A program made the position numbers and the translations under genes. A stretch of DNA of 35,088 nucleotides from the IMG/VR virus record IMGVR_UViG_3300010362_000057, positions 1 to 35,088 of that record, one strand, 5' to 3'. The notes under the pieces were generated by a model. That model did no database searches. It saw only the letters and a list, made by a program, of their open reading frames with translations, and had not been told where the DNA came from. The DNA comes from a virus. Its lineage: Duplodnaviria; Caudoviricetes. Below are positions 1-35,088 of this stretch, in pieces. How positions within the stretch are numbered: position 1 is the first letter of the stretch; every line of letters starts with the position of its first letter.

Positions 1-82
1 GATGCTCGGGGTGCGGTGCGCAACCGGGCAAGAGGGCCGCGGCTGCGAATAGCAGGATCACGGCAAGGTTGAGTTTCATCAT
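1..82 (-). CDS. Putative lipoprotein, partial (runs off the window)
   Basis: My translation: MMKLNLAVILLFAAAALLPGCAPHPEH. Basic N-terminus, hydrophobic core and lipobox-like LPG|C; GGAGG RBS upstream. Not in the ORF track. Confidence 0.6.
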   Translation of the reverse strand, partial: MMKLNLAVILLFAAAALLPGCAPHPEH

Positions 83-95
83 CGGTAGTCCTCCC

Positions 96-209
96 TCATG
101 TATTCGCCGCAAGGCAAAGCACATAGCCAAGGGCGAGGCCGAATAGGGCGCCGACTAGCAGAGTAAGCCATAGCGTTAGCCATCGGTCGGGCCATCCGCC
201 GGCGATCAT
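96..209 (-). CDS. Small single-TM membrane protein (37 aa)
   Basis: MIAGGWPDRWLTLWLTLLVGALFGLALGYVLCLAANT; its ATG overlaps the TGA of the upstream ORF (ATGA, 206-209). Confidence 0.5.
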   Translation of the reverse strand: MIAGGWPDRWLTLWLTLLVGALFGLALGYVLCLAANT

Positions 210-379
210 GCCGGCGGTTCCTCGCCGGCGACGGCTTGCATGGCTTGCCATGCCTCGTTGACTGCGGCGGTGAAAACCTCGTCGCTGAGTGTGACGGGCG
301 CGGCCATGCGAACGTTCGGCAAGTTCGCCACGTTGTTCCATAGCTGCGCCATCTGAACGCATTGGTCGAACGTCAACAT
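206..379 (-). CDS. Hypothetical protein (57 aa) downstream of the tail fibre
   Basis: Starts MLTFDQCVQMAQLW with a GGAGG RBS inside the 3' end of the fibre gene; start trimmed from ORF 206..442. Confidence 0.6.
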   Translation of the reverse strand: MLTFDQCVQMAQLWNNVANLPNVRMAAPVTLSDEVFTAAVNEAWQAMQAVAGEEPPA

Positions 380-381
380 TG

Positions 382-2463
382 CTACCTCCAATAAACCTCC
401 AGGCTCGAACCGACGCTGAAAGTCCGGCCGGCTGTAGACCAAAGGAGTCTAAAGCCGTCGATGCTGTGGGCCGTCTTGTGCATGTGATTGCCGTAGTAGC
501 TCGCCTCCCATGCGGCGGCGCCGCTCGGATAGGCGAAGTCGCTAAACGCCGTCGGCCGCGTCCCGCCTTGGCGCGCGCCGTTGATGAGTAGTTTGCCGTC
601 GCACTTCGGCGCGCCGGTGAGGGCGACGTTCGTTACCGCGTTAAAGCTGAACGTCCAGTTGGCGGCGCCCGCGCTGATAATGCCGGATGATCCGCCGGCC
701 GTGTTCACAATGCCGGCCACCTGGGAGTAGTTCGTGGCGCCGGCGTCGAACGTCGCCATGCCGTCCACGGATATGCGGCCAAGCAAGTCGGTGCCGGTCC
801 CGCCGACGGGCTGACATTCCTTCCATTGAATGAAAACCTCGCGCGCGTTGGCGGGAATGAGCATCATGCTCACGTCTAGGGTCGGCTCGGTGCCTAGCGT
901 GGCGATGGCGCGGGTGGCCGGCGCCCATCCCTCGTTGACTGTGACCCATGCGCCGCCGCCCTTCCACAAAAGCCGTAGCTTGGTGCCGGGCCAAATCTTG
1001 CGCTGCGCCACGCCGTCGATGAGTTGGCCGCCGACGGCCGGATTGATCGTAACGTCGTGGCTCTCGGTCGCGCTGTTGTTCAGGATCGTGACGCGAAAGC
1101 CTTTGTCGGGGTCGGTGAGGTTCGGGAGTGTGACGGTGAGGTTGGCCGTACACTCAAGCGTTCCGTCGCGGTAGCTGCCGTCGAGTCCGGTGTCGATGGC
1201 CGTGGTTATGAATATCGGCGCGGCGACGCTGCCGTTGGCGGCGGCGGTCACATGGCCTCGGGCGTCCACGGTGATGTTGGCGTTGACGTAGCTCCCCGGC
1301 GCCACGGCGCTGTTGGCGTGGGTGATAGTGCGGTCGGCGCTGAGGTCGCCGCCGCCGGTCAAATTGGTGCCGGCGATGATCTGCCGCGTTGCCGGAACGG
1401 CGCCGATGGCGGCGATGAACGCGCCGGCGTTGGCGACGCTGGTTAGGAGTCCCTTCATGTAGGCGGTCGCGTCGCTGAGGTCGGCGGTGACAATCAAGTT
1501 CCACGCGAAAACGCCGGCCGCGGTCGCCTTCAAGAATTTGCCAACGTCGCCCGGCGCCGGCGCGGGGACGCCGCCGGCGGCGACGATGGCCGCGTTCATT
1601 TGGGCGAGGTTCACGGCGTCATTGGCGCTTACGCCGGTGCGAACGTTGGTGAGTAGCTTGTTCTGAGCATCCCACTTGTTCGTCGGGTCGGCGACGCTGG
1701 CGAGTAGCGCGGCGCGTAAGGTGTAGGCATTGCCGGCGACGTTGACGGTCGGGACCATGCCGGCGTTGCCGGCGCCGCCGGGAACCGGGATGGTCTGCGC
1801 GGCGGCCTGGGCGAGAATGGCCGCGGCCTGGGCGTCGGCGACGGCTTGGTTGAGCGTCGTGAAATCAACCGCCAAATCCCATTTGCTCGCGTCGAACGCG
1901 GCGCCCGAATTGTGGATCACAACGGCGACATAGATTCCCTCCTGCGGGCCAATCACGGTGTCGCCTAGGTTGTAGTCGGTGTTGGTTTTCCAGTCGCCTC
2001 GCCACTTCATGATGAGGCCAACAAGGTCGATGTCGATGAACGGCAAGAGGCCAAGAATGTAGGCGACGTTCGCGCTCGTCTCCTGGTCGATCATGGTAAG
2101 CCGGTCGAGTTCTTGATTGATCGTTGTGGCCGGCATTTTCGCGTCGTCCACAAGCGTTACCGGCTGAACAACCGCGGTCGATCTCTTGGCGCTGCCGGTG
2201 TAGCCGGTGGCCGGGGCAACGTTGAATCGGATGGTGGCGCCCGCCGGGTAGGGCGGAACGGCGCCGGGATTCGGAACGATCAATTGATAGTCTTGCGGGT
2301 TGAGGCCGTTGAGGACGGGCGGCGGCGCGACGTTGACGCCGCTCGCGTCCTGCAAAAGAACGATCACGTCGGCGGCGGCCATGAACGGGATGGCAAAGGG
2401 AAAGTCGCGGGTGACGCTATCGCCGATGATCTGAATGGCGATGTCGCTGGTGTAGACCGTCAT
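382..2463 (-). CDS. Tail fibre protein with T7 gp17-like N-terminal adaptor
   Basis: N-terminus (FPFAIPF...INQELDRLTMIDQE) resembles podovirus fibre adaptors. It also has a WRGDW..Y..GD.V motif, a YadA-stalk-like LTNVRTGVSANDAVNLAQM and a GSYVNANITVDARGHVT fibre repeat. AAGGAGG RBS; follows the ejection proteins. Confidence 0.85.
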   Translation of the reverse strand: MTVYTSDIAIQIIGDSVTRDFPFAIPFMAAADVIVLLQDASGVNVAPPPVLNGLNPQDYQLIVPNPGAVPPYPAGATIRFNVAPATGYTGSAKRSTAVVQPVTLVDDAKMPATTINQELDRLTMIDQETSANVAYILGLLPFIDIDLVGLIMKWRGDWKTNTDYNLGDTVIGPQEGIYVAVVIHNSGAAFDASKWDLAVDFTTLNQAVADAQAAAILAQAAAQTIPVPGGAGNAGMVPTVNVAGNAYTLRAALLASVADPTNKWDAQNKLLTNVRTGVSANDAVNLAQMNAAIVAAGGVPAPAPGDVGKFLKATAAGVFAWNLIVTADLSDATAYMKGLLTSVANAGAFIAAIGAVPATRQIIAGTNLTGGGDLSADRTITHANSAVAPGSYVNANITVDARGHVTAAANGSVAAPIFITTAIDTGLDGSYRDGTLECTANLTVTLPNLTDPDKGFRVTILNNSATESHDVTINPAVGGQLIDGVAQRKIWPGTKLRLLWKGGGAWVTVNEGWAPATRAIATLGTEPTLDVSMMLIPANAREVFIQWKECQPVGGTGTDLLGRISVDGMATFDAGATNYSQVAGIVNTAGGSSGIISAGAANWTFSFNAVTNVALTGAPKCDGKLLINGARQGGTRPTAFSDFAYPSGAAAWEASYYGNHMHKTAHSIDGFRLLWSTAGRTFSVGSSLEVYWR

Positions 2464-2492
2464 AGGCGGCCTCCTTGGAAAGCCTCTAGCGA

Positions 2493-2508
2493 TGTTTCAC
2501 GGGAAACA
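2493..2508. promoter_or_regulatory. parS-like site TGTTTCACGGGAAACA
   Basis: 15/16 match to the bacterial chromosomal parS palindrome TGTTTCACGTGAAACA; intergenic. Confidence 0.65.
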
Positions 2509-2542
2509 TTTCTCGCGTGACGCATGAGGAAATCGCCGCAAG

Positions 2543-2573
2543 AATTTGCCGGTGTGGCAAAAACCTGGGCAAG
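2543..2573 (-). promoter_or_regulatory. Putative promoter with operator TTTGCC-N5-GGCAAA (2545-2561) upstream of the tail fibre
   Basis: Minus strand reads CTTGCCC-AGGTT-TTTGCC-ACACC-GGCAAA-TT, the same geometry as the promoter/operator at 31948-31978. Confidence 0.6.
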
Positions 2574-2587
2574 CGAAAAAATGTCAC

Positions 2588-2891
2588 GCGCAAGATAGTT
2601 GCGCCGCCGGTGGCCGGCGACCGTGGGGACAGTCGCCGGCCGGGGCCGCTCGGGATGAGAACGGGCCGCCGCTCCGGGGAGGACTCGGCGGCGCGGCCGG
2701 AAGCGGGGGCAACCGGCCGCCCCTATCGTCGCCAAGGGTGAGGCCACAACCGGATGATCCGGCGCCCGGCCAGCGCAGTCGTTTGCCGGGCGGGCCTCGT
2801 TTGGGCGGCGATCTCCGCGGATGGCCTCGCCCTCTGCGTAGGGCGGGCCGTGGCGCGCGTTGCGCCCTCGGGTGCTGTGAACGGTCACAGC
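2588..2891. ncRNA. Candidate structured RNA (dense hairpin array), function unknown
   Basis: At least 8 back-to-back stems, e.g. 2612-2621/2632-2641, 2693-2700/2713-2720, 2763-2770/2785-2792 and 2874-2880/2885-2891. Confidence 0.4.
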
Positions 2892-5491
2892 GAACGGCCC
2901 TCGATTGTAGGCGCTCCTGCGGCCCTCGTCGCGCCTCGCTTGACGGGGACGTTCCGCGCCGCGCCGAATTGTCCAAAGCTGGCGCTATACTGTCCGGCCT
3001 TCTTGCTGCCGGTCGCCGCCGTCGGGTGTAGCCAAAACGTCTGTGCGTTCTGGTCGCGCGCGTTGCGCTCGAACCGCTCGCTCCAGCCGGGCGACATTGC
3101 CTCGTTCAAGTGCCACAAAACCAAGTAGTCGAGGGCGAGGCGCGTGTAGAACAAGTTGAGGAATGGCGCGTGGTTGACGCCGAACCTCACGGTGTTGACG
3201 CCGGCCTCGCGGAGTCGCTTGCCGAACGTGTCCTGATCCTGCGAGTTGAGGGCGCCTAGGATGCTCGCCATTTGGCTGATGGTGCCGGCGGTCGGGCCTA
3301 GCGATGTCTCCCAAAATCCGCCGCCGAAACGGTTGTATTGCCCGAAAAGAAAATCGCCGTAGATGCCGAGTCCGCCGCCTTGCTGCATGGCGGCCATCCA
3401 TGTCGAGGGCGCCAACGGGTCGCGCGGGTTGCGGCCCTTGGCGAGTTCCTTGGCGGTCATGGCGAGGTAGCCAAGGGCGGTCGTGCCGATGATTAGGTGG
3501 GCGACGCCGGCGCCGTCGATGCTCCCCTTGCGCATGAATTCGCGTTTGATGCTGCGCTGGTAGAACGTAATCGGGAACGTCTTGAATTGCATAATCATGC
3601 GCAACGCTTCGCCGCCCGGCGTCCCGGCCTGGGTGCCAAGCGTCGTCAAGGCTTTCTCGCGCGCGCCGCCGATGGTCATGCTCTCGTGTACGGTGTCGAT
3701 GTAGTAGGCGCGCAAGGCGCGCTCGGTCTCGGCGTTGCCGAGTCCCTCGGCGGTTATGAATTTCGTCCCGTCCTCGCCGGTCTTGAGTCCGCGGGTGCGG
3801 ATGATGTTCCATTCGTCCTCGCCGATGCCGAATCGGCCAAGCGAACGCTGTAGCTCGGGGCTGAGGTCGGCGAGGTAGCGGTCGGCATTGCGGCCAAGGT
3901 TGCGGGCGAGTAGTTGCCCGCCGCCGGTCGAAAGGCTGTCGGTCCAGTACATGAGCAAGTTCGCCCGATAGAATCGGTCGATGAGTTTGGTCATGACGCC
4001 GGACGGGGAATCGGTGGCGCTGAAATTGCCGTGCATGGCGCCTAGCATGCCGTCGATTCCGATGGCGAGGTTGTCGGCAAACTCGCGTCGCCATCCGTCG
4101 TCGCGGCCTCGCATGATGCTTTCGAGGCCGTTCATGAGTCCCTCGAAATAGCCGATGCCATGATGGCGAAAGGCGCTCGCGCGAACGGCGAGGTCGGTGA
4201 GTGAGGACAGGACAACGCCGCCAAGCTTGGCAAGCTGCTGCATGTTCCGAATCCCCTGCGCCCATGCCGATATGGTCGGGTCGGCCGGGCGGCTGAGGGT
4301 TCCGGTCACGGCGTCGAAACCGGCCTGGACTCGCCATCCCTGTAGCCGCTTGACGGTCTTGAAATCGCCGGCGTCGCGCGCGCGCCGGATAAGCTGCGCC
4401 TTGTCGGCGTTGAAAGCGGCCTCGGGGTTTGGTCCCCATCGGCGCATGAGGGCGGCGTTGCGGGCCGCGCTGTTGAGGCCGGCGTTGATGCCCTCCCATA
4501 GATTGCCGCGGCCGAACCGCTGGTTGTATTTGAACCATGCGCGGGCGTTTTTGAAATGTAGCTCGCGGCTCTGACTGATGCGCTTGGCGAGGTTGCCGGG
4601 GCCGGTGAATCCGCCTAGCCAATCGCCGGCGCCATGCGCGGTCGTGTGGTCGCCGCTGACAATGTTGCTCCATACGTTTTTGAGGAATCGGTTCCGGTCG
4701 TCGAGGGTATCGCCGGCGTCGTCGAATGTGCGCTCGTCGAGTAGCGGCAGGATGAAATCGCGCCACGCCTCGAAATCGGCCTTGCTCCCGCCGCGGCCGC
4801 CCATCCGCTGTAACGCGGTGTCGGCGGCGGCGTGGGCGATTTTGTAGCTGTCGTGTGATTGTTTCATGATCCAGCCGGCGAGTTTGGGAATCCACGCGCC
4901 GGCCTTGTTCTGCATGATGCGGCCGGCCTCGGTGTACTTGCCGATGATCTGCGCGGCCTGCTCGGCGAGGTCGTTGCCGCTGGCCTCGGCGGTCTTGTCG
5001 GTGATCCGCCAAAGCTCCATTGACAAGTCCTCGTTAAACTTGTCGTCGCCACGGCGAACGATCTCTAGCAGGCCGGCCTTGCGTAGCTCGCCGACGACTC
5101 CCATGAGTTCGCTGCGTAGGGCCTTGCCGTCGGAGTCAACCGATACGGCGGCGCCGAACGCCGGGCCTTCCTGTCCGACGTTGCCGCCGTTTAGAACCTT
5201 GTCCGTCCGGCCGCCGGCCGCGGCGTCGTACTCGCTGAATCGCTGCTGCTTGGTGCGAACGGCGAACATGCGATTGCGCTTGTCGAATATCGCCTGTACG
5301 CGCGCCTCAACCGCCAATTCCTCGGCGGCCTTCGCAAGCTGGTCGGTCGTCGAACGTAGCGCGGTGCGGGCGCGGCGCGCCTTGGCGCGGCGCTCCACGG
5401 CTCCCATGATGTCGGCGATTTGAACGTCGCTGAGGTCTTGCTTGCCGGCGGCGGCGCGGATGGCGGTAGCGCATTGTTTGAAGTTGCTCAC
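2885..5491 (-). CDS. Large internal virion (ejection) protein
   Basis: About 868 aa, last of the ejection cluster before the fibre, as in BPP-1/epsilon15-like podoviruses. GTG start at 5491 overlaps the upstream TGA (the ORF track starts at 5509). Confidence 0.75.
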   Translation of the reverse strand: MSNFKQCATAIRAAAGKQDLSDVQIADIMGAVERRAKARRARTALRSTTDQLAKAAEELAVEARVQAIFDKRNRMFAVRTKQQRFSEYDAAAGGRTDKVLNGGNVGQEGPAFGAAVSVDSDGKALRSELMGVVGELRKAGLLEIVRRGDDKFNEDLSMELWRITDKTAEASGNDLAEQAAQIIGKYTEAGRIMQNKAGAWIPKLAGWIMKQSHDSYKIAHAAADTALQRMGGRGGSKADFEAWRDFILPLLDERTFDDAGDTLDDRNRFLKNVWSNIVSGDHTTAHGAGDWLGGFTGPGNLAKRISQSRELHFKNARAWFKYNQRFGRGNLWEGINAGLNSAARNAALMRRWGPNPEAAFNADKAQLIRRARDAGDFKTVKRLQGWRVQAGFDAVTGTLSRPADPTISAWAQGIRNMQQLAKLGGVVLSSLTDLAVRASAFRHHGIGYFEGLMNGLESIMRGRDDGWRREFADNLAIGIDGMLGAMHGNFSATDSPSGVMTKLIDRFYRANLLMYWTDSLSTGGGQLLARNLGRNADRYLADLSPELQRSLGRFGIGEDEWNIIRTRGLKTGEDGTKFITAEGLGNAETERALRAYYIDTVHESMTIGGAREKALTTLGTQAGTPGGEALRMIMQFKTFPITFYQRSIKREFMRKGSIDGAGVAHLIIGTTALGYLAMTAKELAKGRNPRDPLAPSTWMAAMQQGGGLGIYGDFLFGQYNRFGGGFWETSLGPTAGTISQMASILGALNSQDQDTFGKRLREAGVNTVRFGVNHAPFLNLFYTRLALDYLVLWHLNEAMSPGWSERFERNARDQNAQTFWLHPTAATGSKKAGQYSASFGQFGAARNVPVKRGATRAAGAPTIEGRSL

Positions 5492-7260
5492 ATTGCCCCC
5501 ATGAGACAAACGGCGGCGGCCTCGTAGGCGCGCCCGATCTGCTCGGCCTCGGCGATCTCGTCGGCGACGGCCTCGGCCTCGGCCGGCGGCGCCTCGACTC
5601 CCGCGGCCCTCGCCATCTGCGTCTCGCGCTCAATGTCGGCCTCCATCGCCGCAACGTCGGCGTCGGTTGCCTTCTCGGTCGGGAGGTCGCGCGTCGGCGC
5701 GGTCGTCATTTCGATTTCCTGGGCGGCCACTCGGTCGTCGGGTTGAATCTCGCGGGCGCCGCCATACTCCCATCGCTGCTGTTCCCGGTTCGCCCGGTAT
5801 TGCATCATCTGGCGAACGTTCTCCTCGCGGTCGGCGCGCGCGACGCTCATCATGTCGTCGGCGATGCGGGCCTCGTGAACGCCAAGCGGCTCGCCGGCGA
5901 GTAGCTTGCGGGCAACGCGCGCAACGCTCTCCCTGGTGACTTTGATCCCGGCCTCGTTCATTTCCGTGAACCATTTCGGAAACGTCGAGGGGTTGAACGT
6001 GACTCCCGTCTGCTCGCCATAGCGGGCGAAGTCCGCGGCGCTCGCCTGCCAACGTCCCTCCCAATCAATTACCTTGGCGCCGGGCGTCGCCTGCTGAACC
6101 TCGCCGGCGACGTTCTCAAGCCATCGCCGGTCGCCCGGCTCAACCGGCGTATAGTTCTTGTAAAGGGCCTTCTCGCCTTTGCCGGTCGCTTCGCCAAGGT
6201 TGAACCTGGGCGCGGCCGGCGCGCGCTTCGGCTCGGGCGCGGCGCCGGTGCCAACGTCGCCGAAATAGTCGTCGGCCGCCGGCGGCTTGCCCTCGGTCAT
6301 GCCGCCGAAAAGCCGGTCGAATTCGTCGCCCGCGGCCTTGCTCGCGGGGTCAAGCTCGGGCAACGCGGTAGCAACGTCGCGCGGTGATCCCTCGATGATC
6401 TCGGCGACCTTGGCGCGCAAGGCGGCCTCTTGAACCTGGGGGCCGGCGTTCTCCACGGCGCGCGAAATGGGATTGCCTTCCTTGGCAAGCCGGCCGCCCT
6501 CGCGGCGGACAAGGGCGCCAAGGGTCATGTGCAGGCCGCCGCCTAGGGCGGTGCCGAACGCTACGTTAAGTAGCGAGTCCATGAGGCCATAGTCGGAATT
6601 GGTAAGCTGCTTGCCGGCGTAAACAATCGGCTCGGTCGCGGCGGCGCCGGCGGCGCCCTCGATGGCGCCGCGGGCAAAGCGGCCGGCGGCGGTCAATTCG
6701 CCGGTGCTGGTCGCCAGTAGTTTCCCGACGCGCCCTAGCTTGCCGGCCAGGATGGCAAGGCGGGCCTCGCCGACAACCGGAATGAACGCCGACGCGACGT
6801 TGACAGGATCAAGGAACGTGGTGGCGAGTCCGATGCCGAGTCGTCCCCATGCGAGGCCGGCGGTGTTCTCGGCCTTGCTGATGTTGTACTCCCGCAGAAT
6901 CTCCTCGCGCTTCCAACGGTTGCGTAGCATCGCCGTCTGAACGGTGATCTCGGGCGTTTTGAATTCCAGTTGGCCGGGGATGCCGAACCGACGGTTGGCC
7001 TCGTCCTTTGAAATCATCTGTCCGGTTTCGCGCATGCGCTCGCGCCAAGGGCCGAACCAATTGTAGTTGGGCGAGGTCGGGTCGAAAGCGGACTCGGGGT
7101 CGGTGCGCAAGATGCGCGTTAGGTAGTTCGCCGGGCCGCTAATCATGTCTTGGTCGAACGTGAGGCTAAGGGCCTCGCCGGTCGTCGTCGGGTAGGCGTC
7201 GAGTCCCTGCGCGGCGAGGCGCCGGTTCGTGACAATCGGCTCGGTTAGGATTCCGGTCAT
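5488..7260 (-). CDS. Internal virion (ejection) protein
   Basis: 590 aa; the Gly/Ala-rich segment ([18 protein letters not shown]...[14 protein letters not shown]...[10 protein letters not shown]) is typical of this class; overlaps both neighbours. Confidence 0.75.
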
Positions 7261-10200
7261 GTGCCGGGCGCCGGTAGCGGCGCCTCGCCGCTCGCGCCCT
7301 CGGGCGGCGGCGCTTTGAGGAAATCTTGAATAACCTCTGGTAGCGGGCTGCCCTCGTACTTCTTCCGATGGGCGAGGTAGCGCGGGTCGTCGCCGCGCAC
7401 ATAGCCGACGCCGGGCAAGTAGTATTTGACGTTGGGGTTGATGCCGGTGGGAATCTCCCGCAACGGCTTCATGTCTTGGAATTTGAAACCAAGGAACCGC
7501 GGGCCGGTGCGTCCTAGCGGCGCCGGCGCAAGCTGAACGGGTTGGCCGATTCCGTCCAGCATGATCCAGCCATCATCGGTCGAATTCGTGACCCATGTTC
7601 CGTGTTTCAGGGTGTTCTCTAGGTAAGCCTGCTTGCGGTCCTCGGGCGTCGAACCGACGGGGCCGCCGCCAACGTCGGCCAGCATGTCGGGTGTGAGGAA
7701 AACCATCGAGTCGGCGGCGGCCTGCTTGGCGAGGTCGCCTTGCGTCTTAGGCGCGCGCGCGTTGTAGATCGTGTCTTGAATCACATAGTCGTATTTGTCG
7801 TCGAGTAGTTGCGCAACGGCGAGGTTGGCCGCGTCCTGCGGTGATCCCTTCATGCCATAGCGGTAGGCGATCAAGCGGGCGGCGTCGCGGTACTGCGCCA
7901 TGACGCGCGGGCCGTCGGGGGAATAGCTGAGGGTCGATGTGAAGTTGACTAGGGCGGCGTCAACGGCCTCGTCGATCTGCTGCGCGGCGGTGCCTACGGC
8001 CTTGCGCGCGTCCTCGGGCGCCGCAAGCTGCTGCGCTAGTATCTGGCGCGCCTGGGCGTTGTCGGTGGTGGCGAGGACGGAATAGGCCGGGGGGAGCTTC
8101 GCCTTCACAAGCTCGCCGTAAACCTGCGGCCAATAATCGCCGTACTGTCCGGCGAGGTCTTGCATGGTGTCGGCCAAGTCCTCGCCCTTCTTGCTGGTGA
8201 TCTGCTGAACAAGCTTGTCGGCGACGTTGAGCGGTAGGGCGCGTTGGTCCTCCTCGGCGACGCCGGCGTTGGCCTGGGTCTGTAGTGACAGGCTGATGGC
8301 GTTCTGTAGCTTCTGGTAGTTCTGCGGGTCGGCCGCGGCCGAGTCGTATGCCTGTTTCACGTTCGGCGAATAGGTGGCGGCGTAGGCGGCCGGGTCTTTG
8401 TCGCGCTGTTCCTTTAGCTGCCGGTCGGCCTCTTTCATGGCGTCGTACATTTGTTGTTGCCGGGCGTAGTCGGCCGGGCCGCTCGGCCGGTCGGCGTACT
8501 GCGTCGCCTGTGACTCGTGCAAGCTCTCGGCGTACTTGTCGGCGGCCTCTACGCTGTCGAATTTCCCTAGGTGCTTGCCGGTCTGGTGGTACTGCTCGAT
8601 TGCCTCCTTGTTGCTCATGATCCGGCCGTCGTCGCTCACGGTCGGAATCAAAACCTCTTTGCCGTTCTCCTCGATTGAAATGCTGCGCACGGTGCTAACC
8701 GTGCCGTCGGCGTTCTTCACAACGGGCCGATTGTTGAGGTCGATGTTCCCCTGGTCGGTCATGCCGGCGGGCTTGCTGCCGCTCACATAGGCCGGGGACT
8801 TGGCCTCGGGGCCGGCCGGCGTCCCGCCGGCGTAGCTCGGCGCCAACCGGGCAACGTACTTGCTGGTTTCGTCCGGCATGTTCGCCATGCCGTTGCGGTC
8901 AACGTTACCTTGTCCCCAATTGTAGCCGGCGAGGGCCTTTTCCCAATCGCCGCCGTACTTGTCCCGTAGCTCGCTCATCATCTTCGCCGCGGCCCAAATG
9001 CTCGCGGTCGGGTCGGTCGGGTCGATGCCGTACTGTGCCGCGGTGTCGGCCATGAATTGCGCGATGCCGGTGGCGCCGGCCTTGCTCTTGCGCTTGCCGC
9101 TCACAACGTCGGGGGAAAAGTTGTCGCTCTCGTGGCGTAGCTGCGCGCGGAAACCGTCAACCGGAAGATTGTAGGCTTTGGCCGCGGCTTGAATCGTGTC
9201 CTCGTATTCCGGTGGCGCCGCGTTCTTCGCCGGCGCCGGCGCCTCGGTCGTCGGCTTGAAACTCTCAACCGTCTGGTCGCGCTGCGTATCGCTCTGCAAG
9301 GCCATGCTGGTTGAGGCATTGTGCAGTCGAATCGCGTCGTCGAGGTCTCTGAGCATCTTGTCGGCCTGAACGGGGCCGAAACCGGCGGTGAGGCTTTGCC
9401 GGTTCACAAGGTTGAGTCGCTTGCCCTCGTTCGCCGCCGCCGACATTTCGCTCTTGTAAAGGTCTTGCTGCTGAACGGCGGTCTGCGCCTGCTGTTCCTT
9501 CTGCGCGCGCTCGGCCTCGGATAGCTTGCGGGCTACCTCGCTGTCCGCCATTTCGATTAAGCCTTGCCGGTTGGCCGGCGTGAGGCCGTCATAGTCGCCG
9601 CTCGCGAGTCGCTGCTTGGCGCCGGCCGGGTCTTTCACAATGTCTTGCCGGGCCGCTACCTCTGACACGTCGTTGCGGAATTTCGCGCTCGCCTTCTGGC
9701 CTTCCTCGGGCGTGATAAAGCCGCCGTCAACGGCGCCTTTGATGGCGGCGAGGCCGTTGTCAACGGCCTGCAAGCGGGCAACGGTGGTCGTCGAGGTCGC
9801 GGCCGAATTGGCGAACGTGGCGAGGTTGTCGTTGAGGTCGCCGACTCGTTTCGATGCCTCAAGCTGAAAGGCTTGTTGCTGCGTCGCCAGTCCGCGGTTG
9901 AGGGCCATTTCATCGAATTGCCCCTGAACGGCCTCCCTGATAACCGGGTCGGTGATCCCGTCGAGGGTGGTCTTGCGTAGGGTCGTGGCCTCCTCGTTGA
10001 ATCCCTTCCATGCGGCGTCACGGTCGGGCGTCTTGCTCCATTTGAATTCGAGGTCGCTGAGGGCCTTGGTGGCGCCGGCGATGTAGTTGGTGGCCTCGGC
10101 CTGCCTGCGCGCGCGCGCGTACTGCTGATTGTATTCCTCGAACGCGCCGCTCACTTGCTCGGCGCCGCGCGCTAGGGTTTCCCACGGTGCCGCGGCGACG

Positions 10201-10262
10201 CCGGGATTCAACCGCGGCGCGCTCGGCATGATGTCGTTGGTGAATTGCGGAATGGTCGGCAT
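7257..10262 (-). CDS. Internal virion protein with lytic transglycosylase (SLT) domain
   Basis: SLT motifs AQLRHES (catalytic Glu), GATGIAQFM and ALAGYNWG at about 9200-8850; helical remainder. Confidence 0.85.
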
Positions 10263-10687
10263 TACCAGAGTCCTGCGCCTTGGCCGGCGGTGTAGGTCTT
10301 GCCGGCTCCGGTGAGTAGGCTAGTGCCTGCGCCGATATAGCTGCTCGCCTTGGCCTGCTCGCCGGCGTACTTCTCTTGTTGGCTCTCGGTCGCGCCCTTC
10401 CACAAAACGAGTCGCTTGGCGAGGGCGCCTTGCGTCGCCTCGTCGGCGACAACCTCAAGCGGTGATCCGGTGCCAACGTCAACGCCGCTCGCGGCGTAGG
10501 CGGCTTTGGTCTCGGCGATCTTGCGGCGCCAATCCTGCTCCACCTGGGCGCCGCTCGCGGCGGCCTGCATGCGAGCAAGCTTGGCGTTGTAGGCCGCGGC
10601 GTTGGCCTGGGCCTGTCCCGCGGCGAGGGTGCCGGCGGCGCTGATAACCGCGGTGGCGGCGATCATGGCGACGGGTAGGACGGCCAT
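10262..10687 (-). CDS. Small ejection protein (T7 gp14-like)
   Basis: Starts [35 protein letters not shown] and contains [13 protein letters not shown]; start trimmed from ORF 10262..11011. Confidence 0.75.
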
Positions 10688-11193
10688 CACTCCTCCCTGA
10701 ATCGGACGTATAGGTGAAAGTCCGTCGCGTCCGGTCCCCATGCGATCAGGGGGCCGGCCTCGTGGTGGAATCCAAGGGCCTCCATGAACGCGACGCGCCA
10801 AAGGGCGTCGTCGCGAACAAACGCCTCGATGCGGCGAAAGGTCGGGTCGCGCTGCCGCTTGTCGATGGTGTCGCGGGCGAGTGCCAGGCCGGCGGCGATC
10901 TCGCGCGGCCGGGCGTTGCGGCTGACAAGTAGCCATGCCTCGGCGCGGCCGGGCCAGTGACAGATGAGGCCGCCGGCGCCGATGAGGTCGCCGTCGCAAA
11001 GGCAAGCCCATGACGGGCCGCCATGTAGGGCGCGGTCGGCGAACGGCTCGCCGGTCGCCATTTCGCTCGTGAGGGGGTCGCGCTCAAGCTCCACGGCGAT
11101 GTCGAGGATGGGGCGCGTCAACGGGACAAGCCGCGCCTCCGGGCGCGCGCGCGCGCTGCGGCCGATGATGAGGCGCAAAGCCGGGCGGGTCAT
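10687..11193 (-). CDS. GNAT-like protein in the T7 gp13 position
   Basis: LIGAGG...W.GRAEAWLL...RRIEAFV...FMEALGF..E; lies between tail tubular B and the first ejection protein; ATGA overlap. Confidence 0.7.
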   Translation of the reverse strand: MTRPALRLIIGRSARARPEARLVPLTRPILDIAVELERDPLTSEMATGEPFADRALHGGPSWACLCDGDLIGAGGLICHWPGRAEAWLLVSRNARPREIAAGLALARDTIDKRQRDPTFRRIEAFVRDDALWRVAFMEALGFHHEAGPLIAWGPDATDFHLYVRFREE

Positions 11194-13601
11194 TGCGCGG
11201 GAACCTCCCCGATGTCGGCCGATATGCCGATGGCGAGAACCGTCAACGGTGTCGGGTGGTCGGTCTGCATAATGACTTGTCCCTCGCGGTCGTAGCCGCC
11301 GGGGAAGTTGACTCGGCGGATGCCGCTGAAAAGCGGCGGCGGCCATCCGATAGGAACGCCGGCGCTGCGCGACTCCAATGGCTCTAGGATTTCCTCGATG
11401 CCGTCGGTCATGTCGTCGGTGACGCGCGCGCCGTAGTCGCATGCGACGGTGTTGTTGAATCGGATGAAAAGCGTGTCGATGCGTTTGATGCGGCCGGCCG
11501 CCGACACAATCGGCGACCGCAACGGCTCGAACGGCATGCTCACAACGCGCGACAAGTAGGGGAGTCCGACGGTCACAAAGGCGGCGGCCGGGTCAAGCGT
11601 GACGGTGCCGGGCGCGACAACGGTTTGCCTTCCGTAGTTGGCGCCGTCGCCGCATACCGCAACGGTCTCGTTGAGCAAGTGGCCGAGTCCGGTGACGGTC
11701 GTAACCGGCGGGGCGTAGTTCCAGGCGCCGGACAAGGCGGGGCCGGCCTGCCGCGCGTTCTTCACATAGTCGCCGGTGACAACGGTGGGGCTGGTGTAGC
11801 CGGTCACTTTCACAACGCCGCCGTTGTAAAGGATGATGGCGCCGACGCTGCCGGCGGAAAAGAACGCGCCCGATGCGGTGAACGTCTGATTGAGGCCGCT
11901 GCGGTTCGGGCATGACAGAATGAACGCCGGCGATTGAACGGGCGTGGCGAGGCCGCAATCAACAAACCATGCCTGCTCTTGCTGCATGAGCATGGGGTCG
12001 AAGTAGCGGGTGAGGATTTCAATGGTGCGTTTGAGGGCGCCGTTGACGACTCGCAAAACCGCAAGCCAAAGCTGGTCGTAGCTGCCGTCGGGCGACGGTA
12101 TGCAGGCCAAGCTTTCGATGAACGGCGTCCCGCCGTACAAGCTCCCGCCTAGCTCGTGGCGGTGCCACGCGACAACCTTTTCCTCGGCTAGATAGGTGAA
12201 CGCGACAAGGTAGCCGTCGGTGCGGCGCGCCCAAAGAATCCCGTAGGGGCTGCGCTGGTAGGCGGTCTCAACGATTCCCGGCTTGGGTAGGTGTTCGCTG
12301 ATAACGGCGAGGTCGGGGCCGCTGTAGCCGTTGACGGTCCACTCGAATGTCCACTCGTGTAGCTTCAAGCCGGGGCCGTTCACGAATAGCAGGGATTTGC
12401 CGACTCGAACCGGCTGCGAGGTCTTGGCGCTCGTTAGCTGCGTCTCGCGGTAAACCTCGATGCTCGTGGGCGTGACTGAGGTATTGCCGGACGCCGATTG
12501 TAGAACGTCCTCGCCGCCGCCGGTGCCGATGCCAAGCTGCGCCTGCTGCGCGCTGCCGGCGGCGTTAAGCCAATAGATCGGATTCACTTGGTCGTCGCTG
12601 ATGATGAATTCGTAGCCGTCGGTGGCGACAACGGCGCCATCCCACTCGGTCGGCGGGAAGCTCTCGAAATCGCCGACAACGCTTCCCCATATGCCGTTGG
12701 GTACTTGGTCGGTCCCTCCGAGAACAAGCCGCTCCTGAAAGAACGTCCCGCAATAGGGATAGCCGGTCGTCGCGGAAAACCGTCCTAGGCGCCAGTTGTT
12801 GCTTGCGGTCGTGCCGTCGAGGGTGCCGGGCCTGATGCCGGTAGTGTCGTCCGGCTTGCCGGACTGGGGCATAACGTCGGCCTTAACATGGGTGGCGTCA
12901 ACGTAGTTGGTGATCTTCATGTAGCCGTAGCTGGCGCCGACGGTCGTTCCCGCGGTCCCGCCCGGCTTGATTTTCGAGGAATAGCGGATGAGGCGGCCAA
13001 CGTCGCTCGCCATGAATCCGACGCCGTTGTTGATGCCGGCGATGCCGCTCGCGGTGACGGTCACATTCCCGGTGTTCGCCGACGGCTGTAGCGTCGTCGG
13101 GCTGATGTCTACGGGCATGTAGGGGCCGTCTTTGAAGTTGATGGGCGTGTAAGCCCATACCGTGTGTGAGGCGCGCGTTAGCTTCGCCGTCGGATACTTC
13201 CCATGAAACAAGTAAAGCGTGTCGGCCGATTGCACATATTTGAGCATCGGCAAGTCGGCCGTGGCGTAGGGCGTGGCGATGAGGACTTGTCCGCCGGGGC
13301 CGCTGCCGCCTAGGACGGGCGCGCCGTTCATGAAAACGCGAATCGTCGCGTTCCCGAATTCCAGCATGTAGGCTTGAACCGTCGAGAACACGAAAGGGAT
13401 GAGGCGCGGCGGGTTGGCTTGGTCGTAGGTGTCGGCGCTGTATTGCGTCCCCGGCCGGCGCGTCCATCCGCCTTGCGGCAGAACAATCGCGTTCTGCATG
13501 CGCTCGTTGCCGATGAAATATTTCTCGTGGTCCGTCCGCCCCTTCATGCGGGGCGAAAGCTCGCCGGCGGCGAAGCTGCTGACCTGAATATCGGCGCGCA
13601 T
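11190..13601 (-). CDS. Tail tubular protein B (nozzle, T7 gp12-like)
   Basis: 803 aa; N-terminal SFAAGELSP.M.GR.D...N.IV.PQGG..RRPGT motif; FFQERLV; C-terminal PTPLTVLAI. Confidence 0.9.
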   Translation of the reverse strand: MRADIQVSSFAAGELSPRMKGRTDHEKYFIGNERMQNAIVLPQGGWTRRPGTQYSADTYDQANPPRLIPFVFSTVQAYMLEFGNATIRVFMNGAPVLGGSGPGGQVLIATPYATADLPMLKYVQSADTLYLFHGKYPTAKLTRASHTVWAYTPINFKDGPYMPVDISPTTLQPSANTGNVTVTASGIAGINNGVGFMASDVGRLIRYSSKIKPGGTAGTTVGASYGYMKITNYVDATHVKADVMPQSGKPDDTTGIRPGTLDGTTASNNWRLGRFSATTGYPYCGTFFQERLVLGGTDQVPNGIWGSVVGDFESFPPTEWDGAVVATDGYEFIISDDQVNPIYWLNAAGSAQQAQLGIGTGGGEDVLQSASGNTSVTPTSIEVYRETQLTSAKTSQPVRVGKSLLFVNGPGLKLHEWTFEWTVNGYSGPDLAVISEHLPKPGIVETAYQRSPYGILWARRTDGYLVAFTYLAEEKVVAWHRHELGGSLYGGTPFIESLACIPSPDGSYDQLWLAVLRVVNGALKRTIEILTRYFDPMLMQQEQAWFVDCGLATPVQSPAFILSCPNRSGLNQTFTASGAFFSAGSVGAIILYNGGVVKVTGYTSPTVVTGDYVKNARQAGPALSGAWNYAPPVTTVTGLGHLLNETVAVCGDGANYGRQTVVAPGTVTLDPAAAFVTVGLPYLSRVVSMPFEPLRSPIVSAAGRIKRIDTLFIRFNNTVACDYGARVTDDMTDGIEEILEPLESRSAGVPIGWPPPLFSGIRRVNFPGGYDREGQVIMQTDHPTPLTVLAIGISADIGEVPAQ

Positions 13602-13603
13602 TG

Positions 13604-14176
13604 CTAGAACCGCGCTCTAAGCCATATGTCTACGTCCCACGGCTTCGGACTGTTTTCCTGTCCGGCGATGGTGCGCGCGTCGCCCATCTTGTCCTGTAGC
13701 TTGCGCTGCATTAGCTGCAATTTCGTGCTGCTCTGCGTCAACGGCTCGCATAGCTCGGTCGCCAGCGAATAGGCGATGGCGTGAACAAGCAACGGGTCGA
13801 ATTTGGTGGTGTCCTGCAAATCCCAAATGTAGGCGGCGAAAAACGCCGGGCCGTCGTTGGTCTGCAAGGTGTCGCCGACAATATCCCAACGGGCGAGTTC
13901 GTCGCCGGGCGAGTCCACCATGCGCAAGAAATCGGCGGGCAAGAGATAGGCGTAGTTGTAGCGGCCATCGGTCGGGCCGGTCGCCGGCGCAAAGCTCGCG
14001 GACTTGCGCGCGCAATTCCAGGGATGCGACCGTAGGACGGCGCGCCTCACGTCGTCGTAGCGCGCGCGGCAAAGGATGGCGCGCTTAACCGGGTCGGTGA
14101 GGGCGGTGATTGTCGTCTCGCCCAAAGCGGTGAGGGCGATGTTGCAGATTGAAACCGGACTATCGCCAGCGGCCAT
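13604..14176 (-). CDS. Tail tubular protein A (adaptor, T7 gp11-like)
   Basis: ICNIALTALG...YDDVRRAVLRSHPWNCA...YAYLLPADFLR...FDPLLV.AIAY.LA motifs. Confidence 0.9.
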   Translation of the reverse strand: MAAGDSPVSICNIALTALGETTITALTDPVKRAILCRARYDDVRRAVLRSHPWNCARKSASFAPATGPTDGRYNYAYLLPADFLRMVDSPGDELARWDIVGDTLQTNDGPAFFAAYIWDLQDTTKFDPLLVHAIAYSLATELCEPLTQSSTKLQLMQRKLQDKMGDARTIAGQENSPKPWDVDIWLRARF

Positions 14177-14180
14177 GTCG

Positions 14181-14216
14181 AAAAAAGGCGGCCGGCCGCG
14201 GCAAGGGCCGGCCGCC
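14181..14216 (-). terminator. Intrinsic terminator after the capsid/decoration genes
   Basis: 11-bp stem 14187-14197/14206-14216 followed by U6 on the minus strand; position analogous to T7 Tphi. Confidence 0.8.
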
Positions 14217-14224
14217 TCCCCCTT

Positions 14225-14701
14225 TTAGTCGATGGTGTAGTAGGTCACGACTCGCAAGTTGCCGGCGCCCGGCAAGGCGGCGGCGCCGGTGGTCATGATG
14301 ATGTCCTCGTAACCCTTGTCGGTTCTCCCGTTGTCGCTGTCGTAGCCGGTGACAATGGGGACGCCGTAGGTCGCCGCGGCGGCGAATTTGGTGAGGGCCG
14401 CGGCCGGCGCGGCGGCGGCGCCGAATTTGGCGTCGTCGTTGTAGTCGCCAAACTTCAAGGTGGCCGCGCCAAGTGTCACGTCGGCAAGGGCCTCGATGCC
14501 TAGCAACGCCGCGCCGACGGGTAGGCGCGCGACGCCGATCTTGGCGCCGGACGCCTGGGCGGCGAGGGGAACGGTTTCGATCTGTGCGCGGACTCGGCCG
14601 CCGTTGAGCGTCACGGACGGCAAGCTTTGAATGTTGCCGCTCGCGTTGCTTTTCAGCATCGCCATAACCGTGCCGTTTGATGTGGTAGCTCCGCCTGCCA
14701 T
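14225..14701 (-). CDS. Capsid decoration/cement protein (Bbp16-like position)
   Basis: 158 aa beta-rich protein directly after the capsid gene (ARLPVGA.LLG...G.LRVV..Y..D); AAGGAG RBS. Confidence 0.65.
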   Translation of the reverse strand: MAGGATTSNGTVMAMLKSNASGNIQSLPSVTLNGGRVRAQIETVPLAAQASGAKIGVARLPVGAALLGIEALADVTLGAATLKFGDYNDDAKFGAAAAPAAALTKFAAAATYGVPIVTGYDSDNGRTDKGYEDIIMTTGAAALPGAGNLRVVTYYTID

Positions 14702-14744
14702 AGCTATCTCCTTTCGTGTGCTGGCGTTGGTGCGACGATCACGG

Positions 14745-15668
14745 CTACGGCTCGGTGCATTTGATCTCGCACATTTTCACTTCTTCGAGTCGCGCCGCGC
14801 CGATGCTCATGGCGGCGTAGACGTAGATGGAAAAGCTCTTGTCGGCGCGCTCGGTGATCCGCGTCCAAATGTCCTTTGCGACGCCTAAGCCCATCGCCGA
14901 ACGGCGATAGGCGGCCACGCGCCGATAGCCGTTCGAGTCGAGGTCGAGTCGCTCGGTGCGAATCCAGGTGAACCCTAGGAATGTATTGATTTGCCCTTCT
15001 ACGAGGGCCTTAACGCTGTTGTAGTCGGCGCTCGTGGCCTCGGTCGTCGCCAGCATGTTGCCGATCTGCTTTGAGGAACACACCATGTAGCGTTCCTCGT
15101 TCTCGTCGCCTTCGGCGGCGTCCAGGGCGATCTTGGCGCTAATCACCTTGGAAATCGTCATGCCAACGTTGCCGCTGCCGTTGCCGTAGCTCCAGTCGTT
15201 GACGGCGATCACGGTCCCGCCGCGCTGCGGCGGGTTGCTCTCGGTGTCGCCCAACGGCCAGTTGACGGCGATGCTCCCGGTCTTGCCGGTGTAGGCGGTA
15301 GCAAAGTAGGCGGCGATGATCTCGTCGTCATAGCCGCGGGCCATCGCATAGCCGGCGTTGCGGGCGTAGTTGCTCTCGGGGTCGATGAGGGTGCGAACCT
15401 TGTCCTCTTGGTCGATGAGGTCGCCCCATTCGTAGTCGTAGGGGGCGACGCGCCGGCGTAGGTGCTGCGAGTTGACAATCGGCGAGTCGCCGTGGCGCTG
15501 CGTTCGCTTCTTCGCCGCGGTCGGGGCCAGTTGGTCGAGAAAGGCGCTCTCGCCGGTGATCCCCTGCTCGTCCACTGTCTTGCGGAGTCGCGTTTCCTGC
15601 TGCTGTGCGATGAACCGCACATTGCCGCCAAACTGCTCCACAAAGGCGGTCTCAATCGTGAATGACAT
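14745..15668 (-). CDS. Major capsid protein
   Basis: 307 aa, FVEQF..NV...AQQ..RLR...ALV.G.INTFLGF.WI...GAARLEE; follows the scaffold gene. Confidence 0.9.
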   Translation of the reverse strand: MSFTIETAFVEQFGGNVRFIAQQQETRLRKTVDEQGITGESAFLDQLAPTAAKKRTQRHGDSPIVNSQHLRRRVAPYDYEWGDLIDQEDKVRTLIDPESNYARNAGYAMARGYDDEIIAAYFATAYTGKTGSIAVNWPLGDTESNPPQRGGTVIAVNDWSYGNGSGNVGMTISKVISAKIALDAAEGDENEERYMVCSSKQIGNMLATTEATSADYNSVKALVEGQINTFLGFTWIRTERLDLDSNGYRRVAAYRRSAMGLGVAKDIWTRITERADKSFSIYVYAAMSIGAARLEEVKMCEIKCTEP

Positions 15669-15675
15669 ATCAATC

Positions 15676-15872
15676 TCCCGACAAAGCCGCCGGGTTCCAA
15701 CCGGCGGTGTTGCATGGGCTTGCGCCCGGTTTTGTCGGAATTTCGCTACCCGGCCCTATCCTCGCGGATTACGCCGGACGGTTCCTCGCGCTTACGCCGC
15801 CCGCTCGGCGGTTCCTTTGGCCGGACCAATCACTTGCGATTTGCAAGTGATCTAGCTCCCCGGCCCTCGGGA
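15676..15872 (-). ncRNA. Structured leader of the capsid mRNA
   Basis: Minus-strand GNRA-capped hairpins GGGC-GCAA-GCCC and AUCC-GCGA-GGAU, plus a stem UUCCGACAAA/UUUGUCGGGA covering the RBS. Confidence 0.5.
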
Positions 15873-15880
15873 ATGTCGTC

Positions 15881-16798
15881 CTAGCTCGCCTTCTTCGGAT
15901 GGGCGATTTCGTAGAGTCCTGTCATGATCTGGCGCGCCTCGGCGTGTCCCGGCTCTTGCCGGTGCATGTATTGCTTCATGAATACCGGGTCGCGCTGCCT
16001 CGCGGCGATCTCCTGCAAAGCCTCGGTCGGCGACTTGCTGAGTCCGCCTGGGCCGGCCTTGCCGATAACGCCGTCCTCTACCAATGCCTTTCCCAAATGG
16101 GAAAAGAGAACCACCATTGACGGATGGTTGCCGAGTCCGGTGTCCTCCAGATGCTTCACAAGCTCGGCGCCGCGTTTCTCGCCTAGTGCCTCTTTGCAGT
16201 AGTGGCCGAGTCCGCGGTGCGCCAAATCGACTCGCTCGTTGTAGGCCGCGCCCCATTCCGTTTTTAGCGCGGCCTCGCCGTCGGTGACGGCCTTGGCGCT
16301 CGTGATCCCGTTGGCCTGGAATCGTTGACCGCTAAGCTCGTTCCACCATGCGTATAGGTCGGCGGCCTGCTTGTTGCTTAGGCCGATCTCGTGGGCCTTC
16401 GCGGTGAATCCCTTCTGTAGCTCGGCGTCAACCGCCATCCCCTCGGGTAGCTTGGCCTCGCCTAGCTCGTACTTGTCGGCCGCGGCCGGGCGGCCAAGGG
16501 CGGTGTGAAGCTTCTCCCAACCGGCTTTGTCGTCGGCCGCGGGGACGCTGAACAAGCTGCGCGGGTCGCGCCCTACCATCTTCGCCGCGTGGTGGTAGCT
16601 CTTGGCGAGGCCGGCGAGGTCTTTGATGTCATAGAAAACCGCGTCGCCCCTGATGTCCTCGGGCAAGCTGTCGGCAAACTTCGCCGGCGCCGCCGCCGGC
16701 GCGGGCGCCGCGGCCGGTGCCGCTGCGGGTGCTGCCGCGGGCGCGGCGGCCGGTGCTGCGGCCGGTGCTGCGGCGGGTGCTGCTGCTGGCTCTGCCAT
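15881..16798 (-). CDS. Head scaffolding protein
   Basis: Between portal and capsid; LAKSY..A.K.VG, LGRP...Y, A...GLS.KQA and LK.EWG.AY motifs; PAAA-repeat N-terminus. Confidence 0.85.
   Translation of the reverse strand: MAEPAAAPAAAPAAAPAAAPAAAPAAAPAAAPAPAAAPAKFADSLPEDIRGDAVFYDIKDLAGLAKSYHHAAKMVGRDPRSLFSVPAADDKAGWEKLHTALGRPAAADKYELGEAKLPEGMAVDAELQKGFTAKAHEIGLSNKQAADLYAWWNELSGQRFQANGITSAKAVTDGEAALKTEWGAAYNERVDLAHRGLGHYCKEALGEKRGAELVKHLEDTGLGNHPSMVVLFSHLGKALVEDGVIGKAGPGGLSKSPTEALQEIAARQRDPVFMKQYMHRQEPGHAEARQIMTGLYEIAHPKKAS
16685..16790 (-). repeat. Degenerate 12-bp coding repeat (PAAA, about 8 copies) in the scaffold N-terminus
   Basis: Seen in the translation; third codon positions vary between copies. 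Confidence 0.8.
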
Positions 16799-16951
16799 TT
16801 ACTTCCCCTTGGCCTTGGCCGGCTTGCGCGGCCTATCGACTCCGGTGATCGTTCCCTTGTTGCGGGACGCATAGAAAACCTCCTCGGCGCGCGGGCCGTA
16901 CTGCTCGCGCATGGCCGTTAGGATGGTTTTCCCTTTCGTGGTGAGGGGCAT
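16799..16951 (-). CDS. Small basic hypothetical protein (50 aa)
   Basis: MPLTTKGKTILTAMREQYGPRAEEVFYASRNKGTITGVD...; TAATG overlap with the upstream gene and a GGAGG RBS. Confidence 0.7.
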   Translation of the reverse strand: MPLTTKGKTILTAMREQYGPRAEEVFYASRNKGTITGVDRPRKPAKAKGK

Positions 16952-17256
16952 TAGGCGGCCTCCTCGTTCTCGTCTTGGCCGATGTGCAATACCTCGGAAC
17001 GCTCCCGCGCCGCGCGCGCGATGTCGGACTCGCTCCATTGAAGCTCGGCGAGAATGTCGAGGACAACGGAACGGCGGCCCTCTTTGAAATGGGTCATGCC
17101 GGCGTCGCCCTCGATAACCGACGTTTCGAGTATGCCGGCCCTCTGCATGAGGTCGTGTAGGACTCGCTCGCCCTCGGGCGAATCGAAAACGGCGCGGTAG
17201 CTGGCGTTGATTGCCAACCGCGGCAGAAACTTTCGGATGAGGTCGGTCACGGCCAT
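16951..17256 (-). CDS. Bbp19-like phage protein (101 aa)
   Basis: YRAVFDSPEGERVLHDL...F.EGRRSVVL.I motif and position between portal and scaffold; start trimmed to MAVTDL. Confidence 0.75.
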   Translation of the reverse strand: MAVTDLIRKFLPRLAINASYRAVFDSPEGERVLHDLMQRAGILETSVIEGDAGMTHFKEGRRSVVLDILAELQWSESDIARAARERSEVLHIGQDENEEAA

Positions 17257-17348
17257 AGCAGTATCGCGAGTCCGATGATGCTCGCCCAAATTGCGGCGCC
17301 CCATGCGAGTTGTTCCCATGTCAGGGTCATGGTGGGCTTGTCTCGCAT
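17247..17348 (-). CDS. 33-aa putative membrane peptide
   Basis: My translation: MRDKPTMTLTWEQLAWGAAIWASIIGLAILLWP. It fills the gap in the operon and has GAGGGG upstream; below the ORF-track size cutoff. Confidence 0.5.
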   Translation of the reverse strand: MRDKPTMTLTWEQLAWGAAIWASIIGLAILLWP

Positions 17349-17366
17349 GGGGCGCGCCCCTCGAAC

Positions 17367-17720
17367 CTACGCCGCCGCGGCGCCGGCGGTCGTGTCCTCG
17401 CCGCCGCCGGCCGCGGTGTCCTCGCCGCCGCCCGCTGCCGTGTCCTCGCCGCCGCCCGGCGTCGTGTCCTCGCCCTTCTGTTCCTTGGCGATGTCGTCGA
17501 GGTCTTTGGCGATCTTCGCGCCAAGGGCGTCGGCCTGATTCTTGATCCCGGCCACGGCCGATTCGACAATCGGCTTGACCTTCTCGGGGTCTTGGTTGTC
17601 CACAACAAGCAAGCTGTTCTGCCGCGCCCATTCGCCGCGGAACGCGCGAACCGACGCCTCCAGGCCGGCCATAAGCTGCTCGGTGTCGAACGCTCGCTGT
17701 GTCGCCTTCGCAATGTCCAT
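17367..17720 (-). CDS. Hypothetical protein with an acidic GGGEDT-repeat tail
   Basis: 117 aa, GGAGG RBS; four GEDT units at 24-bp spacing (about 17392-17474). Confidence 0.7.
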   Translation of the reverse strand: MDIAKATQRAFDTEQLMAGLEASVRAFRGEWARQNSLLVVDNQDPEKVKPIVESAVAGIKNQADALGAKIAKDLDDIAKEQKGEDTTPGGGEDTAAGGGEDTAAGGGEDTTAGAAAA

Positions 17721-17739
17721 CGTCGGGCCTCCCTCGGGG

Positions 17740-18114
17740 TTAGACGGCTTTCAAGAACGCGCGCAAGAATTCCCGATACTCGGGTGTTCGGATGCGAACC
17801 GGCTCCGTGAAAGCGTGGTCGAAGTCCGGTTTGAATTCGTCGTCGCGGGCATGGCGCGCCATGCGCTCGATGCGCGCCTTTTCGTAGCCGCTGAGATATT
17901 CGCCGACGGCGAACGACTCGCGGTGGGTGTCGCAGTAGTGAAGCGTGGTCATGATCCTGATGGGTTCGCCGGCCGTCGGGTCGGTCGGCGGTATCACAAT
18001 GCGCGGCGCCCATGTCGGCGCAATGCCGCAACGGAAAATGTTGTCGGCGCCGTAGCCGTCGCATTTCATCCCTAGGATGAGATTGTTGACGGCGTACTGC
18101 TCGCGCAAAAGCAT
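17740..18114 (-). CDS. Hypothetical protein, possible Zn-binding
   Basis: 124 aa, abuts the portal stop; CDG...CG and HYCDTH. Confidence 0.65.
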   Translation of the reverse strand: MLLREQYAVNNLILGMKCDGYGADNIFRCGIAPTWAPRIVIPPTDPTAGEPIRIMTTLHYCDTHRESFAVGEYLSGYEKARIERMARHARDDEFKPDFDHAFTEPVRIRTPEYREFLRAFLKAV

Positions 18115-19815
18115 CTAGGCGGCCTCCGCAATCTGCTGCGCCTGGGCGATGTTCTTGACGGCGCCGCTCGCGTCCTTCGCGCTGCCGGCCATGCTCTCGG
18201 CGCTCGCATGCTCCAACATGGCCTGTTGCGCCTGGGCGGCCTGCTGCTGCTCGGCCTGAACCTGCTCGGGCGACTTGACGATTGACGGCGGGGTGTTGAG
18301 TAGCTTGGCGCCGACGCGAACAACGGCCTCGGTGTTGATAACGGCGCCGGCCTGCGGGTTGATGGGTAGGACTCCCTGCGTCAATTGCAGGAGTCGCATG
18401 ATGTTTTCCATTTCGCTCGATTTCTGAGCGATGGCGATGGGCGACACATACTCAACGTGTAGGTTGACGCCGCTAAGCTCGGGCGGCGGCGGCAGTAGCG
18501 GCGCGCCCGGCCGGAATCCCATCGCCGCCGATTGCCGATACATGATGGCGAAAACGCGGTCGATCAACGGCGACAAAAACTCGGACTGTAGGCGAGCAAG
18601 CATCGGCGACAACAAGCGCATTTTCTCGTCGCGCTGCTGTAGAACGTAGGTCGCCGTGACTCCCTTGCCGGCGCTCGCCGGATCGGCCGGGTCGCTCGGC
18701 ATCATCATGAATTCGACATAGAACGTTCTGATGATCTGCTGCCGTAGCTGCTGAATCAATTCCTCGCCAACCGGGATGTTGCCCTTGGTCTCGATGGGAA
18801 AGATTCGGTCGGTCTGCGGCAGGCCGCGCCGGTAAACGTTCCATGATCCCGGCTCGGTCTTAATCGGCAGGATGAAACCGTTGTCGGGAACCTGTAGCGG
18901 CGGGTCAACAATCTTCTGCGCCGCCTTCAAAACGGTTTGCATCATGGCGTTGAGCATCTTCACGTCGGGCAACGCCATCATGCCGGGGCCGCGGCCATAG
19001 ATTTCGCCGGTGATCTTGCTGAACCGCGGGACCATGTAGGGAAACTCGGGAAAGCCGCCGACGCTGATTTCCTCGATGTCCTCAACCGAAAGGTAGACCG
19101 ACTCGAATGGCATGTGGCGCGCCTCGCGCCGACGGTCGGGGTTGTAGTTGAGGCGAGGGCGGACACAATGGATAAACTCGAAAAGCCGGTCGGGCGTTTT
19201 CTCCAGGGCCTTGCCTACCTTGGTGCCGGGGCCGTAGGGATTGAGCGGGCCTTTCGGCCACGCCTCGGCGGCCTGCTTTGCGGTGAACGTCCAACGGCGA
19301 ATGAGGGTGTCGATTCGATCTTCCTCATTCTCGGCGACAACGCACTCTTTCAAGTGCCGGGTTGAAAATAAGATCCCGCTCCTACGGCTCTCTAGCACGG
19401 CCATAACGGCGGTGCCGATTGATCCGATGTCTAGGTAAAGCTCGTTGCTCTGCGATGCGAAGTTGTGGCGCGGGCCGTTGAATATCGCATACATGCGTTC
19501 GGTCGTGTCCTCTAGCCACAACCGGACTCGGTCGATCATGTTGAGATATTCGTTGTCGCTTCGCAGGGAAAACCATCGCAAGCTCGGCGAGGTCAAGAGT
19601 GAGTGCAGGCCGGCGGCGAATTGCTCAAGGGCGAGGATGGGCGTCGCGTCAAAAATCTTCTGCATGCGCTTGGCGCCGGCGGAACGCTGAACAACGTAGT
19701 CGCTGCGCTCGGGCAACATGAAATCGGCGACCTGTTGCCAATGGGTCTCGAACGTCCCGCGGTCGCCCTTCAATCTATCCCAACGGCGAATGATCTCTTT
19801 GGCGAGGTCGGCCAT
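18115..19815 (-). CDS. Portal protein (head-tail connector)
   Basis: 566 aa; IFDAT...A.GL.S.LT.P...WF, E.YGRGP.M.ALPD.K.LN, K.VDPP, TAT.V..R.EK and VEY.SP motifs. Confidence 0.92.
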   Translation of the reverse strand: MADLAKEIIRRWDRLKGDRGTFETHWQQVADFMLPERSDYVVQRSAGAKRMQKIFDATPILALEQFAAGLHSLLTSPSLRWFSLRSDNEYLNMIDRVRLWLEDTTERMYAIFNGPRHNFASQSNELYLDIGSIGTAVMAVLESRRSGILFSTRHLKECVVAENEEDRIDTLIRRWTFTAKQAAEAWPKGPLNPYGPGTKVGKALEKTPDRLFEFIHCVRPRLNYNPDRRREARHMPFESVYLSVEDIEEISVGGFPEFPYMVPRFSKITGEIYGRGPGMMALPDVKMLNAMMQTVLKAAQKIVDPPLQVPDNGFILPIKTEPGSWNVYRRGLPQTDRIFPIETKGNIPVGEELIQQLRQQIIRTFYVEFMMMPSDPADPASAGKGVTATYVLQQRDEKMRLLSPMLARLQSEFLSPLIDRVFAIMYRQSAAMGFRPGAPLLPPPPELSGVNLHVEYVSPIAIAQKSSEMENIMRLLQLTQGVLPINPQAGAVINTEAVVRVGAKLLNTPPSIVKSPEQVQAEQQQAAQAQQAMLEHASAESMAGSAKDASGAVKNIAQAQQIAEAA

Positions 19816-19818
19816 CGC

Positions 19819-20037
19819 TCAAGCTCCGAGTGCCGTCTTGCGCGTGAGGATGGTTGAGGCCGCCGGGCCGGCGTAGCCGGTGCGGCCTAGCGGCTGTCCC
19901 GTCGGTTGCTTGCCAAACATGGGGCCGGCGCGCTCGGGTGCCGGGGCAATGCCGCGCCGGTCCTCGCCTTGTAGGTTGGCGAAGTAGTCGCGCGCCCATT
20001 CCGGGGGCGGCTTCGGTGCGACGCCGGCGGCGCTCAT
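19819..20037 (-). CDS. Small pre-portal protein
   Basis: 72 aa ending ASTILTRKTALGA; ATGA overlap. Confidence 0.6.
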   Translation of the reverse strand: MSAAGVAPKPPPEWARDYFANLQGEDRRGIAPAPERAGPMFGKQPTGQPLGRTGYAGPAASTILTRKTALGA

Positions 20038-20225
20038 GAACCAAGCAATTCCTTTTTCGCTGTCGTTACCTCGGTCGTGTCGCCGAGTCCGCTCGTGAGA
20101 ATCGTTGACGCGCGACCGGCGGCGTTGGCGGCGGCCACTCGCTGCGCCTGGGCCGCGGCCTGAACGTTCGGGTCGGTGATCGAAGGAACCGGCGGCGGGT
20201 CGGGTTTCGAGAACATGGCCGTCAT
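20034..20225 (-). CDS. Small pre-portal virion protein (T7 gp7.3-like position)
   Basis: MFSKP.PPP...GRASTILT.GLG...K.LLG pattern typical of genes just upstream of portals in this group. Confidence 0.7.
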   Translation of the reverse strand: MTAMFSKPDPPPVPSITDPNVQAAAQAQRVAAANAAGRASTILTSGLGDTTEVTTAKKELLGS

Positions 20226-20229
20226 GGAG

Positions 20230-20451
20230 TCACCCTAGTTTCGGCGGCGGGTTGCTGTCGGGGAACCGCGGCAAGCTGTCGGGGAACGGCGGCTGCGGGC
20301 CGGTGCATGCGTCGATCTGCGCTTGCGTCAACGGCGTGTAGCCGTTCGCGGCATAGGTCGCGGCGAGGCAATCCTGTATCTCGCGCGTAAGGACGATTCC
20401 CCCGGTCACAAGGGCGAGGTAGTCGTAGTTCGGGTCGGGCGCGTTCGCCAC
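20230..20451 (-). CDS. Hypothetical protein (73 aa)
   Basis: GTG start overlaps the upstream TAG (TAGTG); trimmed from ORF 20230..20574. Confidence 0.55.
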   Translation of the reverse strand: MANAPDPNYDYLALVTGGIVLTREIQDCLAATYAANGYTPLTQAQIDACTGPQPPFPDSLPRFPDSNPPPKLG

Positions 20452-20717
20452 TAGCCGAGTCCGACAATGCCGGTCGCGGTCGTGCCGGCGGCGTCCACTC
20501 CCTGAATCGGGATGCGGTACACTTGGCCGGCTACCACGGTGAGGCTGACAACGGCGGCGGCGCGCAACGGGCAAATGGCGATGGTCCCGCCGGCGCCTAC
20601 CATGAACGCGGAAAACGGTCCTATCGGCGTGTTGTTCGCCGGGACAATCGGCGTCACGTTGAAAAAAACCTCGGCGATCTTGGAAAGGGCGCCGCCCTTC
20701 TGCGCGGTGTAGGGCAT
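20451..20717 (-). CDS. Head spike base protein, RcGTA Rcc01079-like
   Basis: 88 aa; FMVGAGGTIAI...VVAGQVYRIPIQGV.A.GTTATGIVGL matches my recollection of this family's C-terminal TGTTA..IVAL signature. Confidence 0.65.
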   Translation of the reverse strand: MPYTAQKGGALSKIAEVFFNVTPIVPANNTPIGPFSAFMVGAGGTIAICPLRAAAVVSLTVVAGQVYRIPIQGVDAAGTTATGIVGLG

Positions 20718-20719
20718 GG

Positions 20720-21079
20720 CTAGGGTGTCCTGATTTCGACTACGTTGGAACCAACAACCTCGTCTTTGACGCCGCCTTGCCACTTCTCGAAAAAGATTGT
20801 GAACGCGCCGGCATTGACGGAATCGACTATCCGCGGGCCGTTGTTGAGATTGCTGCCGGTGGTAATGAGCGTGTCGCCGGGGGCGAAACCGGGGAACGGC
20901 GCCGCGCTCGCCAGGACGGCGGAACCGGCCGCGGCGTTAAACGTCGCCGTCAAGCGGCCGGCCTGCTGCGGGAACCGCTTGCGCATGCCGCGGTCGGCGT
21001 TGGTCGCGCGCTCGATGAGGCGCGTACAACCGACGGTGCGGCGGAAGTTCTGCGGGACTCGGGTGCCAAAGGTCGGCAT
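20720..21079 (-). CDS. Hypothetical beta-rich protein (possible head fibre/decoration)
   Basis: AAGGAGG RBS; GF.PGD.L...GS..NNG motif common in phage structural proteins. Confidence 0.6.
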   Translation of the reverse strand: MPTFGTRVPQNFRRTVGCTRLIERATNADRGMRKRFPQQAGRLTATFNAAAGSAVLASAAPFPGFAPGDTLITTGSNLNNGPRIVDSVNAGAFTIFFEKWQGGVKDEVVGSNVVEIRTP

Positions 21080-21083
21080 TGCA

Positions 21084-21389
21084 TCATTCCTCCTTGGGCT
21101 GGTGTCGGCCGCACCATTCCGCGGCAAGCTTCAAGATTGTGGCCGGCGACTCGCGGCATGCGCCATGCGAGGCGCGCAAAGGCGGAAGCCAAAACCGACA
21201 ATTCCCGCAAGCCGGCGCGGTCGAATGAAAAATGACGGTTTGTCCGGCGGGGCCGTCGAGGGGACGCATGGCGGCGGCGTCGGCGGCGTCCGCGTCCTCG
21301 GCTTTCTTGACAACCTCCTCGATGGTCGGCGGCATGGCGACCGGGGGGGTGTCCGACTCGCGTTTCGCGAATAGCCGAGTCCGCGCCAT
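21084..21389 (-). CDS. Cys-rich metal-binding hypothetical protein
   Basis: CGNCRFW...GACR...WCG.H four-Cys pattern. Confidence 0.65.
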   Translation of the reverse strand: MARTRLFAKRESDTPPVAMPPTIEEVVKKAEDADAADAAAMRPLDGPAGQTVIFHSTAPACGNCRFWLPPLRASHGACRESPATILKLAAEWCGRHQPKEE

Positions 21390-21392
21390 TTG

Positions 21393-21641
21393 CTAGGTGT
21401 CCCCGCTCCCCTTAGCAACAAGCGGCCACGGTGCGCTCGGTGACGGATTCGTTGCAACGGCGCGGATGTTAACTTTGGAAACTTTCGCCCCTGCCTCGTT
21501 CTCGTATTTGCGCAATTGTTGGCGCGTGAGGCTGTGGCGGCGCTCCAAAACTTTCCAGGGGATGCCCGCGGCGCGCGCGTCGAGAACGTCGCGCCCGATC
21601 TCAAGCCGCTCGCGCGGCGAGTGCCAGCGCCATCCCCTCAT
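21393..21641 (-). CDS. Small HTH-like protein
   Basis: ATGA overlap with the terL stop; AGIPWKVLERRHSLTRQQLRKY looks like an HTH. Confidence 0.55.
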   Translation of the reverse strand: MRGWRWHSPRERLEIGRDVLDARAAGIPWKVLERRHSLTRQQLRKYENEAGAKVSKVNIRAVATNPSPSAPWPLVAKGSGDT

Positions 21642-23125
21642 GAGAATAGCTTTGAAAAGGGGTCGTAGTAGGGCGCCTCGCGCGGCATGGCGAGGGCCTC
21701 GTCGGCCCATCGCTTGCGGTCGCCTAGGTCGGCGTCCTCGCCGCCGCCGCTGAGGGCGTACTGTAGGGCGTCGTGCGGGTGGCTGTATTCGTTCTTTTCG
21801 GCCGACTCGTCGAACCGCGGCCGGCCTGGGATTCGTAGCTGGCGGAATCGGTAGGTGCTGTTGAATCCCTTGCGTAGCAACGTGCAATTCGGACTGAGCA
21901 AAAAGCCGGGCGTCCCGCTGTCCACAAAGCGCATGAGCGGCCGGCGAACGGCCTCCCATCGGGCAATCGGCGCGTTCGTCGGCGCCGGCCAAATGTTGAG
22001 GCCGCTGCGGGCGCTGACAATCTCAATCCATGTCTGCTCGCCGGCGTCTTTGTCGGCGCCGTAGCTCGCGCTCGGGTCGGCCCATGCCGTGACAAAGCGC
22101 CACTCGTGGTAACGCTCGCGCATGATCTGGCCGATGCGTTCGCCGAATCGCGTGGCGCCGGTCCCCTGCTCGCCGACGATCTCCTCGTAGACTCGCCATT
22201 GGCCGCTCGGTAGGTGCTGCGTCACAACGGCGGCCGGCGATAGGCCGGCGTCGAAACCAAAGATGAGCGGCATGCCAGGGACGGGCAAAAGGCGCTGCGG
22301 CGCTACATGAATCGCGTCGCTGAATTCGGGATAGATGGGCTTGCCGTCGCGCGCGAAACCAAACTCGTTGAGGATGAACCGGCGCACCCACCATGCGGGT
22401 TGATTCCGTTCCTGCTCGGCGTAGTAGTCCTCGGGCAAGTTGGCGATGTTCTCGGCGCGCGAATCTCGCGCCGACGGCTGGCGGAAAAAGGAAACGTCGT
22501 CGGGCGAAACCGGGTTGCCGTCGCGGTCGCGGGCCTCAACGATTCGGTGGTAAACCCAATTCTCAACGTCGGGCGCGTTGAAATCCATGAGGATGCCCCA
22601 CCATGACGGGCCGCCATGCGCCATGTCGGGGAAGCGGCCGGCGCGGCTCCGCGCGTGGGTGTAAACGTCCTCCTCCATTAAGTCGGCCTCGTTCAAGTAG
22701 AACGCGGTCGGCTCGTAGCCTCTCATGGCCTCCTCGGCGCGTTGGTCGCCGATGGCGATAAAGTCGAGGATGAGAACGGCGCGCGTCCCGTCCGGCAAAT
22801 TGAAATACATGGTCGCCTGGGCGGGGTCGCCAAAGCCGCCGCTCCAATCGCCGGTGTCCTTCGGCATAAGCTTGAACCATGAGGGGATGGTGGTATCCCA
22901 AAGCTTGCGGTAGGTGTCGCGCACAACGCAGCATTTGAAATAGCGGATGCCGTCGAGGGGCGATGGCCGTTGAGCGGCGGCGAGGCGGATAAGCTTTGTG
23001 AATACTGTCCTCGTCTTGCCGCTGCCTATCGGTCCCATGATGGCGGCGGTGCGCGCCGCTGAGTTCATGAACGCCGACGCGACCGGGCCGGGCGATTTCC
23101 AAAACCGATGTAGGGCCTCGGTCAT
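21638..23125 (-). CDS. terL: Terminase large subunit
   Basis: Walker A GPIGSGKT, Walker B-like FYLNEA, coupling motif MDFNAP, nuclease GFDAG and C-terminal HPHDALQY; start trimmed to MTEALH (ATGA overlap). Confidence 0.92.
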   Translation of the reverse strand: MTEALHRFWKSPGPVASAFMNSAARTAAIMGPIGSGKTRTVFTKLIRLAAAQRPSPLDGIRYFKCCVVRDTYRKLWDTTIPSWFKLMPKDTGDWSGGFGDPAQATMYFNLPDGTRAVLILDFIAIGDQRAEEAMRGYEPTAFYLNEADLMEEDVYTHARSRAGRFPDMAHGGPSWWGILMDFNAPDVENWVYHRIVEARDRDGNPVSPDDVSFFRQPSARDSRAENIANLPEDYYAEQERNQPAWWVRRFILNEFGFARDGKPIYPEFSDAIHVAPQRLLPVPGMPLIFGFDAGLSPAAVVTQHLPSGQWRVYEEIVGEQGTGATRFGERIGQIMRERYHEWRFVTAWADPSASYGADKDAGEQTWIEIVSARSGLNIWPAPTNAPIARWEAVRRPLMRFVDSGTPGFLLSPNCTLLRKGFNSTYRFRQLRIPGRPRFDESAEKNEYSHPHDALQYALSGGGEDADLGDRKRWADEALAMPREAPYYDPFSKLFS

Positions 23126-23694
23126 AAGAGGCCGCCTTGCCAGGGGCCTTTGTGGGCCTTGTCCCAAATGAACCATGCCGAGTCGATCATGGTCTTACCG
23201 TCGCCCGGCTCGGGGAGTCGGCCGCGCTGCATCTGCAATCGGCCGCTGAACACTAGGACGCGCGCCAGCGGCGTCCGCTCGATGAATTGCTTTCGCTTGG
23301 CGCCGGCAATCCAGCCTAGGCGCAAGAGCATGGCTACCTTGCGCGACGCGCGGTTGAGCGCATGCCAAACGAATTCGTCGGCGAATTTGTAGGGCGGGTT
23401 GGTGACTATGTTCTCGGCGGTCGTCTGGTAGTCGAGTAGGAAATCAACGCCGGGCGTCCCGTACCCTCGGGCGATCAAATCGGTTGCGGTCACGGCGTAG
23501 CCGGCCTCGGTGAGAACCTTGGCGATGTCGCCGGCGCCGCAAGCCGGCTCCCATATGTCACCCTCGAATTTCTCGCCGTGGGCCTCCAGCCACGCCAGTA
23601 GGCGCAAGGTTCCCTCGGGCGGCGTCGGTGTGAAGTCGTCGCGCTCGCGCGCGCGCCGATCTGTGGCGATGCCGCGGGCGAACGGCGAGGTCAA
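23122..23694 (-). CDS. Orphan amino-DNA methyltransferase (probably N6-adenine)
   Basis: Motif I WEPACGAG, motif IV IVTNPPY, N-terminal DF.PTP and C-terminal AWFIW; TTG start overlaps the upstream TGA. Confidence 0.85.
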   Translation of the reverse strand: MTSPFARGIATDRRARERDDFTPTPPEGTLRLLAWLEAHGEKFEGDIWEPACGAGDIAKVLTEAGYAVTATDLIARGYGTPGVDFLLDYQTTAENIVTNPPYKFADEFVWHALNRASRKVAMLLRLGWIAGAKRKQFIERTPLARVLVFSGRLQMQRGRLPEPGDGKTMIDSAWFIWDKAHKGPWQGGLL

Positions 23695-23993
23695 CCGTCG
23701 CCCCTCACGGCCGGCGTGTCCTGCAAGCGACGCAAGAGGGCGGCCATCTGCATCATCGTCGGGTTGGCGAACCATAGCCAACCGCGCTCGTCGCCGTGGC
23801 GCGCGCGCGCCGCCTTCTTCTCGTTGAGGCCGGCGATGGCGAAGCTCGCCCGGCAATGGCGCTCGTGATCCGCGACAAGCTCGGCGGCGAGGCTCACAAG
23901 CTCGGCGAGGTCGCCGGCGAGGGCGCGCGTCGATTCCGGTGTCTGCGGCGGTAGGTGGCGGACCATCCCCGCCCCACTTTTCGCTCGGCTCAT
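23691..23993 (-). CDS. Hypothetical protein (100 aa)
   Basis: GGAGG RBS; coupled to the MTase gene. Confidence 0.55.
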   Translation of the reverse strand: MSRAKSGAGMVRHLPPQTPESTRALAGDLAELVSLAAELVADHERHCRASFAIAGLNEKKAARARHGDERGWLWFANPTMMQMAALLRRLQDTPAVRGDG

Positions 23994-24214
23994 CCCGCGC
24001 CCTCCCCCATCGGTCGAGTCAATCGTTCGGCGGTGCCTCGAAATCTCCCGTAGGTGCTTATCCGGTCACGGCGAGGCGCAGCCTTGCGGGAGTGGGCCGG
24101 AAAACCGGGGGCCGGGGTCGCGCGGGGGAAAGCATGCTTAGGCCGCGGGTGGCGCGCGCGGCCGGCCATGTAGGGGACTCTAAGTCCTCGCTTGGCGCGC
24201 GGATTGTGCCTATG

Positions 24215-24290
24215 TGTCAATGGCTTAGCCATCACGTTCCACCTTGGCGCGTTCCACCTTGTCGGGCGCCGGTGCGCTAAGCCTTTGATT
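24215..24290. promoter_or_regulatory. Inverted IHF-like sites flanking a 12-bp direct repeat (candidate packaging site)
   Basis: TGTCAATGGCTTA 24215-24227; CGTTCCACCTTG at 24235 and 24250; TAAGCCTTTGATT 24278-24290, an exact WATCAANNNNTTR on the minus strand. Confidence 0.45.
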
Positions 24291-24794
24291 TGGCGGGATA
24301 ACCTCAACGGGTATCACAATCGAGTCGCCGGGGGTGGCGGGGGCGGCCTCGGTCGCCTCGATGGTGAGGTAAACCACCTTGCGCTCGGTGAGGTTGACGG
24401 CGAGGGGTTGGCGTTGGTGTAGGAATGGGGCGAGGGCAATGGCCGCGTGGCGCTTTTCCTGCATCGCCTCAAGCTTTGTGCAGGCCAGTTGCGATGTGAG
24501 GTCGTCGACTCGCGCAACGGCGATCTGCGCTAGAACCTCAAGCGGCGACGCATAGCGGGCGAGGATGTAGTCGCACCATGCCTCGGTTCGGCGGTTCCTG
24601 CTGCCGGGCGGGCGGCCGGGGCGCCGGGCGCCGGCGGGGTCGGCGCCGGGCGCCGGCGAGGTCGGCGCCGGCCTGGGCGGCATGCCTAGCAAGTCCTCAA
24701 GGTCGATCTGCTCGGCCTGCTCGGCGCCGGGCGGCGCGTCGAGGCGGTCGAGGACGGTTTCAACGGCGGTTTTCAGGCCGCGTTCGGTACTCAT
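24225..24794 (-). CDS. terS: Probable terminase small subunit
   Basis: GRPPGSRNRRT followed by SPLEVL...AA.ALAP.LH...P; first gene of the late cluster, upstream of terL. Confidence 0.7.
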   Translation of the reverse strand: MSTERGLKTAVETVLDRLDAPPGAEQAEQIDLEDLLGMPPRPAPTSPAPGADPAGARRPGRPPGSRNRRTEAWCDYILARYASPLEVLAQIAVARVDDLTSQLACTKLEAMQEKRHAAIALAPFLHQRQPLAVNLTERKVVYLTIEATEAAPATPGDSIVIPVEVIPPNQRLSAPAPDKVERAKVERDG

Positions 24795-24819
24795 GCGAGT
24801 TTATCCCTATTATTCAATG

Positions 24820-25070
24820 CCTCACGGAACCTCACTTAATCTGTGATATGCGCCATAGCGTGTAAGCCATTGGCGCGCCAAGCCTTTCATAGCTAACCTC
24901 ACAATCTCACAATCTCACAAGGGATGGGGCTAATGCGCGCGCGGGCGCGGCGCGCGGGCGCGCGCGCATATGTGTAAAAGTCGCGTGAGGTCGTGAGATT
25001 GTGAGGTCGGGCCGGAATCAACGGCTTAGGGATGGGGCGGGGGTGAGGGGCTGTGAGGTCGCGTGAGGTA
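24820..25070. repeat. Inverted 8-bp iteron arrays (RAYCTCAC) around a GC-rich core; probable replication origin
   Basis: CTCAC units at 24820, 24828, 24895, 24903 and 24911; inverted GTGAG units at 24985, 24993, 25001, 25043, 25053 and 25063; IHF consensus AATCAACGGCTTA at 25016-25028. Confidence 0.65.
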
Positions 25071-25132
25071 GCGACTCGGTCGCTGTGATCCTGGCGCGCG
25101 GCTGCGGCCATCCCTACTCCCCGTTTCGCGCG

Positions 25133-25162
25133 ACTATTTGCCGTTCTGGCGAATATTGCAAG
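25133..25162 (-). promoter_or_regulatory. Leftward promoter with operator TTTGCC-GTTCT-GGCGAA (25137-25153)
   Basis: Minus strand TTGCAA-N17-AATAGT, with the operator between the -35 and -10 elements. Confidence 0.55.
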
Positions 25163-25223
25163 AGGGCGAACAAGCCGGCCGGCGAGGGCGCCGCGGCCGG
25201 CCGGCCGGCCGTTAACCGTGAAT

Positions 25224-25300
25224 AATGCCAATGGTTGTCATTTTTCTGTGGATAACTCGGCTTTGCCCTCTTGACAGAATACCAATGGTTGTTACATAAG
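25224..25300 (+). promoter_or_regulatory. Rightward promoter of the small-ORF operon with two AATR-N-CAATGGTTG operators and a DnaA box
   Basis: TTGACA 25271-25276 with TACATA/CATAAG downstream; operators at 25224-25242 and 25278-25296; TGTGGATAA 25247-25255 is a perfect DnaA box. Confidence 0.65.
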
Positions 25301-25335
25301 CGGCACGGCACTTTTTGCCTGAAAGGGAAAATCCA

Positions 25336-25524
25336 ATGTCGCGCTTTACTGCTGATGAGGCTTTCGAGGCCGCGGATTGCGGCGAACCGATTGAGTTTGA
25401 ACCGGCCGCGGCGGTGCGCTGCGTCCAGTCTCACGGCGTTACCTGGGGCGAGTGGGAGTCCGATTGCGAGGACAAGACTCGCCTCTATCACGCCGACGCG
25501 ATTCTCGCGTGGCTCGGCTACTAA
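25336..25524 (+). CDS. Hypothetical early protein (62 aa, acidic)
   Basis: AAGGGA RBS; MSRFTADE...ILAWLGY. Confidence 0.7.
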   Translation: MSRFTADEAFEAADCGEPIEFEPAAAVRCVQSHGVTWGEWESDCEDKTRLYHADAILAWLGY

Positions 25525-25547
25525 CCCTAAGAACGGAGTCCTAACCT

Positions 25548-25799
25548 ATGATCCTTTTTTTCCTCGATGCGGCCGGCGGCTTCACTTGCGGCGATACGGT
25601 CGCCGGCGTCGCTGAGTACGCTTATCCCTCGTCGATCTATGCGACGCTTGCCAAGCGGGAACCGGCCATCGCCGCGCGCGCGATGATTGCTAAGGCGATG
25701 GCGCGCGCGTCGCTGCCGGAGTCGCTTCGGCCGTCGGTCGCCGCGCGCGACTCGGCGTGGTTGGCGATGCTCGCTCGTGAGGGCGTGGCCGCGGACTAG
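25548..25799 (+). CDS. Hypothetical early protein (83 aa)
   Basis: GGAG RBS; its stop abuts hammerhead 1. Confidence 0.7.
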   Translation: MILFFLDAAGGFTCGDTVAGVAEYAYPSSIYATLAKREPAIAARAMIAKAMARASLPESLRPSVAARDSAWLAMLAREGVAAD

Positions 25800-25870
25800 G
25801 CCGAAAGGCGCCTCGGGCGCCTCCCGCGTCGATGCCGGCTATGGCGTGGCTGATGATGGCTCGCCGGCGA
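25799..25870 (+). ncRNA. Type II hammerhead ribozyme 1 with pseudoknot
   Basis: GGCC-GAAA-GGCGCC(UCG)GGCGCC-UC|CCGCGUC(GAUGCCGGCUAU)GGCGUGG-CUGAUGA-U-GGCU-C-GCCGGC. Full core, three stems, predicted cut after C25823. Confidence 0.9.
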
Positions 25871-25900
25871 AACCAACAAACCAAGCAAAGGACTCCAATC

Positions 25901-26047
25901 ATGTCGCGTAAGGATTTCATCGTAATTGCTGCGGCGCTCAAGGCGGCCTCGGCGTCTCTGTCGATCTGCGAGACTATGGCTAACCATCTGGCGACAACGA
26001 ATCGCGCCTTTGATCGGGCGCGGTTCCTGTCGGCCTGCGGTCACTGA
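25901..26047 (+). CDS. Hypothetical protein (48 aa)
   Basis: MSRKDFIVIAAAL...N.AFDR.RFL.ACG, a pattern I recognise from small phage proteins; AAAGGA RBS. Confidence 0.75.
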   Translation: MSRKDFIVIAAALKAASASLSICETMANHLATTNRAFDRARFLSACGH

Positions 26048-26063
26048 GGGGGGGGCGCGGTCG

Positions 26064-26321
26064 ATGTCTACTGAATTCAAGCTCATTCGGGCGAAGTTCG
26101 CCGGCAAGTGCGCTTGCTGCGGCCGGCGCGTTTACCGCGGCGAGTCCGTGGTCTGGAACATGGTGGCGCGCGCGGTCTCGCATGTCGCGTGTCACGGTGC
26201 GAAGTTTGGCAACGTGTCGGCGACGGTCGCCGGCGTCGATCACGGCGCTAACGACTATGCCGGCGACGGCCTCGACTCCCGCTATGAGGATGATTGCGCG
26301 CGGGCCTGCGGGCTGCTGTAG
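26064..26321 (+). CDS. Zn-finger-like hypothetical protein (85 aa)
   Basis: AKFAGKCACCG..V..G......H..C motif; GAGGGG RBS; start trimmed to MSTEFK. Confidence 0.7.
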   Translation: MSTEFKLIRAKFAGKCACCGRRVYRGESVVWNMVARAVSHVACHGAKFGNVSATVAGVDHGANDYAGDGLDSRYEDDCARACGLL

Positions 26322-26324
26322 TTC

Positions 26325-26407
26325 GCCGAAAGGCAACGGGCGCGCGGCGCTCGTTGCCTCCTGCGTCGATGCCGGCTATGGCGTGGCTGATGATGGCTCG
26401 CCGGCGA
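26325..26407 (+). ncRNA. Type II hammerhead ribozyme 2 with pseudoknot
   Basis: GCC-GAAA-GGCAACGGGCGC(GCG)GCGCUCGUUGCC-UC|CUGCGUC(GAUGCCGGCUAU)GGCGUGG-CUGAUGA-U-GGC-UC-GCCGGC; predicted cut after C26360. Confidence 0.9.
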
Positions 26408-26426
26408 TCTCAACAAGGAGTCTCTT

Positions 26427-26972
26427 ATGCAAATCGTCTCAATCGGAAAGCGGGGCGGCAAAGCCTCGCTGTTTACGGGCGGGGCCGTTCTCGGCCTCGT
26501 CCGTGTTGCTGATGGCGTGAATGAGTTTCCCGGCGTGTGGCTTGAATTGCCGCGGGATGAGCGCCACGGCGATAAGAAATTCTGCGTCGTGTTCTCGCTC
26601 GATGAGGCGCGGCGCCTCTGCTCGGCGTTGCCTGGGTTCCTCGATGCCGCGGCGAAGTCCTCGGCGTTGACGTTCGGCGGGTCTCTCGCCGGCGCGCGCA
26701 AGGTCGAGGTCGGCGAGGTCGGGCATACTTCGGTGAGTGGCGGGCAACGGGCGGAAGTCCAGACTCGCGACGGGCTTGTTATCGGCCATATGCGGCGCGC
26801 CAGCATGCCGGGCGATATGGGCGATCTCTACAGCGTCGATCTCGTCGCCAGCGATGCCGGGCCTTCTAAAGCAATCGGCGGGGCGTCTAGTGCGGCGCGC
26901 GCGGTCGCAATGCTCGTCGAGGCTTGGAATGAGCGGCTAGACAAGTTTGCGGCGTCGGGGGTGCGGTCGTGA
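26427..26972 (+). CDS. Hypothetical protein (181 aa)
   Basis: AAGGAG RBS directly after hammerhead 2. Confidence 0.7.
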   Translation: MQIVSIGKRGGKASLFTGGAVLGLVRVADGVNEFPGVWLELPRDERHGDKKFCVVFSLDEARRLCSALPGFLDAAAKSSALTFGGSLAGARKVEVGEVGHTSVSGGQRAEVQTRDGLVIGHMRRASMPGDMGDLYSVDLVASDAGPSKAIGGASSAARAVAMLVEAWNERLDKFAASGVRS

Positions 26973-27235
26973 GTCGCAAGGTCACGGTTTGGCAACGGTG
27001 GGACTCGTCTGATCCTGCGGAGTCCGACTCGTTCTTCGCTACCAAGGGCGAGGCTCTAGCGGATATGCGGAGTCTGTACGGGGTCAAAGGCGCGGCGACG
27101 CGCACGGATGGCCGGCTGATGGAATGGGACTATGAGAACGCGGGCGGGTCTCAAACCGTCTACATTCGGCCGGTCGAGGTCACTATGACGGGCGCCGGCG
27201 TGGCGCATGCCCTCGGATGGGCGCCGAATCGGTGA
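26969..27235 (+). CDS. Hypothetical protein (88 aa)
   Basis: GTGA overlap with the upstream gene. Confidence 0.7.
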   Translation: MSRKVTVWQRWDSSDPAESDSFFATKGEALADMRSLYGVKGAATRTDGRLMEWDYENAGGSQTVYIRPVEVTMTGAGVAHALGWAPNR

Positions 27236-27284
27236 GGGGCGCATAGGCAAATCGGCCTAGCCTCCGAGTCAAATAGCGAAGTGC

Positions 27285-27315
27285 GCGGCGGCCCTCGGGC
27301 CGCCGCTCTTTTTTT
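27285..27315 (+). terminator. Intrinsic terminator of the small-ORF operon
   Basis: GCGGCGGCCC-TC-GGGCCGCCGC followed by TCTTTTTTT, at a convergent junction. Confidence 0.85.
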
Positions 27316-27850
27316 ATGCGCCGGTCGCGGCCTCGCGGAACCGGCGGACTTGTTCAAGGCTGCGGGCGTGGCGGTCGAACAAGGCAAAGCCTCCCCTGCG
27401 CCAGCGTTCCCGCTCGGCGTTGGCGGCGATCTCGACTCGCGCGGTCGCCGCGGCGGCGCGCATGAACGCGACGAATCCCGGCCGCTCGAATAGGAACAAG
27501 CGGGGCGGCGGCGGCGGCGCCGGCGCGCGCGTCGGCTTGGGCGGGCGACGCTTCGCCGGGCGCGCGCGTTGCTTCTTCAAGGCGCCGGCCTGGGCGCGCG
27601 CGCGCGTCAAGCGGGCGCGCTGTTCCTGGCGCTCGTCCTCGCGGGCGTTGATAGCGGCCATCGAGTCGATTTGCCGGGCGAGGTCGCGGCGTTCCTCGCC
27701 GACGGGCAAAACGGGGTCGGACTCGTGGGTGTCGATCGCGCAAGGCCACTCGTCGAATTCGGCGAGGTTGTCGAATAGCTCGAACCAATAGCAGTCAAGC
27801 GGCAAGCGGCTGCGGCTGTAGCTGAGGCGTTGAGGCCGCTTGAATCTCAT
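27314..27850 (-). CDS. Hypothetical protein (178 aa)
   Basis: ATGA overlap with the helicase stop; ends at the terminator. Confidence 0.55.
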   Translation of the reverse strand: MRFKRPQRLSYSRSRLPLDCYWFELFDNLAEFDEWPCAIDTHESDPVLPVGEERRDLARQIDSMAAINAREDERQEQRARLTRARAQAGALKKQRARPAKRRPPKPTRAPAPPPPPRLFLFERPGFVAFMRAAAATARVEIAANAERERWRRGGFALFDRHARSLEQVRRFREAATGA

Positions 27851-29799
27851 GCGTCGGCGGTAAGGGTTTCCGAGTCGATCAATTTTTGCGCGGCCTCGGG
27901 GTCGCCGTCGGGCGGGAATATCACGCCGAACGGCACTAGGACGGCGCGCGCGTTCCCGCTGGCGAAGTACAAGGGCGCGTTGCTGTGGCCGGTGCCGGGC
28001 AATCGCTCAAGGGCTTGTCGCCATACGCCGTTGGTCCCGCTGCGCGCGGCCCAATGCGTCCCCTCGAACGCGCGGGCGAGGTCTTTGTTGCTGAACGCGA
28101 CGGCGAGGGCTTGGTAGCGTCCGTTGAGCGGGCCGGCGAGGACTACCTTTAGGCCGTGGGCGTTGAGGACATATTTCGCGTGGCGGATGCGGTCGTAAGC
28201 CGCGGTCGATTCCTCGCCGACTAGCGGGCGGTCGATGGTGGCGCGGCGTACAAGCTCGGCGACGCTGTGTTTCGTCGGGCCGGTCTCGATGGGTAGTTTC
28301 GTGTTCAAGAGGTATTGCAGGCAACGCGCCTCGTCGGGCGCGTCTTGGCCGCTGTCGTTCATGCCGGCTTGGGCGAGGTCCAGGGCGACGGTCTTGGCGT
28401 AGTCGCCGAGTCCGCCGCGGTCGTCGTGTTTGATGATCTCGGCGGCGGTCAAGAGGGCGGCGTAAACGTCGGCCGTTCGCGCGCTCACTTTCTCGTCGAG
28501 GAAAGCTTGATGAAAGGCGGCGTGAACGTCGGCCCATTCGTTCCAGTGGTCGGCGAGGCGCCGTAAGATTTTCTGTCCGGCGTGGCGCAAGGTCTCGGGC
28601 GCCGGCCTGGGCGCGGCCTCGCCGCGCAAGGGGCCAAGCTCTAGGATGGCGATTCTGTTCGCGTCCTGGGTCAAGAGGGGGGGAATCAGGATCGAAAAGA
28701 ACATAAAGCATGAGCGAATCGTGAATTCGACTCCCTGATGGTCGGCGCCTCCCCTGAGCATGACGGCGCCGGAAGCGGCAAGGCGCGCAAGCTTTACGAT
28801 CTGATTGCGCGCGCGGTTGTCCTCCTCCGGCTCGTGTTCGTCGATGGCGACGGGTAGCGTCGCGTGGCCTAGTTTCTGCCAGATGCCGGCGGCGCTCGGT
28901 TCCTCGGCGGCGATCAGGCGGCCGGCGTAAATCCCGTCGATGATGTGGCTCAACGTTGACTTGCCGGTTCCGCTCCCGCCGCTCGTCCATGTCAACGGGC
29001 GCCAGTCGAGGGCGCCGCCGATCATGCCGCAACCGATGGCGCCGATGAGTAAGTCAACGTCGATGGCGCGTTTCCAATTCCATGTTTTGAAAAGCGATGT
29101 GAGATAGGCGCCGGGGCCGTCGTCGTCGCCGGCGACGGCCTCATGCCACGGTCGCGGCAAGGCTTGGCGGGCCGGGTAAACGTAGCCGTCGATGAGGCCG
29201 GGCTTGTGGCTCTTGTCGCCGGCGAGGATGATGTCGCCGCAATGTAGGGTCAATGTGCCGTCGTCGGCGCGCCATGCGCCGGGGCCGCGGACTCGCTTGG
29301 TAGCATCCCAATCGCCGCGCCGGCTACAGGCGGCGGACAAGCTCTCGGCGACGGCCTCGGGGCGCCATCCGGTCGTGTGCCATGCGCCGCTCTTGTCCTG
29401 GGTCATGCGCGGCCAATTCTCCCAAAGGAAATCGGTGCGATGGCCGAACATTCGCATGAGGTTGAGTCGGTTGTGCTTCTCGCCGCTGAGTTCCCATAGG
29501 TGCTGAGTCGCGTCGAGGTAGTAGCAAGTTTTCCCGTCGTTCCCCAACGGGATTACCGGGCAACCGTCGGGCAAGCCGTGGGTGGCGTAGGCGGGTGGCT
29601 CGCCGCGGTCGGGCGGCGGCGTTCCTGGCTTGTCCTTCTTTGGCCTGGCTGTCGGCGCCGGCGCCGGGGCCGCTGCGCCAGTTGGCGCCGACGCCGGCGC
29701 CGCGTTGGCCTCGGGCTGCGGCGGTAAGGGGTCTAGCGGGCTGCTTGTGTCGATGATCTGCTCAAGCTTGCGCCACTTCTCGTTACGCTCCTGCGGCAT
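27847..29799 (-). CDS. P-loop NTPase, replicative helicase/origin-binding type (DUF927 or P4-alpha-like)
   Basis: Walker A SGGSGTGKST and Walker B VAIDEHE; directly downstream of the primase. Confidence 0.8.
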   Translation of the reverse strand: MPQERNEKWRKLEQIIDTSSPLDPLPPQPEANAAPASAPTGAAAPAPAPTARPKKDKPGTPPPDRGEPPAYATHGLPDGCPVIPLGNDGKTCYYLDATQHLWELSGEKHNRLNLMRMFGHRTDFLWENWPRMTQDKSGAWHTTGWRPEAVAESLSAACSRRGDWDATKRVRGPGAWRADDGTLTLHCGDIILAGDKSHKPGLIDGYVYPARQALPRPWHEAVAGDDDGPGAYLTSLFKTWNWKRAIDVDLLIGAIGCGMIGGALDWRPLTWTSGGSGTGKSTLSHIIDGIYAGRLIAAEEPSAAGIWQKLGHATLPVAIDEHEPEEDNRARNQIVKLARLAASGAVMLRGGADHQGVEFTIRSCFMFFSILIPPLLTQDANRIAILELGPLRGEAAPRPAPETLRHAGQKILRRLADHWNEWADVHAAFHQAFLDEKVSARTADVYAALLTAAEIIKHDDRGGLGDYAKTVALDLAQAGMNDSGQDAPDEARCLQYLLNTKLPIETGPTKHSVAELVRRATIDRPLVGEESTAAYDRIRHAKYVLNAHGLKVVLAGPLNGRYQALAVAFSNKDLARAFEGTHWAARSGTNGVWRQALERLPGTGHSNAPLYFASGNARAVLVPFGVIFPPDGDPEAAQKLIDSETLTADA

Positions 29800-30865
29800 G
29801 GTCTGTTGAGTCCCCCGTCGCGTCTTGCAATAGGTCGTTGGCGTCCTTCACGTTCGCCGGCGGGCGCGCGACCTTCACGAATTTCCCTTGTCGTCGGAAG
29901 TGTTCAACGGCGCGCTCGAACGCGGCGATGGCAAGCGGCTCGGTGTCGTTCTGCGCCATGAGGATAACGCCGGCGATCTCGGGCGGTAGCATGATGTTCG
30001 CCATGTTGCTGATACTCACGGCGGCCCATGTCCGGTAATTCGGGCGAACGATCACGGCGCTAAGGGCGTCCTCGATGCCCTCGGCGATCACTAGCCATTC
30101 GCCGGGCTGAACCGATTGCCACGGCTTCGCCGTCTCGCCGCGCCATAGGCGGATGGCGCCGCCGCGGTAGCTGGCGAGAGTCTTTTTCGGCTCGGTGAGG
30201 TCGCGGGCCTTCACGACTCGGCCGTCGGGCAAAACCTCAAGCCATGTGCGATGAACGGCCTGAATCGAATGGCCGCCGCCGGTGATAGCGGCGACCATGC
30301 CGGGGTAATAGCTGTCGGTTTCGCTGTTGTAGAGTCGCGGCTCAAAGCGGATGGCGGCCGGCTGTCGGCCGAGTCCGCTCAAGTCGATGCCGCGGCCTCT
30401 GAGGTAGGCGTCAACCGGGGTGTCGCGGATGCCGGGCCGGGCGGCGATGAAAATTCGCATGGCCTGGGCGTGTTTCATTTCGGCGTCTTTGAGAACGCTG
30501 CGCTTGCGTTCCTCGGCCTCGCGGCGCTGCTGCGCAATGCGCGCCGGGTCGAGGTCGTCGATGCCTAGCCATGAACGCGACCATGCGACGGCCTTGCCCT
30601 TGTCGCCGCGGAATAGGACTTGCGCCACTAGGTCGAGGGCGTCGCCGCGCATGGTGTCGCCGGCGCCAAAGTCTTTCCAGATGCCGGCGCGGTTCCCGCG
30701 GTTGACTGCCATGCTGCGGCCGGCCTCGCCGGCGACGCTGCCGACTCGCCACTCGTCGCCGTCGATCACGGCGCGCGGCAAAAGCTCGGGGACTAGGCTA
30801 TCAACATGGGCCGCCAGCATGGCGGCGATCTCGCCGACGGTCACAAGGCGCGCGGGCGCGCTCAC
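29783..30865 (-). CDS. TOPRIM-domain DNA primase
   Basis: G.W.DF..GD.LDL, YLRGRGI, AVHRTWL, VIAEGIEDALS and KDANDLL motifs; GTG start overlaps the upstream TGA. Confidence 0.88.
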   Translation of the reverse strand: MSAPARLVTVGEIAAMLAAHVDSLVPELLPRAVIDGDEWRVGSVAGEAGRSMAVNRGNRAGIWKDFGAGDTMRGDALDLVAQVLFRGDKGKAVAWSRSWLGIDDLDPARIAQQRREAEERKRSVLKDAEMKHAQAMRIFIAARPGIRDTPVDAYLRGRGIDLSGLGRQPAAIRFEPRLYNSETDSYYPGMVAAITGGGHSIQAVHRTWLEVLPDGRVVKARDLTEPKKTLASYRGGAIRLWRGETAKPWQSVQPGEWLVIAEGIEDALSAVIVRPNYRTWAAVSISNMANIMLPPEIAGVILMAQNDTEPLAIAAFERAVEHFRRQGKFVKVARPPANVKDANDLLQDATGDSTDHAAGA

Positions 30866-31068
30866 TTGGCGGCCCTCGCCGCCTTGCGGCGGTCGGCGGC
30901 GCGGATGCGGGAAAGCTTGACGCGCAAGGCTTGGGGCGTCCGCCCGAGTCCGATGGCGAGTAGTTCGTAGGGGACGGTGCGCGCGGCCTCGCCCCATCGC
31001 CGTAGGGTGTCGATCTCGGCGTCGGTCCAATCCCGGCCGGTGCCGGGCTTGTGCGGGGCCTCGCTCAT
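30862..31068 (-). CDS. Small HTH protein resembling the GcrA N-terminal (Myb-like) domain
   Basis: WTDAEIDTLRRW...LGRTPQALRVKLSRI compared with the GcrA pattern WTD.R...LK.LW...LG..TRNAVIGK..RL. Confidence 0.6.
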   Translation of the reverse strand: MSEAPHKPGTGRDWTDAEIDTLRRWGEAARTVPYELLAIGLGRTPQALRVKLSRIRAADRRKAARAAK

Positions 31069-31286
31069 GCTGCGCGCCGGACGCGAATCGGGAAAAAGTC
31101 GTTCGGCGTCACGGCGCCGCGGCTGGCGTAGTAGATGCGCAACATGGCGGCGGGTCGCGGCATTTTGAACCGCTCGGCGTCAATCGGCTGACAGTGGGCG
31201 AACGCAACCGACGGCTTGACGCCGTAGCGGCGCCCTAGCTGCTCGAACGTGTAACCCTTGGCGCGGCGCCACTGTTCCAGAGTCAC
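31065..31286 (-). CDS. Cro-like XRE HTH regulator
   Basis: TLEQWRRAKGYTFEQLG...G.VTPNDF; GGGAG RBS with GTG start; divergent from the CI-like gene. Confidence 0.8.
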   Translation of the reverse strand: MTLEQWRRAKGYTFEQLGRRYGVKPSVAFAHCQPIDAERFKMPRPAAMLRIYYASRGAVTPNDFFPIRVRRAA

Positions 31287-31332
31287 GGCGTTCTCCCGAC
31301 AACGTTTCTGTAATCGCTTTGTTCCCCGGACG

Positions 31333-31453
31333 TTTGCCGGGGCGGCGGGCATTTTGCCCTTGCGGCAAAACCGATGCAAGTGGTTTGCGTTGCGTTCTGG
31401 TGTCGGGTTGGTGTCGGGATTGTTGCTCGGTGTTGCTTTGCCTCAATGGCAAA
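31333..31453. promoter_or_regulatory. Immunity region: operators TTTGCC-N5-GGCAAA and the cro promoter
   Basis: Perfect sites at 31353-31369 and 31437-31453, partial site at 31333-31349; leftward TTGCAT-N17-CAAAAT (31379-31351). Confidence 0.75.
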
Positions 31454-31510
31454 CGTTCAACAATTCGTGATAGTCTTTATTCCCTAACTGCGAATGAAAG
31501 GAGTCTTGGC

Positions 31511-31867
31511 GTGTCTAAAGGTAAGCCGCCTAACCGTTTGCGCGAATGGCGGCTCGCGCGTGGTCACTCGCTGGAATCGGTCGCGGCCGATCTGAGCATC
31601 GGCCTAACCTCGCTCCAGCGATACGAAACCGGCGACCGTCCGTTGACGGTCGAAACTCTCGAAAAGCTTGCAACCTACTATCTAGTAGGGCCGGGCGATC
31701 TCTTGAATCGCCCGGCCCACGCCGGCGCGATTAGCAAGGAACATGAGCTACTGGAAACGTTCCGGTTGCTCTCCCCTGTCGATCAACAAAGGCTTGTCGG
31801 CTTCGCTCGTGTCATGGGCGAAGCGTCAAAGGCTCCCGCCAATACAAGCCGACGGGGGCGAGTATAG
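31511..31867 (+). CDS. CI-like XRE repressor without an S24 peptidase domain
   Basis: NRLREWR..RG.SLE.VA..L.I...LQRYE.G.R.L HTH with an E.ELL..FR.LS...Q tail; AAGGAG RBS with GTG start. Confidence 0.85.
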   Translation: MSKGKPPNRLREWRLARGHSLESVAADLSIGLTSLQRYETGDRPLTVETLEKLATYYLVGPGDLLNRPAHAGAISKEHELLETFRLLSPVDQQRLVGFARVMGEASKAPANTSRRGRV

Positions 31868-31934
31868 CGCCAAAAAGTCGCGGGGGGCCATTGGTCTTAG
31901 GTCCAATGGTCCCCTAGCGATTCGAGGACTATGG

Positions 31935-31978
31935 TTTGCCGGACGGGCTTGACTCCCGTTTTGCCTAATCGGCAAAAT
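31935..31978 (+). promoter_or_regulatory. Rightward promoter with operators upstream of the xis-like gene
   Basis: TTGACT (31949)-N18-CAAAAT; perfect operator at 31960-31976, partial at 31935-31951. Confidence 0.7.
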
Positions 31979-32014
31979 AGGCGCTCTAAAAAAATCCCCT
32001 CGGGAGGGGCGCCC

Positions 32015-32314
32015 ATGCAAGATTTCCTGACAACCGCTGAGGTCGCGGCGATGTTCCGCCGCTCGGTCGATTGGTTCTATCGCAACCGGCGCAAGCTCGA
32101 ACGGCGCGGGTTCCCGCGGCCGGTGGTATGGAATAGTTATGATCCCGACGCCGTTTCCGCGTGGCGGCGGTCACAGATGCCGGCGCCGTTGCGGGCCGCC
32201 CTCGGCGACGGCGACGGCGCCGCGGTCGATGCCGCGGCCATGACTGAGGAATTGCGGGCGAACGCGGAACGGCTCGCCTCGGGCGTCCGGCGCCGGCGCT
32301 CGCGCGCGGCCTAG
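32015..32314 (+). CDS. AlpA/excisionase-like HTH protein
   Basis: FLTTAEVAAMF.RS..WFYR...GFPRP...Y...V.AW; GGAGG RBS. Confidence 0.8.
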   Translation: MQDFLTTAEVAAMFRRSVDWFYRNRRKLERRGFPRPVVWNSYDPDAVSAWRRSQMPAPLRAALGDGDGAAVDAAAMTEELRANAERLASGVRRRRSRAA

Positions 32315-32330
32315 CCGGGCCGGCAAGGCG

Positions 32331-32395
32331 ATTGCCTCGGGGGCAAAAAAAAGCGAATAACAATGGTTGCTATTTCCCGCCGGGTGCATTATCTA
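32331..32395 (+). promoter_or_regulatory. Promoter of the HTH-integrase operon, carrying both operator types
   Basis: ATTGCC-TCGGG-GGCAAA 32331-32347; AATAACAATGGTTGCTATT 32356-32374; TTGCTA-N17-TATCTA ends 7 nt before ATG 32403, consistent with a leaderless mRNA. Confidence 0.6.
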
Positions 32396-32402
32396 ATTGC
32401 GA

Positions 32403-32639
32403 ATGAACGCCAGTGATCTGTTAAGATGGCGCGAGTCCTGCGAATTGACGCAAGCTCAAGCCGCCGAAATGCTCGGGATAGCTAAGAGCATGTTTTGCAA
32501 TTACGAGTGGGGGAACCATGAAATCCCGCTCAAGATTCGGCTTGCCTGTGCGGCAATCGCGCTCGGCATAACAGACTACAGCGGGCCGCCGCCAACAAAC
32601 AAATCAAGCAAAGGAGTCTCTGATGATTCGCGTTCCTAA
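32403..32639 (+). CDS. Second XRE-family HTH regulator (78 aa)
   Basis: DLLRWR...LTQAQAAEMLG.......YE.G..EIP..I.LAC.A. Confidence 0.85.
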   Translation: MNASDLLRWRESCELTQAQAAEMLGIAKSMFCNYEWGNHEIPLKIRLACAAIALGITDYSGPPPTNKSSKGVSDDSRS

Positions 32640-34017
32640 CCTCGTTACTCGAACCAATGCTGACGGTTCGCTGCGCTACTATTGGCGCGCGAGTCCTAAG
32701 CTCGCGGCCTCGTGGCGCATGGTGCCGGTTCCCTCCGATGAGGTCGCCGCGCGCTGCTCCACGCCGGCCGAATTAGAGGCGCAAGCCATCGTCGCCGCCA
32801 AGGAAATCAACGCCAAGGTCGATGAGTGGCGCGCGACGGGCATGGTCGCCGGCGGCTGTCCGGCCTTCAAGGCGACGCGCGACAACGCGCCGCCGCGGTC
32901 TCTGTCGGCGCTGATTACCACGTATCGCAAGCATCCCGATTTCCTCAACCTCGCGCCCTCGACTCGCAAGGGCTATGAAAACGAAATGCGCCAGTTAGAG
33001 GAATGGGCCGGCGCGCGCGCGGTGACGGCGATCACGCGCGAACATTTCGATGCCCTCATGAAAGCTCTGCGCGACGCCGGCAAGCCGGGCGCGGCGAACC
33101 ATCTAGCCGTCATGCTGCGAACGCTGCTCAATTTCGGCAAGCGGCTGACGCCGCCGTGGGTCACGGTCAATATCGCCGATGATCCCGGCTTGACTGAGGG
33201 CGAGAAAACCGGCCGGCCGTTCCCAAAGGCGGCGCTCGCCATGTTCGTCGAGGTCGCCGACGAGTCGGGCCACGGCACGGTCGGGACGGCCATCGTCCTC
33301 GACTCGCTTATCGGCCAGCGGCCGGGCGATGTGATCTCGTTCCGGCGCGACCATTACCGGAATGGGACTCTGATTTTCGATCAGCGGAAAACCGGCAAGG
33401 CCATGCGGCTCCCGCTCCACAACGCGCCGGAAGTCCAGGCGCGGCTTGACGCTGAGTTAGAGCGCCAGCGGACGCGCGGCTTTGTCGGCCGCTACCTGAT
33501 TCTCACTGAGGATGGCTTGCCTTACTCGGAATGGAATCTGCGGCGCAAGTATCGCGCCGTTCGCAACCGGGTAATCGCCAAGCTGCTGCTGGCGAAAGGT
33601 TGGCGCCAATGCCGCAAGCGGGACGCTGAGGGCGTGACCTTGCCGGCCTGCGATCAACGCTGGTGGCATGAGGTCTATGCGTCTGAGCATCGCCGGCGCG
33701 CGCGCAACGAGTCGGTTGAGGATTTCATGGTCTCTCAAGCGATGGCCGATGCCTCGTTTGAAACTGACTATGGAACCAAGTCCGCCGATGATGAGAACGC
33801 TTTCACGGTCTACGCCGGCGACCTTTGGTTTCAACATATGCGCCATACCGCGGTGTTGCGCATGGGCGAGGCCGGCGTTCCCGGCGATCAAATCAAGATG
33901 GTGACGGGTCACTCGCTGCGCCAAGTGACGGCGATCTTGGATCACTACCAAGTCGGGACGGGCGCCATCGTCTCGTCGATCTTCGCCAAGGTGCGCGCGC
34001 ATGAGGCCGGCGAATGA
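32623..34017 (+). CDS. int: Tyrosine recombinase/integrase
   Basis: Catalytic set GQRPGD (R), QRKTG (K), HMRH, TGH and ILDHY; core-binding LAPSTRKGY; AAGGAG RBS. Confidence 0.9.
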   Translation: MIRVPNLVTRTNADGSLRYYWRASPKLAASWRMVPVPSDEVAARCSTPAELEAQAIVAAKEINAKVDEWRATGMVAGGCPAFKATRDNAPPRSLSALITTYRKHPDFLNLAPSTRKGYENEMRQLEEWAGARAVTAITREHFDALMKALRDAGKPGAANHLAVMLRTLLNFGKRLTPPWVTVNIADDPGLTEGEKTGRPFPKAALAMFVEVADESGHGTVGTAIVLDSLIGQRPGDVISFRRDHYRNGTLIFDQRKTGKAMRLPLHNAPEVQARLDAELERQRTRGFVGRYLILTEDGLPYSEWNLRRKYRAVRNRVIAKLLLAKGWRQCRKRDAEGVTLPACDQRWWHEVYASEHRRRARNESVEDFMVSQAMADASFETDYGTKSADDENAFTVYAGDLWFQHMRHTAVLRMGEAGVPGDQIKMVTGHSLRQVTAILDHYQVGTGAIVSSIFAKVRAHEAGE

Positions 34018-34286
34018 AAGCCTCGGAGATTCAGGCGGGCATGATCCTCTATCGCCAGCGGCGCGGAACCTACGGGCGCGCCGCTGTCGTCGAGGTCGCA
34101 ACGCGGGGCGAGGTCGGGGGAACCTGGGTCAAAGCCCTCTACCATCGCAACGCTTTCGGGACGTGGCGCCCCTCAACGGGCGCCCATCCCTATCGAATCG
34201 CCAACCGGGAATTGTCGCTGCTTGACGCCGCGTCACTCGAACGGATACGGGCGGAAGCTGCCAAGCCGCCGCCGGCGCGCGAATGA
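34014..34286 (+). CDS. Hypothetical protein (90 aa)
   Basis: ATGA overlaps at both ends. Confidence 0.65.
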   Translation: MKASEIQAGMILYRQRRGTYGRAAVVEVATRGEVGGTWVKALYHRNAFGTWRPSTGAHPYRIANRELSLLDAASLERIRAEAAKPPPARE

Positions 34287-34843
34287 TTCCCTCAATCAAG
34301 ATTCCAACCTACCTCGCGCGGCGCCCTCGCGACGCGCGGGGCTACCCTATTCCCTATGTCGTGCAGCAACCGCGGGGCGAGGCGCCGCGGTTCCCGGTCG
34401 TCGATCTCGATGCGTGGCGGGTGTGCGTCACTCAACGGCGCTGCGCCCTCTGCGCGCGTGAGTTCCGCGGGGCGATCTCCACCATTGACGGGTGCCTCAT
34501 AACTGAGGGCGTCTACTTTATCGGCGGGCCGATCTGCGCCGACAACCGGCTGTTCTTTGATCCGGCGATGTGTGAAGCCTGCGCGCGCTACGCCATCCGG
34601 GTCTGTCCCTACCTCGCCCTCCCCTCGTACAACCGGACGCGCGGGCCGGAAGCTTTCGAGGGGACGCGCCATGCTCCCTCGCAAGTCGTCGAGGTCGCGT
34701 CGGCAAGCGTCAAGCGTCCCGCTCGGTTCATGCTCGGGCGGGCGCCCGGCTACACTGTCCGGCATATCAACGGCGACAAGCTTGTTCTCGCTCGGCCGTG
34801 GCTCGAATTGGAATGGTGGGCCTGCGGCGAAAGGGTCGAATGA
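34283..34843 (+). CDS. Cys-rich hypothetical protein (186 aa)
   Basis: RP.D.RGYPIP...C.LC...F.GGP...P.MC..CA.YA...CPYL; likely Zn-binding. Confidence 0.7.
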   Translation: MIPSIKIPTYLARRPRDARGYPIPYVVQQPRGEAPRFPVVDLDAWRVCVTQRRCALCAREFRGAISTIDGCLITEGVYFIGGPICADNRLFFDPAMCEACARYAIRVCPYLALPSYNRTRGPEAFEGTRHAPSQVVEVASASVKRPARFMLGRAPGYTVRHINGDKLVLARPWLELEWWACGERVE

Positions 34844-35088
34844 ACGATTGGCTCGTCAACGCGCAAGCGTCTCGATGTCCAGGGTGCGGCGCCTCTCACT
34901 TGGTAGCCGGGCCTCGCGGGGGCGCCTCGCGGAACGTCTACTGCGCTAACTGTATGCAGGGGTGGAATCTGCATGGGGTTGACTACGGGGTGTTCGCCGT
35001 TGAATCCATCGGGCCGGTGACGGTTGAAACTCTGTCCTGGGCCATGAGTGCCTATCCCGATCAACCGTTTCGACTCCCCCATCGTGAC
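34840..35088 (+). CDS. Zn-ribbon protein, partial (runs off the window)
   Basis: My translation: MNDWLVNAQASRCPGCGASHLVAGPRGGASRNVYCANC...; ATGA overlap; not in the ORF track. Confidence 0.65.
   Translation, partial: MNDWLVNAQASRCPGCGASHLVAGPRGGASRNVYCANCMQGWNLHGVDYGVFAVESIGPVTVETLSWAMSAYPDQPFRLPHRD

What the first reader, a model, noticed from the sequence alone, without database searches (positions are those of the whole stretch)
25799..26407. Tandem type II hammerhead ribozymes punctuate a phage early operon
Seen: two intergenic elements each have the complete core in type II order: stem II, GAAA, stem III, UC, stem I, CUGAUGA, stem II'. Both carry an extra U after A9 and a 6-bp pseudoknot between loop I (GCCGGC) and the 3' tail. 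Stem III differs in sequence and length (6 versus 12 bp) yet pairs fully in both, which acts as internal covariation. Each starts within 4 nt of a stop codon and is followed by an RBS. Established: such hammerheads, including 9/10.1 insertions and pseudoknots, are active and occur in bacterial and phage DNA, mostly without known function. Inference: the phage self-processes one polycistronic mRNA into three two-gene units with 5'-OH ends, tuning stability and translation without host RNases.
Basis: partly seen in the sequence, partly recalled or inferred. Interest (0 to 1): 0.9.

Follow-up and report, generated by a model that had tools for sequence, protein, structure and literature searches.

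The report
Two hammerhead ribozymes between phage genes
Two well-formed hammerhead self-cutting RNA motifs sit between small genes of a soil phage and likely cut its multi-gene message into three pieces; this layout has been known in phages since 2011, so it is a sound but ordinary example.

Summary
Observation confirmed. Two type II hammerhead motifs lie at 25800-25868 and 26325-26405 (+), with predicted cuts after C25823 and C26360, a U after A9 and a 6-bp loop I/3'-tail pseudoknot. None arise in 300 shuffles; a model built from 65 other phages' copies finds only these two (E about 2e-8 and 1e-5). Rfam misses them but scores sister elements as Hammerhead_II. The U-insertion form is common in IMG/VR (about 1600 stretches estimated) and sits right after stop codons (109 of 143 against 4.6% by chance). 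This scan found the same layout on at least 19 other genomes. Peculiar here: a palindromic pseudoknot stronger than in all 149 comparison elements, weak G-U-rich stem I, CUC triplet. The operon is an accessory insert beside the putative terS gene; a relative carries ArdC there. No RNA data: cleavage and purpose are inferred. New member of a known kind.

The parts
25224..25238 (.). Operator-like box 1 (AATNCCAATGGTTGT), inferred repressor site
   Evidence: Exact second copy 54 bp downstream and a 2-mismatch copy at 32356 upstream of an HTH gene; weak statistics (8 of 100 shuffles reach 3 matches at 3 mismatches)
25271..25298 (+). Putative sigma-70-type promoter: TTGACA, 16 nt, TACATA; operator-like box 2 (25278-25292) lies in the spacer
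   Evidence: Read by eye; the strict scan found 0 promoters because the -10 lacks the last T. Inferred
25336..25524 (+). ORF1, 62 aa, unknown function
   Evidence: phrog_25588, E 1e-5; GC3 0.73
25548..25799 (+). ORF2, 83 aa, unknown function; its TAG abuts HHR1
   Evidence: no family; GC3 0.81
25800..25868 (+). HHR1, type II hammerhead with extra U after A9 and palindromic pseudoknot; predicted cut after C25823
   Evidence: 39.7 bits
25901..26047 (+). ORF3, 48 aa, unknown function
   Evidence: phrog_19432, E 1e-4; a homolog in L129 lies directly behind an Rfam Hammerhead_II hit
26064..26321 (+). ORF4, 85 aa, Cys-rich family with a conserved C-terminal AGDGLD motif, unknown function
   Evidence: 22 homologs, alignment A1
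26325..26405 (+). HHR2, same type, 12-bp stem III; predicted cut after C26360
   Evidence: 28.9 bits
26427..26972 (+). ORF5, 181 aa, orphan
   Evidence: only itself; itself and one repeat-protein hit judged spurious; no named fold
26969..27235 (+). ORF6, 88 aa, overlaps ORF5 stop (GTGA), unknown function
27285..27314 (+). Intrinsic-terminator-like hairpin (9 G-C pairs) with U tract closing the operon

Best explanation
Two type II hammerhead motifs sit at gene junctions of a six-gene accessory operon of a temperate soil podovirus and likely cut its transcript, after C25823 and C26360, into three two-gene RNAs whose new ends are predicted to be capped by structure. The type II order suits this: after the cut, stem III stays as a hairpin (plus cyclic phosphate) on the upstream piece, and stem I with the pseudoknot stays on the 5'-OH end of the downstream piece, 20-30 nt ahead of an unstructured ribosome-binding site, while only the 3-bp stem II joins the two pieces. 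The expected result (inferred) is that each unit decays and is translated independently of its neighbours and is shielded from end-dependent nucleases, without a host RNase. Shown: motif, placement, family-level covariation. From the literature: such arrays cleave. Inferred: that these copies cleave in the host, and that protection is the purpose.
For: All core nucleotides and pairs present; 0 in 300 shuffles; model from 65 other elements gives 39.7 and 28.9 bits, next best 9.8; in the family alignment 19 of 21 pairs, including 6 of 6 pseudoknot pairs, change on both sides. Placement is a family rule: ORF end within -2..+6 nt in 109 of 143 elements (control 328 of 7150) and SD plus start within 50 nt in 114 of 143 (control 872 of 7150); all 28 multi-copy loci keep their copies on one strand. 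The upstream products fold with the stem III hairpin at the very end. Tandem arrays from three bacteria cleaved in vitro and the Agrobacterium array in E. coli (PMC3088659). Hairpin-bearing ribozymes upstream of an RBS raise expression in engineered constructs (PMC6993053 passages). That RNase E prefers 5'-monophosphate ends is recalled, not from a call.
Against: No RNA data. Nested folding gives stems I and II near-zero probability in context; the nested active fold lies 6.7 and 9.6 kcal/mol above the minimum, larger than in all but 3 and 1 of 149 comparison elements, and stem I of HHR2 is among the weakest (8 of 149 as weak); only the unusually strong pseudoknot closes the gap in that rough sum. 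The triplet is CUC (9 of 151; GUC 137). An extra A at the same place moderately lowered the rate in a viroid hammerhead (PMC1636495). A 5'-OH end is an entry for RNase J1 on glmS mRNA (PMC3997798), so cutting may destabilise. The genes do not need the ribozymes: 0 of 20 ORF4-homolog loci and 14 of 15 portal relatives gave no hit.
Confidence: 0.55

Rival explanations
1. The ribozymes cleave, but to shorten expression: the 5'-OH pieces are degraded faster (as for glmS via RNase J), giving a brief pulse of early proteins.
For: glmS precedent (PMC3997798 passages); the likely host is an alphaproteobacterium (prophage relatives at 61-62% portal identity in Stellaceae and Aliidongia MAGs), a group recalled to have RNase J; operator-like boxes suggest tight control.
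Against: The cut leaves a paired first nucleotide and a pseudoknot at the new 5' end, unlike an open entry site; the same design recurs before strong RBSs across unrelated phages.
Confidence: 0.17
2. The elements matter mainly as DNA repeats: ribozyme + RBS cassettes are joints at which small accessory genes are gained, lost or swapped, and cleavage is secondary.
For: Near-identical 61-nt repeat flanks a two-gene block; the operon is absent from 4 of 5 distinct relatives that show both flanking genes; ORF4 homologs in L162, L165, L171 and L183 are flanked by other, non-hammerhead repeats in the same slot.
Against: Catalytic core and pseudoknot are kept with covariation, which a recombination site would not need; no close relative was found to show a swap at these repeats.
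Confidence: 0.12
3. These two copies are slow or misfolded in vivo, decayed members of the family with little effect on the mRNA.
For: Weak G-U-rich stem I, CUC triplet, large nested-fold gap, below Rfam threshold; 4 of 18 consensus hammerheads were inactive in PMC3088659.
Against: No core mismatch in either copy; the one stem I difference keeps pairing (C-G to U-G); both distal stems III pair fully; the pseudoknot is stronger than in all 149 comparison elements.
Confidence: 0.09
4. The 537-nt middle unit (ORF3 + ORF4) is religated into a circular mRNA, by a hybrid hammerhead formed from its two ends or by a host RtcB-type ligase.
For: Identical stem II in both copies lets the 5' half of HHR2 and the 3' half of HHR1 rebuild a full core (nested energy -35.9 kcal/mol); the ends have the right chemistry (recalled).
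Against: PMC3088659 looked for circular and spliced products of tandem arrays and found none; a 3-bp stem II favours release; any pair of similar copies gives such a hybrid; many loci show a single copy (56 of 77 long loci).
Confidence: 0.07

Closest known systems
Type II hammerhead ribozymes with loop I / 3'-tail pseudoknot (Rfam RF02276 Hammerhead_II; Perreault et al. 2011, PMC3088659)
   Same: Permutation, all core nucleotides, short stem II, pseudoknot of 4 or more pairs; sister elements with the same extra U score above the gathering cut-off (26 hits in 14 of 20 loci).
   Different: The window's copies stay below Rfam's thresholds; stem I hairpin is 26 nt (21-24 in 104 of 110 comparison elements); CUC triplet; palindromic all-GC pseudoknot with a 2-nt linker; extra U after A9, which the Rfam consensus treats as an insert.
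Clustered hammerheads flanking genes or short gene blocks in prophages (C. scindens, A. caulinodans, A. tumefaciens ardA array; PMC3088659)
   Same: Tandem ribozymes between small genes of a temperate phage; proposed processing into gene- or operon-length mRNAs; anti-restriction genes nearby in the group (ArdC in relative L146).
   Different: Six genes of unknown function, none matching ArdA or ArdC; activity untested here.
CChMVd (+) hammerhead with an extra A between A9 and G10.1 (PMC1636495 passage)
   Same: One-nucleotide insertion at the same core position in a natural, active hammerhead.
   Different: A instead of U, in a viroid, explained there by the viroid's overall fold.
RNase III processing of the phage T7 early transcript (recalled) and RiboJ-type insulators (PMC6993053 passages)
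   Same: A long transcript is cut into units with structured ends ahead of the RBS: what it works like.
   Different: Host enzyme or engineered part; here the cut is autocatalytic and natural.

Membership tests
Hammerhead ribozyme | Core C3 U4 G5 A6 N7 G8 A9, G12 A13 A14 A15, U16, H17 | tested here: met
   Both copies; criteria as in PMC3088659 methods
Hammerhead ribozyme | Three stems paired next to the core (1.1-2.1, 10.1-11.1, A15.1-U16.1) | tested here: met
   C-G, G-C and A-U in both copies, with one U inserted between A9 and G10.1; insertions of one or two nucleotides beside CUGAnGA occur in known alignments (PMC10085705 passage)
Hammerhead ribozyme | Site-specific self-cleavage 3' of H17 giving 2',3'-cyclic phosphate and 5'-OH | not testable with these tools
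   No RNA run holds this stretch; needs an assay
Type II hammerhead (RF02276) | Stem II open, stems I and III closed by loops | tested here: met
   type I and III descriptors give no hit in the window
Type II hammerhead (RF02276) | Pseudoknot of 4 or more pairs between loop I and the tail after stem II | tested here: met
   6 G-C pairs in both copies; covaries in the family; formation itself is predicted
Type II hammerhead (RF02276) | Score at or above the Rfam gathering cut-off (37 bits) | tested here: not met
   0 hits. This lowers 'is an RF02276 hit', not 'is a type II hammerhead': a model of Rfam-like sister elements finds both
Clustered prophage hammerheads (Perreault 2011) | Several copies on one strand flanking genes or short gene blocks in a temperate phage | tested here: met
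   2 copies, 2-gene blocks; integrase, repressor-like HTH, portal, capsid and terminase genes in the window
Clustered prophage hammerheads (Perreault 2011) | Processing of the polycistronic transcript in cells | not testable with these tools
   no RNA data

The most novel reading that the evidence does not exclude
The two cuts release a 537-nt two-gene RNA whose ends rebuild a hybrid hammerhead held by the unusually strong palindromic pseudoknot and close into a circular, exonuclease-proof phage mRNA; and the stop codon fused to stem II lets terminating ribosomes decide between linear release and circle. That would be a natural bacterial circular mRNA made by RNA catalysis.
Probability: 0.07. 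Interest if true: 0.75.

Novelty: new member of a known kind. Interest (0 to 1): 0.3.

Why it matters
The purpose of self-cleaving ribozymes near phage genes is still open (PMC6765202 passage), and this operon is a compact test case: promoter, six genes, two cuts, terminator in 2 kb. It does not by itself move the question, since the phage is uncultured and the genes are of unknown function. The more useful by-product is family-wide: these elements sit on the stop codon of the upstream gene (74 of 143 overlap it by one base or abut it), a constraint I did not find stated in the passages read or in searches, and one that can be tested by moving the stop.

Tried and rejected
Rfam on the window: nothing at gathering, only chance matches at E up to 10. 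Single-strand folding does not recover the hammerhead fold (z -0.04 and -2.1), as expected for pseudoknots. An alternative type I or III reading using the second GAAA after HHR1 fails to pair. An exact 17-letter viral scan gave 9 loci, none with a hammerhead: chance. blastn against cultured phages: no relative of the operon. TerL search: 1 distant locus. Sequencing runs: one DNA holder, possibly the source, and no RNA holder listed, which says nothing about expression; its contigs break at a 45-nt node of about double depth, as two real copies would give, and list no joint between the repeats (low depth, not independent). Gene functions: no informative Pfam, PHROG or Atlas result for ORF1-6; the P0025 hit is a repeat-rich protein at 22% and was rejected. 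Whether the extra U or these elements stand in Dataset S1 of PMC3088659 could not be seen: the text held has no searchable sequence, figures are not held, and Figure S6 came out unreadable. A search for the insertion in print gave nothing useful until. A viral scan for the L165 motif found 0. No earlier notes on this genome. A search for natural circles from tandem phage ribozymes listed 7 papers, none on the point by title or abstract start.

Full report
Setting. The 35,088-base window is a whole contig of a temperate podovirus: tail, internal virion, capsid, portal and terminase genes on the minus strand, primase genes, HTH regulators and an integrase. The nearest cultured portals are about 44% identical (HTVC010P group); prophage relatives at 61-62% lie in Stellaceae and Aliidongia MAGs, so a soil alphaproteobacterial host is likely; the only run holding the stretch is a soil metagenome. 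Between the primase-helicase block and the putative terS gene (24225-24794; named by position, no family hit) lies a 2-kb operon on the opposite strand: promoter-like site at 25271-25298, six small ORFs with coding-like GC3 of 0.69-0.81, and a terminator-like hairpin at 27285-27314.

Observation. A type II descriptor finds only these two in the window and none in 300 dinucleotide shuffles on both strands. Rfam misses them. I therefore collected other examples: a scan of IMG/VR for core letters only, including the extra U, returned 123 loci from 5 of 64 parts (about 1600 stretches estimated), and 118 of the 123 pair fully although pairing was not asked for. With 12 loci from a narrower scan (5 real) and L159 this gave 151 distinct elements, the window's two included. 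Rfam elements in 14 of 20 such loci Hammerhead_II and shows the U as an insert. A covariance model from 65 diverse elements (chosen from 110 with the extra U and a short stem III, none from the window) finds the two window copies at 39.7 and 28.9 bits, next best 9.8; its core letters were preselected by my pattern, so its independence lies in the stems. On that alignment 85.8% of cells pair against 64.1% in shuffles, and 19 of 21 pairs change on both sides, including all six pseudoknot pairs (the structure was named by me and the sequences are partly related).

What is particular here. The cleavage triplet is CUC (9 of 151; 137 GUC). Stem I is G-U-rich and weak, the nested active fold lies 6.7 and 9.6 kcal/mol above the minimum (exceeded or matched by 3 and 1 of 149 others), and the loop-tail duplex (-14.6, -15.2 kcal/mol) is stronger than in all 149. 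Adding the duplex brings both into the family range, a rough sum that ignores pseudoknot penalties. With flanking coding sequence, nested folding gives stems I and II near-zero probability; in a cell that sequence would be under ribosomes (inference). Loop and tail are both palindromic, so cross-pairing between copies is possible; the genome is GC-rich and this may be incidental.

Context across phages. In 143 elements with enough flank, an ORF of 40 codons or more ends within -2..+6 nt of stem II in 109 (random positions: 328 of 7150) and an SD plus start follows within 50 nt in 114 (872 of 7150); in 41 the last base of the stop codon is the first base of stem II and in 33 it abuts. Many of these phages are related, so the counts overstate independent cases. 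All 28 multi-copy loci keep copies on one strand; 21 of 77 long loci hold two or more. The extra U is optional: 26 of 36 copies found outside my pattern lack it. An ORF3 homolog in L129 lies directly behind a hammerhead. Against a fixed gene-ribozyme link: 20 ORF4-homolog loci (22 found besides the window's own record, 2 duplicates dropped) have no hit with my model or with Rfam hammerheads, and of 15 portal relatives only the distant L159 (38%) has hammerheads, five of them (Rfam on 8 of the 15: none). Of five distinct relatives showing both primase-helicase and terS, four have gaps of 390-660 nt and one of 2 kb, against 3 kb here: the operon is an accessory insert. A close relative, L146 (portal 73%), has an inverted operon at the same slot that opens with ArdC. 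This, and two operator-like boxes at the promoter with a third upstream of an HTH gene (weak statistics), make 'early, counter-defence-type operon' reasonable but unproven; a lysogen-expressed unit is not excluded.

Mechanism. Most likely the transcript is cut twice, giving ORF1-2 (native 5' end), ORF3-4 (537 nt) and ORF5-6 (about 950 nt). The type II order leaves stem III as a terminal hairpin on the upstream piece and stem I plus pseudoknot on the downstream piece, with only three pairs to melt; a ribosome ending at the adjoining stop would help to part them (inference). I read this as insulation and end protection (0.55), with destabilisation (0.17), DNA cassette joints (0.12), decayed copies (0.09) and circles (0.07) as rivals. 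That the motifs are genuine hammerheads I put at about 0.93, that they cleave usefully at about 0.85.

Comparison with what is known. PMC3088659 (read: parts 1-6 of 8, that is the main text, methods and supplement legends; supplement list; Figure S6 text; Dataset S1 searched but without readable sequence) reports type II hammerheads, the loop I/tail pseudoknot, clusters flanking genes or short gene blocks in prophages, their processing into gene-length RNAs in vitro for three arrays and in E. coli for one next to ardA, and a failed search for circles and splice products. PMC6765202 (passages) repeats the processing hypothesis and calls the purpose unresolved. PMC10085705 (passages) notes insertions of up to two nucleotides beside CUGAnGA; PMC1636495 and PMC3705267 (passages) describe the extra A of CChMVd at this position; PMC3997798 and PMC6993053 (passages) give the two opposite precedents for stability. 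T7 RNase III processing, RNase E end preference, RtcB chemistry and RNase J in alphaproteobacteria are recalled. The unreadable Dataset S1 and Figure 5 may already show the U insertion. This scan has noted the same layout on at least 19 other genomes (unchecked notes, no independent support).

Verdict. Real, well-formed, and a new member of a known kind; interest 0.3.

Noticed in passing
L165 1171-1236 and 2365-2433: Two copies of a roughly 70-nt structured intergenic element (hairpin with a kept AGTGACAG loop and fully changed, still paired stem, then a second hairpin), after a stop and before an RBS, next to an ORF4 homolog. Not a hammerhead; no Rfam match at E up to 1; 0 matches in viral contigs. 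Candidate new RNA motif in the ribozyme slot.
   Followed up: partly
L162 357-394, 751-811, 1496-1553; L166 after 1426; L171 810-845 and 1161-1198; L183 3137-3187 and 4505-4555: Other repeated hairpin elements just ahead of RBSs in operons with ORF4 homologs; no Rfam match.
   Followed up: partly
151 type II elements in L011-L159 and the window: The upstream stop codon overlaps stem II by one base in 41 and abuts it in 33 of 143 elements.
   Followed up: partly
L146 1677-2576 (-); L180 3898-4803 (-): ArdC anti-restriction genes; in L146 it opens an inverted operon beside terS, under a TTGACG promoter with two copies of a palindromic operator-like box, the same design as in the window.
   Followed up: partly
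L159 17-2329 (-): Five type II hammerheads without the extra U, with a bulged long stem III and no clear pseudoknot, between pentapeptide-repeat and small genes; missed by Rfam.
   Followed up: partly
window 25224-25238, 25278-25292, 32356-32370: Operator-like box at the operon promoter (twice) and upstream of the HTH gene 32403-32639 that precedes the integrase: possible shared regulator.
   Followed up: partly
window 25869-25903 and 32591-32625: The A/C-rich leader behind HHR1 resembles the leader of the integrase gene (about 25 nt): a reused translation-start module.
   Followed up: no
window 24886-25015: Repeated CTCACAAT units as an inverted repeat around a GC palindrome, upstream of the putative terS: origin- or packaging-site-like.
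   Followed up: no
window 23122-23856 (-): DNA methyltransferase-like gene between putative terS and terL (phrog_799), shared with L148.
   Followed up: no
L029, L057, L016: Arrays of 7, 5 or more and 4 or more type II hammerheads in unrelated phages, mixing copies with and without the extra U.
   Followed up: no

What the first reader, a model, noticed from the sequence alone, without database searches (positions are those of the whole stretch)
25824..26360. Candidate 537-nt circular two-gene RNA released by the ribozyme pair
Double cleavage would free 25824-26360, with a 5'-OH and a 2',3'-cyclic phosphate, the ends joined by RtcB or by hammerhead reverse ligation. Its 5' end holds stem I, CUGAUGA and stem II' of ribozyme 1. 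Its 3' end holds stem II, GAAA, stem III and UC of ribozyme 2, so the ends can assemble a complete chimeric hammerhead. It contains exactly two intact ORFs with RBSs (48 aa and an 85-aa Zn-finger). This mirrors retrozyme and viroid-like architecture, here in a dsDNA phage. Circularisation is inference only.
Basis: inference. Interest (0 to 1): 0.8.

Follow-up and report, generated by a model that had tools for sequence, protein, structure and literature searches.

The report
Twin hammerheads bracketing two phage genes
Two hammerhead (self-cutting RNA) motifs bracket two small genes in a temperate soil phage and likely cut one long message into linear, hairpin-ended pieces, a layout described in prophages in 2011; none of my tests supports a functional circular RNA.

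Summary
The anatomy is real: two type II pseudoknot hammerheads with predicted cuts after 25823 and 26360 enclose 537 nt with a 48-aa and an 85-aa gene (0 of 200 resampled windows gave such a hit). The circle is not supported. A chimeric hammerhead follows from any same-type pair. In other phages it is broken in 21 of 100 adjacent pairs, and neighbours are no more compatible than shuffled orders (54 of 72 against 54.0). Here only 3 bp would join the ends. 32 of 61 locus clusters hold one hammerhead. The unit folds no better than shuffles (z -0.4), has no antisense ribozyme, and this phage has no rtcB. Instead, 186 of 228 such ribozymes start just after a stop codon and 194 cut within 100 nt of the next start, as both do here: intergenic mRNA processing. 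Perreault 2011 described this layout, raised circles and did not detect them. This scan noted it before on other DNA (22 findings). No RNA data exist here, so circles are untested directly. One base (C25825 against T26362) would tell true ligation from template-switch artefacts.

The parts
25138..25152 (.). Operator-like inverted repeat TTGCC-N5-GGCAA (one mismatch), upstream of the cassette promoter
   Evidence: 6 of the 9 N5 matches lie at 31354-32542 around the repressor, cro-like and integrase genes
25271..25298 (+). Likely promoter of the cassette: TTGACA, 16 nt, TACATA
   Evidence: read from the sequence; not called by the consensus scan, which requires a final T
25315..25329 (.). Second operator-like repeat (one mismatch), just after the likely start site
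25336..25524 (+). 62-aa cassette gene 1, phrog_25588 (E 1e-5), unknown function
25548..25799 (+). 83-aa cassette gene 2; its stop codon abuts ribozyme 1
25799..25868 (+). Hammerhead 1, type II with extra U after A9 and loop I-tail pseudoknot; predicted cut after 25823
   Evidence: Rfam RF02276 16.7 bits, below cut-off
25824..26360 (+). Predicted 537-nt doubly cut RNA (5'-OH, 2',3'-cyclic phosphate)
   Evidence: ends inferred from hammerhead chemistry
25826..25870 (+). 45-nt tract identical to 26363-26407 (direct repeat, spacing 537)
   Evidence: separate unitig at twice the flanking depth
25901..26047 (+). 48-aa three-helix phage protein, phrog_19432 (E 1e-4), unknown function
26064..26321 (+). 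85-aa phage protein with CxxC...HxxC N-terminal half and conserved NDYAGDGLDSRYED motif, unknown function
26325..26405 (+). Hammerhead 2, same subtype, 13-pair stem III; predicted cut after 26360
26427..26972 (+). 181-aa cassette gene 5, start 66 nt after cut 2; no family found
26969..27235 (+). 88-aa cassette gene 6
27285..27314 (+). Intrinsic terminator-like hairpin (9 G-C pairs) with U run closing the cassette

Best explanation
The two hammerhead motifs sit between genes of a six-gene accessory cassette and likely cut its transcript into three linear messages, the middle one being the 537-nt two-gene piece. Shown: the ribozyme anatomy, the gene order, the promoter-like, operator-like and terminator-like sites. 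Inferred: the cassette is transcribed from a repressor-controlled promoter near 25271; each ribozyme cleaves during transcription; pieces of about 520, 537 and 950 nt result. Each downstream piece would begin with a 5'-OH, stem I and the pseudoknot 66-77 nt before its start codon, and each upstream piece would end in the stem III hairpin and a cyclic phosphate. From recalled knowledge of bacterial decay (5'-monophosphate-stimulated RNase E, hairpin-blocked 3' exonucleases), such ends would stabilise the pieces and uncouple their expression. Only 3 bp of stem II would hold the two ends together, so they would part, and any re-ligated chimera would be a complete ribozyme able to cut again. The near-identical ribozymes likely also serve as DNA recombination joints for gaining or losing the two-gene block.
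For: Position: among 228 distinct type II hammerheads from other phage contigs, 186 begin within 15 nt of a stop codon (random sites 220 of 2280) and 194 cut within 100 nt of an SD-led start (random 530 of 2280); the window's two fit (3 and 6 nt; 78 and 67 nt by the same measure). Single ribozymes are common: 32 of 61 clusters of loci with 4 kb on both sides hold one hammerhead, 25 several, 1 mixed, 3 none. Chimeric stem II is <=1 bp in 21 of 100 adjacent type II pairs and longer than both parents in 1; 7 more pairs are of mixed type; order within 19 arrays shows no preference for compatible neighbours (54 of 72 against 54.0 +/- 2.0, P 0.60). End-to-end pairing is not favoured over the reverse control (40 against 47 of 100, P 0.42). 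Cargo is not tied to a pair: 3 of 27 loci with an 85-aa relative have hammerheads (one clade, units of 1.2-1.7 kb, 3-5 genes); L133 carries both gene families and no detected ribozyme; in 5 ribozyme-bearing loci with a 48-aa relative the gene never lies between two detected hammerheads (L397 is only 656 nt). Perreault 2011 showed cleavage of three such arrays in vitro and one in E. coli (passages); a tandem type II pair is cut in vivo in D. vulgaris (PMC8782182 section 7, part 1 of 2).
Against: No RNA evidence of any kind for this phage; cleavage and stabilisation are inferred. Nested-only folding does not return the hammerhead fold for either ribozyme, so they may be slow. 76 of 100 pairs do keep a chimeric stem II of >=3 bp (the searches were anchored on one stem II, which inflates this). 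In the window the tail of ribozyme 1 can pair with the head of ribozyme 2 at -12.5 kcal/mol, as strong as only 3 of 100 other pairs, though each ribozyme's own head-tail pairing is about equal (mean -12.1). 'Single' status is a lower bound on partners: Rfam found a pistol partner in 1 of 36 singles but missed all 18 anchor hammerheads of one set; a relaxed descriptor found a further candidate in 2 of 37. The loci are not phylogenetically independent.
Confidence: 0.7

Rival explanations
1. The excised 537-nt RNA is closed by host RtcB or by reverse hammerhead ligation into a stable circular two-gene mRNA that the phage uses.
For: The ends have the chemistry RtcB joins (PMC8782182 passages). The chimera can be drawn with a 3-bp stem II. 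A 7-bp helix between 25865-25871 and 26322-26328 could bring the ends near and mask the ribozyme; it appears in the local fold of the junction, and stems I and II are absent from the predicted fold of the whole circle.
Against: That helix has probability 0.01 in the whole unit and ribozyme 2 forms nearly the same helix with its own tail (-10.2 against -11.0). Circle z -0.4, 66% paired, within the 59-69% of 15 control windows. No antisense ribozyme, no endless ORF. rtcB absent here and in 29 of 30 ribozyme-array records, 4 of 5 near-complete ones. No selection for compatible ends. Perreault 2011 could not detect circular or spliced products (data not shown).
Confidence: 0.08
2. The pair matters mainly at the DNA level: the ribozymes are repeated intergenic joints through which recombination adds, drops or swaps small genes, possibly through DNA minicircles as for PeSL cassettes of T4-type phages. 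Compatible with the best explanation as a second role.
For: 45-nt identical tract 537 bp apart; a crossover would leave one complete hammerhead. In L127, L128 and L129 the ribozyme modules are 68-109-nt islands of 88-93% identity between unrelated cargo, ArdA-like in L127. PeSL precedent (PMC2839356, abstract only).
Against: It does not explain why catalytic cores and pseudoknots are kept (57 of 67 own pairings >=4 bp against 1282 of 4422 swapped), nor the singles. Only 12 of 100 adjacent pairs have stem I >=90% alike. Unit depth 7.16 against 7.85 and 7.9 in the flanks shows no excess copies (contigs of one run that may be the source).
Confidence: 0.12
3. The ribozymes are slow or conditional switches: the self-complementary GCCGGC strands and ribosomes ending at the adjacent stop codons compete with folding, so cleavage is partial and tunes downstream genes.
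For: Alternative hairpins win in nested-only folds; stop codons lie 3 and 6 nt before GAAA; one-mismatch cores occur in L128, L129 and L150.
Against: Those folds ignore the pseudoknot; both cores are intact; the extra-U subtype is widespread (77 of 80 viral loci examined pass the descriptor) and close forms score up to 67.6 bits on Rfam.
Confidence: 0.1

Closest known systems
Clustered hammerhead ribozymes flanking genes in prophages (Perreault et al. 2011, PMC3088659; passages and supplement legends read)
   Same: Type II hammerheads with a loop I-tail pseudoknot, in tandem around one gene or a short block of genes in a temperate phage; cargo not constant; circles raised as a possibility.
   Different: Different cargo families; extra U after A9; uncultured phage, activity not measured.
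Rfam RF02276 Hammerhead_II; D. vulgaris HHR loc 2 and loc 3 (PMC8782182, section 7 part 1 read)
   Same: Same topology and core; tandem pair near phage-like genes, cut in vivo there.
   Different: The window's ribozymes fall below the Rfam cut-off (16.7 bits and unlisted, against 37).
Plant retrozymes (Cervera et al. 2016, PMC4918200; passages read)
   Same: Two same-strand hammerheads in direct repeats delimiting an RNA of several hundred nt.
   Different: Retrozymes have type III ribozymes in 300-400-bp LTRs, a non-coding interior, PBS, PPT, 4-bp TSDs, many copies, about 70% pairing and demonstrated circles. Here: type II, a 50-nt repeat, a coding interior, one copy, no excess structure.
Viroids, satellite RNAs and coding viroid-like circles such as zeta viruses (PMC6765202 passages; zeta preprint seen as a search listing only)
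   Same: Hammerhead cleavage yields unit-length RNA with ligatable ends.
   Different: No antisense ribozyme, no compact fold, no endless ORF, and the unit is part of a DNA phage operon.
PeSL cassettes of T4-type phages (Arbiol et al. 2010, PMC2839356; abstract only)
   Same: Repeated intergenic regulatory modules among small non-essential genes that can serve as recombination joints.
   Different: PeSLs are promoter-terminator units, not ribozymes; DNA minicircles were shown there and are untested here.

Membership tests
Type II hammerhead ribozyme | Core CUGANGA, GAAA, UH with three stems, stem II open | tested here: met
   one extra U after A9, a form seen in many phage loci
Type II hammerhead ribozyme | Loop I to 3' tail pseudoknot | tested here: met
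   6 bp in both; covaries in the subtype, 57 of 67 against 29% swapped
Type II hammerhead ribozyme | Rfam RF02276 gathering score | tested here: not met
   16.7 bits against 37; second copy unlisted; the model also missed 18 of 18 clear anchors
Type II hammerhead ribozyme | Self-cleavage activity | not testable with these tools
   needs in vitro transcription
Clustered prophage hammerheads (Perreault 2011) | Several ribozymes flanking genes or short gene blocks in a temperate phage | tested here: met
   (integrase, repressor, capsid, portal, terminase)
Clustered prophage hammerheads (Perreault 2011) | Flanked genes not constant | tested here: met
Retrozyme | Ribozymes inside 300-400-bp LTRs | tested here: not met
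   repeat is 61 nt at 93%, 45 nt identical
Retrozyme | Non-coding interior | tested here: not met
   two conserved protein genes
Retrozyme | PBS, PPT and target-site duplications | not tested
   no dedicated search was run
Retrozyme | Highly self-complementary monomer (about 70% paired, more than chance) | tested here: not met
   66% paired, z -0.4 (circular), -1.0 (linear); controls 59-69%
Retrozyme | Circular RNA accumulates | not testable with these tools
   no RNA run available
Viroid-like circular RNA | Ribozymes in both polarities (symmetric rolling circle) | tested here: not met
   no CUGANGA on the antisense strand of the unit, even with one mismatch; asymmetric satellites lack it too
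Viroid-like circular RNA | RNA-to-RNA replication without a DNA stage | not testable with these tools
   the unit is single-copy phage DNA
Zinc finger (85-aa protein) | Four conserved metal ligands in a known fold | tested here: inconclusive
   C16, C18, C19 nearly invariant and H40 invariant; model pLDDT 63; best PDB match E 0.045, PARP, RING and C1 fingers

The most novel reading that the evidence does not exclude
Phage operons use hammerhead pairs plus a host ligase to make stable circular mRNAs; this 537-nt unit is one, with the 25865-25871 to 26322-26328 helix holding the ends and silencing the chimeric ribozyme. It would be a natural bacterial counterpart of engineered ribozyme-RtcB circularisation.
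Probability: 0.08. Interest if true: 0.8.

Novelty: new member of a known kind. Interest (0 to 1): 0.22.

Why it matters
What phage hammerheads are for is still open (PMC6765202 passage). This locus is a clean, compact example with promoter-like, operator-like and terminator-like sites and a single-base marker that separates true ligation from artefact. The comparative counts argue for stop-to-start intergenic processing rather than circles. If circles were shown, natural circular mRNAs in phages would be a real surprise.

Tried and rejected
Sequencing runs: no RNA holder listed; one DNA run that may be the source. Its contigs show no joint at the repeat, but a deletion or DNA circle through a 45-nt identical tract would not appear as a new contig (inference; Logan word size recalled). 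Close relatives of the phage: none by primase/helicase, terminase or the 181-aa gene in viral contigs or by DNA in phage records, so conservation of this exact pair is untested. A GCCGGC-anchored pattern gave 119 loci, all but one without a descriptor hit and that one implausible. In bacterial genomes 1 of 80 loci examined (of 93) was a hammerhead. The 48-aa alignment was too variable for a locus search; three annotated phage loci with relatives had no ribozyme. Fold searches gave no function for the 48-aa protein: no PDB Foldseek match, best VIA Z 4.8, only uncharacterised phage proteins; the Atlas look-up for it did not complete. The idea that the near-identical post-cut halves and different stem III mark RNA-mediated insertion was rejected: the asymmetry runs both ways (7 against 5 of 100 pairs, P 0.13). 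Host not determined: portal 44% to Pelagibacter HTVC010P-like phages, terminase 35% to BcepC6B, integrase 27% to an Acetobacter protein, so host rtcB is unknown. Literature: ten searches listed no paper showing circles from phage ribozyme pairs; the library lacks most subscription papers. Rows dropped: only the first 80 of 140 and 80 of 123 loci had flanks and were counted. Perreault's supplementary figures were seen as legends only.

Full report
Setting. The window is a whole 35,088-bp virus record, 98% complete by CheckV. Portal, capsid, tail, terminase, primase, repressor and integrase matches mark it as a temperate podovirus-like phage; best named relatives are distant. The finding lies in a rightward cassette of six small genes (25336-27235) between leftward replication and packaging genes. 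It starts at a promoter-like site read by eye (TTGACA-16-TACATA, 25271-25298; not called) and ends at a strong terminator-like hairpin. Operator-like TTGCC-N5-GGCAA repeats flank the promoter, and six more lie around the repressor and integrase genes; 13 matches with 5- or 6-nt spacers (one site counted twice) against a resampled mean of 3.5, maximum 8. So the cassette is likely repressed in the lysogen and expressed early in lytic growth (inference).

Observation. Both ribozymes are complete type II hammerheads with predicted cuts after 25823 and 26360; 0 of 200 resampled windows gave such a hit, and no third one appears with a relaxed core. Both carry an extra U after A9 and a 6-bp loop I-tail pseudoknot. 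This subtype is common: about 1,600 stored viral stretches match a pattern for it (estimate), 77 of 80 loci examined pass the descriptor, and the pseudoknot covaries (57 of 67 own pairings of 4 bp or more, 1282 of 4422 swapped). Rfam scores the window's copies below cut-off, but misses many clear cases. The two enclosed ORFs are real phage gene families of unknown function; the zinc-finger label is plausible but unproven. The assembly is sound: the repeat forms its own contig at twice the depth (16.4 against 7.2-7.9).

Is the chimeric hammerhead evidence for a circle? No. Any two same-strand type II ribozymes leave the 3' half of the first and the 5' half of the second on the excised piece. 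I collected 228 distinct type II hammerheads from 80 of 140 loci, 80 of 123 loci and five others. Of 100 adjacent type II pairs, the chimeric stem II is 1 bp or less in 21, 3 bp or more in 76, and longer than both parents in 1; among 41 pairs whose stem II differs, 21 are broken; 7 further pairs are of mixed type. Shuffling ribozyme order within 19 arrays gives the same compatibility as observed, 54 of 72 against 54.0. Pairing between a unit's two ends is no stronger than the reverse control (40 against 47, P 0.42). In the window the chimeric stem II is 3 bp (-2.6 kcal/mol as a duplex), and the pseudoknot lies wholly on the 5' piece, so little holds the ends together (inference). A ligated chimera would be a full ribozyme able to recut.

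Results that lean the other way. The window's end-to-end pairing is strong (-12.5; 3 of 100 pairs as strong), through a 7-bp helix 25865-25871 with 26322-26328 that would mask the ribozyme. But it comes largely from the self-complementary GCCGGC strand, ribozyme 2 forms nearly the same helix alone, and its probability in the whole unit is 0.01. The predicted circle fold lacks stems I and II, which a stable circle would need, yet the model has no pseudoknots or ribosomes and fails to fold the native ribozymes too. Most pairs remain compatible, partly by the way they were found.

Viroid or retrozyme features. The circle folds at z -0.4 with 66% pairing, like control windows. There is no antisense core and no endless ORF although 537 is a multiple of three. 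Retrozymes have 300-400-bp LTRs and a non-coding interior (PMC4918200 passages); this unit has neither. RtcB is absent from this record and present in 1 of 30 ribozyme-array records, 1 of 5 near-complete; a host enzyme is not excluded.

What the ribozymes track. 186 of 228 begin within 15 nt of a stop codon and 194 cut within 100 nt of an SD-led start, against about 10% and 23% of random sites. 32 of 61 locus clusters hold a single hammerhead; extra partners turned up in 1 of 36 by Rfam and 2 of 37 by a relaxed descriptor. Arrays reach ten copies with units of 224-3380 nt. The cargo is not tied to a pair: 3 of 27 loci with the 85-aa family have hammerheads (24 distinct genes; 21 loci with adequate flanks), L133 has both families and no detected ribozyme, and the 48-aa family is never bracketed in five ribozyme-bearing loci. 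In L127-L129 the ribozymes are conserved islands between swapped genes, which recalls PeSL-mediated shuffling (PMC2839356 abstract).

Mechanism. Most likely each ribozyme cleaves as it is made, giving about 520-, 537- and 950-nt linear messages (sizes, start site assumed). Each has a structured 5'-OH leader before its RBS or a stem III hairpin at its 3' end (-12.7 and -24.0 kcal/mol), which from recalled decay biology would set their stability independently. The function is inferred; reviews call it unresolved (PMC6765202 passage).

Prior knowledge. Perreault 2011 described this arrangement, showed cleavage in three arrays, proposed processing into gene-length mRNAs and was unable to detect circular or spliced products. 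A tandem type II pair is cut in vivo in D. vulgaris. The scan's own notes list 22 similar findings with the same verdict; they are AI notes and were used as leads only, after I had read the paper.

A caution on the proposed test. The ribozymes share 45 identical nt. Reverse-transcriptase template switching or DNA recombination there yields a junction that differs from a true ligation product by one base, C25825 against T26362. Junction reads must be read at that base.

Verdict. A genuine pair of hammerheads and a new member of a known kind. Linear processing 0.7; functional circle 0.08. Interest 0.22.

Noticed in passing
window 25138-25152, 25315-25329, 31354-32556: Recurrent TTGCC-N5-GGCAA operator-like palindrome linking the cassette promoter to the repressor, cro-like and integrase region.
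   Followed up: partly
window 25228-25237, 25282-25291, 31888-31910, 32360-32369: A second motif, CCAATGGTTG or its core, occurs twice at the cassette promoter (once in the spacer) and again after the repressor gene and before the integrase; weak statistics (2 and 5 of 100 shuffles).
   Followed up: partly
window 25874-25900 and 32593-32622: The A/C-rich leader and RBS before the 48-aa gene is nearly repeated before the integrase gene.
   Followed up: no
L127:3011-3697, L128:1783-3435, L129:1581-2848: Three related phages keep the same ribozymes with swapped cargo; L127 carries an ArdA-like gene (named from recalled motif, no family scan) directly after a hammerhead, as in Perreault 2011.
   Followed up: partly
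L202, L183, L168, L297: Arrays of 7-10 type II hammerheads within 5-8 kb; Rfam gathering misses many of this kind.
   Followed up: partly
L128 cut 4651, L129 cut 2812, L150 (reverse) cut 413, L211 4508, L306 4492: One-mismatch cores (CCGAUGA, CCGACGA or GAGA) with intact stems; possibly decayed or variant ribozymes.
   Followed up: no
L298:4886-4953: Pistol ribozyme about 850 nt downstream of a type II hammerhead: a mixed-class pair.
   Followed up: no
L507 (G026, record of L222): The one ribozyme-array phage record of 30 that encodes RtcB; the best place to look for ligated products.
   Followed up: no
window 26064-26321: The C-terminal NDYAGDGLDSRYED motif is nearly invariant in 23 proteins of an unnamed phage family.
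   Followed up: partly
L120:102-129: A CRISPR-DR4 repeat match in a viral contig near a terminase relative.
   Followed up: no
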